Shown one piece after another: positions 1-64,000 of a stretch of 64,000 nt of DNA. The translations under genes were made by a program, and so were the position numbers. The notes beneath the pieces are model-generated. The model was not told where the DNA came from and ran no database searches. It saw nothing but the letters and a program-made list of their open reading frames with translations. How positions within the stretch are numbered: position 1 is the first letter of the stretch; each line of letters opens with the position of its first letter. The stretch comes from Eledone cirrhosa (lineage: Eukaryota): assembly GCA_964016885.1 (NCBI GenBank), contig OZ024747.1:87482001-87546000 (forward strand), written 5' to 3'.

Positions 1-804
1 TATTTTTGTTGTTATTTTTAATGCTTTCACAGAGGATAAGCTTTCCAATTCTATCAAAAGCCATTCAAGAGTTCCAGGAGGCCAGATGAGTTGACTTGGC
101 AAGAATGACCAATGGATTGCATGTTATCAACTCCTATCACATGTTCCTTCTGCTAAAGAACTGCTTCCAGCTCCTCAAACTCCTCTTTCTGCTGTACAAT
201 ACACTTTGCCCTTCTTACATGAAACATCTTGACAAACTTAGTGTCACTTGCAATATTCAATTTGGTAACTCTTTTAAAAGCACTTTTTATTACTCTAGCT
301 TTCACTAATCAAATCCTTCTACATTCAACTTAATACTTTAGTCAAAAATAAGTTTCACCATTAAAACTGTCCATCCAAGCCAGCACCCCCCCCCCCCCCT
401 CTTCCCACCAAATTCTATTTCTACTTCTCCTCCTCATTCTAAAGCTTTCACTATGCCTCACTTCTCAGACTCCTTCCACAAAGACTCTATCTAATCCTTC
501 CTCCCCAGAAATATTAGTCCCTCTGGAATTACCCCCAACTATATTTTTCTACAGACACTCACCTAAAAACGTTTAAGCTGAATATCAACCACATCAATCT
601 CACCATCTTAGGAGTACTGCTTCTTCTCTACTTCATCCATTGACTAAATTTTTTAATCCATTTTTTTCTGATATAATCTAACATGGACTACAATATACAA
701 TTTACCTACAGTGGGATGTGATTTGAGATAGATTTGACTGCTATTTCTAACAAGCTTGGGGATCATGTAGAGGCTCTCCCAGTTTTCACAAAATGTCCAT
801 ACTT

Positions 805-1763
805 TCATCATCATCATCATCATCACCGTTTTACGTCCGTTCTTCCACGCTAGCATGGGTTAGACGGGTTGTCCTGTTGTGGGCAGTGTCTGGTCGGCTG
901 ACCATGCCTTGCTCATACAGGAACTGATCTGGCTTGATTTCTACAGCTGGATGCCCTTCCTAACACCAACCTCATTTACAGTGAGTGCTGGGTGCTTTTT
1001 CGTGGCGCCTACACGTCCACTTTACAGTGTGGGCTGGGTGCTTTTTTGCCGTGGCACCTCCACGACCACCTTGCGGTGGGGGGGGGGGGGGGCATATTGT
1101 TTATATGCTTCAGCATGTACCCATGGGAGGTCGGGTACCCTGTATTACTGCGTGACGCCAGAAGTCACGGTCGTGTGTCATTGACTTTGAGAGGTGTAGT
1201 TGGGTAAGGTCGGCTTTTATCACCTCATCCCAAGTCATCTTGGGTCTCCCCACTCCGCGGTTTCCATCAACTTCTAGTGCTCTGCACCTTTTTATGCAGC
1301 TGTCATCCTTCATACGCATCACATGTCCATACCAGCGTAACCGCCTCTCCTGCACGCAGCATTTGATTCCTCTTATGCTCAGTCTCTCTCTCAATTCATT
1401 TATGCTTTGTCGTTCACGTATATTACTGTTACACATCCATCGGAGCATGCAGGCTTCGTTTCTCTCTAATCTACGTAAGTCTTCCACCTTCAGCGCCCAG
1501 GTCTCACTACCATGCAACATCGCTGTTCGGATACACGCATCATACAGTCTGCCTTTCATTCTGAGGGAGAAGCCTTTTGCAGCTAGCAGTGGTAGTAGTT
1601 CCCTAAACTTCTTCCATCCCGTTCTTACCCTAGTTATTGTACTTTCTGAGCACCCACCTCCGTTGCTAATTCGGTCACCTAGGTAGCAGAAGCTGTCTAC
1701 TGTTTCTACAGGGCCCTCCCAGAATTTATGAATATCTATTTTAGCTAAATTGTACTCTCTCAT
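805..1763 (-). mobile_element. 5'-truncated RTE-clade LINE (RT C-terminal part, 3' UTR, (GAT)n tail)
   Basis: ORF 1110-1763 has VDSFCYLGDRIS...RVRTGWKKFRELLPLL...[12 protein letters not shown]...GRPKMTW, typical of the RTE RT C-terminus. It is followed by the GGTGTTAGGAAGGGCATCCAGC UTR motif and a (CAT)n tail at ~806-825. Confidence 0.9.
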
Positions 1764-2401
1764 AGATTTGTTAGGTATCTTTTTTTATTGATATTCCATC
1801 CCAGTTTTAGAATAGATGCACCATGCCCTTATATGTCATTGAAGTTACTAAAAGGTGTTGGCAACAAGGTGGACATCCAGCTGTAAAGGCACCACTTCAG
1901 AAAACCTGTCCAAACTATACCAACATGGGGAGGCGATAATAATCACATCATCATTACCCATTCTCACCAGGTCACCATTTATTACAAATTTAAGAAATAT
2001 TTTCACTTAGTTTTCATCATCTAATTACATCACGATCACACCAGTCACGGTATGTGCAATTTATGAACATTTCATCACCCTACAGTCACTCTCATCACTT
2101 TTATTATGATAACTAAACTCTATTAACAGCTACTGTTGACCTAGTTCTCCCTGTCAGGTTCTCTCCATTATCCCAGGAGACTTCCATCTCATAAACAATT
2201 TCTTTTTAACTGCTGTCTACTTTCATTTTAATTTATCCATTTATTCAAAGTTTTCATATTGAATATAATTATTAGAATACGTATCTCTGAATATCTCTTT
2301 AATCTATAACACTTATTCGCGGGTCTGTATATGAATATCTTTGTATAGATATTTATGTAAACTTCTGTAAATGTATATGTGCATGTGTATACAATCCTTA
2401 A

Positions 2402-2655
2402 CCCTTTTGATACTAAACTGCCTGAAATTCCCCCTGGTTCTATATTATATAACTGTTAGTTTTAAAGTGAAAAACCTTATTTATCTAAAATTCCTCTATC
2501 ATAATTTTATATAAGGACTTGCACTAAGTGATGTTCCAAAGACCAGCTTAATAAGAAAGTTTATTTTACTAAGTCTCTCTAATATACTTGATTATTTTCT
2601 AAATTATTTGAAAACCATAAGTTGTGCTTTCATTAAAAATACTGCAACAAAAGGG
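2402..2655. mobile_element. TTAA-flanked MITE (piggyBac-like ends), family A
   Basis: TTAA|CCCTTTTG...CAAAAGGG|TTAA. Related decayed copies lie near 13.2, 15.4, 21.4, 36.8, 40.7, 55.6 and 58.6 kb. Confidence 0.6.
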
Positions 2656-4227
2656 TTAATATTGTATATATGTATGTTATATCCATTAATATCTATCACT
2701 CAAGGCTATATTCAGTACTACCATCATTTTCTCTCCTCCATGAGATTCTTACCTGTCATCCACCACTCTCTATTACTATACCACATGTTTTCTCATACCA
2801 TCACACATCCCTATCATATTCACATTGCTCATGTTGTTTTTACTGAACCAACATGTAGCTACCATTGTCCCTCTCCCTGTCCTATCAACCTATCTGTTTC
2901 CCTCTTCACACTTATATTTATACTCTTTCCTCTTTCAATTTCTTTACCATCACCCCTCCTCCAAATCATACCCCCTCAAACACATGTGCTTTGAAAGAAT
3001 CTTCACACCTTGTAGGAATTTTTTTATTCTTTAATTTGATTTAGACATGTTGGATAAGGCCATGCTGGAACAATGTAGTTGTAGATATACAATAAGTCAA
3101 ATACTCATGATTGAAACTCGTTTGATCATAGCTCTACACAACAACATTATCATCAACAATCACATCAACAATCACATCAACAACAGCAGCAATGAAGATT
3201 TTTCAACATATTCTTAAAATGGATAAGAATGGACTGTAGAAGCTGATAAAATTACATAATGACATTGACTGAGAATAGAGATCAAATGTTTTAGGAACAA
3301 TTGTAACTCTTCAGAGTCTTGGGGTACTTTTGGGGGGTTTGTTAAGATGGAATGTAGTGAACTTGCAGCTGCTGGGGGCTGGGGTTGCTGGGATGATTAG
3401 AAGGGAGTTGAAGATGGAAGTAACTTTAGTTCCTATTATCTTTTCTCTTATGCATGCTTAGAATCATTTCAAATGATAATGTTACTGAAAATAAGATTCC
3501 TTGAAAAGATAAGTTTAGTAAATAATCTGTACTTCTTCAGTATTTTTGTGCTCCCAGCATATAAAAAGTTGTCCTTAGTTGTACACAGTATTATTTATAA
3601 TATAGTAGTATCATTAAAATCATTTGTATGCAGATATTTTTTTTATGTGGTTATTCCTTTTAATTTTTCTTTCCTTATTTTGGCAGAAGTCCATGGAGGG
3701 TAAGGATAGCCTCTATATTAGATGTTTATAAAATAAATATATTCAGTTTATTGATTTCCCTATCAAATAAAATAATAACATGTTCCCCCTTCTTCACTTG
3801 GTTGTAGGCTATGTTTGAATGAATCAAAATAAATCAGGCTATAATTGAAAAGATAGTGTTTGTTTTAACTAGATTTTATCTTTAAAAAAATAGTAGCCGT
3901 ATTTGATTTATTTTGTTTTCTCATTTCTGTATCAGCTTTTATTTGTAAAGTAAGTAAAAGCTCTATTTCCTCAAGGACTATCCAAATGTAGTGTCAATGG
4001 CATAATAGAGAACTTATTCTCAGTATAAACCTTAAATCAGAGTATGAGAAAGAGAGAAAGAGAGAGAGATGTATTTAAAAAGCTATGATAGACTCTGTAG
4101 TTAGAAACTTCAAACATTTTCAGATCTTAATAGTCATGGTGTTGTTGTTTAACAGACCTATGAAATAAGGCATTTCACTCATGACCACTCGGTTGTTTCA
4201 TGAGTATGTAAGACTATTATCTAAAGT

Positions 4228-5447
4228 ATACTTAGAGCTTTTTAGTTTCACTTGCAACCGTTCTTAACTACTATGCCTATAATGAACCAATGATGAAGCC
4301 TCTACATGACCACTTGACCTGTTAGAAATAAGAGTGTAAATAAATCTCCCTCAATCCAGACACTACACACTTTTATAAAGACATGAGGATACTTTAGATC
4401 AAAGGTTCTCAATGGGGAGCATATGCACCCCCGGGGGGCGTTTGGGAGCAAGGTTGCGTTAGGGGGGCATTTAGAGCTGGGGGAGGGGGTAAGGGGGGCG
4501 CTGGAAGGCTCTTTATTTTGTTAAGTTTTATAAGCCATATTTGTATGTCTTTGAGACAGCCAGTGTGAATGCATTTGAATGAGCTTGCAGACAACATAAC
4601 TATAGTCTGACCGCAGGTGTGAGCAGGTGTGCAGGCATGTCCGCTAATTGAGATCCTAAAAAGGGAAAAACCCACAGTCACCTGGGTTAAAGACACTTTG
4701 AGCGCAGCCAGTTAGAATCTTATCTTTCCTTCACCAATAACAATGTATTTCATGTCTGAAATTATTGACTCAACCGCAACGAGTTAACACTATGTAGATC
4801 TATTTTATTCCCTATTGTATAAATAATATTACAAATAAAAAAAAAAGAAAAGAAAAAACAGAAGCGGGTAGCACACACATCTAGGACCACATACAACACA
4901 TAATCAGATAATACACACATCTTTGGAATATTGTTAATCAATTTTTTATTAATCTACTGATATAAAAATCAGTAGTATATTGAAAAATGGAAAAATAGGG
5001 GGGGGGGGGCCTTTCGTGATTTCGAGGGACAATTTGGTTTAAATGGGTTGAGAACCTGTGCTTTAGATAATTGTTTCTACTTTTGGCACAAGGCCAGCAA
5101 TTACCCAGTGCATTACTGCTACTTTATTTTATCGACCCCGTAAGGATGAAAGGCAAAGTTAACCTCAAATCCCACTGAGGTTAACTTTGCCTTTCATCCT
5201 TATGGGGATCGATAAAATAAAGTACCAGTAATGCACTGGGTAATTGCTGGCCTTGTGCCAAAAGTAGAAACAATTATCTAAAGTATCCTCATGTCTTTAT
5301 AAAAGTGTGTAGTGTCTGGATTGAGGGAGATTTATTTACACTCTTATTTCTAACAGGTCAAGTGGTCATGTAGAGGCTTCATCATTGGTTCATTATAGGC
5401 ATGGTAGTTAAGAACGGTTGCAAGTGAAACTAAAAAGCTCTAAGTAT
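4228..5447. repeat. Long inverted duplication centred on a SINE (left arm 4228-4399 plus 5069-5167; right arm 5176-5447)
   Basis: The arms are near-perfect reverse complements once the MITE at 4400-5060 is removed. 14-bp direct repeat ATTATCTAAAGTAT at 4216-4229 and 5273-5286. Confidence 0.9.
4400..5060 (+). mobile_element. hAT (Buster-type) MITE, internal-deletion derivative of the element at 42071-45148
   Basis: TIRs CAAAGGTTCTCAA / TTGAGAACCTGTG. 8-bp TSD CTTTAGAT (4392-4399, 5061-5068) with central TA. Both ends match the ends of the 42-45 kb element in reverse orientation. Confidence 0.92.
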
Positions 5448-6095
5448 GACTTTTTCAAACATAGTTTTATATACAATATAGAGTTAACTCACTTGTACAT
5501 TCAATATAATGCTGATATAGTTTTATACATAATATAGAGTTAACGCACATGTTTATTAAATATAATACTGATATAGTAATATGGAGTTAAACCAACTGTG
5601 TATTAGCTGTGATACTTATATAATTTCATATACAACAAAGTGTTAGCGCACAAACACACATGAACATATCATATATGGAAATGATTTCATGATCTCATAT
5701 TATACTAAACGTACATAAACTGTGTCATCTAACCTTTTTGCATTTGTATGTACACACCCTCACTCATGCTCCACCCCACTCTCTCTCGCTTCCGTGCACA
5801 CACACACACACAAAAACCTACCTGAGCTAGTCTCATCACAATGTTTTATATTTCACTATAAATCATAAATCAATTAATTTAAAGGAGCAGGCATATCTTT
5901 GTATAGTGAAGTGTGTTCAATTTTAGGTTTAAGAGTTCACCTCACTCTACTTGTCCTGTTTTGTTGCTTAAGGAATTTGTTTAGTTGACACTGACTACTT
6001 CTTGCCTGGTTGGTTTTCACGGGCTGACTAGCTATTATCAGATTGCTGCATAATGGATCTCTCTCTCTAATGAATATATATATATTATATATAGG

Positions 6096-6229
6096 AAAAG
6101 GTTCAGGACCCCGACGGCAGAGCTCAAGCCGTTTCGATGGCTATTTCTGAGTCCAGAAATAGCCGTTGAACGGCTTGAGCTCTGCCATCAAGGTCCTGAA
6201 CCTTTTCTGGACTCAGAAATAGCCGTCGA
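6096..6229. repeat. Palindromic element embedded in (TA)n; related copy at 52084-52146
   Basis: GAAAAGGTTCAGGACC...GAGCTCAAGCCGTT is followed by its reverse complement around the hairpin GGCTATTTCTG-AGTC-CAGAAATAGCC. Confidence 0.75.
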
Positions 6230-6373
6230 TATATATATATATATATACGGAGTAACAGATTATTCTTATAGGTAGTCCACTTAAGTGTAGTCCATTGTTA
6301 GTATTGTTGTTATTGTTCTGATTGAATGCCATTACTACTATATATAGTAGCCATGCCTGTATATTCCTTTCAT

Positions 6374-6494
6374 TCTCACAAGCTCTGATGAATTGACTGG
6401 TTATAACTTTGTATTGGTGATCGAATAACGTGAAAACAAGCGGGTAGCGATCTCTAGACCTACCAGTTCAGAGAAACAATTGTCAGCAATGAGA
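6374..6494 (+). ncRNA. Type I hammerhead ribozyme motif (family A) in a probable PLE terminal repeat (~6248-6543)
   Basis: CTGATGA at 6385-6391 and GAAA at 6473-6476. Palindromic stem III ACAATTGT with GTC cleavage triplet (C6484). Stem I GCT/AGC plus TCTCA/TGAGA. Stem II TGACTGGT/ACCAGTTCA encloses a long insert. Confidence 0.75.
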
Positions 6495-6630
6495 TTAAAA
6501 ACCTTTTTTGTATAGCAAACCGTGTCACTCTTCTTTTCTGATTTATATATATATATTTATATTTATTCATTAAAACAACAAAAGAAGGCCAAACTGGGAT
6601 ATTTACTATTAGATTTTTAATTTCATGAAA

Positions 6631-6706
6631 GCACTATACATATTTTGATGGTCTAGCTCTATGATACGATTATGATGCAAGACTAGGCAATTTCATCAGA
6701 TGTTAT
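6631..6706 (-). ncRNA. Decayed hammerhead-like motif in a probable PLE tail
   Basis: The minus strand reads CTGATGA-ATTGCCTAG...CTAGACCAT-CAAAATATGTA. CGAAA appears mutated to CAAAA and stem II is imperfect. Confidence 0.35.
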
Positions 6707-7214
6707 TTTCAGAATTATGTTACAGGATTACATTGAACCCAAACATAGAATAGAAGATAGGATATTTTAAAAAAATAGAAGATAGAAAACAGAAAATTCA
6801 ATTCGGGTTTGGTGTTATATCAATAGCAAACAGTCAAAAATGACACTAGATGCCAGCTTTATGTGCTGGTAGGTGTGGTGGAGGTGGTAGGGGTTGTCAA
6901 GTGGTGACAGAGATACATCCATTACACCCAGGGCTTCTCTGCCAAGGGTATTAATGTATTGGTCATTGGTCAGACAAGTCAGTTTACTGTGATGGTATTT
7001 AAAGGGCAAACAGAGCTATGTAAAATTTAAAAATAAACAAATAGGAAAAATAATAATATTGACATGAATAGAATAGAAAAATATATATAACACACTCTCT
7101 CTCTCTCTCTCCCTCTGTACCTTAATATGTACTCAGCATTTCCAACTGTAAACAGCCGATATATCTACCTGTTGTAGTATCACAACTTTTTACAGAATAA
7201 GTTTCAAAATATAG

Positions 7215-7872
7215 TTTATAACTAGAGAAACTGAGTATATGAGGGATCAGATGCAGTGAGCAAAAGAGGAGATTGCATTGGTACAGCCATGTATGAAGGA
7301 TGACAGCTGTATAAAAGGGTGATCAAAGTTCATGGCAGCTATGGAGTAAGATGACATAGGAAGACCTTGAATGAGGTGTTAAAAGCTGACTTTGCACAAT
7401 TGCACCTCTCAAAGACAATGACACAGGACCGAGATCTTTGGCATTATGTAGTAATACAGAAGACCCGCTATCCCATTTGCACAGGTTGAAGCATACATCT
7501 AGTATGCACCACTTAACTTCTACCCTCCCTCTCCCTTCCATACATCCCTCACGCCCTAACACTCCACCCACATCCTAATCCCCCCACCACCTCAGTCACC
7601 AGTCCACACTGTAAAGTGGTCATGCTGGTATCACAACAAAAAGCACCCCAGCCCACACTGTAAAGTGGTTGTGAATTGCCACAACAAAAATCACCCAGCA
7701 CACATTGTAAATGTGGTTGGCATTAGGTTGGGCATCTAGCTGTAGAATCCAAGCCAGAAACTGTTCTGTATGAGCAAGAAACGGTCATCTGACCTGACTT
7801 GCCTCAAATAGGACAATCTGTCTAACCCATTCTGGTGTGGAAAATATACGTTAAGCAATGATGATGATGGTG
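7215..7872 (+). mobile_element. Decayed RTE LINE 3' end
   Basis: Degenerate match to the RT C-terminus of the 1.1 kb and 24.9 kb copies (GGGATCAGATG...GATGACAGCTGTATAAAA), then the UTR motif and (GAT)n tail. Confidence 0.7.
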
Positions 7873-8423
7873 ATATATATATATATATATGCATACATAC
7901 ACACCCATTGTTATTACTACTATATATATATATATATACAAGTACATATATATATATACACATAAATACACGTATATCTTAATTTATCATTCTGCCCCTT
8001 TTTTAGTCTCTCTGTATATATGTGTGTTTACATATACACACACATAATTCCAACCAACAGCATAAGACCTAAGTTTCATAGATGCTGAAATACAGGTTTG
8101 TCAGTACCTAATGTTTATCTCTCTTATCAATATTTCTAGTTCTTAACCCCCACTACACTACCATTCCACACATTTTTACTTACAGCATATTCCTCTCCCT
8201 TTCCCTTTCCATCACTTTAACTCTATCTATCTATCTATCTATCTTATACACACCTTTATTAGTTACTATATATATATATATCTTATACACACCTTTATTT
8301 GTTACTATATATATATATATATCATCATCATCATGGACCCCAGTCCATATCATTCCACTGCATCTCATTTCTACAGCTGAGTAAACTGGAGCAATGTGAA
8401 ATAAAGTGTCTTGCTCAAGGAAA

Positions 8424-8453
<30 letters not shown>

Positions 8454-8454
<1 letters not shown>

Positions 8455-8604
8455 ACAAATTTAATATAGAAATGGCTTCTACAGGATCAATAAAACAGTT
8501 CTAGTCCTGTAGAAGCCATTTCTATATTAAATTTGTTGTATACACTCTACTAATGTATTGATTACTTTACTTACTGTGGTTACCCCCAATTGAACCCGGG
8601 ACTC
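8454..8604 (+). mobile_element. Short insert with a 33-bp 5' inverted repeat within (TA)n; probable PLE terminal fragment
   Basis: Arms 8454-8486 and 8505-8537 are perfect reverse complements with an 18-nt spacer; TA tracts on both sides. Confidence 0.5.
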
Positions 8605-10739
8605 ATATATATAATATAATATAATTTGGTCTTAGATTCCCTGCACAGAAGAAAAATTTAGGGTGCTCATAGCAGGAATGTATTTGCTGATATATCTACT
8701 GAAGCAGAGCTAACTTAAGGCTAAACAACACCTATACATACAGTACATAGTTGCACAATCTGCTTGAAATAACACTCAAATCTCTATAAAATCACACTCT
8801 GTCATCTTAAAAAAGGAAGAAAACATGTCTTCAGAATAATGTAGACCTAGATACTTTATACCTTATACAAATACAAAATGGTTGATCACTGCTTGAACAC
8901 CTTTAGGTCTGCTCACCTGAGGCAGACCTGGGGCTAAACAACAACTACAAATATTAGTCCCTATATTTATAGCATTTTTTCTTCAAAATCACACTCCATT
9001 ATCATCATTTACATTGGCTTTTCATGATGATATAGGCCAAAAAGGTTGTTAAAAACCAGGACAGTAATTGGAACTATTGTTCTTGACAGCTCAGATGCAC
9101 TCTATTTTGCCCTTTTTAATGCTAACCACTTTGGAGACCTTTGCTAATACAGTCATAGATATATATAAAAAAAAAGTATTGGATGGTCATGGCTGTGACA
9201 TCTTTGATTATAGGTCTGCTGGAACAAGGCTGACTTGGGACCAAACAACAACAATATTGGTTGAATATCCTATCCAAATAAAGCTATGTGTCTTTTATTC
9301 CTTTCAACCCATAAGTTAGCAGGTGGGTGGGGTAGAGGGTTATGAACTTTTGTGTTTCATAAAAGAAGGTAAAAAAAAGGTCACCCTATGACTGACTTTT
9401 TGGTACTTTTAGCTGTGGAATAAGATATATTAGGTTATATGATACTCAAGATAACCACTTTTTAAAAGCGCCACCGGCATTGCATTTCCTCTATCTTAGC
9501 AAATATACACAAAGAATTGTAGAGTGCAAGGGAATGACTTGTCTCAGGTGCAGTTATATATCACAAAGGACTTGACATCATGCTCTTCTATTTCTCTTTA
9601 CATTTAAAACCTACCAAAGTTTGGATTGGCCAAAAATATATCCTAAGTTGATGATCAAATTGTGGAGGTAAGTTATGAAAGAGAAATAAAGAATAATGAA
9701 GGTGGCAAATTGGTAGAGTCTTAGTGTATTGAATAGATTGCCTTCCAATATTTGTTGTGGCTATCCTACACTCGATGTTCAAATCCCACTGACATTGACT
9801 TTACTTTTCATACTTTTTTATTCAATAAAGTACTTCTAAAGTGGCTTCTATTCCTCATATAAACAAGTTAACAAGATATTCTCTACATAGGCACTTGATC
9901 TAATAGAAATAGCAGTCAAATCTCCTTAAAATCACATCCTACTATTTTAAAGAAAGAATATACGAAACATTGGATAATGCAGTCTTGGAGAAACTATATC
10001 TAAAAAAAACCCACAAATGACAGGATAGTCACAGTTGAAACAGCTTTGATCGTGGGTCTTTTCTACCAGAGCTGGGACTAAATGACAACAGCTATAACAA
10101 TAATCATCAAAGCCTCATTAACTAATGTAACTCCCAGATCACTATTGATGGAGCCTTTAGGTGACTACTTGACCTGCTGGAAATAGCAGTCCTTCAAGTC
10201 TCACATATTCTTTTACTGTGGCTATTCTGAGGCACCGCTCTGAAGGAATTTAGTTGATCATAGTACTCCGTTTCTCAAGTCTGATAATTAGTTTATCGAT
10301 CACATTTTGTCGAACTGTTAAATTACAGGACAAACAGTAAATACAGACACAAGCACACACACATATATACATACATTCAATGAGCTACTCCACAGGCATT
10401 GGTCAATGTAAGGCTACAGTACTTGCTAACAGTGTTACAAAACCATGAGGTAGCAAAGCACACTCCTTAACCAAACAGTCATGCTTTTTTTGTTAAAATA
10501 AAAGCACATATGTAGTTCTAGCTACTTATGCCTGAAACAAATATGGGATGGTCATTACTGGAACACCTTTGATCATAGTTCCCTTCAATCCAGTCGAAAG
10601 AACAACAACAGCATTAAATTAGTTGACACACCACACTAGGTCTACTCTGTACACTACAGCTAATACAATTCACTTTGACTTCATATGAATAACTCACTTG
10701 ACTAGTGTTTACATTTCTATTATTAGCATACTATTCTAG

Positions 10740-11015
10740 TGGTGGTAGTATGCTACTACCACCACTATTACCACTGCTGCTGCCACCACTACTAACAATA
10801 CTACCACCATCACCCCTATTACTACTACCACCAACACCATTACTGTTACTCGCAACCACTATCACCAGCACTACCATCACTACCAATACTGCTATTCTAC
10901 TAGCAACCACCACTAGTGTTATTATTACTAATACCACTTCTACAACAATCACTGCCACCAAAACCACCACCACCACTGCTACTGCTACTACCACTACTAC
11001 TGTTTCTGCCACCAT
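10740..11015. repeat. Degenerate (ACC/ACT)n trinucleotide low-complexity tract
   Basis: Runs of CAC/TAC; accounts for the Thr-rich and Val-rich ORFs here. Confidence 0.85.
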
Positions 11016-11049
11016 GTGAAATAATAATGTGTGTGGTGTAAGTACCACT

Positions 11050-11690
11050 TGCTGTTTAAGGGTCAGTGTGCCTTGTGGTCCCGACAGACAGAATAGGGAA
11101 GACATTGTCCCGGAGGATGGTGAGGGTGATGTGCTGGAACTGCCACTCCAACTCACGGGGATCACACTTGTGGGTATCTAACTCCACCCTGATATCAGTG
11201 AGTAAGAATGTGGTCTGTGGGCCAAGAATACCAGAAGTTTCCACTGTGACAGGCTCAACCACAGGGAATAGCTGATTCTTTGACAGTTTGCTGTCTTCTG
11301 CCTGGTGAACAATGAATCCTGGGCTGAGAGTCAAATGTACCAGATTTCCACTGGAGGTGTCACAACATGTGGCATTCCAGATGAAAGGCCTACCTCCACA
11401 GAACTGGAGTTGACAGGAGTTCCATCCATCATGCCAGATGGCATGACAGTCCAGCCTCACTGGTTCAAGCTGTGAAGGGAAGCCTGTGTTGTCTAAGCCA
11501 TGCTTTATAATCTTGTTGAGAGTAGCATGGCATGTGATGCGGCCAGCACTATAATGTCATGACAGTGGGTGGAAACCAAAAGAAAACACAGTGGATCTGC
11601 AGCAGCTTTCGTGAGGCTCACAGATCCAGAGGTTGAGCTCCAGGGAAACACCAATGTGCAAACATCACTGTCCAGCTGAGTGCCATATCC
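11050..11690 (-). mobile_element. Decayed CRE-like non-LTR retrotransposon 3' end (restriction-like endonuclease region)
   Basis: Frameshifted translation KIIKHGLDNTGFPSQLEPVRLD...RPFIWNATCCDT...VTVETSGILGPQT...DPRELEWQFQHITLTILRDN matches the CRE-type pattern LEP..L...DG..W..T..DT...VETSG.LGP...DPRE..WLFQ. Confidence 0.7.
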
Positions 11691-12295
11691 TCCAAACAAC
11701 ATATTAACTTTTAACATCCTGTAATGGTTAAGCAGAAAATATGTTTTAAAAAATGGATTTGATAATTTAATGTTTATAGGATTTTTACCTGGCAACAGAT
11801 TGTTGTGAACATTTTTAGTAGTAGACTTCAATATTTAATGTCATGCTAATGTGGTTTCATGTGGTACAGGTTGTTAAGAGTTAAAATGAAAAGAATTATT
11901 ACTTCAATAGAGCCCTAAAAGTATTGATTATTATTAACATTAAATGAAACTTATAGGCAATATATTTCATTAGAAATATTGTCTCAGAAGGGTTAAAGTA
12001 CCATGTTAGAGCAATAAACTTAGATATGGCCAGCTGTTTTGTCTCAAGTTTCAGGAATTATACAAAGATCAAAACAGATAATTTTTTTTTTTTCACAGTT
12101 TATTGCATTTGTAATCATCGTCATCATCCTTTTATATCTGTTTACCATGTTAGCATGGGTTGGATAGGCTGCCATAGTCTGAAACAAAGTAGGTTGGATA
12201 GCCACGTCATGCTCATACGTTTCATATTTTAGCATGATTTCTATGACTGGATGCCTTTTCTAATGCCTATCACTTTTTAGGGTGTACTGGGTATA

Positions 12296-12560
12296 TTTTC
12301 TGTCCTTCACTGCTACCATAACTTCGTTATTTACTGTCCCTCATTGCTACTACAGTCTTATTATTTACTGTCCTTCACTGCTATCATAACCTCGCCATTT
12401 AGGGTCCTTCATTGCTACACTAACCTCATTAATTATGTCCCTCACTGCTCCCATAAACTCATCATTTGCGATTCTTCACTGCTACCTAACCTCGCCATTT
12501 ACTGTCCTTCACTGCTATCATAACCTCACCATTTATGGTCATTCATGGCTACCATATAAT
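12296..12560. repeat. Minisatellite, ~39-bp unit, about 7 copies
   Basis: Unit approximately TTACTGTCCTTCACTGCTACCATAACCTCGCCAT. Confidence 0.85.
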
Positions 12561-12825
12561 GGTTTTTGTTGATGTTATCTCTTTTATTTGTAAAAGAAAA
12601 ATGAACCAATTGTCACCTTTGACCTTTTATCGATACAATAACAACACCTGTCTGTTGACAAAAACACTAGGAGTTGTATGCTTTTGCTTTGACATAGTTG
12701 ACAAACTGTAAATTACTTAGCATGTTGTATAATCTCTATCTTAATAATGAGAAGGAGAGGTAGGAAGCTGGAGACATTCTACCTACTCCTTTTGTTAGAA
12801 GTAGTGAGATATGTATATGATAAAA

Positions 12826-13190
12826 TAATTGTTTCTACTTTAGGCACAAGGCCAGCAATTACCCAATGCATTACTGGTACTTTATTTTATCGACCCCGTA
12901 AGGATGAAAGGCAAAGTCAACCTCGGCGGGATTTGAACTCAGATCGTAAAGGGACGTAACTATGCTGGAAAGCATGGCGTAAAATAATGGTTTCTGATTT
13001 AGGCCAGCAATTTTGGGGGAGAGGAAAATTGATTAAATTGACCCCATTGTGTGACTGGTACTTTATTTTATCGACTCCCCCCATAAGGATGAAAGGCAAA
13101 GCTAACCTCGGTGGGATTTGAAAGCAGAACACAAAGGGCCATAACTTTATGCCACAAAGTATGGTGTCTGACGGTCTACCAATACTGCCA
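12826..13190 (-). mobile_element. Two adjacent tRNA-derived SINEs (Meta-domain-like core)
   Basis: Reverse complement of GAGGTTAACTTTGCCTTTCATCCTTACGGGGTCGATAAAATAAAGTACCAG occurs twice, with B-box GTTCAAATCC. Confidence 0.75.
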
Positions 13191-16100
13191 ATCAACAAAC
13201 AATACAATACAGTTATTTCTTAACTATTTTGATACCACACTTTCTGGTTTTATGATACAAAACTGCTTGTTTTATATTTCCATCATAATTTTATGTAAAA
13301 ATCTTTGTCAAGCTGTGTTCCAAACAAATGCTTCATAATGAGAAAATTAGTTATATTACCAAGTCTTTCAGAATTAATTGAAAATTATATGCAGTGTCTT
13401 TCACTAGAAATATGGTGATGAAATCATGGTAAGAATTCCTTCCTATTTGCATGGCAAGAATTCCTTCTTCTTTGGCCCTGAATAATTATTTACTTTTTCA
13501 CTGGTTACAGTCATCAAAGTGCAGACATATGGCTCCAATTAAGTGTTAACTGGGTCTGTGATGACCTGTCCAACCTTGCTAGCAAGGAAAATGGATGTTA
13601 TATGATGAGGAAGATGGGCTTTCACAAAGTTTCCTTCTACCAAATTTCGCTTACGGACTGAAACCACATGATTGCAAAGCAATCTGTTTAACCACACAGC
13701 CATGCCATGTCTGTGCATAATGGCAAAATGCCGAGGTTTTTCTGCAAATGTGACAAAGAACTATAGTTTCACTCTAAAATGTCCCAGTGAAATTAGATAA
13801 TCTATTCTGATCTTGGCTCTGAATAATCTCATATCTAGGGTGTTTGCAAGAAGGAGGAGGGATATATATATATATATTTATTTATTTTGTCTTTATTTAT
13901 CTGTTTTGTGAAGGTTGTTTCTCAGGCTAGTTTGTTAGCAAATATTTTACTTGCGTATGTATTGTTCTATTGTACATCATACATGATAGAGGAGACAATA
14001 TGTAAATAGGTTTCCCTAGTAAACAGTGGTTGACTGTGATTTAGTGTGGTCTTCTTTTGCTCATCTATGGTTTAATTTATTCCTAGTATGTCAGGCTTAC
14101 ACTAGTGTGTGTGTATGTAATATATAAATATATACACACACAATTTATATGTAATGTGCGTATATGAGAAAATATCACTTTATACTTTAAAGAACCTGAA
14201 ACAAAAGACTGTATCTTTAGAGGAAGTATAACATTAAAAATATATATACTACGTTACCTTTTGTTGGTAATTGACATTTTACATGTGGGGGGGGGGGGGC
14301 ATGGCTGAATACAGGTTTCTTTTTTTAAAAAATAAGTTAGTTGTCATGAAGAGAGGGACAGACCCCATGCCATTTACAAACCCCTAAACTGTTGATATTG
14401 ATGTAGTTAATGCCTCAGTTAAAACTCAATGTTTATAAGACAAACACATTTTACATTCAATCCTTTGAATAGAAGTCCCTCTTGTAGTAGTAGTTATTTG
14501 AGTCTATCTTGTACATGTTCTAACTTTCAAGCATTTTGTGAAAATATACTATATATATTGTTTGTTTGTGTGAACATTTAAAATTCATGGAACATTATGA
14601 TACAGTAGTTTATTGTGTGGATTCTTTTTTTGATTTCCTATTTGAAAGTTAAATGAATGTCCACACTCCTTACTAGTAGTATTAAAATCATAACCTTTAT
14701 TATTATATATTATTGTACTATTTTTAGCTTGTTGTTTTGTATATTTAGCTTTGTGAACATATGCAGGCTCTCACATCATCTTTTATGTTCTTTCTTTAGA
14801 ATTTACCTATCCTGTCTTGTATTTTAACATTTTTCATTGTGCTCTTTCTATAGAATTACCTATCTTAATAATGACCTGAGGAATGGATAAGTTCATTTAG
14901 TTAAGTTTTTTGGTGAGTCAAGTTTTTGATGACTCAGTTAAAGCTTCTGGTTAAGCCACATACTTGTAAATAATTACATAAAGGCTGACTTTCCCATGAT
15001 ACATACTGTAATGAATACGTGCAAAAAAAAACAACCTAAATGTAAAGAAAATAAGAAAGCTAAAAATGCAGTCTATTTGTTCCGGCTCATTACATTCTGA
15101 GGACCGGTGCAAATGTAGCGAACTTGTCTGTTTCTAGCCAGCAAGATGGTGTCTTGTCAAAATTGTCAAGAGGAGTGCAATGGAGAAACCACCTTTCTAT
15201 TTCCCCATGAAAATTCAATCACAAACACATAGCATTTGTTAAGACAGTCACCAGGACATGTCCCTTATTTACCCCATAAGGCTTTTATCTTCTCCATTGA
15301 GATAAAGCAGTTTTCACATATATACCTGAGACTTCTAACCTTTCATATAACTGAACTCTTTCAACTGAAACCAACTCTACTAAAGTTCAAATTTAAATAT
15401 AAATCTTGGACTGAAATCTCATAATTACATGATAGGATTTCAATTTTATTTGTTAAATATTTGTCATTTATTATTAAATTGAAAACTAATTATTTCATTA
15501 AACTTCTTATAATTCTTAGTTATTTTGATAATTAATACAGAAAGGTAGTACATTCTTGTTTAAATATGGTCACAAAAAGGCTAATTTCTTCTACCCAAAA
15601 CAAAAAGAAGTCAATAAGAAGAGAGTTTATATATAAACTATTGAAGTTCTTTTACTATAAAAGCACTGTCCCTAAATATATTTTCAAAACAGTGTTTTTT
15701 GTAGCTTACCTTTGCCAACAAAAACATGATAATAGTACATATCTTATCAAGGGAAGCCAGTTTATATAGTAATTATGAATATCTTGATATTAATGTTAAC
15801 ATACTTGACACAGTGATATTGGTGATAATAACTGTGTGGTGATTAAAAAGTTTGTGTTTAGACTATGTAATTTGGGGTTTCATCCTGCTTGGTAGCACTT
15901 TAGTCTTTGATCATAGGCCTCCTGGATTAAGGATGACAAATGTGGTGTTTCTTTAGTCTCTTCTGCCACTACTATAACACCTTAAGATAGAGGTTAAGAA
16001 ACTTACTTTTCAATCATGTGATGCTGAGTTCAATCTCACTGTGTCACATCTTGAATGAGAATCTTTTACTATCAATAATTTTTTCAGTCACCCCAAGCTT

Positions 16101-16377
16101 TGTGAGTGAAATTAATAAGATAGAAATTATGAATGCTAATAGGTTAGATTATATTGATATCTCAAAGATCCAGTCTTGTCACAAATTGTGTTATGATGTT
16201 TTGCCCTGAGAATTATGTTAACAATGGACTTGCCTGTGGAATATATAGCTATTTACACATTTATTTAACAAATAGGAAGACCAGCAGATCAAACAACTGA
16301 ATATTCACCATCAAAACCAACAAAGATCCAACATATTCTATATCTAAACTATTTGTTTCAGCTCTTCCCTAAGTTAA

Positions 16378-16580
16378 CCCTTTGGCATTTAAACTGGCCT
16401 TATCCGACCAGAATTCTCTCACCTCTTTGTGTTCAAACCGGCTGTAACCAGCCACTCATACTGATGTTAAGGTATGGTTCTCAAAATAATTTATATCAAA
16501 ATCTTGTAGATTCAATATTATGTGAAATAAAGCCTTTGCCACAAAAATAAAATATATAGAGTAATGTAAATGCTAAATGG
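16378..16580. mobile_element. TTAA-flanked MITE, family B
   Basis: TTAA|CCCTTTGGCATTTA...TAAATGCTAAATGG|TTAA; homologous to 49607-49827. Confidence 0.7.
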
Positions 16581-19500
16581 TTAAACCATTGCACTTGCAA
16601 CCCCTTTTCTTATCTATATAATATCTGATCCCACAAACTCTACACAAAAACACTTTGGTAAATCCTTTCTTTTTAAAAATGTTTTGCAATTAAATTAACT
16701 GAAATAGAGAGAAAGTGACTTGCTTTCCATTATCAGATTATTTTAATATCTAAAAACTGATATTATCACTTGTTATTTTAATATATTTGTTAAAATTCCT
16801 TTCATAATTTATTGCCAGAATTAATTAAAATATATTTTTGATAATATGCTACATCTTTCTTCCTTTTTAATTTCCAATCTTAAAGAATATATAATATAAA
16901 TGGCTAAGATATTTTTATGATAAACTTGTATGAATATGTATTTGTAAATATAAGTGTGTGTGCTTATGAGTGAATGTGTGTGTGTCTGTCATGAAATATT
17001 TAACCACATATATTTTTTGGTACACCCTTAAGATAAGACAGTTTAATCTAAAAATCAGTTTTATTGCTGTTAGAATCTAGGAGCAGTGACTTAACATTAT
17101 GTAAAAGAGAGACATTGCTCTCTTAAAATTAACCAAGATGTGCAGAGAGGTTGAAATAAAGAAAAACTGAAAGAATTTTTTTTAAATAGAGAGAAAGGAA
17201 AAATATATATTCTCAGTAATCAAAATTCCTGTCAAAAACATTGTATTAAAATAGATTTTATTCTATTTCTGTAGCATTTGTTCCAGCTCTTTACATTCTG
17301 AGTTTAAATCTCACAGCAGTCAACTTTGCCTTTCATCCTTCATGGGTCAGTAAAATAAAGTACCAGTCAAACACAGATCAATATAATTGACTACTCTATT
17401 TCCAAATTGCAAGCCTAAATTAGAAACCAAATTGTACAACATCCTATACCAGCCATTTATGCCATTCTTCCAAGTGTGGATTTCATATATTGGATGCAGG
17501 AATGGCCAAATAGTTTAGAAGTTTGTCTTGCAATGAGGATGTCCTGAGATCAATCTTCCTGAGCAAATATCTTCTACCATAGCCTTGAATTGATCCAAGT
17601 AATGTGAGCTGATCAATAGCGAAACATGCGTCACTACTCAATAAACGTAATGAAGACATAACATGTTGTTGATTTTATTATTATTACACTCTGCTTTGAT
17701 CTACAGTAACTAGATATTACATTCCCTATATATATATAGTGTTTGTATGTGGGCTTGTCTTATATAAGATATGTAATTGTTTCTATGGCTGAACGTACTC
17801 ATCAACAGAGTGGGGAGAGAGGGTGGCTTGTGTCTGACTTGAATAAACAAGGAACTAAATTTGTATATTTGGTTTTATGTAAAAATATGAATGTGGGTTG
17901 TATTATTTATGCTGTTAATCCTGAGAGAACAATTCAGAACAGAAGTTATTGTTTAAGAAGAGAAATACCTATGGAATAATAGCAAGGCAAACTTGATGTT
18001 ATTTAACCCCAGGTCAATCTTGATTGAGCAGATATATGATCAAAGACATTCCAGCCATGATCTTTCTGTATTTTTTACATGTGAAAGGAATTCTGGATTG
18101 CATTATTCAACATGTCCTTTTCTTATGAAATTTGGTTATTTCTAGCAAATCAAATGACCACATAGAAGTTCTTTCATTGTCTTGAAGACAGATTAGTTTT
18201 ATCCATACTGTTGGTGATATTTATCTCTAAGTATGTCCACAGTCATGTTCTTCATAGGAATGTCTACTGTTACGAGACCTTGATACCATGTGGACTGAGT
18301 TCTCTGTTGACAGATATAAAGGGTTTGTCATGGGATCTGTTGTTACTGCATTTGCTTAAGTTTGTAGATAGCATTGGATTGATATAGATTTGTTTATATT
18401 CAAGTTGTTAAGGCAACTGATGATCTTATATAATATTCATTATTGATTTTGTGTGTTTTTTCCATGCTTACATGGATTAGATGAATCTCTCCCATCCCCA
18501 GGACAAAATCTCTCCATATGTTTCTTTTCTCTGTCAGCTTTTCTGTGAGGTCAGCTTTCACCACCTCTTACATACATATATATATATACAATAAACATCA
18601 TTTCCATCAACCAAATCCATTCACAAGATATTGGTTAGCCTGAGGCTATGATAAAAGACAGTTGCCCAAGGTGGCATAACGCACAGTGGAATCAAACTCC
18701 AAACCACGTTGTTGTGAAGAAACCTTTAATGACACAGTCATGCCTTTTCCTGTAGTACATATTGTAAGTAAATCAATATATTGGAGTAATTTTGATGGCA
18801 AGAAAAATATGGGAATTAAAATGCCATGTTAGTTGATTCCACACTAATTTCCTTCTCATGAAGAAGAAAACAAATGAAGAGAGGAGTGAGGTAACAATTG
18901 AAGAATACATAGGAATAAAGTTTTACCAATACCATTCCATTGGACTGATTGACTTGTACAGAACAAAAATAAAATAAAATCTATAAAATAGGCACTTAAA
19001 TAGAAAACAAGCAATTTAATTGTAAGAGAGGAATTTGTCTTGAAAATCTAAAAACAGCTGTAATTTATTTTTTTCTAACTACTAATATAATCACAGGTAA
19101 AAAAAAGAAGTTTAAGATCAGTTGAAGCAATTAAAGTGATGTTAGGTGTTATAGTAAAACTGAAGCATTGATGATTCATAAACTAGATTCAGGCATTCGT
19201 GAGTTTTATATCGAATAATAATAATATTCAGTTCGTTTGCAAGCAAACAGCCTCATTATGATATGTTTTTTAGATGACCATTGCCATCCTTTTGTTCTAG
19301 CGGTGACAGAGAAAAACAATCGACAATATTGTTTCTGGGTTGTTACCCTTTGTCAAGATTGTGTATCTCTCTTCTATCACTCAGAAGATTCGCTTTTAGT
19401 TTAATTACTATATACACAAGTTCTTTATATATATATGTATCACCATCATCATCATTGTCATTTTAACATCTGCTTTCTCTTATAGCAAGGGTTGGACGGG

Positions 19501-21786
19501 TTAATATAGACCAAGTCAGTACTGAAGCGGACCACTTATCTCCCAGGCAGGCCAATGACTTGTGCGCTTACATACAGTCTCATATTCCATCAAATGCTCA
19601 GGCGAGGTTGTCATGCTCTTGACACTACTTGAGGCTCCTCCTGACCCTTTGTCTGGCAAGTTTTCTATGACTGGATGCCCTACCTATCACTAACCACTTT
19701 ACAGAGTGTACTGGGTGCATTTATCATGTAGATCATCAGCACTAGGGAGACTGTCATGTCCATGACATGACTGAAGGGTACTCCTGACCCTTTGTTTGTT
19801 TGCTTGGCAAGCTCTCTATGGCTTCCTATCACCAACCATTTCAAGGGGAGGGGGAAATTGCACACTAAAACCAATTCCTCTCATGCCAAATTTTTCCTTC
19901 AGTTTGCTTTATGCTGTGTCGCTAATGCACACTAACATTGCACATCCATTTATATATATATCATATTCTTTGTTTTAGTTTCTGACATTTAGTTTAGTTG
20001 TGCATTGGAGTTGTGTGTGTGTGTGCTTAACAAGACCTAAATTGACTGGAAATTCATTTTCTAGTCTAATCACAAAAAGGTATTTTACTGCTAGTTTCAA
20101 CAGGACATTCAGTTTTAATTATCTTTTATTACTCCATCTAACAATGATGGCTACCACTACACCACCACTCTAGCACTACAACCGCCACTGCCACCAACAC
20201 CCACCACCTCCACCACTTTCAGGACACCACCACTCCTACCACAGGCTGTTAGTCAAATACTATTGATACTGTGTCTCTTGCTACTAGACATAAAAATAAA
20301 CATGTCAATTGTAAACTTCTGCTATAAATTTTCATAAAAGCTTGTTGTTCATTGTTAGATGTTTTTATGCTTATTGTACGTATATCTGTGTACACATCTA
20401 TACATTTAAATTGTATTTGTCTGCATGCTTTTATATAGAATTATATACCACACATAAAAGGACGAAAAATAAGCAAGTAGTTCACTTCATAACCATGAGG
20501 TTTTGGGTTCAATTCTACTGTATAATATATTTTACTTCAACCCTAGGTCAACCCAATCATAAATGGAAACTGTTCCAAAGCCTGTCATACGGATTATACA
20601 TGTAAATTCAAAGGGCTAGCCATGTCACATCCCATGTTATCTAGAATCTTGCTAAGAACTCTGTTAAGGGTACATATATCTGTGGAATACTCAGCCTCTT
20701 GTACATTAATTTCATAAGCAGGCTACCCCATTGACTGGACAACTGGAACGTTCATCATTAAGACTCCCAGTCCCAACACTAATCACTATTTACAGTCCTT
20801 GTTGCCCAGAACATTGGCCTTCTGAATCTCTCCTTGCACATGTAAGGACTACAGGCACTGACTTGCCACGGTTTAAGTGAAACATCAACAATATCAATCA
20901 CACTAGATAAAAAATGATGCTAACATATAAAAGGATAGCTTTTTTTCAGGGAAGACGATACATGTACTGTAAAATTATAGAAATCTTTGAAAGAATAGAA
21001 AAAAATACTTATGGTTAGAAGTTTTTGGATAGGTTGGGAACAAATCAGAAAACACATTATTTATTTGAAACCTAAGAAATGATGTTGTTACATCCCTGTA
21101 TAACTTAGGACAAATCCAATGTTTTATTAAAATACTCAAGAGGATGCCTTTAAAGCTGTGTGTCTGTTTTGGCATTGTTGATAAAAATGGATTATTATTA
21201 TTGATCCATGTCTGTCTTAAAATCCAGGACATTACATTTATCTAAAAATGCATGAATGTGTGGTGTAAGTAAACAAATTTAGCCATATCTCTCTTCTCTG
21301 TTATCTCAGCTCTTGACATACCAGTTATTGACCAGATAGAGGACAAGTATATTGATTTCTTTCTTGATTAAAAGTTAAGTTAACCATTTCATTAACATAT
21401 TTCTAATGAAAGACATTGCTTATGAATTTCAAATCATTTTGAAAATAATCAAGAATTTAGAAGGATTTAGTAATAAGTTTTCATTATTAAACTGGTGTTT
21501 GGAACATAATTTAAGGTCTTAAATACGATTATGATGGAAGACTTTTAGATAAATATTAACATTTTAAAATAAACAACATAATATCATAAAGCTATGGGTA
21601 TGCTTCAGGTGTGGTTGTATAAATAAGTTTGCCAACTGAATGCAAAAGAAGCAGTGTCTTTATATGAAAAGTTTCTACACACCCTAACAGCACAACAATA
21701 TTGATTTCTTTTATATTAGCAGTAGACTACCTCAAATATATAAGAACAGAGTATAGTTGATTGAATCTACACTAGTACATGACTGG

Positions 21787-22190
21787 CAGGGCCAGATTTA
21801 ATGGAGGGCAATTTCCCTGAGCCCCTACATCAGGGGGTCCCATCAGCAACAGCCGTAGACATTTATTTGTGCCTGATGCTTTGACAACAAGAACTATATT
21901 TTTAACAAAATGTATTTAATGTCCTTACTGTGGCAAAATTCATCAAATGTCTGGTCTCTGACTGTGACAATCCATCCAATACAAGACAGTGGTGTGGATG
22001 TCAAATGAGGATGTTTAGAATTTTTTAATTCAATACCTGTATAACCTTTCAATTCCAATTACTTGTGCCAAGCCAACTTTGATATGTAAAATTGGAGGTT
22101 TGCTGTGTATTTACATTTTTTTTATTTTGAGAGCCTCCCACCCACCTAACCTGAAGTGCCTCAGGCCCCCAGGGTCTAAATCCAGCCCTG
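21787..22190. mobile_element. MITE with CAGGGCC(A/G)GATTTA terminal inverted repeats (hAT-like)
   Basis: CAGGGCCAGATTTA ... TAAATCCAGCCCTG. The TSD is only partly preserved (ATGA). Confidence 0.6.
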
Positions 22191-22468
22191 ATGATTTAAA
22201 AAACCACTTTCTCCATCTTCTTCCCTCTTCAGAAATATGAAAGTGTGGCAAAGGCAGCTGTTATGGGATTTGAACTCAAAATTTTAGTAAATTAACCAAA
22301 AGCTCCAAACAGTCTCTCCAACAATAGTCTACACATGCACAGTTTCCATCTATGAAATTTTACTTATAAAATCTAGAATCATTTGAGATTATGATTGTTG
22401 AAGAGAGACACTTTCCTAAGTACCACAGGGTCGGATTGAACACAATGCCTGTGAAGCAAACTTCGTAA

Positions 22469-22811
22469 TCATCATCATCATCATCATTTCATTTTACGTC
22501 CGCTTTTTCCTTGCTTGCAAGGGTGGGACGGGAACTGATTCTGGCTTGATTTCTACAGCTGGATGCCCTTCCTAACACCAACCTCATTTACAGTGAGTGC
22601 TGGGTGCTTTTTTTCCGTGGCACCTCCACCACCACTTTGCAGTTGAATGATAGGGACCCCAGTCCCTATCATCTCATTTCTACAGCTGAGTAAACTGGAA
22701 CAATGTGAAATAAAGTATCTTGCTCAAGGAAACAACACATCACCCGGTCTGAGAATTGAACTCACAACCTTTCGATTGCAAGCCCAATGCTCTAACCACT
22801 AAGCCATGTGC
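22469..22811 (-). mobile_element. tRNA-headed SINE with RTE-derived 3' end
   Basis: TSD CTTCGTAA (22461-22468, 22812-22819). A/B-box head (TGGCTTAGTGG...GAGTTCAATTC). The 3' part matches the RTE UTR at ~0.9-1.07 kb, with a (GAT)n tail. Confidence 0.85.
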
Positions 22812-23270
22812 CTTCGTAAGGATATAGTAATGTCTGTAAGATATTTAGACAGTCCCATGGCTGTATGGTAATTTCTACAACCCAATTGCCATGGTGGCAT
22901 CAAAACAACTATTTAACTACTGTTAAATGATGAGTTGATGATAAAACAAAAAGTGAAATAAAATAAAAAGCTTAAGAAAAGATTAGTGGCATTCACACAC
23001 TCATATACAGACACACACATAAATATATACACAGAAACATACACACACATACATCCAAGCATTTTTATATCATCATCATCATATATATATATATATATGT
23101 ATATATTGTTATACTTTGGGAGGGTCATGTTGCCAATAAGAAACACACGCACCAGTTGCTTTCACTTCAATTTATTATATATTTATAAATTTATAAATTT
23201 ACAAATCTACAAACTTATAAATTTCTGGTTGGTTGGTTGGTTCCACAACCAGATAGTTGTTTATATATAT

Positions 23271-23315
23271 AGTCATAGTCCTTTCGTCACACACTCTGTG
23301 ACCTCTTCAGTGACT
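23271..23315 (-). ncRNA. Minimal type I hammerhead ribozyme (family B)
   Basis: Minus strand AGTCA-CTGAAGA-G-GTCACA-gagtg-TGTGAC-GAAA-GGAC-TA-TGACT. Confidence 0.75.
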
Positions 23316-23528
23316 GGGGATTCCTTTCTTCTCTTCGTTTCTGTGCCTTTTCTTTCTTCTATCCTACGCCATTTTGTTTCTGTGTGTGTGTTGTGTGCTC
23401 AGTTTGCGCATGTGCCACATCCGGGTGTCTGTGTGTGTTTGTGTTCATTTTTCTATTTGTTTATTTATTTATTTATTTATTGTTGGTTGGTTGTTTGTTC
23501 TATGTGTGTGTGTGTTTTCATTTTGTCC

Positions 23529-23846
23529 TTAATTGTAAGTTGTGATGTTGCTGTTCCACTCGTATTTTCTATTTAATTTTGGTTTTAATTCTTTTATGCT
23601 TACTGCCTCTGTAATTTGCCTAAACATTGCGTCTTTTCTGTGCGTGGATTCTATTTTTATTTCTATGCTCTCTAATCTACCCCTGTGTTCTATCTTAGCA
23701 TGTTGGTAGAGCACAGATGATTCTTTATTATCTTGGAGGTCTCGCCAGTGTTCATTTATTCGTTCCCCTATACTACGAGCTGTCTCACCTATGTACACTA
23801 TATTTTTGTTTCTACATTGTCCTTCAGTACATCTTATGCTATACAC
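23529..23846 (-). pseudogene. GIY-YIG endonuclease domain of a Penelope-like element (truncated ORF)
   Basis: VY..YIGET.R...R..EH motif and C-terminal E..I....P.LN motif. Confidence 0.9.
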
Positions 23847-23953
23847 TACATTTCTAGTTTTACAGTTAATATGGGGGCTTATTTTACAGAAACAAAATGG
23901 CGTAGGATAGAAGAAAGAAAAGGCACAGAAACGAAGAGAAGAAAGGAATCCCC

Positions 23954-23998
23954 AGTCACTGAAGAGGTCACAGAGTGTGTGACGAAAGGACTATGACT
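23954..23998 (+). ncRNA. Minimal type I hammerhead ribozyme (family B)
   Basis: Stem I AGTCA/TGACT; core CTGAAGA at 23959-23965; stem II GTCACA/TGTGAC; GAAA at 23984-23987. Predicted cleavage after A23993. Confidence 0.75.
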
Positions 23999-24130
23999 AT
24001 ATATATAAACAACTATCTGGTTGTGGAACCAACCAACCAACCAGAAATTTATAAGTTTGTAGATTTGTAAATTTATAAATTTATAAATATATAATAAATT
24101 GAAGTGAAAGCAACTGGTGCGTGTGTTTCT

Positions 24131-24865
<735 letters not shown>

Positions 24866-24868
<3 letters not shown>

Positions 24869-25620
24869 TCAGCAATGTTGCATGGCAGTGAGACCTGGGC
24901 ATTGTGTGCAGAGGATATACGCAGACTAGAGAGGAACGAAGCTTGCATGCTCCGCTGGATGTGTAATAGTAATATACGTGAACGGCAAAGCATAAACGAA
25001 CTAAGGAAAAAATTAGAAATAAGAGGGATCAGATGTTGTTTACTCGAGAGAAGGCTACGTTGGTATGGTCACGTGATGCGCATGAAAGACGACAGCTGTA
25101 TAACAAAGTGCCGGGCAATAAAGATAGATGGTAGCCACGGAGTAGGCAGACCCAGAAAAACCTGGGACGACCTGATAAATTCCGACGTCACACACTTACA
25201 CCTCTCCAAGACAATGTCACTGGACCGAGACCTTTGGCGGTACTCAGTAATAGAGAAGACCCGCCTTACCTAAATACAAAGTAAAACCTACCACAGTCAG
25301 TAGGCACCTCTAACAAAATACACCCCCGTCCCACCACCCCCACCCCATCCACACCGCCCCTTTCAATGTAAAGTTATGTTGGTGCCACAACATCCAGGCC
25401 GAAACAAATGAGATCGTGTAGGTGTCACGACAAAAAACACAGTCCACGCTGTAATGTGGCCGTGTAGGCAACACGGTAAAAATCTCCCAGTCCCACACTG
25501 TAAATGTGGTTGGTGTTAGGAAGGGCATCCAGCTGTAGAAAACCCACCAGACAGTCCTATGCGAGCAAGACAACCACTCTTGCCTCAAGTGGGAAAATTC
25601 CCGTCCAAACCCATGCAAGC
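24866..25620 (+). mobile_element. RTE LINE 3' fragment (RT C-terminus plus 3' UTR, tail missing)
   Basis: [32 protein letters not shown]...[11 protein letters not shown]; closely similar to the 1110-1763 ORF. Stop codon ends at 25273. Confidence 0.9.
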
Positions 25621-25637
25621 GTACTGCTTATATTTTG

Positions 25638-25703
25638 TATTTTGTCTGAAGAAGGCATGCCATATTTTTAATATGGTATCCCTGAAATATGTATAATGAA
25701 ATA
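25638..25703 (+). ncRNA. Type I hammerhead ribozyme motif (family C) in a PLE-like terminal fragment (25621-25822)
   Basis: TATTTTGT-CTGAAGA-AGG.ATGCCATATT-ttt-AATATGGTAT.CCT-GAAA-TATGTATA-ATGAAATA; stem I has 8 bp including G-U pairs. Confidence 0.65.
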
Positions 25704-25823
25704 AATATGGTTTTATAAATATAGTTTCCATTTGTTTAATATCGTATATCTACTCCAAAACATTTTGAGTGCTTTATATCAGTTATAAAATATTTACTTG
25801 TTGTAACCCAACAATTTTAAATA

Positions 25824-27496
<1,673 letters not shown>

Positions 27497-28353
27497 ATCA
27501 TAATCATTATCTATAAAAGGCAGATTTTTGTGTCTGTATGTATGTTTCAATTTTATACATTTACACAATTCCAAAAATATTGAATGAATAATTAAGCAGA
27601 ATGTTTACAAATATTCTAACTTGGGTCATGGGCGATCTTATTGGCTAAAAAATGCCACAATTACGGAAAAATCAATTTATTTCAACAATCGATGATTTCT
27701 CCTCTCTCATATGATATACGTTTCCTATATCTATTCCCATTCATCACCTCCCCTTAAAATTGCTACCTTCTCTTATAAGTGTTTGTGAAAAAGAGAAACA
27801 TTGAAAAAAAATATATACACACATATATGTTGGTATGGTTACGATTGGCGTCATAGAAACAGGAACGCGGGAATTTCAATCAACCAACGCATACACAGTT
27901 TGTTTTAGAAATAACAATAGCATATAATGATAAAGAGATCGGCCTTACACTTTCATACACGCATACATACATATACACACATACATACAAATACCTGTCA
28001 CTTAATTTACACACACATCGGCCTTACACTTTCAAACTATATTTTTCTGTAAAAGTAACTTTAACCCTTTCTTTTCGACATAAAAATACACACATACATA
28101 CAAATACCTGTACATTTGGGGGAGGAGGGGGGGGGGGGGGGGGCTTTCTTATCAATCTTTTTACATTCAATTATCCGCCTTATACTTTCAAAGTCAATTT
28201 CTATGTTGAAGTAACTTTCACCCTTTATTTTTCGATACCCATTTACTTACTAACATTTGTATCATAACAATAACAATATTCATAAACAGACAGTAGACTT
28301 TCAAAGTCAATTTTTCTGTAGAAGTAACTTTCACCCTTTCTTTTGGACATAAA

Positions 28354-29073
28354 ATGCCACCTAAAAAGAGAAGTCGCCTCAGTCGACATACCGCGTCAGC
28401 AGTGGCGCAAAAGGCTACTATAGCAAACGAGTCCTCTGAGGAAAATGCTTCAAGACTTTCACAGACAGCCTTACGTTCAGCAGAATGTCGAGCCGCTGAA
28501 AGTTTCCAACAGCGCACTGCACGCCTAGCCAAAATGGCTTCATACCAGGCTTCTTCCAGGGCTTCAGAGAGCCGTGAACAAAGGTGGAAGCGCCTGGCTA
28601 GAAACGCTGCGACTAATGCTGCTTCCAGGTCTTTGGAACGTTTAAAACAACGGACGGCTCGCCTTCCTACGGACGCTGCGGCTATGACTACTTCCATGGC
28701 TTCTGAAGATGTAGACGGGCGGTCCATTAGCATTGCAAATGTTGCTTCTGCTATTGCTGCCAGACCTTCCCACCAACCACACGACCAATGTTCTACGTTC
28801 AAGCGTAACAGTCGACGGCGAGAAGCTGCACGCGGTGTGACCAGCCCTTACTGGCACCTACGGGCTTTCAAGTATGAGCAAAACGTTAATTACTCGATGC
28901 GCTCTAACATAAATACAGGCGAGATGCGCTTCAATTGCCAATTCTGCAATGCTACAAAGTGGGCTGGGGAGCCACCTGAAATGTGCTGCTTAAACGGTAA
29001 CGTCACCTTGCCTCCTCTTCCGGAACCGCCAGAGCCTTTGAAGGAACTACTGACTGGTTATACCTCAAGGTAA
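28354..29073 (+). pseudogene. Helitron RepHel N-terminal region (truncated)
   Basis: CQFCNATKWAGEPPEMCCLNGNVTLPPLPEPPEPLKELLTG is the conserved Cys motif that precedes the Helitron Rep domain. Confidence 0.8.
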
Positions 29074-29107
29074 AAAAAAAAACCCCAGATCCCCCCCAAT
29101 AAAAAAC

Positions 29108-30370
29108 GCTCCTGGGGGTACCGGAAAAACTTTTGTAACGAATTTGATTCTCGCTAAGATTCGTCAGGAGAAAAAAGTTGCGTTGTCCGTTGCATCGTCC
29201 GGGATCGCTGCTACTTTGCTGCCGGGAGGCAGGACAGTACATTCAACCTTTAAACTCCCTTGGGATTTAGTAAAAACTGAGACACCAACATGTAATATCA
29301 GCAAGAGTTCACACAAAGCTCTGGTTCTCAAAAGATGTTGCCTCATTGTTTGGGATGAGTGCACAATGGCACACAAGGGTGCCCTTGAGGCATTGGACAG
29401 GGCCCGGAAAGACATTAGGGATTCTACGGCTCCTATGGGTGGCGTAACCCTTCTACTATCAGGGGATTTTCGAAAAACGCTTCCTGTCATCCCCAAATGG
29501 ACAAGAGCTGATGAAGTGCGTGTCTGTCTTAAGTCGTCCATGTTGTGGCTCCAGGTGAATAGTTTGTACCTCAGCACAAATATGCGTGCTCATTTGCATA
29601 GTGACAACATTTCTGCAGCACAGAACATTTTAGCACTTGGTGAGGGCAAGATCCCTGCGGATGACAAGGGCGGCATAGCAATCGACACCCTGTGCAACAT
29701 TGTGAGCAGCCCTTCTGACCTTTGGGAAGCAGTTTTTCCTAATGTCTCATCTAACTTTAAAAACCTCGATTGGCTCAGCGAAAGAGCCATCCTTGCTCCG
29801 AAAAAATACCATGGTTAATTTTATAAACGAGCAGCTGATTGAGAAGATTCCCGGTAAAGAGCACATCTTCAAATCAGACCCCGACGATATCGTTAATTAT
29901 CCGGTTGAGTTATTAAATCTCCTTGAGCCCCCAGGGCTCCCACCTCACATTATTAAGCTTAGGGTTGGCGGTCCCATTATGCTAATAAGGAACTTGCGTC
30001 CACCAAAGCAGTGCAACGGTACTCGCATGGTCGTCAAGTCACTGACACCCACTTGATTGAGGCCACCATTGTAACGGGGTGCGGAAGAGGGGAGAATGTT
30101 TTCATTCCAACGATGAACCTTTTCCCCTCGGCGTCAGATATCCCGTTCGATTTCCGACGATCCCAATTCTCGGTGAGACCATGTTTTGCCATGTCCATTA
30201 ACAAGTCACAAGGGCAAACATTGTCGGTGGCGGGCATCCATTTGGAGGAGCCATGCTTCTCTCATGGCCAACTTTATGTTGCCTGTTCCCGCGCAGGGAA
30301 CAGGAATGGACTTTTTGCTTACTCTCCTCAAGGGATGACACGCAATATCGTCTACAAAGAGGTGCTATAG
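29108..30370 (+). pseudogene. Helitron PIF1-family helicase, frameshifted
   Basis: Walker A APGGTGKT at 29108, ASSGIAATLL, IVWDECTM, GDF, CNGTR, FAMSINKSQGQTL and FSHGQLYVACSR, split over three frames. Confidence 0.92.
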
Positions 30371-31426
30371 ATGTTGGTGCAGGTGTTGGAGCTATGCCGT
30401 CTAGAACACTATTTCCTGGTAGGGTATCCCATGGCGGACAGATCTGACACCCAGCGGCATCAGGGCCACCATCTTGCAACTTTGGTCTACTAAATTCGCT
30501 ATTGGAGGATTATTAACCCATCATTGATTGACCAAAATGCTAATTGGTTCGTAACTTTTAATAACCGGTTCAACTGCTTTATGCACTTAATTGATAAGCT
30601 TATTCGCTTTCAAACCACGTTTACCTGTATGTAACTTTTCATAGCAAATGAACAAACCCGAGCAACGCCGGGCTAAACTGCTAGTGTATAATAAACAATA
30701 CAATATAATTACCTCATTACCAGAGGTTTCCCGAATAAGACGAATACGAAAAACGTCCTCATTCGTTCATCGGAGAAGGCAATTTAAAACAGTGAAATAT
30801 TTGAAAATTCTCCTCAAGAAAGGCAAGAGTTTAACGTGCAAAAAAATATATAAATAAAAGTAATGCAAGAGATATATAAAAAAAATAAGGAAATATAGTT
30901 AGGGTATGTGTATATGTATGTATATTCACTCACAAATGTACATATGTGTGTATGTACAAATGCATGTATATAGTGAAAATGTGTGCGTAAGTACATATAT
31001 GAGGGCAAGTATATTTGTGTACGTGTGACCACAAATACGTATATAATATGAGTTGAAAATTGTAAGATAATATAGTTAACATACATTCAGATACAGGTAT
31101 TAAATATATATACACATACGAGTATGAAAGCACGCGTATAAACACACACACACGCGCGCGATCACTTATTTGCGGAAGATAAAGAGGGAAGGGAGTGTAA
31201 TAGTAAAAGGAGTGTCATTCTCGATACATGTATAAAAATGAAACAATATATGAGAATGAAAAAAATTTTTAAATCAAAGAGAAAGTAAGAGGGAGGGGGT
31301 TATCAATTACAAATTAACACTAGAAAAAAAGAAAACAAAGATAGGTTCGCATGTACACATATATATATATATATACAAAAATATACGATATTAAATAAAT
31401 GGAAACTATATTTATAAAACCATATT

Positions 31427-31492
31427 TATTTCATTATATATATTTCAGGGATATCATATTAACAATATGCTATGCCTTCCTCAGACAAAATA
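31427..31492 (-). ncRNA. Type I hammerhead ribozyme motif (family C)
   Basis: Reverse complement of 32060-32125. Confidence 0.65.
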
Positions 31493-32059
31493 CAATATAA
31501 ACAGTTTTATAGATAAATAGATTTGACATACCGTACAACATCGACTTGTATTTGAAAAGTTGAATTGGCATTTTTTTATACATACTAATACCTCTACATT
31601 AAAACATAGGGTTTTTATGCCTCGCCTATGTCTGGTTATTTTTAATTTTTCTCTCTATATAACAGCTGGTTTCTCTCCTAACCACATATATCTCCCTTAC
31701 ATTAATACTAGAGCTAAATAAATGAATAGATAAATAAATGTATCATTGATACGTTTACTCAACGGATGTCCCACTACCTAGTTTTCTATATATATATCTA
31801 TCTCTATTTCCTCTCTCTATATATATATATCTCTCTCTGTTTCTTTACATGAAGTTCTTCTCTTTATCTATCTTTCCATCTCTCTATTTTGTTCCATGCA
31901 TTTCTTCTTTTTCTTCGTTTTCTGTCTTTCTTTCCTTTTTTTTCTCTCTTTCTTTCTCTCTGTGTACAATTTTTTTTTCACTGCCAATTCAACTTTTCAA
32001 ATACAAGTCGATGTTGTACGGTATGTCAAATCTATTTATCTATAAAACTGTTTATATTG

Positions 32060-32125
32060 TATTTTGTCTGAGGAAGGCATAGCATATTGTTAATATGATA
32101 TCCCTGAAATATATATAATGAAATA
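32060..32125 (+). ncRNA. Type I hammerhead ribozyme motif (family C)
   Basis: TATTTTGT-CTGAGGA-AGG...CATATT-gtt-AATATG...CCT-GAAA-TATATATA-ATGAAATA; palindromic stem III ATATATAT. Confidence 0.65.
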
Positions 32126-32809
32126 AATATGGTTTTATAAATATAGTTTCCATTTATTTAATATTGTAAATATACTCCAAATACTTGTCGAGTGCTTTTA
32201 TATCAGTTATAAATATTTACTAGTTGTAACCCAACAATTTAAATATAACTTTCCATGTATACAAATATATATATATATAAATACGATATAATAGAATAAT
32301 CGAGTATCGGAAAATCAGCTCACGAATTAACGATAAACAAATATAAATACGTATAGGCAGAAGCGCATGCATGCGTACATACATACACAAGAAGCATATA
32401 TATATATCGGCACATGTATATCTAATCACACGTACGTACGCGACTATATATATATATAGATAATATATATATATACATACACACACATACATACATATAT
32501 ATATATATACATACACATACATTCACCCACATACACACACACGTATAAATAAGTATGTAAAAAACATAACATATAAAAACACACATACACATACATATAT
32601 ACGCACACACGCACACATACGGAAGCGTTCGTATACATATACAGAACGCATACACACACATGCACACTCACACGCATAGATACAAATTATAAACCAGCTA
32701 GAAAGTTTATCAATATTTCGTCCTCTTGCATGCTAGAAACATTCTACTTTTTACTAATAATGACACTTTGGTAAAAATATCTAACCCTGAGAACCCATTC
32801 GATGTCTCA

Positions 32810-33045
32810 AAAACAAAGAAAAGAATCCCCAGTCACTGAAGAGGTCACAGAATGTGTGACGAAAGAACTTTGACAATATATGAACAATCGTCTGGTTGTG
32901 AAACCAACCAACCAACCGGAAATTTATAAATTCCTAAATTTATAAATTTAATTTATAATAAATTGAAGTGAAAGCAACTGGTGCGTGTGTTTCTTATTGG
33001 CAACATGAACCTCCCAAAGCATAACAATATTGGTTTCAACACACG
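32810..33045 (+). mobile_element. Solo PLE pseudo-LTR of the 23-kb family, containing hammerhead family B at 32831-32874
   Basis: Diverged copy of 23886-24133: AGTCA-CTGAAGA-G-GTCACA-gaatg-TGTGAC-GAAA-GAAC-TT-TGAC. Confidence 0.8.
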
Positions 33046-33429
33046 TTTTCAGATAAAGAATCTTGCTAAACAAATTCAGAAATGAAATATATATATATAT
33101 GAACGAGTGTGACTTTTTAGTCCAGCCAGCGACTTGAAAACTCTGGTACAAACACTACACTTGTGACAATTATTGACACATAGTGCTGGGTCCATGGTAC
33201 CATGTGACGACAAATGCAGAGAGATCTCCAGATATAAAGCAATGCCTGTGCCGTGAAGCTTTTATAGTGAGCAAAGGCACTGCACAAAGCCAGTCCCACT
33301 CTCTTAACCAAGATGATATTTACCAAAAAGAAGAACAAGTCAACATCATTGGATACCATCAGAGTTGCAGGTGTTATATCAGAGTTTTCCTTCTAGAATT
33401 CTGCCTTGACAAAGGCTAAGGGGTCATCT

Positions 33430-34022
<593 letters not shown>

Positions 34023-34029
34023 GAAAAAG

Positions 34030-34619
34030 TGAGTCCTTCATCAGTGACCCTCCAACCGTCCTCGGCATTTCATCGCTTTAAGGGCCATATGCCTCAGGTT
34101 GGTGCGAACAACGGCTAAAAAAAGTCGTTGGGACACGTAAATAAAGGGGGACGCTAGAGTAACAACAAAAAGGGTTTAAGCAACGGAAAGTGAGTAGAAA
34201 TAGACAAGTCCCAGATCTCTATGAATATAAACTCTGTGAAATCGTGAACAAGAGACGAAAGACCATCAAACCTGGTAGAAATGTGAGCAAGGAAAGAATT
34301 TCGCCCAAGTTTGACGGGGGGGGGGGGGGAAGGGAGAGAGAGAGAAAGAGAAAGGAGAGAAGAGGAAGAAGAAGAAGAAGAAGAAGAAGATAAGGTGGTC
34401 TGGTCTGCGAATTCGGTAAACGCAAGTTTTGTGAAGTCACAGACGAAGGAGAGAGAGAAAAAAAATTCCATACCAGCTCGGTCAAGACTGCGCGAGAAAA
34501 GAATTACACACAGGTCAAACTTGAAGGAGGAGGAGGAGAGGTAGTGACAGAGAATGAGTGAGTGAAAGTTGAGGAGGAGGCTAACAGAGAGAGAGACTGC
34601 TAGAAAGGGTAAAAGGTAC

Positions 34620-34620
<1 letters not shown>
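34030..34620 (+). promoter_or_regulatory. Candidate promoter / 5' UTR region (CpG-retaining, GA-rich)
   Basis: Unique sequence with many CpGs in an otherwise CpG-poor window; purine-rich tracts; ~11.5 kb upstream of the first identified EGFR exon. The link to EGFR is inference. Confidence 0.3.
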
Positions 34621-34668
<48 letters not shown>

Positions 34669-35129
34669 TACATGTATATACATATACACACACACACATA
34701 CATGTATATACATAGACACTTATGCACATACACACACATACATGTACATATATAAAACAACCACATCCAAGCAGCTTTGTCACTATATCTTAATAATTGA
34801 CTTACAAAGTATGTAGCTTCCTGAAGAAGAGGGGAGAAAGAGATATTGGCGGTAGTGGTAATGTGGTGGGGGTAGTTGTGGTAATATGGTGATGGGGCTG
34901 GGAGTGGTGGAGGTGTGGGGCTGGTGGTGGTAGCTACCTTAATCTTAAATGATAGAGAAACAATATCCCATATATGAGTTCTGCCATGCTTAGTTACTAG
35001 AGTGAAAAAATCAAAAGTTGAGTAAACATTTCTCTCTGTCATTCTATCAAAAGAAGAGAGAGCAAAACAGACAGAGAAAGAAGAGAGAACGACAAAGAAA
35101 GAAGGCAGGGAACCATATATATATATATG

Positions 35130-35164
<35 letters not shown>

Positions 35165-35461
35165 ATAAAACTGAAAAGAAACAATTACAAGTTCTAATCT
35201 TATCAGGTTTGTAGATAAACGATGGCTGACACCATCCTCCACCACCTCCATCCCTCCCTGTCTTTTAGTCCCATCCAATTCTCACATGTACCTCCACCCA
35301 CCCACCCACCATACACACAAATATACATAGACACATACATACAAGTATATGTATATATATATATATAAACACATACATATAAATATATATGCACATATAA
35401 ACACGCACATGCATTCATACAAGTATACGAGCATACATAAACACACACACACACACAGAGA

Positions 35462-35506
<45 letters not shown>

Positions 35507-35679
35507 CTCACAGCCACTGTTCCTTCAAAGATAACAAGAAGTATATCAATCCCAGTGAAGGATAGATACAGATATACAGCACCTGATAGATCTTATCATT
35601 CATCTTTTGGTCTTGTTTGCTAGACAAGCATACCACAGAGAAGAGAGAGAGGGGATGAGATAGGGGTATATATATATAT

Positions 35680-35722
<43 letters not shown>

Positions 35723-38700
35723 GGGTGAGGTGGTAATAGTAATAGAAAAACAAAGATGGTATGTTGGAGATGAGATGAAATGGTAGAGAGAGAGAGATGA
35801 GAAATAAAAGCAAGATAGAAAGAGATGATATATCATCACAAGAGATAGGAGTAAGAGTGAGAAACAGGAATGACAAAGACAGTAAGAGGTAAGGGGAGGG
35901 AGGATAAGAAAATGTGTAGATAAAAAGAGAGAGAAAGAGAAAGGTAGAATAAAATGACTTGAATGCTGAGATTTCAAAAATACCTGTATGTATATAGTTT
36001 AGTGAACACACATAGACATAGATATGGTAGCGTATACCTCTCTCTTCCATATAAACTAACTTTATGTTGAGTAAAGGTGTCCAGCACTGATGTCAAGGAG
36101 ACTGTCATTTCTTTTTTTTATATATATATATATATTTTTAGTCTGATTTTAGTGAGGGAGAGAAGAGCTATTTTTATTACCCTTTACAAGGTCTCTAAGA
36201 TTGGGGAAAGGTATCCTTAAACTGTAGACCTCCTCTAAATACTTACTCAGGAGTCAGGTTGTGTAGTAAGTCAACCACCAGGATTTGAACTCATATCATA
36301 AAGAGCTGGAACAAATATGGCAAAGCATCATGTCCTCTGCCCTAATAATTCTTTCTTTATTGGCCACAAGGGCCTACCTATGCCTTAATAATACCGTGAT
36401 TCCACTACCCTGGACTAGTATTTAATTTCAGTGACCTCAAAAGGATTAAAGGCAATGTGCACCATGGCAGGTTTTTAACTCAGTGTACAAAGAACCTAAA
36501 TAAACACTGCAAGCCATTTGTCCTATGATCTAATAACTGCTGATTCACCATTGTAGACTTTGGTTAGATCATTATTGTATAGAATTCTAGGTACTATCTA
36601 TTCATAGTTCAAACATTTAAAGTGGAAACAATATCCAGCTTTATAAATAAATAAAACAATTGCTATTCAATTGTCAAAAATTTCAGAAACATCCAATGCA
36701 TGAACAAGGAGAAAAAAAAATGAAAATTGAATCTGTAATTTATTTTTGTTTTAAACTCAGACAATTTACCATGAGTATTACATTATTGGTGCTTAAAATA
36801 TTCAGTTATCCTTTTGATACCAAACTGTTTGAAACTGCCTCTGGTTCTGAGACATAAATGTATATTTTAAACTGCTTATATTTATTTTAAAACCTTTTAT
36901 CTCAATTTTATGTAAGAACCTTAATAGTGAAAAATTACTAAATTGCATCAAACTCTTGATTATTTTCAAAAATATTTTCAATGGGGAAAATTACAAGTAG
37001 CAATCAGTATTAATTTCAGTCACCCAAATTATGTGTGTGTTATATCATTGTCATCATTTTACATCTGCTTTGCATGTTGGCATGGATTAGTCAAATTGTC
37101 GTAGTTTAAGACTAGATGGATCAGAGAACTACATTTTGCTTTTATATTCCATTTTTGAGAAGGTTTCTATGATTCAATAGCCTTCCTAATGCCAACTAGA
37201 ATTAGACCCTTTTGGATTGTCACACCACTTTAACTTAAGCTAAGAAACAGGTCTTTGGTTGTTTTGTTGATCTTTAATACTTGGTGGTTGTTTCTATTTA
37301 AACCATAGAATTTCCCAGGGTTAGCTAGTGTTCTTTTATTTCATCACCCACTACACCCATGTGTATGTGTGTGTTTATCATCATCATGATTTTAATATCT
37401 GCTAGCAAGATCATGTCAGTACTCAATCCGATCCACTGTTCTTGCACTCTACAGAGTACACTGTACATTTCCCCACACTAGAGATGTTGTCATGTCCTTG
37501 ACACAACTGAAGAGCCACCTGAACCTCTGTCAGATCATAGGTGCAGGCATGGCTGTGTGGTGCGGTTAAGGAGTTTGCTTTCAAACCACATGGTTCTCAG
37601 TTCATTACTATTGTACAAGACTTGTAGCCTCTTGTTGACCAAGATAGAGGGAAACTGCAGAAGCCCATGATCATCATTTAACATCCAATTTCCCTGATAG
37701 CAAGGATTAGATGGGTCTTCACAGACTGAGTTAGTACTAAAGTGCATCTACTGACATCTCAGACAGGCTGGGCACCCCCATTCTTTGTTTAGATATGGTC
37801 CCACACTCTACCAAGTGCTTTTTATCATGGTACCAATACAAGGGAGGCTGGCGTGTTTTGACACAACTAAAAGGGCCTCAAAGCCCTTTTTTTGGCAACT
37901 TTCTACAGCTGGATGCCCTTCCTATCACCAACCACTTTACAGCATGTACTGAATGTGTTTATCATGAAGATCACCAACACTAGGGAGAATGATGTGTCCT
38001 TGACACAGCCTGTAATAGGTGTGTTTGTAGTGTAGATCACCAACACTAGAGAGGTTAGTGTGCCTATGGTGCAGCTGAAGTGCCCTGTCAACCCTTTTAG
38101 GCATGGTTTCTAGAGCAGTGTGCCCTTCATATCACCAACTACCTGTTAGGGTGTACTGGGTGGATTTTCGTATATATGTGTGAATATGTTTGTGTTTATG
38201 CCCTAGTTTGACAAAAAAAAGAGATTGGTTAAATGTATACCAGACTTAAAAAGATAAATATCAAAGTTGATATGATTGACTAAATCATGCCAATGCCCCA
38301 GCATGGCTGCTATCTAATGTCTGAAACCAGTAAAAGAATACAAGAATTTTAAAATGCCTGTTTTCCCCCTCCTCTTGGACATATTTTATCCTTTCCTTAT
38401 ACACCAATTGTTTTCCTGTAGTTCAACTATCTCTTTATTGTAGTCCAACAAATGCCTCACTAATAATCTGGTTGTTATCCTACCTAGGTACAGCTGTTGT
38501 CCAATTTATCTATTTTTGATACTTTTGTTTTTCTTATAGCTCTCACCTATGTAGATTTAGCTGGCTTCCTGTTAGTTTGCATTTCACAGTAGGTTTCTTG
38601 GGTGTTTTAATGAAGGAAAGATTGAACTGAACACTAGTTTTTTGCAGGTGTTAACTCCCAGCTGCTGTTAGTACGCATTTTCTATTTTTTCAACTGAGTG

Positions 38701-40339
38701 GACTGGAGCAATGTAAAAAAAAGGATCTTATTCAAGGTACAGTTCTAGCCCAACTGTAGCTTTCCTGTTTTCCTTTCCAATTGCACTCATCTATTGCTCA
38801 ATTGAGAACTAGTCCACTCATTATGTAGTGAAAGCATGTGACCTTTTCACATTTCACCTGTTCACTCAGCTGGAAAGAAATGAGTACCACAAGCAGTAGC
38901 TGGGGAATTAACCCCTCAACCAACAGGCATCAGGTCCAGGAAGGGGGGATCTTTTCATAATATGACTGGGGGCCCCTATCACTAAAATACTGGAGAAATC
39001 TTTGAGATACAACCACCTAAGAGGCTAGCCAAACTTACATAAACATGAGCTGTAATAGCCACAGTCTAGATTGGCTGGTTGGCTACCATCATCAACACAG
39101 TTGCACTTGCTCCCCTATTTCCCCAGTTCATCAGTATTGTGTCATTTTTGCAATAAAATTGCATGGATGTACATCTAGTAATGTGTGTATATGTTTGCTT
39201 TCATGAACCTGTGTGTATATTATGTGATTTGATACAACTTAGTATATGTAAGTTTGTGAGTGACACTGTGTCTGTCATGGTGTGTTTAGCATGTGTAGAT
39301 AAATAACTTTTGTTATCTCTTGACTGCAATGATGTTAGATAAGAGAAATAAGAATGTTGTACATATGTATCTTTACTTCAAGAAAGTTCTTACATAATGT
39401 TATTTGTTTTGTTTCTTCAAAGGGATGTCTGTTTGTTTTTGTTTTTATGAAGAGTGTGGTGGGGAGGGTGCTCATTTGACAGAATCTAAACACCAGATAT
39501 TTTGTTACAGTCTGCTTATTTATGTTTTTTACTAATCCATAACCCATTGTTTTATGGGTGAAATAAATAATACTCAGTTTCTTCACCAAATTATACTATA
39601 AAACTATGTCTATGGAATATTAGTCTCTCTCCCCTCACATCATTGATTCCCCAGCCTGAAGCACCTCACAATGTGCTGCTAGAAGTCATTCACTCTTGTA
39701 CCCCACCCGATGCTTTTTCTCCCCTCTCCCTCCCATCACCACCTTTTCTAGCCTGGTCATCGACAGAATAACTGTTTCAATGTTGTAAAGTGACAGTGCT
39801 ACTAGCTAGTGTTATGATAAGATACATCAAATCGACTCTATAAGGGGCTGGTGTTGTTATCCCTATATAATATAACCAGTACACAGTGTAAAGTGGTTAG
39901 TGTTATGAAGGGCAACCAGCTGTAGAAACCAAGCCAAAATGAAATGCATGAGCAAACTTGGTCATCTGACCCATCTAACTCGTGCAAGCATGGAAAACAG
40001 ACATGATTATATCATCATCATCATCATCATCATTTAACATCCATTTTTCCATGTTTGTATGGGTTAGACAGGTTGTCACATAATGAGAGAAGTCAGATCA
40101 GGTAACCCACATCTTGTTCATATGGATCAGCATTTTGGCCTGGTTTCTATGGCTAGATGTCCCTCCTAATGCTAACGACATTAGTGTGGATTAGGGGCTT
40201 TTTATCATGGCACCAAAGCAACCATCTCACAGGGTGGTTTGAATGATTTTTCATTATGCCACCATGACCACTTTACAGGGTGGAGTAGGTGCTTTTTGTG
40301 ATGTCACAAGCACGACCCCCTTATAGGGTGGATTGTGCA

Positions 40340-40386
<47 letters not shown>

Positions 40387-40395
<9 letters not shown>

Positions 40396-40730
40396 AAAAT
40401 TTCTAGATAAAATGAAGTTTTGTATCATAGTGGAAATCTCTAATAATTATTGTACTGTATATTTTATCTGTCTGTCACAGACAAACATTACAATCCCCCA
40501 AAATAAAATATTCATTTAGAATTCTTGAAACACAAAAGTAAAACAAAAACGGAGGGAGTAAAGGCCGTTTTTGTTTTACTTTTGTGTTTCAAGAATTCTA
40601 AATGAATATTTTATTTTGGGGGATTGTAATGTTTGTCTGTGACAGACAGATAAAATATACAGTACAATAATTATTAGAGATTTCCACTATGATACAAAAC
40701 TTCATTTTATCTAGAAATTTTCCATCATAT
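40387..40730. repeat. Near-perfect palindrome, ~166-bp arms with 12-nt spacer, next to (TA)n
   Basis: 40387-40552 is the reverse complement of 40565-40730; spacer AGGGAGTAAAGG. Confidence 0.93.
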
Positions 40731-41003
40731 GTTATGTAAAAACCTTTGTTAAATTATGCTCTAAACACTTGATAAATAATGACAAAATTAATTACGTTAC
40801 TAAATCCATTCAAATTCCTAATCCTTTATTAAATTATTTAGAAAACATAGGCAGCATATTTCATTATAAATATGGTAATGAAAGGGTTAACATGCAATAC
40901 TCATCCACTTATTTTTTTTTTTTACCATACACTGAAATGTCTCTCATTTCCAGATGTTTTCTTCAAATTCAAAAGTTTTAAAATACCAAAATAATTTGAA
41001 TTA

Positions 41004-41509
41004 TCGTATATACTCGAATATAAACCATTCGCCTGTTTTATGCCTGAGAAGTGGGCAAAAATCCAAACCCCGTTTATAAACTAATCAACACATTATGGCG
41101 TGGTTTTGAAGTTCTCATGCATGTAGAAAAGATTTATGAAGTTTTAATATTTTGATATTTAAAATTTGTTTGTGTGTCATTTAGAGTATAGTTTTTTGTT
41201 TCACAAATCCACTATGTACAAAACGCCCAAGTGAAAATAAGACAACTTTCTCCCACATTTTTAGAAAAGAAAAGATCATGAGACTTTTTTAATTAATATA
41301 ATATAGAGAAATGGTATAGAGAAAGGTATTATTAAAAAAAAAGATTTTCTTTAACCATTATGGAGATTATTAAAAACACCGTGAAAATCATCAAAATATA
41401 ATCCCTTCCTCCTCCCCAAAACAATTTTACCATCGATTTTTTTCTTTTTTTTTTTGGGGGGGGGGGGGGGGAGTCACATATTCCTCGGCTTATTTTCAAG
41501 TATATATGG
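41004..41509. mobile_element. Tc1/mariner-superfamily MITE
   Basis: TA|TCGTATATACTCGAATATAAACC ... GGCTTATTTTCAAGTATATATGG|TA: imperfect TIRs with TA TSD. Confidence 0.65.
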
Positions 41510-42320
41510 TAAATCAAAATAAGTTGACTTATAATTGTTTCCAATCGACTTGTGGGTTTCCAATTCAACCCATCATCTCTGCAAATGATTTTAAATAAAA
41601 TGTCCATGTCTTCTTCTGCATCAGAAAAGCCTATCTGAGAAATTAATATCAAAGCTTATATTTTTGTTTCTTTTACTGAATTCAAAAAATCTTATATTAT
41701 TATTAATAGCTGCAACTAATAGTTACCTAGCACAGGGCTTCTTAGGATATATCAAAATTACTTATTCACTTATTGTTCAACAGACTGTATTTTGCTAAAC
41801 ATTAATGAGAAAATAAATACAGCAACATAATTCCATTGAAGCATTCATTATCTAGTTTAAATTTTGTTGCCAGGTGAGAAAAATAAAATGCATAAAGAAA
41901 TATACAACATATTTCTTAATATGGTTAATTTTTAGGAATCTCTGATGAAAAGAAAATTTTGACTTGATAATAAAGTATGTTATTTTTTTTTTTTCACATC
42001 AACTTCTTACAAAAGAGGTATTACCTAAAGTTTTTAATGGTATATTTTATATTGATATTAAGGTTTAAAGCACAGGTTCTCAACCCATTTAGGCCAAACG
42101 CCCCCTTTTGTCCCTCAAAATCAGGAAACGCCCCACCCCCACCCTATTTTTCCATTTTTCAATATACTACTGATTTTGATATCAGTCGATTACTAAAAAA
42201 TTGATTGACAATATTCCAAAGATAACATTGCAGGCAGCTGAGAGTATAAATACATTCCTTGAAAGGAAATATATAAATTTCAAAAAAAGGAACATAAATG
42301 TTCTTTTTTATGAATAAGGA

Positions 42321-42696
42321 AGGCGCATGGCTTAGTGGATAGAGCATTGGGCTTGCAATGTGAGTTCAATTCTCAGACCGGGTGATGTGTTGTTTCCTTG
42401 AGCAAGGCACTTTATTTCACATTGCTCCAGCTTACTCAGCTGTAGAAATGAGATGATAGGACTGGGGTCCCTATCATTCCATTGCAAAGTGGTCGTGGAG
42501 GTGCCACGGCAAAAAAAGCACCCAGCACTCACTGTAAATGAGGTTGGTGTTAGGAAGGGCATCCAGCTGTAGAAATCAAGCCAGAATCGGTTCCCATATG
42601 AGCAAGACAAGGTCAGCCGACCAGACACTGCCCACAACAGGACAACCCATCTAACCCATGCTAGCATGGAAGAACGAATGTAAAACAATGCTGCTG
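42321..42696 (+). mobile_element. tRNA-headed SINE with RTE-derived 3' end, nested in the hAT element
   Basis: Same family as 22469-22811. Confidence 0.85.
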
Positions 42697-43119
42697 AAGG
42701 ACCAGTTGTATTTGTTATATTCCCACCAGGCAATACCAGCTATTTTGAACATTTATACAAGAGCAACTCTGTCTATCCAAAGAGTGCTCTTATCTGGAAG
42801 AAAGTGGCAATTATATAATTTCAAAGCTTTCCAATTTTTCTTTTAATGAAATGGACAGAATAAATGTTGATATCTAACTTGATGTCCCCTCCGCTTTGTG
42901 AGCTTAGAGACCATGGAAGAGGGTTTTCATGACTATATAAGAGGGTATATTTATTAGTAAATGGTAAAATATATACAACAAATGAGTAATTGAATTGTAG
43001 TAGATGGTTTCCAGTCCAGTCAGACTGCAACTACAAATAAAAAAATTGTTAGTTTGCTTTGCAACAATAGCATATCCAAGTTTTCGGATAAATCAACTTA
43101 CTTTAACTTTGACCTCATT

Positions 43120-44125
43120 TCAATGGAACCCTTGAGCTTCATGGAGTCTAGCTAACTCTTTGATGTGAGGCTGAATTTTCGTAAGATGTAGCCAGAGATC
43201 TCCACATGTAACTACATTGTAGTGGTTGCGAGACTTACTTTGCAGTCTGGAAACAGCATCAAACCTCCTCTCGACTAAGTATGAGCTTGGAAAAGGCAGA
43301 GAAAATCTCTTAGCCTCTGCATGTATGAGTGGAAATCGACGCTGAATTTCCTCTTGCATCCAATAAAGGGGTTCACCTATTTTGAGAAATTTAATTTTGA
43401 TCATGTCATCTGCTTGAAGTTCAATGAATTCTTCCTGAAATTTAACATCCAAATCGTCGATGGTAGCTATGAAGGGATCTGCTATCCACATTGGGATGTC
43501 CATCGGCAAAAGCTCAACAAACTGTTCTCTCATGTTGTCTTGTAGTGCACAGAGGTGATCGGTATAAATTTGGAGTTGGTCATCGCTTACAATGTTTTGA
43601 ACATTGGCGACACTAGGAAAATTATAGAATTCCCGTCAACAAAGATTCCTTTCGATGACATTCAATTTGGCCAGGAATGTTTTCACAGCATTCCTTGCTT
43701 TAAGCAATGTGATCTTCTCCCCCTGCAAAGCCATAATGATGCTATTGCATTTGTCGAAGACGTTAGCGAGGTAGGCGCAGTCTTGCCTCACATCGAGGGT
43801 TTTCTTGTACAGTTCTGTGTTGCGTCCTCGAAGAAACAATGATAGAGTTGAACAGTTCAAAGAAGTGAGTAAGGCACTTTACCTTTGAAAGCCACCTCAC
43901 TTCAGTATGAAGGAGCAACTTGACGAATTCTCTGTCATTATCTTGGCACAGTTGCCGAAAAATTCGTTCATTGATGGAATGGAATTTGATAAAATTGATG
44001 ACATGAATGGCCACCTGCAAGGACTTGCTCAGCGGCTTGCTGAGTTTCTTCGCAGCCAAGTGTTGTCGATGAATGACACAATGAGCAGCAAATACAGATA
44101 GATTTTCTCTCTTCAGAATAGTAAT
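43120..44125 (-). pseudogene. Buster-type hAT transposase, C-terminal half, frameshifted
   Basis: HCVIHRQHLAAK (CxxH), LLHTEVRWLSK, AYLANVF, PFPSSYLVE, GDLWLHLTKIQPHI. Confidence 0.9.
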
Positions 44126-44129
44126 AAAA

Positions 44130-44700
44130 TAGACACATCTAATACACACATCTAGGACCACATACAACACACTGGCAAGTAATTCATAAATCTAGGATCA
44201 CATACAACACATAAGGAGGTAGTACACACATCTAAGACCACATGCAACACACAACCAGGTAATACATACAGCTGGGACCACATGCAATACATATTTGGCC
44301 GACCATTGCTCTTGCGTCGTCCGTAGCACATGATACAATATGTGTTGTATGTGGTCCTAGATGTATGTATTATCTGCCTGTGTGTTGTATGTAGTCCTAG
44401 ATGTATGTATTACCTGTTTATGTATTGCATGTGGTCCCAGCTGTATGTATTACCTGCTTGTGTGTTGTATGTGGTCCTAGATGTGTGTGGTGTGTGCTAC
44501 CTCCTTATGTGTTGTATGTGGTCCTAGATGTATGTATTACCTGCCTGTGTATTGTATGTGGTCCTAGATGTGTGTATTACCTGCTTATGTATTGCATGTG
44601 GTCCTAGATGTGTGTATCATCTGATTATGTGGTCCTAGATGTGTGTATTACCTGCTTATGTGTTGTATGTGGTCCTAGATGTGTGTGCTACCCGCTTCTG
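44130..44700. repeat. ~39-bp tandem array (TGTGTTGTATGTGGTCCTAGATGTGTGTATTACCTGC), partly inverted
   Basis: Units at 44340-44690 are in one orientation; units at 44130-44293 are in the opposite orientation. Confidence 0.88.
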
Positions 44701-45477
44701 TGTTTTTTCTTTTCTTTTTTTATTTGTAATATTATTTATACAATAGGGAATAAAATAGATCTACATAGTGTTAACTCGTTACAGTTGAGTCAATAATTTC
44801 AGACATGAAATACATTGTTATCAGTGAAGGAAAGACAAGATTCTAACTGGCTGCGCTCAAAGTGTCCTTGACCCAATTGACTGTAGGTTTTTCCATTTTT
44901 AGGATCTCAATTGCCGGTTAATGTCTAGACATCCCTGCACACCTGCTTACAGCTGCAGTCAGACCATAGTTATGCTGTCTGCATGCTCATTCAAATGCAT
45001 TCACACTGGCTGTCTCAGAGACATACAAATATGGCTTATAAAACTTACCAAAGTAAAGAGCCTTCCAGTGCCCCCTAGCACACCCTGACGCCACCTTGCT
45101 CCAAAACGCCCCCTGGGGGTGCATATGCCCCCCCATTGAGAACCTTTGGTTTAAAGTATTGAGAAAGGGTTTCCAAATGGCACCAAATCTCCTGGATAAA
45201 TAGTTTCATATAATATTTACAGCATAGTTTTATGAAAGAAACAGTACAAGTGAGATAAGTGAAGTAGATAAATTCAGTATATATATTGTTTATCTGGTCT
45301 TTCTTCTACACATACTTTTTTGCTGAAAGTCTGTTTATATTTCCCTCCTTCTGGTGTTACTACCATGTGCACAACTTACATATACTATCTCTCATCCTGC
45401 TTCCCATTCAGGAGACTATTTTTTATTATTATTTGCCTATGTACTCTGCTGTACTAATCTATAGACACTTCATTATC

Positions 45478-45667
45478 GGTGGATTGACAGTATCAGTAGA
45501 GGGTCGGGCGTCATGCTTTGACGCATTGAGTTACGGCCCTTGCCATTCTGAGTTCAAATCCCGCCGAGGTTAACTTTGCCTTTCATCTTTACGGGGTCGA
45601 TAAAATAAAGTACCAGTAATACACTGAGGTAATAGCTGGCCTCGTGCCAAAAGTAGAAGCAATTATC
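45478..45667 (+). mobile_element. Full-length tRNA-derived SINE (Meta-domain-like core)
   Basis: A-box-like head, B-box GAGTTCAAATCC, core TTTGCCTTTCATC...GGGGTCGATAAAATAAAGTACCAG, and ATTATC on both flanks. Further copies near 9.7, 17.3, 50.1, 54.8, 55.7 and 58.2 kb. Confidence 0.8.
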
Positions 45668-45878
45668 TTTTACTGTCTCTTGTGTTGTTGTATTGACTTA
45701 TATGACTCTCTCCAGTGGCTCAATATGATGCAACTCCACTTTTATGCACGAAATTGCATTGCTTGGTGGGGTGGGGGCGATGTTTGTTTGTTTGTTCGTC
45801 TCACATGTTTCATTGTTCTGTGTACAAACTTTGTTATTAATTACTACAGTAATATGTTCTATCTTTTATACACACATG

Positions 45879-45915
<37 letters not shown>

Positions 45916-45999
45916 ATACACACACACACAATATATATATAATTATTAGAAATATAAGGTAAACGTAATTATCTATAATTGTATTTTTTGTTATTGCAG

Positions 46000-46359
46000 T
46001 GTGCCGTGGTACAAGCCAGAAACTAACACATTCTGGCACAGCCCAGTTTAGATATGATGCACTTCGGAGAAGATACACGAACTGTACATATGTTGAAGGA
46101 AACCTAGAAATCGTTTTTCTCGATAACAAGACAATCAAATATAACTTATCATTTTTAGAAACAATCAAAGAAATTACTGGTTATGTACTTATTATTGATG
46201 TTTATGTGGACTACATACCGTTAACAAATCTTCTGCTTATCCGTGGAAGAGAACTTTTCGTACAGAAAGAAAATAGCTACAGTTTATTTGTAGCAAGTAA
46301 TTATGACAGAGGAACTAAAAAAGTTGGGCTCAAGGAATTACGTTTCAAATCTCTTGGAG
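46000..46359 (+). CDS. EGFR: EGF receptor, first identified exon (domain I / L1)
   Basis: tgcag|..|gtaagt; VCRGTSQKLT...NCTYVEGNLEIVFL...LSFLETIKEITGYVLI...GLKELRFKSL. Confidence 0.95.
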
Positions 46360-46617
46360 GTAAGTCTTTCAGTACAGCAATCTCATCTTGTTTACACTTT
46401 TGTGTTTATATATATATACAGACACAGGCTTTACAATCATGAGGTTCCACGTTCAATCTATCTCGAAGACATCTTAAGCAAGTATCTTTATTAAGGTCAA
46501 CCCAAGTCTTGTGAGTAAAATTAAAGAGAGTGAAACAGTTTGGTAGCCTGTCAGTTGGACTGTACCTATAATTCAAGCTGCATCATACTTATTCTCCCTG
46601 AAAATTATTTTAAATGT

Positions 46618-46776
46618 ACATGGGCAGAGGTGGTGAGAGCAGACCTCAGATCGCTGAAACTCACCGAGGAGATGACGAAGGACCGTGACAAGTGGAGAGA
46701 TGTTGTGCTGAATAGGACCCGTCCAGCCCTTGCAAGCAGGGAAAAGCAGACCTAAAATGATGATGATGATGATGAT
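46618..46776 (+). mobile_element. Short RTE 3' fragment with (GAT)n tail in an EGFR intron
   Basis: TWAEVVRADLRSLKLTEEMTKDRDKWR followed by (GAT)n. Confidence 0.75.
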
Positions 46777-47175
46777 ATGTCTGTGAAATACTCAACTATT
46801 TATATATTAATTTCATGATTAGACTGTTATGTTAAACAACTACCATCAACATCATCATCATTTTACATCTGTTTTCTATGTCATAGGTTGGATGGGTTGA
46901 TGCAATCTGGGACCATCCTTTGCTCATACATTCCATTTTGGCATGGTTTCTACTGCTGGATTCCTTTCCTAATATCAACTACTTTATAGAGTATACTGGG
47001 TGCATTGTATCATGGCACTAGCACAACCACTTTACAGAGTGTACTGAGTGTATTTTATCATGGCACCAACACTAGGTTGTTCAAATTTCTAGCCTTTATT
47101 CATTTTCCATAATACCTTCCAGAATTTGTCCAGTCTGTTTTTATTATTTATTTTAACTTTGTTCAATTATTCTAG

Positions 47176-47313
47176 AAATCCTAAATGGAAAAGTTGCTTT
47201 TATGAACAACAACTTGTTGTGTTATGAAACAACAATAAACTGGACAGATATTAATCCAACTTCAGACCCTCCTGTTGAATTTTTCTTTGCCTCCGATTTT
47301 AGAAGAAGAAAAT
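47176..47313 (+). CDS. EGFR: EGF receptor exon (end of domain I)
   Basis: ttctag|..|gtaaat; EILNGKVAFMNNNLLCYETTINWTDI; phase 1-1. Confidence 0.93.
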
Positions 47314-47554
47314 GTAAATATATCTTTTTTTCTTTACTTTTTAAAAGTTTTTGTTTTATTTCATACATATCTGCTTTGCAGTTTAACATGTACTATTAAT
47401 ATATAATGAGATATGTATTTTTTTATTATTATTTTGATAGCAAATTAAGTATCTTAACTAATATTTTTATATCAATATGTGTGTACAAGTGTATTTAGAT
47501 ATGTTTGTCTGTGTCTGTGTGCAAGTTTGGACTACATACATATGTTGGGGTGAG

Positions 47555-47598
<44 letters not shown>

Positions 47599-47948
47599 GA
47601 CACACATAGTATATATGCAGCATGACTGAATAGTTATTTGGTGAAAATAGCTATAAAGTGAAACTAAATAATTAATATACCTTTACCTACATTTCATAAA
47701 TGTTGAGGTCCATTTTCTTTTCTGTTTGAAAAAGGTACTTAACCCCCAAAACATCATGAAACATAATGATAGAGTAAACTTGTTTTGTTTCGCCTTACTT
47801 TACTCCTGTTTTCACTCCCTTATTTTTAACTTGCATTGTACTGGCTTTCTGAATACAATTTAAACTACATATTGCACATTACTTCATATAAACTAATTAC
47901 CTATTTAATTTTGTCTAAGTATGACTTCATATGTATTTGTATTTTCAG

Positions 47949-48032
47949 GTAAACCATGTCACAGCAGCTGCTATCATAATACCACTGGTCAGCTGAATTG
48001 TTGGGGAAGTGAACCAGATATGTGCCAAAAGT
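47949..48032 (+). CDS. EGFR: EGF receptor exon (start of Cys-rich domain II)
   Basis: tttcag|..|gtaagt; CKPCHSSCYHNTTGQLNCWGSEPDMCQK. Confidence 0.93.
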
Positions 48033-48217
48033 GTAAGTGATTTTCAAATAAAGGCTTACAATCGGTTTTAAGCTTTTATATTTTAGAAAGTTTTTCCAGA
48101 ATTGGGTGTCCTTCTATGTCAAATACTACAGGATATATTGTTTATCATTATCATCATCATCATCTCAGTTTAACACCCATTTTTCCACATTTGCATGGGT
48201 TAGAAGGGTCTTCAACA

Positions 48218-48685
48218 TTATGAGACAAGTTTGGCCAGTTGGCCATACCATACCTTGCTCATAGCGGGACTGCATTTTGACTGGGTTTTTAAGGTTGCTG
48301 GATGCTCTTCCTAACACCAACCACATTTACAGTACGAAACTGAGTGGTCCCATTATGAGGCAAGTCTGACCAGATGACAGCGCTGAACCTTGTTCATAAT
48401 GGGATCATGTTTTGGCTGGAGTTTTATGGCTGCTGGAAGCCCTTCCTAACACCAACCATGTTTACAGGGTGGAACTGGGTGGTACCGTTATGAGACAGGT
48501 CTGGCCAGTTGGCCAGACTGTTCCTTGCTCATAGTGGGACTGTATTTTGGCTGGGTTTTTATGACTGCTGTGTGTCCTTCCTAAACCTTGACCATGTTTA
48601 CAGTGTGGGACTGGGTGGTCATGTTATGAGGCAGGTCTGGCCAGTTTGCCGCGTTGTACCTTGCTCATAAGGAAACCATATTTTA
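48218..48685 (-). repeat. Tandem array of ~135-bp units derived from the RTE 3' UTR (about 3.5 copies)
   Basis: Units start TTATGAG(A/G)CA(A/G)GT near 48218, 48352, 48488 and 48623; the full units carry a CTTCCTAA(CACCAACC)-type motif. Confidence 0.8.
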
Positions 48686-49399
48686 TGCAGGACATAAATA
48701 AATGTTACCAGTTGCTTAAAATATTGTAAATATGAAAGTGTATATGATAAATGTCACACACATGGATCCACACGCATCTACCAATTTCACTCACAAGGTA
48801 TTAGTCAGCCAGATTTTATAGTAACAGACACTTACCCACTTACACTGTGGGATGAAACTGAAAATCATGTGGTTACAAAGCAAACTTCTTAATCATGCAG
48901 CTCTGTATGAATTATAAACTGAATTATGTTACAGGGTGATTTGTGTCCCTCTGAAAATCTCTATATAAATTTCTGCGATTCTGTCACAACACGTAAAGAA
49001 AGAGTAGTAGTTTGACTACCTCATACTACTCCTTTCTCTCTACGTCTGCCTCCTACGTGAATGTATGTGTGTGTAAAAGGAAGGAAGGGTTGGTGAAAAA
49101 ATTATGGTGTGTGTGAGTGTATGTGTATGTGTGTGTTTGTGTAAATGAATGTGTGTGTGTTTGTGTGAATATATATGTATGTTTGTGTAAATCTACATGT
49201 GTGTTTGTGTAAATGTATGTCTGTAAGTGTGTCTGTGTTTGCATGTTTATATTTATATACTCATACATATAAAGGTATGCATATACACATACACACATAC
49301 ATATGCGTCAGCATATGGAAAAAAATTCTAGTATTTAAAATTTTTGTAATTTACTTATAATAAAAATTCTTAATATTCCATTTGTTTTTGTTTCTTTAG

Positions 49400-49521
49400 T
49401 AAGTCATGGTGCTGTGTGTAGTGCATCATGTGACAACCGGTGTTTCGGAAAACTGCCTAACCAATGTTGCCATGCTCAGTGTGCAGGTGGATGCACTGGG
49501 CCTAAAAACACAGATTGCCTT
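49400..49521 (+). CDS. EGFR: EGF receptor exon (domain II)
   Basis: ctttag|..|gtatgt; [41 protein letters not shown]. Confidence 0.95.
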
Positions 49522-49606
49522 GTATGTAGCTATATATAGACTCTATTTTACTGTCTACATGTATAATTTGGGTGTGTATGCTTGTATAGCACTGAAAAAT
49601 AATTAA

Positions 49607-49827
49607 CCCTTTAGCATTTAAACTGGCTATATGCAGCCAGAATTCTCTCACCACTTTCTGTTCAAACCAGCCATAACCAGCTGCTCATACTGATGTTGAG
49701 GTATTGTTCTCAAAATAAATAATATCAACATCTCGTAGATTCGATATTAAGTGAGATAATAATGTGAAATAAAGCTTTTACTGGGAAAATAAAATAGTAT
49801 ATATAGATTAATGTAAATGCTAAAAGG
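49607..49827. mobile_element. TTAA-flanked MITE, family B
   Basis: TTAA|CCCTTTAGCATTTA...TAAATGCTAAAAGG|TTAA. Confidence 0.72.
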
Positions 49828-50791
49828 TTAAATGTTCCAAAATGAGTAACCGATAACTGAATATGATTCTCTCCATTTTGTCACATTTTTCCATCACATC
49901 TAGATACTTGTTCTACTCTTATGTCATCTATTTCTTTTTTGTTGCCACTGTTTATTTCTGCTACCTTCTTACCAATTGGTGCTAACTTGACTATATACAT
50001 GTTTGTATATAGTCAAGTTGACTATATGTATGTGTGTGTGTTTTGCAAAATTGTTGATGTGAAGCAGTATGTTGAAACAAATTTTGCTTTGCGGCATATA
50101 GCTACGGCCCTTTACATTTTTAGTTCAAATCCTGCTGACATTAGCTTTGCCTTTCATTCTTACGGCGTTGATAAAATAAAGCACCAGTAATATATTAGGG
50201 TTGATTTAATCAACTTCCTCTCCTCCCCCCAAAAAATTGTTGGCCTTATGCCTAAATCTGAAACCATTATTGTATTTTGTGAGAGTCAATCTTCCAATGT
50301 AAGTGGATTTATTGGCAAAATGACTCTCCAATATGTGTTTGTATATCTGTTAAAATGTATGCTATATTGACCAGTATTTCCTTATATCAGTATTTATATA
50401 ATTTACAAAATAGAATATGAGCCAATGAAGAAGCCTTGATGCAATCACTCAACCTGCTAAACATAGCAGCAAAGTCTCCATGAGATCAGACCATACTATC
50501 TTAAAAGGATAGTGGAGTCCTTGATACAGTACACTTAGAGAAAAAAAAAAAACATTTACATTTGGATTGACTTTCATTGTAGTTCTACACAATAAAAAAA
50601 CTTTCTTCTAGGCAAAGTGTACCACTTGGTAGAGAGATTTGGCTGCTATTTCTAGTAGTTCAATAGACCATCTAGAGGCCACTTAGTTGGATTATTTATT
50701 TCATAGTTATATCATTATGTTTGTTTACATATTCATCTTTCTTGATTTGTTAATGAAAAATCAAAACAAACACACTTTTTTTTTGTTTTAG

Positions 50792-50933
50792 GCTTGTAGA
50801 AAATTCACGAACGAAGGAGAATGTGTTCCGTTTTGTCCTCCTATGACTCAGTATAACACAGTAACATTTGAGCGTGAACAGAACCCAAACTACAAATATT
50901 CTTATGGTTCATTATGTGTTAAGAATTGTCCAA
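50792..50933 (+). CDS. EGFR: EGF receptor exon (domain II dimerisation arm)
   Basis: ttttag|..|gtgagt; ACRKFTNEGECVPFCPPMTQYNTVTFEREQNPNYKYSYGSLCVKNCP. Confidence 0.95.
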
Positions 50934-52022
50934 GTGAGTTAGAATTGTTTTTAATAAACTACTATAACTTTTGTGGATGCAGATAAGGCTGGGTGGTTAA
51001 GAAATTTACTTCCACTGCATGTCACTTTAGGCAAGTATCATTACCATAGTCTTGGGCTAACCCAGAATTACATTAAGTATACACGTCTGTTGGAATACTC
51101 AACCACTTACATGATCATTTACAAGCTGAATGCTCAGTTGATCAAATAACAATGTTCATTGCTGAAACTGAAAGAGGATTCATCATCATCATAACCTTTG
51201 TTACACTGTCTGTCTCACATTGAGGTCACTACGAGATCTCTACAAATTATTGCCAAGGGTAGTAATTATTATATGTCTGTATTTAAAATGTCTGGGTCTC
51301 TGACAAGATGTCTATGTAAACTGAGCGGTATATGGTGATACAAAATAACAATAGATTTTGACACTGATACTCCAACAATGAAATGTATGAGCTCCTATCA
51401 ACCTTAGTATAGACATGTCTGTATGGTTTAGAAGTACACTTTGAACCTCTATCTGATCTCATGCACAGCTCTTTGGGTATGACTTTTGCCTTAGTTTCAG
51501 TGAAATTTGGTTGACAGAAACTGTAGAAACCCCAGACAGACTGTTCTGATTCTTAAACTTAAGGTAAACTTAAACCACATGTTTAACGTCACCGCTTGGC
51601 ACAAACTACCAGAATTACTAACGCATACAATTTCTTTTGATGTAACAATAATTCACTGATTAGGCAAATTAAATTAATAATATTGGAAAATTTCCCATGG
51701 GTGCTTTCTGCATGCAGAATATATAGATAAATGCAGTCTACCATACTTAAAAGAGTGGACTGAAAATAATGTTTAATCCATTGAGATTATAACTGTATAG
51801 TATGTCAGCAAGCTTACTAGAATTGACACCGAAATATTTCTTAAATTCTATCATACTGTCATTAGAAGATATAGTCCTTGATACACTGTGTCTGAGAAAA
51901 ATAAATGACAATGTTCTCAGTTAGAATATCTTGTACTAGTAGTTATATTTCCAAAGAAAATCTGAGGAAACCATGAAGCATTTTAATGTTTATTTTGAGA
52001 AGTTGAGAAAATGCTTGTCTAA

Positions 52023-52086
<64 letters not shown>

Positions 52087-52789
52087 GTCCAGAATTAGCC
52101 GTCGAAACGGCTTGAGCTCAGCCGTCGGGGGTCCTACTCGTTCCTATATATATAAATATATATATGTGTGTGTGTGTGTGTTAGTCTTATCAAGGAGAGG
52201 AGAGTAATGCCCATGATTCTTTACATGGCATTCAAGACTGTTAGCATAGAGGGGAAGGAAGCCACAAAATGGAGACTTGGCTTGAAAAATTGCAACAGAG
52301 TAGACTCCACTAAAGCACTAAAAGGAATAGTTATAATCATAGATTTAACCCTTTTGTATGGTCTTATATTCTACTGAGTGCAGAGGATAGGTTGCCATGG
52401 CTTTGACACATCTGGAGGTTTTCCCAATCCTTTGTTTGGCAATACATGACTGGATACCCTTCATCCACAATCACTTTACAGTGTGTACTGAGTGCATTTA
52501 GTGTGTAAATTACCAACAGTAGGGAGACTGTCATGTCCTTGACATGACTGAAGGGTCCTCCCAACCCTTTGTTTGGCTGTATGCCCTTCCTATCACCAAC
52601 CACTTAACAGAATGTACATGTGTTTATAATGTAGGTCACCAATACTAGAGAGGTTGCCATACTGTGGCACAACTGAAAAACCCTCTCAACACCCTTTTTT
52701 CTCTTTCTCTCTCTCATAGAGATGAGAACTCACAGTGCCATAAATTGGAGGTGTAGTGATGGATAGATAGAGAGAATAGCTAAAGAGTA

Positions 52790-53095
52790 ATAGTGGAAGG
52801 GTCCTGGGTGCAGTGTACTAGAGTGTAATAGTGAGAATATCTAAGGGGAAGAAAGCAGCAACTGAAAAGGGCAGACTGTCCAAGCATCAGCCACTCTCTG
52901 ATGTGTTTGTGATAGAGTCTGTTGCAGTAGAGACTTCCAGCATTCTTGGCCCCCAAACCACATCTCTGCTCACTGTTATTGGAGCAGAGTTGGCTGCCCA
53001 CATGTGTGAGTCCCCACGAAGTGGAGTGACCTTCCCAGTGTGTTTCCTTCATTGTCCCCTGGGGCAATGTATTCACCATCCTGTTGACTAGGACT
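52790..53095 (+). mobile_element. Decayed CRE-like retrotransposon 3' fragment
   Basis: VAVETSSILGPQTTSLLTVIGAELAAH; homologous to the 11-kb remnant. Confidence 0.65.
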
Positions 53096-53465
53096 GGGAC
53101 CAAGAGTCAGAGCTTAAGATAGTTGGAGGTGGAAGATACTTCTCCAGACATCACACATAAAAACACATAGTCAATCACTTACACAAATTGTATTAAGAAA
53201 TAAAAGATTATTAATTAGACAATGATTTAACATACTTTTTATTGGACTCTCAACGCAAACTTAATTCTGAAAAAAATTTTTATTTTACAAAATCCTTCCA
53301 AATTCTTAATTATTTTCAAAATACATAGAAAATTAAAAGTAGTATTTTTTTTTTCTTTTTAGAAATATGATAATAGTTTGATAGCATTTATATCTACATT
53401 TATGAATATATTTTATTGGTTTCTAAAAAGTATTCTATCAGTGTTATATTACTCTAATGTTACAG

Positions 53466-53567
53466 AACACATGTTGAAAGACGTTGCTGCATGTGTAAGA
53501 AAATGCCCCCCAACTAAACAGGCAATCAACAATACCTGTGTACTATGTGAAGGACCTTGTCCAAAAA
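53466..53567 (+). CDS. EGFR: EGF receptor exon (end of domain II)
   Basis: ttacag|..|gtaagt; KHMLKDVAACVRKCPPTKQAINNTCVLCEGPCPK. Confidence 0.93.
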
Positions 53568-53856
53568 GTAAGTTTAATGAATATCTTTATTTTTGTTGTT
53601 CCCACCTAAAAATACCATTGGTGGTACCATTATTCGTTTCTTTTAAATATTTAAACTCTTTATGTAAGACAAACAAATGTTTATGGAAATTTTTAAGTGT
53701 AATTTGTTTTTTACTTTCAATTGAATACATCAAATAAATGGACCACAGCCTAGATATTGTCTTTTTTCCCTTCTTTCTTTTTTTTTTTCTTTAATTGAAC
53801 CTAACACTACCATAAACCATTGCACCATTCTAATTTTCAATCTGTTTTCTATCTAG

Positions 53857-53962
53857 CTTGCAATGGGACTAAAAGTTGGTTAACTTCAAAAAATATTGCA
53901 TCATTCAAAGACTGTACCATTATTGAAGGCAATTTGATTATGCTAGGTGTAACATTTAAAGG
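53857..53962 (+). CDS. EGFR: EGF receptor exon (start of domain III / L2)
   Basis: atctag|..|gtaagt; TCNGTKSWLTSKNIASFKDCTIIEGNLIMLGVTFKG. Confidence 0.93.
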
Positions 53963-55664
53963 GTAAGTTGTGTCTTTTTTATTTTTTTTTATTTTCCAAC
54001 ATTAATCATCATCACTGTCTTTACATCTGTTTTTCCAAGTTTGTTAGATTAGTCCTCTCTGGTACACCAGCTTTATCTTAACAACCTTATAGACCCCTAA
54101 GCAAACAATACACTGATTAACATTGAAACCCTAGACCTAGTGGTCTTCCAGGCAACTGCCCAGAGTACCCATGCCTTAAGGTGTAATTGCTTTCCACTCG
54201 TTTCTTCCCTTTATCACCTCCTTTTTCAAGTTCAGAACCTTGAGATCAGTTTTCATCACCTTTGCCCAAAGTCTTCCTTCATCTTCCTCTTCTTTGGTTT
54301 ATGTACCTTGGAACTCCTGGCATATATTTACCCAATCATCATTATCCATATGCATTAGATTTCTGTACTAGCACAATCTACTTTCTTGCACACTACATCT
54401 TGGTAGAGTTTTCTGGAAATGTTGAAGGTTGCACATGCACACATATATAAGAAGTAATATTTACTGCCCTATGTGCATTTCTCATTTTTAGGCACACTGT
54501 CAAAATGGAAACAACATGAGTCTATCCAAATTGTTTATTTGTAGCTTTATGGCTTCAAATCTGGCCTAAGTGTTGCAGCATCAAGTTGTTGCATTAACAA
54601 TGCATTTGGGTTACACACTAAGTATGAATGCAGTGCCAGAGACTGGTTTGCATGCTTCCATTCTGATGCTTATCATCATCATCATCATCATCAATTTACG
54701 TCTGCTTTTCCCTGCTTGCAAGGGTTGGACGGGTCCTATTCAGCACAGCATCTCTCATTATTATTATTATATCTATAGCTTTTTTTTTGGGGGGGGGGGG
54801 TATTGGCAGTATTAGTAGAGCATCGAACAACATACATTGCAACATACATAGAGTTACAGCCCTAAATCCTGCTGAGGTTAGCTTTGCCTGTCATCCTTAC
54901 GGGGTCGATAAAATAAAGTACCAGTTATTCACTGAGGTTGATTTAATCAACTTTCCCCTTCCCTTCAAAACACAATTATTATATTTATTGTTTTTTGTTG
55001 ATTTTCTTCCTCTTTTACACGATATAAGCACTACTTTGTGTTCTTTTTTGTCCTTACATTGTCCTCAACATCTTGTGTACTTGTGATTAATAAAAGAAAT
55101 CATTATCATCGTCATCATCATGATCCTTGTTTTATTTTTTTTTAAGATTAAAATTTATTCACACCATGCACTGAGATAAATATTTATTCATTGCATGCAG
55201 TAATAAGATAAGTATCTATTTATCCCCAGCATTTATCAGGTAAATATTTATTAATCTCCAGCATTTATAAGATAAATAGATTTATTTCATTTGACCTTTC
55301 ATGATCAGAAGTATCCAGTAAACTACTGATTAACCCAATAAACTTGTTATAAAAAGGGAAAATGGAAAGTATGACTTCAATACCTTTTCTGAGGGTAAGT
55401 GGTAAATGTACCAAAAAAGGAAGATAACTACAAATGGGAATTAGAATCATGTTGCACAAGCCAACAAGGGAGTTATGTGGTTGCTCAGCCCAACCTACTA
55501 GAAATAGCAACCCTTTATCCCTCAGATAACTCACCACACACGACTATCTTTAACTCTTTCCTTACGATATTTCTAATGAAAAACACTGCTTCTCATTTTC
55601 AAATAATTTTGAAAGCAATCAAGTATTTGGAGGGATTTAGTAATATAACAAACTCTCATTATTT

Positions 55665-55875
55665 ATCTGGGTAATTGCTGGCCTTGTGCCAAAAAGTAGA
55701 AACAATTATTTATCTGCTTTGCAGCAAAGAGTTACGGTCCTTTATGATCTGAGTTCAAATCCCGCCGAGGTTAACTTTGCCTTTCATCCCTACGGGGTCG
55801 ATAAAATAAAGTACCAGTAATACACTGGGATAATTGCTGGCCTTGTGCCAAAAGTAGAAACAATTATTTATCTGG
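55665..55875 (+). mobile_element. Meta-domain-like SINE with an extra copy of its 3' tail at the 5' junction
   Basis: TAATTGCTGGCCTTGTGCCAAAA(A)GTAGAAACAATTATTTATCTG occurs both before and after the SINE body; ATTATTTATCTG is repeated three times. Confidence 0.75.
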
Positions 55876-56547
55876 TGTTTGGAGTATAACTTAACAAATG
55901 TTCTTATATAAAATTAAGATGGGAAAATCTTTAGTGGAATATGAACATTTTCTAATAATAAAGCTTTGTATCACATAACCAGGGGTCATCTCACGCTGTT
56001 TTGAATAAAAAAATTAAAAAAACAGCAAAGAACACAAAGAACATAATGAAGTCCTAGATAAACAATGTCATGTAGCTAACAGGCCACTTACTACTTACTC
56101 TATAGTAAACACAGGCATGTCTGAATGGTTAAGAAGCTTGCTTCACAATCTTGATACACTGTGGGATTTTAAACAAGTATCTTTACCTAAACCTTCAGTT
56201 GACCCAAGTCTTGTGAATGAAATTTACTTGACAGAAATTGTCTGAAAGCCTGTCAGATGAACTGTATCTGTAATTCAAAGAGCCAACATTGTCTTACATG
56301 GTATCATGCTTAATTGCTTGGAAAATTACCATAAATATACATGAGTCTGTGCTGTGGAATGTTCAGCCACATGCATATTAATTTCACATGCAGACAGTTC
56401 TGTTAACTAAACAACTAAAACACTTATCAGCAAGACAGGTGAGGATCCATTTATCTTTTATACTTAATTCTACAATAGATTATTTTATCATGTACCATTT
56501 TATAAGTTTAAATGACAATTTAAAGCTCATATTCTTGCTTATTTTAG

Positions 56548-56715
56548 AGACCCTAGTTTTAAAATCGATCGATTGGATCTGAAAGATCTTGAAAACTTAA
56601 AAACTGTTCGGGAAATAACTGGATATTTCACTATGCAAGACAGTCCTATTGAATTGAAGACTCTCTCCTTTTTCCAAAATCTGGAAGTCATTGGTGGCCG
56701 AAATGAAGCAGTACA
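56548..56715 (+). CDS. EGFR: EGF receptor exon (domain III)
   Basis: ttttag|..|gtaagt; DPSFKIDRLDLKDLENLKTVREITGYFTMQDSPIELKTLSFFQNLEVIGGR. Confidence 0.94.
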
Positions 56716-57075
56716 GTAAGTATATGTGTATGTGTGTGCATGTGTGGTTGTATTTAGATAATTGAAAGACACTTCCTATCTTTCATACATTTTTCATTAC
56801 TGGGCTGGTCAGGAGGAAGAGGCAGTACCTATGGCCTTTACGGGCACACCAACACTAGTTTATCTATAATACTTACCTATAAACAAAACACAAATATTCA
56901 TCACCACTACCCTAACAAGTCTTTATGTAACTCCTTCACAGCTCTCCATCATTCTATCCACTTTCTCTTCCCCTTCTCTCTCTCTGTTTAACTTTATGAA
57001 TTAGTGCTATTGCCTGCACTTTTTGTTCCCTGTTAACCCCTGATCACTCTGGTATCCTTAATTTCATATATAACA

Positions 57076-57135
<60 letters not shown>

Positions 57136-57307
57136 CACAGCCCTATACATACATCCATGTAAATTTTGTATATCTTTAGATATACAAAATTCACATACAT
57201 GTATGTATACAGCTATGCCAAAACTAAATTTTAATTATATATAAATATATGTATATATATATATAAATATATGTATATATATATAAATATATGTATATAT
57301 ATATACA

Positions 57308-57355
<48 letters not shown>

Positions 57356-57785
57356 CCTAAGAAATAACAAATTTCATCAAATATTTACAGCAAGCTGTCA
57401 AAACAGTACATGTTTCTCTTGCTCTCTCTTAGCAACTCAAATGCTTTTGTTGTACTTAAAATTATGCCTCTTGTCAGTCTGCCAGAAATCCTGATATATT
57501 TTTTGGTGTATCCACTATTTGCACCTGACTACACAATACCAATTCTCTGATCCAGTTGCAGTCTATATAGCTCCCTGGTTCCTTTCTTTCATCTCTATGT
57601 TAACTGCAACGCTTTTTGATTGAAACACATACTACACTTTGATGTTTCTATTTGTCACTTAGCCTTGAATTTCATTATCATATCTTTAAGAGCTAAGATA
57701 CAGAAAAGAGAACAGGGCCTTGGCAAACACTCTCCTATTAATACATTTTTTCGGTGTATTTACTATTAATTGTAACTGATGAAAC

Positions 57786-58134
57786 TTGTTTCGGGCTGGA
57801 TGTTGTGGTACCAACATAACTTTACATTGAAAGGGGTGGTGTGGATGGGGTGGGAGTAGTGGGACGGAGGTGTATTTTGTTAGAGGTCGTGTAGGTGTCA
57901 CGACAAAAAAACACACAGTCCACGCTGTAATGTGGCCGTGTAGGTAACATGGTAAAAACCTCCCAGTTCCACACTGTAAACGTGGTTGGTGTTAGGAAGG
58001 GCATCCAGCCGTAGAAAACCCGCCAGACAGTCCTATGCGAGCAAGACAACCACTCTTGCCTCAAGTGGGAAAACTCCCGTCCAAACCCATGCGAGCATGG
58101 AATATGGACGTTAAACGATGATGATGATGATGAT
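57786..58134 (+). mobile_element. RTE 3' UTR insertion with 5' inversion
   Basis: 57786-57887 is the reverse complement of 25306-25407; from 57887 it matches 25414 onward directly; (GAT)n tail at 58117-58134. Confidence 0.85.
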
Positions 58135-58414
58135 GTAACATCATAAGTGACAAATTGATAGGGTCGTTAGAGCATCAAATTAAATGCCTCAGTATTTGTT
58201 CCTGTCCTCTGCCCTCTGAGTTCAAATCCTGCCCAAATCAACTTTGCCTTTCATCCCTCTGGAGCAGATAAAGGACCCATCTAAGACTGATAGATTGGCA
58301 GAATTGTTAAAGGTGGATGAGATAATAACATTAAAAAATACAAATTTTCTTTTATATTTTCTTCTACAAAATCAAACAGCATATCTATTTACATATTTTC
58401 TATTTTGATTATAG

Positions 58415-58605
58415 AGAGAGATCCCTTTACATTTTGGGAACAAAAATTGAATATCTTGCCTTGGTCAAATTAAAAGATATAAGCAATGGAAATGTAGTGA
58501 TCAGATTAAATGAGAATTTGTGCTACGCAAAAACCATAAATTTTAGTTCAATATTTACATCTCCCAACCAGAAACTGCAAGTTACTGAAAATGGTAAAAA
58601 TTGTG
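58415..58605 (+). CDS. EGFR: EGF receptor exon (end of domain III)
   Basis: ttatag|..|gtaagt; ERSLYILGTKIEYLALVKLKDISNGNVVIRLNENLCYAKTINFSSIF...NGKNC. Confidence 0.92.
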
Positions 58606-60549
58606 GTAAGTTGCTGTAGTATAACCTTTATCCTTTTTGATACCAAACTGCCTGAAACCCCCTTTGGCTCTACAGGACTAGACTTTGTTTTAAAGTGTTG
58701 ATATTCATCAAGAAACCTTCTGCCTTAATTTTATTTAAGAACCTTTGTTAAGTTAAATGATAAATGATGAGAAAGTTACTAAATCTTGCTAAATTCTTTC
58801 AAAATGATTCAAAACATATTGGAAGTGTATTTCATTAAAAATGTGGTTATAAAAGGGTTAACCTTGTTTTCTATGTTTGCTGTATGGCAAAGAAATTTTC
58901 TTCAGACACCTTTTTTAAAATAACTTTTTGTGACTCATTATAATGAAAATACCTGAAAAGCTTTTGAACATAGCTTTTCTTATTCAGGACTGACTTAGGG
59001 TTAAATAACAATGACAAATAAGAAGGATGAAACAGAGAGGAGTGGCTACGATTGATTGATTTAGCAGCAGTTATAACCAACATGTGTCCTAAATATCATC
59101 TCATCTGATAACAAGTGACCCCAATTTGCAATAGAATATATATCAGATTTAGTGAAGGGATAAATGACAAAGGTTAAGAAAAGAAATTTTAGGTGAATTG
59201 CTTTTTTAGATTATGTAACTTTAACCATTATTTTCACTTTGAATAGAAAATATAAATGAAAATAAAAAAAAGTACCCATAACTACTCCCATCTGATATTG
59301 TCTTATAACAACTGTTACAATCTGTCAAACATAGTATAGAAAGTTGTAGGGGAAAGAGTAGAGTTTTGAAAGAGAGCAGGTGAAAGAGAGAGTGGAAATG
59401 AGAGGAAGAAAGACAGATAAAGTACAATATATGAAAAAGAATGGGAGTATATAAGTACTTGGTGTTAATGGAAGGGATGAAAGGAATAAGGTATATGGAA
59501 ATTTAAAAAAAAAATGTGGCTATTTCATATTTTTAAAATATCTAAATTCATAGGTATAAGAATGTGGTAAATTAAAAATATAAAAATTAAGTTATATTAA
59601 GGAGTTTGGGAATAGTGCATACTAGTTAATTTGTAACAATAGAAGGAGTTAAAGGAAAGGTTTGAGTATAGGTTTTACTTTTTGGTCACAATCTAATTAC
59701 TGAAACCAATAAAAGTGTGTTATAAGGGTTCATTAAATTAAGAGTTTAGTTTTTAATATTAAAGATCGGAGAAGTGCTTATATAAATTAGGTAATGTTAT
59801 TGTAGGAAATAAAAGAAGTTACATATGTGGCAATGAAAACAAATATTGTCTTTCATCCCAGAATCCTTGCATAAGCAAAAGTGCCCATTATGAGAGGTAA
59901 CTATAAAATACAGGTAAAATTTTGTTATAACAAATACCATTATAACAAAATGTTTTTCAATTCAAGGTAATAACAAACAAACACTCAATTTGTTTCGGTC
60001 AATATCGTTATAAAGAATTTTTCATTACAACAAATTTTCTTTTATGCCCCATGAATTTCACTGTGTAATTATCTGAAAAGAGAAATAAAAGGAAATGTTT
60101 GTTTAGGGATTGGAATTATGTTGGTGAAATATTGGCAGTTATGTATTAATGCAGTTAAGTAACTTGTAGTTGTTAGGGATTGCAAGAGTTAATGGTGATG
60201 AAACTATGTTTATGTGAAGCTAGGATGTATCTTAAAGGTAAAATGAATAGATACAGGTAGAAATTAGTGTGTAAAAGTGATGTTTGGATTAACATGTAAG
60301 GTATTTACTTACAATTACATAATAGACTGATATCGAACCTACATCTAAGTAGTAAAAGGTTATGAAAGAGTAGCTAAATAAATGTAAAATATATATAAGG
60401 AAAATATATGTGTATTTGCATGTATATACACACAATACAAATGTATGTGTGTGCATATGTGTATACACACATGCAAATGTGTGTGTGCGTATATATATAT
60501 AAAGAGACAACATATACATAAATATATATAAATGTAAAACACTCATATA

Positions 60550-61470
60550 ATTTATTTGATTAGCACCTACACTTGTAGGTGCTAATCAAATAAATGTATG
60601 GGAGGACAATGTAAATAGAAGTAGGTGTTAAGTCGTCATCATCATCATCATTTAACATCTGTTTTGCTTTGGTGGTACTTATGGTGAAAGATTTACATAT
60701 GTGTAAAGGGTGTTGTAATTGTTGAGGATGTATATCAGGGTAAATATTGTTCGGAGTTTACTTATTGTGAGATTTAAAATGTCAAAGTTTTGAATATTCT
60801 GTCAGGGCAAGATATACATTGAGTGTTGGTAAAGAAGTGTTATTTTGAAGAGATTATAATTTTATTTTACTGCTTGTGTATGGTTTGGTTTAATAAATAA
60901 TTTTCCATTTTAAGTTGCACTGTATATATGTTGTTGTTTTGTTGTTGGACTCAAAAATAAATGCTTTTATTTTGGTTGCATAACATATCAGTATGTTGAT
61001 TGTATCATAGTTTGAAGGGATTAGAGGTGAGACAAATTGGTTATTGGGTTCTACTCTAGTTTCATAAACAATGTCTTTAACTAGGCATTTGACTTCTAAA
61101 TAGCAGTTATTGCAATCAATATAATTGCAATTGTTTGTGTTGGAGTTGCCTGAAGGTGAGTTTGATTTGAACTGTTTGAAGGAAGCAGGTATAATTGTAT
61201 AAAATTACAGTGTTCATGTTAAAGTTTGTGCTCTGAAGGGAAGTGGTGCTATATTTTCCTATTGGTACTTCTAGTTCTGATAGTATTTCTGGTATCTTCA
61301 ATTCTATGAGGCAGATTTCTTTAACTGCAAAGAAGCTAGGTAACCTTAGTGAAATATTTTAAGCAAGATTATTAATAACGTTCTTGTTTGTGGATGATAA
61401 GAATAGCCTAAAGTGTTGCTGAGATTCAAGGTTACATCTAAAATTTTGACAGTGATGTGGTTGGTATCGT
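60550..61470 (-). mobile_element. Highly decayed Penelope-like element (RT end plus GIY-YIG) ending in a 22-bp palindrome
   Basis: Minus-strand remnants LDVTLNL, HHFPSEHKL, KCLVKDIVYETRVE, KWKII..TKPYTS. Perfect palindrome 60550-60571 / 60574-60595. Confidence 0.6.
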
Positions 61471-62684
61471 TATTGACATCAATCACTCACCTATTTGCAT
61501 TATTATTCATTATTCAATTTCTATTTCACCATTAAACATGTAGCTGCTACCACTGTCTCTCTTCGATTATTCCTGCATCTACAATCCTTTTGTCTCAAGC
61601 ACTCTACCTCCCATCATGCATTCACTCTCCTTGCCTATTCACCCTGGTCTTTCTCTTTTCATAACTTTCTCTTCTTTCACCCTCTTAGTCACATTGCCTT
61701 AAATGAACAGAGAAACCATATAATAGGGAAGACTCTTTAGTCTAGCAGAGAATAAAGCAACCTCACTAGTGCTGGTGATATAATAAAATGCACTCAGTAC
61801 ATTCTGAAAATTAGTTGGTGAATGAGAAGACACAGCATATCCAAGGATTACAATCTCTCTAGTATTGGTGTTTTGATAAAATTCACCCAGTTCACTCTGT
61901 AAAGTTGTTGGTGTAGGAAGAGCGTCCAGTCATAGAATCCACATCAAAATGAACGAGAGATGTGGTCTTCCAGCTTGTCTAAGAGTGCAGTGACTTTGAA
62001 TAAGAAATTATTCGGATCATATTGACTTATCCAACTCATATCAGCATGGATAGCAAACAAAAAATGACAATATTAATGATGCACATACACACATGCATGC
62101 ATAGCACTTACATGCATGAAACCTTGCAAAGAAATAGGCAGCCATATATATATACACACACACATTGGTATATTGCACACAAACAGATTTATACATACAA
62201 TCTTACAGATATTTTCATGCAGACATATAAATATGAGAGTGAGAGAGAGAGAGAGAGACATAGGAATAGATATAATACATACAGACATACATAAGCTGAT
62301 ACAAGCTGACATACCAAAATATACTGATAAAAATGGTGTGACAAAGAAAATATAATGACAGAAGGTTCTAGATGTTTGTATATGTAAAAAAGAAACGTTA
62401 TATTCGATTACATTCTTATCTATGTTATCTGTGCTATCTATTTTATCTGCTGTATTTAACTTTTGAGCTCTGTCAAGCCAAGATTAAATTTCAATATATG
62501 TACCACCACACTACTACAAATGACAAAGAAATTCTATTCTGCTCTAGAAATATATTCTTTATCTATTATTCTACGGATTATCTTGAAAATAGTATTCAAG
62601 CAGTTTTTTTGTTATTGGCATCATGTTGTGAAGCATACTGGGAAGAAAAACAGACTGAAATATTGCAGGCAAAATATTTCTCTT

Positions 62685-62755
<71 letters not shown>

Positions 62756-63163
62756 GTATGAATCGAAGTTGCAACCGCAATATAGCAGATACTAATCAAA
62801 TTGTTTGAGGCGGTCACAAAGCACTCAATTGAGTGAGTAACATGTGTGTGTGCAGTTATGAAGGTACACAGCCTTGTAACTTGAAGGCGAGTTTCATGAT
62901 AATATGGTCAAGTGGTCCATTGCCAGATCAAGTGGCATGTTGTATCCTTAAGCAAGTCACTTTATTTCATGCTGCTCCAGTTCACTCAGCTGGAAAATAT
63001 GAGTTGCAATGACAGTTGGCAACCTGTATTGGCCTTTGTCTTTCCCTTAGACAACATTAGTAGAGAGAAGATTAGCATGTACATGTGACTGCAGATCTTC
63101 CACAAAAAACACCTTGTTTGTGTTTGTCACTTGGAGAGGAACTTTCCAGGTGTAAACCCATGA

Positions 63164-63204
<41 letters not shown>

Positions 63205-63845
63205 AAGTGACAATAAGAATTGCAACTTTTTGTAAACTTTATTACATATTACAATTTGGTTCCATATCGATTAGCTTGGGTTTGATCATGCACCGGATCC
63301 CAACTCTTAATTGATACTTCTTCAGTTACAAGATTTTACAAGGATGACGGTGATGATATATATATATATATATACTACCATAGTAGCCATAAAAAGTTAG
63401 TGATTTTAGGGGAAAATATTTAATTTAATAATTCCTTTATTACAATATTCTATGAATCCTCAATTTTCCTTGATTTTCTCTCTCTTGTCCCTAATCAGAA
63501 AACACTTCACATATAGCCATAAGTACCATAAGATTTTCATTTTACGTAATATTAAGATTAGCTACTCTTGTTTAGATACCATTGCTTCAAATATCACACA
63601 TTATGAAAGAAAAAAGCATTAGATATTTCATTGAAGAAACTTCCCTGCTGGTTCAGAATGACAATTGTTTTTATTGTTCTTAGCATGTCTCTTGTTGCAA
63701 ATGTTCATTATTGTTGTTGTTAAATTTATATTTGCTAATGTTGTCAAAGTTATTGTTGTTATTTTCTGTTATAATTTTTGTTTTTAAAATACTAAAATAT
63801 TGGAAAAGTACATTATAAAATAAACCCTGTAATTTCCTTCTTCAG

Positions 63846-64000
63846 AAAACAAGACCTGTGATCTTCAGTGTAAGAATGGATGTTGGGGTCCTGGTCCTGA
63901 ACGTTGCTTAGAATGTGCAAACTATCATATTGATAAAGCAACTCGTTGTATCGCCTCTTGCTCTAGTGTACCATTACATTATGATGCAGGGAATAAGCTG
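63846..64000 (+). CDS. EGFR: EGF receptor exon (start of domain IV; runs off the window)
   Basis: cttcag|; ENKTCDLQCKNGCWGPGPERCLECANYHIDKATRCIASCS. Confidence 0.93.

Follow-up and report, generated by a model that had tools for sequence, protein, structure and literature searches.

The question raised by positions 4216-5447 of the 64,000-nt stretch of Eledone cirrhosa DNA analysed here (the window) is how a single truncated SINE came to stand next to an inverted copy of itself which runs on into an inverted copy of its own downstream flank, with one direct repeat enclosing the whole. The reading preferred here, to which a probability of about three in four is given, is that during target-primed reverse transcription (TPRT) the cDNA snapped back on itself, was extended through the 3' junction, and was then joined to the upstream end. 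The features of the locus are as follows.

4140..4229, plus strand: left half of an older repeat, the target of the SINE insertion.
4216..4229, plus strand: left TSD copy at the upstream end of the insertion; its last 2 nt double as microhomology with the arm end.
4230..4399, minus strand: outer left arm, in which 5276-5445 (part of the TSD and the downstream host flank) is repeated in inverted orientation.
4400..5060, no strand assigned: hAT-like MITE of 661 bp with 13-bp TIRs and an 8-bp TSD, a later insertion in the left arm.
5061..5167, minus strand: inner left arm, repeating in inverted orientation the 3' half and tail of the SINE (5176-5283).
5165..5277, plus strand: 5'-truncated sense SINE, roughly the last 112 nt of an element of about 192 nt, with the ATT tail at its end.
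5168..5175, plus strand: loop of 8 nt that forms the turn; its letters are native SINE sequence, and a stem of 2-3 bp closes it.
5273..5286, plus strand: right TSD copy, with 5 nt in common with the SINE tail.
5287..5447, plus strand: native downstream flank that was copied, 161 bp, of which the first 100 bp or so continue the older repeat of the left flank.

Exact copies of the 14-bp direct repeat (TSD) lie at 4216-4229 and 5273-5286, as the initial annotation of this DNA had it; the chance of such a repeat at a fixed site is 4e-8, or 1e-5 if just the 9 nt unexplained by the SINE tail are counted. That annotation listed three bracketed parts, an inverted flank, an inverted SINE half and a sense SINE half. 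All three are present, and the MITE, which had been missed, makes a fourth. In reverse complement, 4228-4399 matches 5276-5447 at all but 1 of 172 nt, the 2-nt overlap included, and 5061-5167 matches 5176-5283 over 107 paired columns with 2 mismatches and 1 indel. The two inverted segments are one arm split by the MITE at 4400-5060: with the MITE removed in silico the locus reads TSD, inverted copy of 5176-5445, 8-nt loop, SINE 3' half, TSD and flank, and the rejoined arm is 275 nt long as measured by the script. The copied flank, first put at about 170 bp, comes to 161 bp beyond the TSD (5287-5447), and it has only two close copies genome-wide, both at this locus. At 4230 the left arm has no tail of its own and carries the flank of the same site; the outer junction shows a 2-nt overlap, and 7 of 8 nt match there with one gap. 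The turn, which had been placed at 5167-5176, is an 8-nt native loop between the arms, and both the loop and the three bases preceding it are native SINE sequence. The stem is of 3 bp, reduced to 2 bp with the family-majority letter at 5176, so that it would have been of 2 bp at insertion if this base mutated afterwards; the isolated stem is computed to be unstable (+0.7 kcal/mol). The same turn position recurs in 12 of 51 loci sharing the head-to-head pattern described below.

The MITE at 4400-5060 has 13-bp terminal inverted repeats and is flanked by its own 8-bp duplication at 4392-4399 and 5061-5068, short TIRs and an 8-bp TSD being the marks of a hAT-type element. Its family has members of about 670-840 bp, with 1391 candidates of which 40 were scored; among 11 relatives fetched, the 8-bp TSD was exact in 8 and had one mismatch in 1, the left end being unreadable in the other 2. 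A likely parent-type copy is the 3,078-bp element at 42071-45148, which has terminal inverted repeats identical to those of the MITE, an exact 8-bp TSD, a tandem array near 44140-44640 and, on the minus strand at 43120-44191, broken frames that we take to resemble Buster-type hAT transposases; a Pfam search gave no match for the frames of this element. The MITE in the left arm differs from its family majority by 2.8% (8/286). From this divergence about 13 differences between the arms of the locus would be expected, and 3 substitutions and 1 indel are found (p about 0.004). The arms thus look younger than the MITE they enclose, which needs either a diverged MITE source or later conversion between the arms.

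Elsewhere in the window, the region 6095-6229 contains overlapping inverted repeats (arms of 39 nt and 26 nt) between AT runs; part of it matches 52086-52165, and it is a small unrelated repeat. Fragments resembling Helitrons, with a match to PIF1 helicase (E 1e-52), occupy 28297-30370. An exon at 45969-46442, with a Receptor L domain (PF01030, E 8e-17), is presumably EGF-receptor-like, and there is another cysteine-rich frame at 53363-53737. The frame at 23529-23990 we assume to be GIY-YIG-like.

A palindrome in an assembly might itself be a fold-back artefact of the assembly or of long reads, and no single contig was found over the whole structure. Such an origin is made unlikely by the mutations that distinguish the arms, by the MITE with its own TSD inside one of them and by the direct repeat around the whole. 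One sample, which may be the assembled individual, had three short-read runs; in these the arms give a contig of 172-193 nt at about twice the depth of its neighbours (12.1 against 6.6 and 6.7; 6.3 against 4.6 and 3.4; 11.1 against 5.9 and 6.4). Unique contigs stop 29-30 nt inside the arms, one ending at 4257 without differences and another beginning at 5418; the left junction is crossed by 28 nt, which is below the 31-nt rule for bridging, and so supports the junction without formally bridging it. An artefactual origin is accordingly regarded as very improbable.

Which of the arms is new can be asked of the empty site. When the left and right flanks were joined in silico, the product aligned across the junction to 8 loci, 95 loci and the remainder of the window having been searched. 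The matches left and right of the TSD were, respectively, 45/67 and 69/95 for L008, 60/71 and 64/94 for L019, and 40/62 and 73/90 for L006; L019 had been found from a left-flank query alone, and L006 and L008 from a right-flank query alone. These alignments bear out the earlier claim that the sequence left of 4229 continues into 5287 and beyond as one older repeat, and they support the view that this repeat spans the empty site, the left arm being new and the right arm native. The older repeat is also an apparent recurrent target of the SINE at the site ATTATCTAA, seen in L024, L038 and at 4216, loci selected by a query containing part of the site. The initial annotation had suggested looking for the empty site in related species. 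In a sequencing run from another species, a contig of 513 nt can be aligned to 4078-4175, with 7 differences and 3 gaps, and to the counterpart of 5284-5353, with 6 differences; the two flanks are separated in it by 53 letters, where 51 would be predicted for an empty site. The distance between the flanks therefore agrees, and this contig too speaks for a native right arm and a new left arm; the 53 spanning letters are unaligned, so that a single TSD copy is not seen in it. It is possible that the contig represents a paralog; its identity is about 90%, compared with 62-81% for paralogs. In the same run the SINE family is present at high depth and the MITE is almost absent.

Several familiar routes to a rearranged insertion are incompatible with this geometry. 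In twin priming the inverted piece comes from a stretch of RNA that lies upstream of the sense piece and does not overlap it; here, in contrast, the inverted piece of the SINE duplicates the sense piece and continues into host DNA. In 3' transduction a flank from the donor locus lies, in the sense direction, between the element and a new tail; here the flank is native to the site, inverted, and has no tail. A foldback of the upstream end was likewise rejected, the turn lying inside the SINE and the copied flank being the downstream one. The earlier statement that the locus represents neither 3' transduction nor L1-type twin priming holds on both counts.

The SINE belongs to an abundant family, one family group 16-mer having 201,181 exact matches in the 3.0-Gb assembly. 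For comparison, 103 complete-ended ordinary copies were drawn from 60 stretches of contig C1 around listed 16-mer matches. A TSD of 10 or more was present in 53 of the 103, by a search looser than that applied to the fold-backs, and apparent 5' truncation in 40, part of these being tail-only matches to a longer relative. Their TSDs start inside the ATT tail, and the 14-mer at 4216/5273 has the same form. The SINE thus displays the hallmarks of TPRT, namely a TSD of variable length, a simple-repeat 3' tail overlapping the TSD, and 5' truncation. It presumably resembles cephalopod SINEs, and a B-box-like motif appears to be visible; neither ARAGORN nor Rfam gave a match that would indicate a tRNA origin. 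The family was not identified from the available portions of PMC4824008 or PMC6007223. A partner LINE with a common tail was not found among the LINEs of 30 RT loci or in the fragment at 1110-1784 of the window, which we take to be the C-terminal part of an RTE-like LINE; the dominant young LINE of those 30 loci ends in ATT repeats, and its tail sequence is not common with the SINE.

If the structure arose through a property of SINE insertion, others like it should be detectable. The initial annotation had proposed a genome-wide search, which was carried out with exact patterns, two 16-mers standing head to head 2-30 nt apart in each of three 30-nt windows of the SINE. It returned 274, 131 and 48 head-to-head apexes, 453 in total, or at least about 0.2% of SINE copies. 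A tail-to-tail control gave 3 against the 274 and 3 against the 131 (405:6); the third window, with 48, had no polarity control. The two 16-mers are similarly common (24 and 19 in 231 kb). The first 50 of the 274, 43 of the 131 and 47 of the 48 were examined, making 141 loci with the window locus; after omission of L061, L091, L127, L147 and L154, in which no tail was located, and of the duplicates L099 and L167, 134 remained.

With so dense a family, two independent insertions landing head to head must be considered, and naive independent placement would indeed give about 98 close pairs of either polarity. Yet the opposite polarity gives 3, for which reason this null was rejected as unrealistic. 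Moreover, an A/G subfamily letter is common to both arms in 51 of 51 loci (p about 6e-12), and the inverted arm is tailless in 100 of 134. The left arm in the window, tailless at 4230 and bearing the flank of its own site, tells equally against two insertions and against the related notion of a 3' transduction landing reversed at its own site. Both are hardly credible.

A rearrangement of an older full-length SINE, by replication template switching or break repair, would replace its 5' half with the inverted 3' half and flank. Such events do occur in this genome, since three of the six opposite-polarity loci (L101, L102 and L105) are SINEs of otherwise full length in which a short inversion takes the place of an internal segment, and a late event of this type would account for the young-looking arms if the MITE source were old. 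It predicts, however, that the two polarities be about equally frequent, contrary to the ratio of 405:6, and that SINE heads be left over, whereas a sense SINE head stands beside the arm in just 3 of 134 loci. It also predicts private mutations shared between the arms: of the differences in 1,443 paired columns, 67 are specific to one arm (2.3% per arm) and 19, mostly common variants, are shared. The arm-specific divergence equals that of ordinary copies, for which the median distance from the majority is 2.4% (n=30). In the window, such a switch would have had to return exactly at the TSD end, and without a SINE head, while the contig from the other species, which links the two flanks, goes part of the way towards an allele lacking the insertion. 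A later rearrangement is therefore considered improbable.

In 61 of the 134 loci (60 of 133 without the window) the TSD ends at the inverted arm, compared with a permutation null of mean 3.6% and maximum 8.3%. The proportion among short-armed fold-backs, 51/100, is close to the 53/103 of ordinary copies, which were scored by the looser search. The arms end inside the SINE in 100 loci, at the tail in 10, 9-20 nt past the tail in 13, and more than 20 nt past it in 11, of which two are microsatellite only. Copies of unique flank were found in L141 (57 nt), L115 (55), L077 (54), L098 (42), L168 (40), L150 (37), L069 (28) and L132 (26), and in L091, outside the 134, where 190 nt of flank were copied with 185 matches; only this one exceeds the arm in the window, which reaches 176 nt beyond the tail. 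Where the arm reaches or passes the tail a TSD is seen in 10 of 34 loci, against 51 of 100 short-armed ones (p = 0.045), and a clear TSD together with more than 20 nt of non-microsatellite flank is confined to the window, L069 and L141 (3 of 11 long-flank loci). Trimming of a long-lived upstream end would explain the lower TSD rate of long arms, and some long-flank loci without a TSD may have another origin.

The patterns do not capture every such structure. L239 (G000:C1:16000-25990), the one long-loop case among the 103 unselected copies, is a truncated SINE in which a piece of the 3' region stands inverted between the TSD and the 5' end, and suggests that more fold-backs are missed. L103 appears to have folded twice. 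In L209 (G000:C2:240161680-240165366) a 5'-truncated young LINE of 945 aa has at its 5' end 437 nt that repeat its downstream sequence in inverted orientation, with a loop of about 205 nt and arms 99% identical; no TSD was seen, and this is the one locus in 30 LINE loci with snap-back geometry.

The position of the loop bears on a further possibility, in which the insertion intermediate has a second primer: the top-strand TSD end would prime synthesis from downstream DNA or from another SINE RNA, copy back through flank, TSD and SINE, and be joined to the first cDNA. This yields the same product at the time of insertion and accounts for the polarity and the TSD; the 7/8 match at the outer junction could be the priming site. 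The joining of two independent cDNA ends should leave native loop sequence on either side. Among the 100 short-armed loci it lies on the tail-bearing side in 87, on the other side, as a second primer would allow, in 10, and 3 are ties (87/97 decided, p = 2e-16). In addition, the left arm in the window passes unbroken from flank through the entire TSD to the SINE tail, and this needs a continuous sense-strand DNA template which would not yet exist at that stage, and RNA could not supply the flank of this particular locus. A second primer is on this evidence judged unlikely. The preferred reading, self-priming of the cDNA at insertion, had already been put forward in the initial annotation, and it is supported by the polarity, by the TSDs abutting the arm and by the loops on the tail side. 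For one folding to copy SINE, TSD and downstream flank, the strand that folds must bear the tail and be joined downstream, as the first cDNA does. A fold in that cDNA accounts for the polarity, for the TSD at the end of the arm and for the side of the loop; a late break in an old copy accounts for none of the three.

Snap-back of the first cDNA would proceed as follows. The nicked lower strand would prime reverse transcription at the ATT tail, and the cDNA would stop after about 112 nt, its 3' end being marked by the loop at 5168-5175. This end would fold back on the 2-3 bp stem and prime synthesis on itself, and a DNA-templated polymerase would copy the cDNA, pass the primer junction and, displacing a strand or filling a gap, add a further 161 nt copied from host DNA. 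The LINE reverse transcriptase and a host polymerase such as Pol theta are candidates for this extension; opening of a sealed hairpin is another candidate route. The unfolded 3' end would then be joined to the upstream TSD end through the 2-nt microhomology, and fill-in would give a palindrome with arms of about 280 bp, into the left arm of which the MITE would afterwards insert. The 2-nt overlap at the outer junction is as expected of microhomology joining, and stem microhomology of at least 2 nt was found in 32 of 81 scorable turns (91 examined), compared with 11-18% expected. Passage of every truncated copy through an opened hairpin was also considered and is not supported, the inverted matches at the 5' junction being no longer than the null (2-6 nt) in the 40 apparently truncated copies among 103. 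Ordinary truncated copies thus have no excess of short inverted ends, and these data do not establish snap-back as the default.

Snap-back priming is in itself already known, and related fold-backs have been described for L1; the interest of the present case lies in the number of loci and in the run into host DNA. For R2-mediated PRINT transgenes, 'snap-back' is a named category of 5' junction, in which the cDNA 3' end primes on the cDNA before the 5' junction is made, so that upstream target is joined to antisense element (PMC11371274, PMC11331408). The present locus has a junction of that form, with reverse-complemented cDNA at the cDNA 3' end joined to upstream target; that it arose while the insertion was in progress, ahead of the 5' junction, is indicated indirectly by polarity, TSD, loop side and divergence. 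Unlike the inherited SINE case, the PRINT junctions are engineered, at a single rDNA site in cultured human cells, and the available portions of those reports do not describe a run through the 3' junction into downstream host DNA, a bracketing TSD or inheritance (PMC11371274, PMC11331408).

Breaks made by L1 ORF2p give rise to inversions, inverted duplications and foldbacks, also on the reverse-transcribed end (10.1101/2024.12.14.628481). As in the mechanism proposed for the SINE, 3' ends that anneal to themselves through 2-bp homology prime inverted duplications beside TPRT sites; TSD-like overlaps are kept, and on the reverse-transcribed end one inversion and several of the foldbacks contain the insertion plus genomic DNA. 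The short inverted duplications shown in the available portions of that work, however, sit on the upstream (reciprocal) end, unlike those of the SINE, and the cases on the reverse-transcribed end are either an inversion without duplication or large foldbacks ascribed to replication or fusion, in somatic or cancer genomes (10.1101/2024.12.14.628481). At somatic L1 sites a short foldback inversion upstream has been reported in 4 cases (0.3% + 0.1%), with 52-220 bp of extra DNA synthesis during resolution, a frequency of similar order to that found here; there, as far as the available text goes, the upstream flank is copied and the turn lies in host DNA, whereas in the SINE the turn is in the element and the downstream flank is copied (PMC10191854). 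With L1 twin priming, as described in the same source, the locus has in common an inverted piece of the element at the 5' end within the TSD (PMC10191854). No description of an inherited class of SINEs with a snap-back run into the downstream flank was found in the literature searched, subscription papers and supplements being outside its scope.

The fold-backs described here bear on the making of the second strand and of the 5' junction in non-LTR insertions. They provide, for a single 192-nt template, hundreds of fixed and inherited snap-back junctions, from each of which the stopping point of the cDNA, the stem and the length of the synthesis can be read, so that rival models become testable on natural data. 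They also reveal how a SINE can create tight palindromes and duplicate host DNA in inverted orientation; the products would give rise to double-stranded RNA and to instability, and in repeat annotation they would be mistaken for two insertions. It is tempting to go further, and to suggest tentatively, as a conjecture that may well prove wrong, that SINE retrotransposition in the germline is a standing generator of palindromes: about 0.2-1% of insertions would self-prime their second strand, and in about one tenth of those the element's own reverse transcriptase would pass the 3' junction, displacing tens to hundreds of bases of the chromosome. If this is true, the turns and run lengths would together form a natural map of where the cDNA of a non-LTR element stalls and how processive its second-strand synthesis is.
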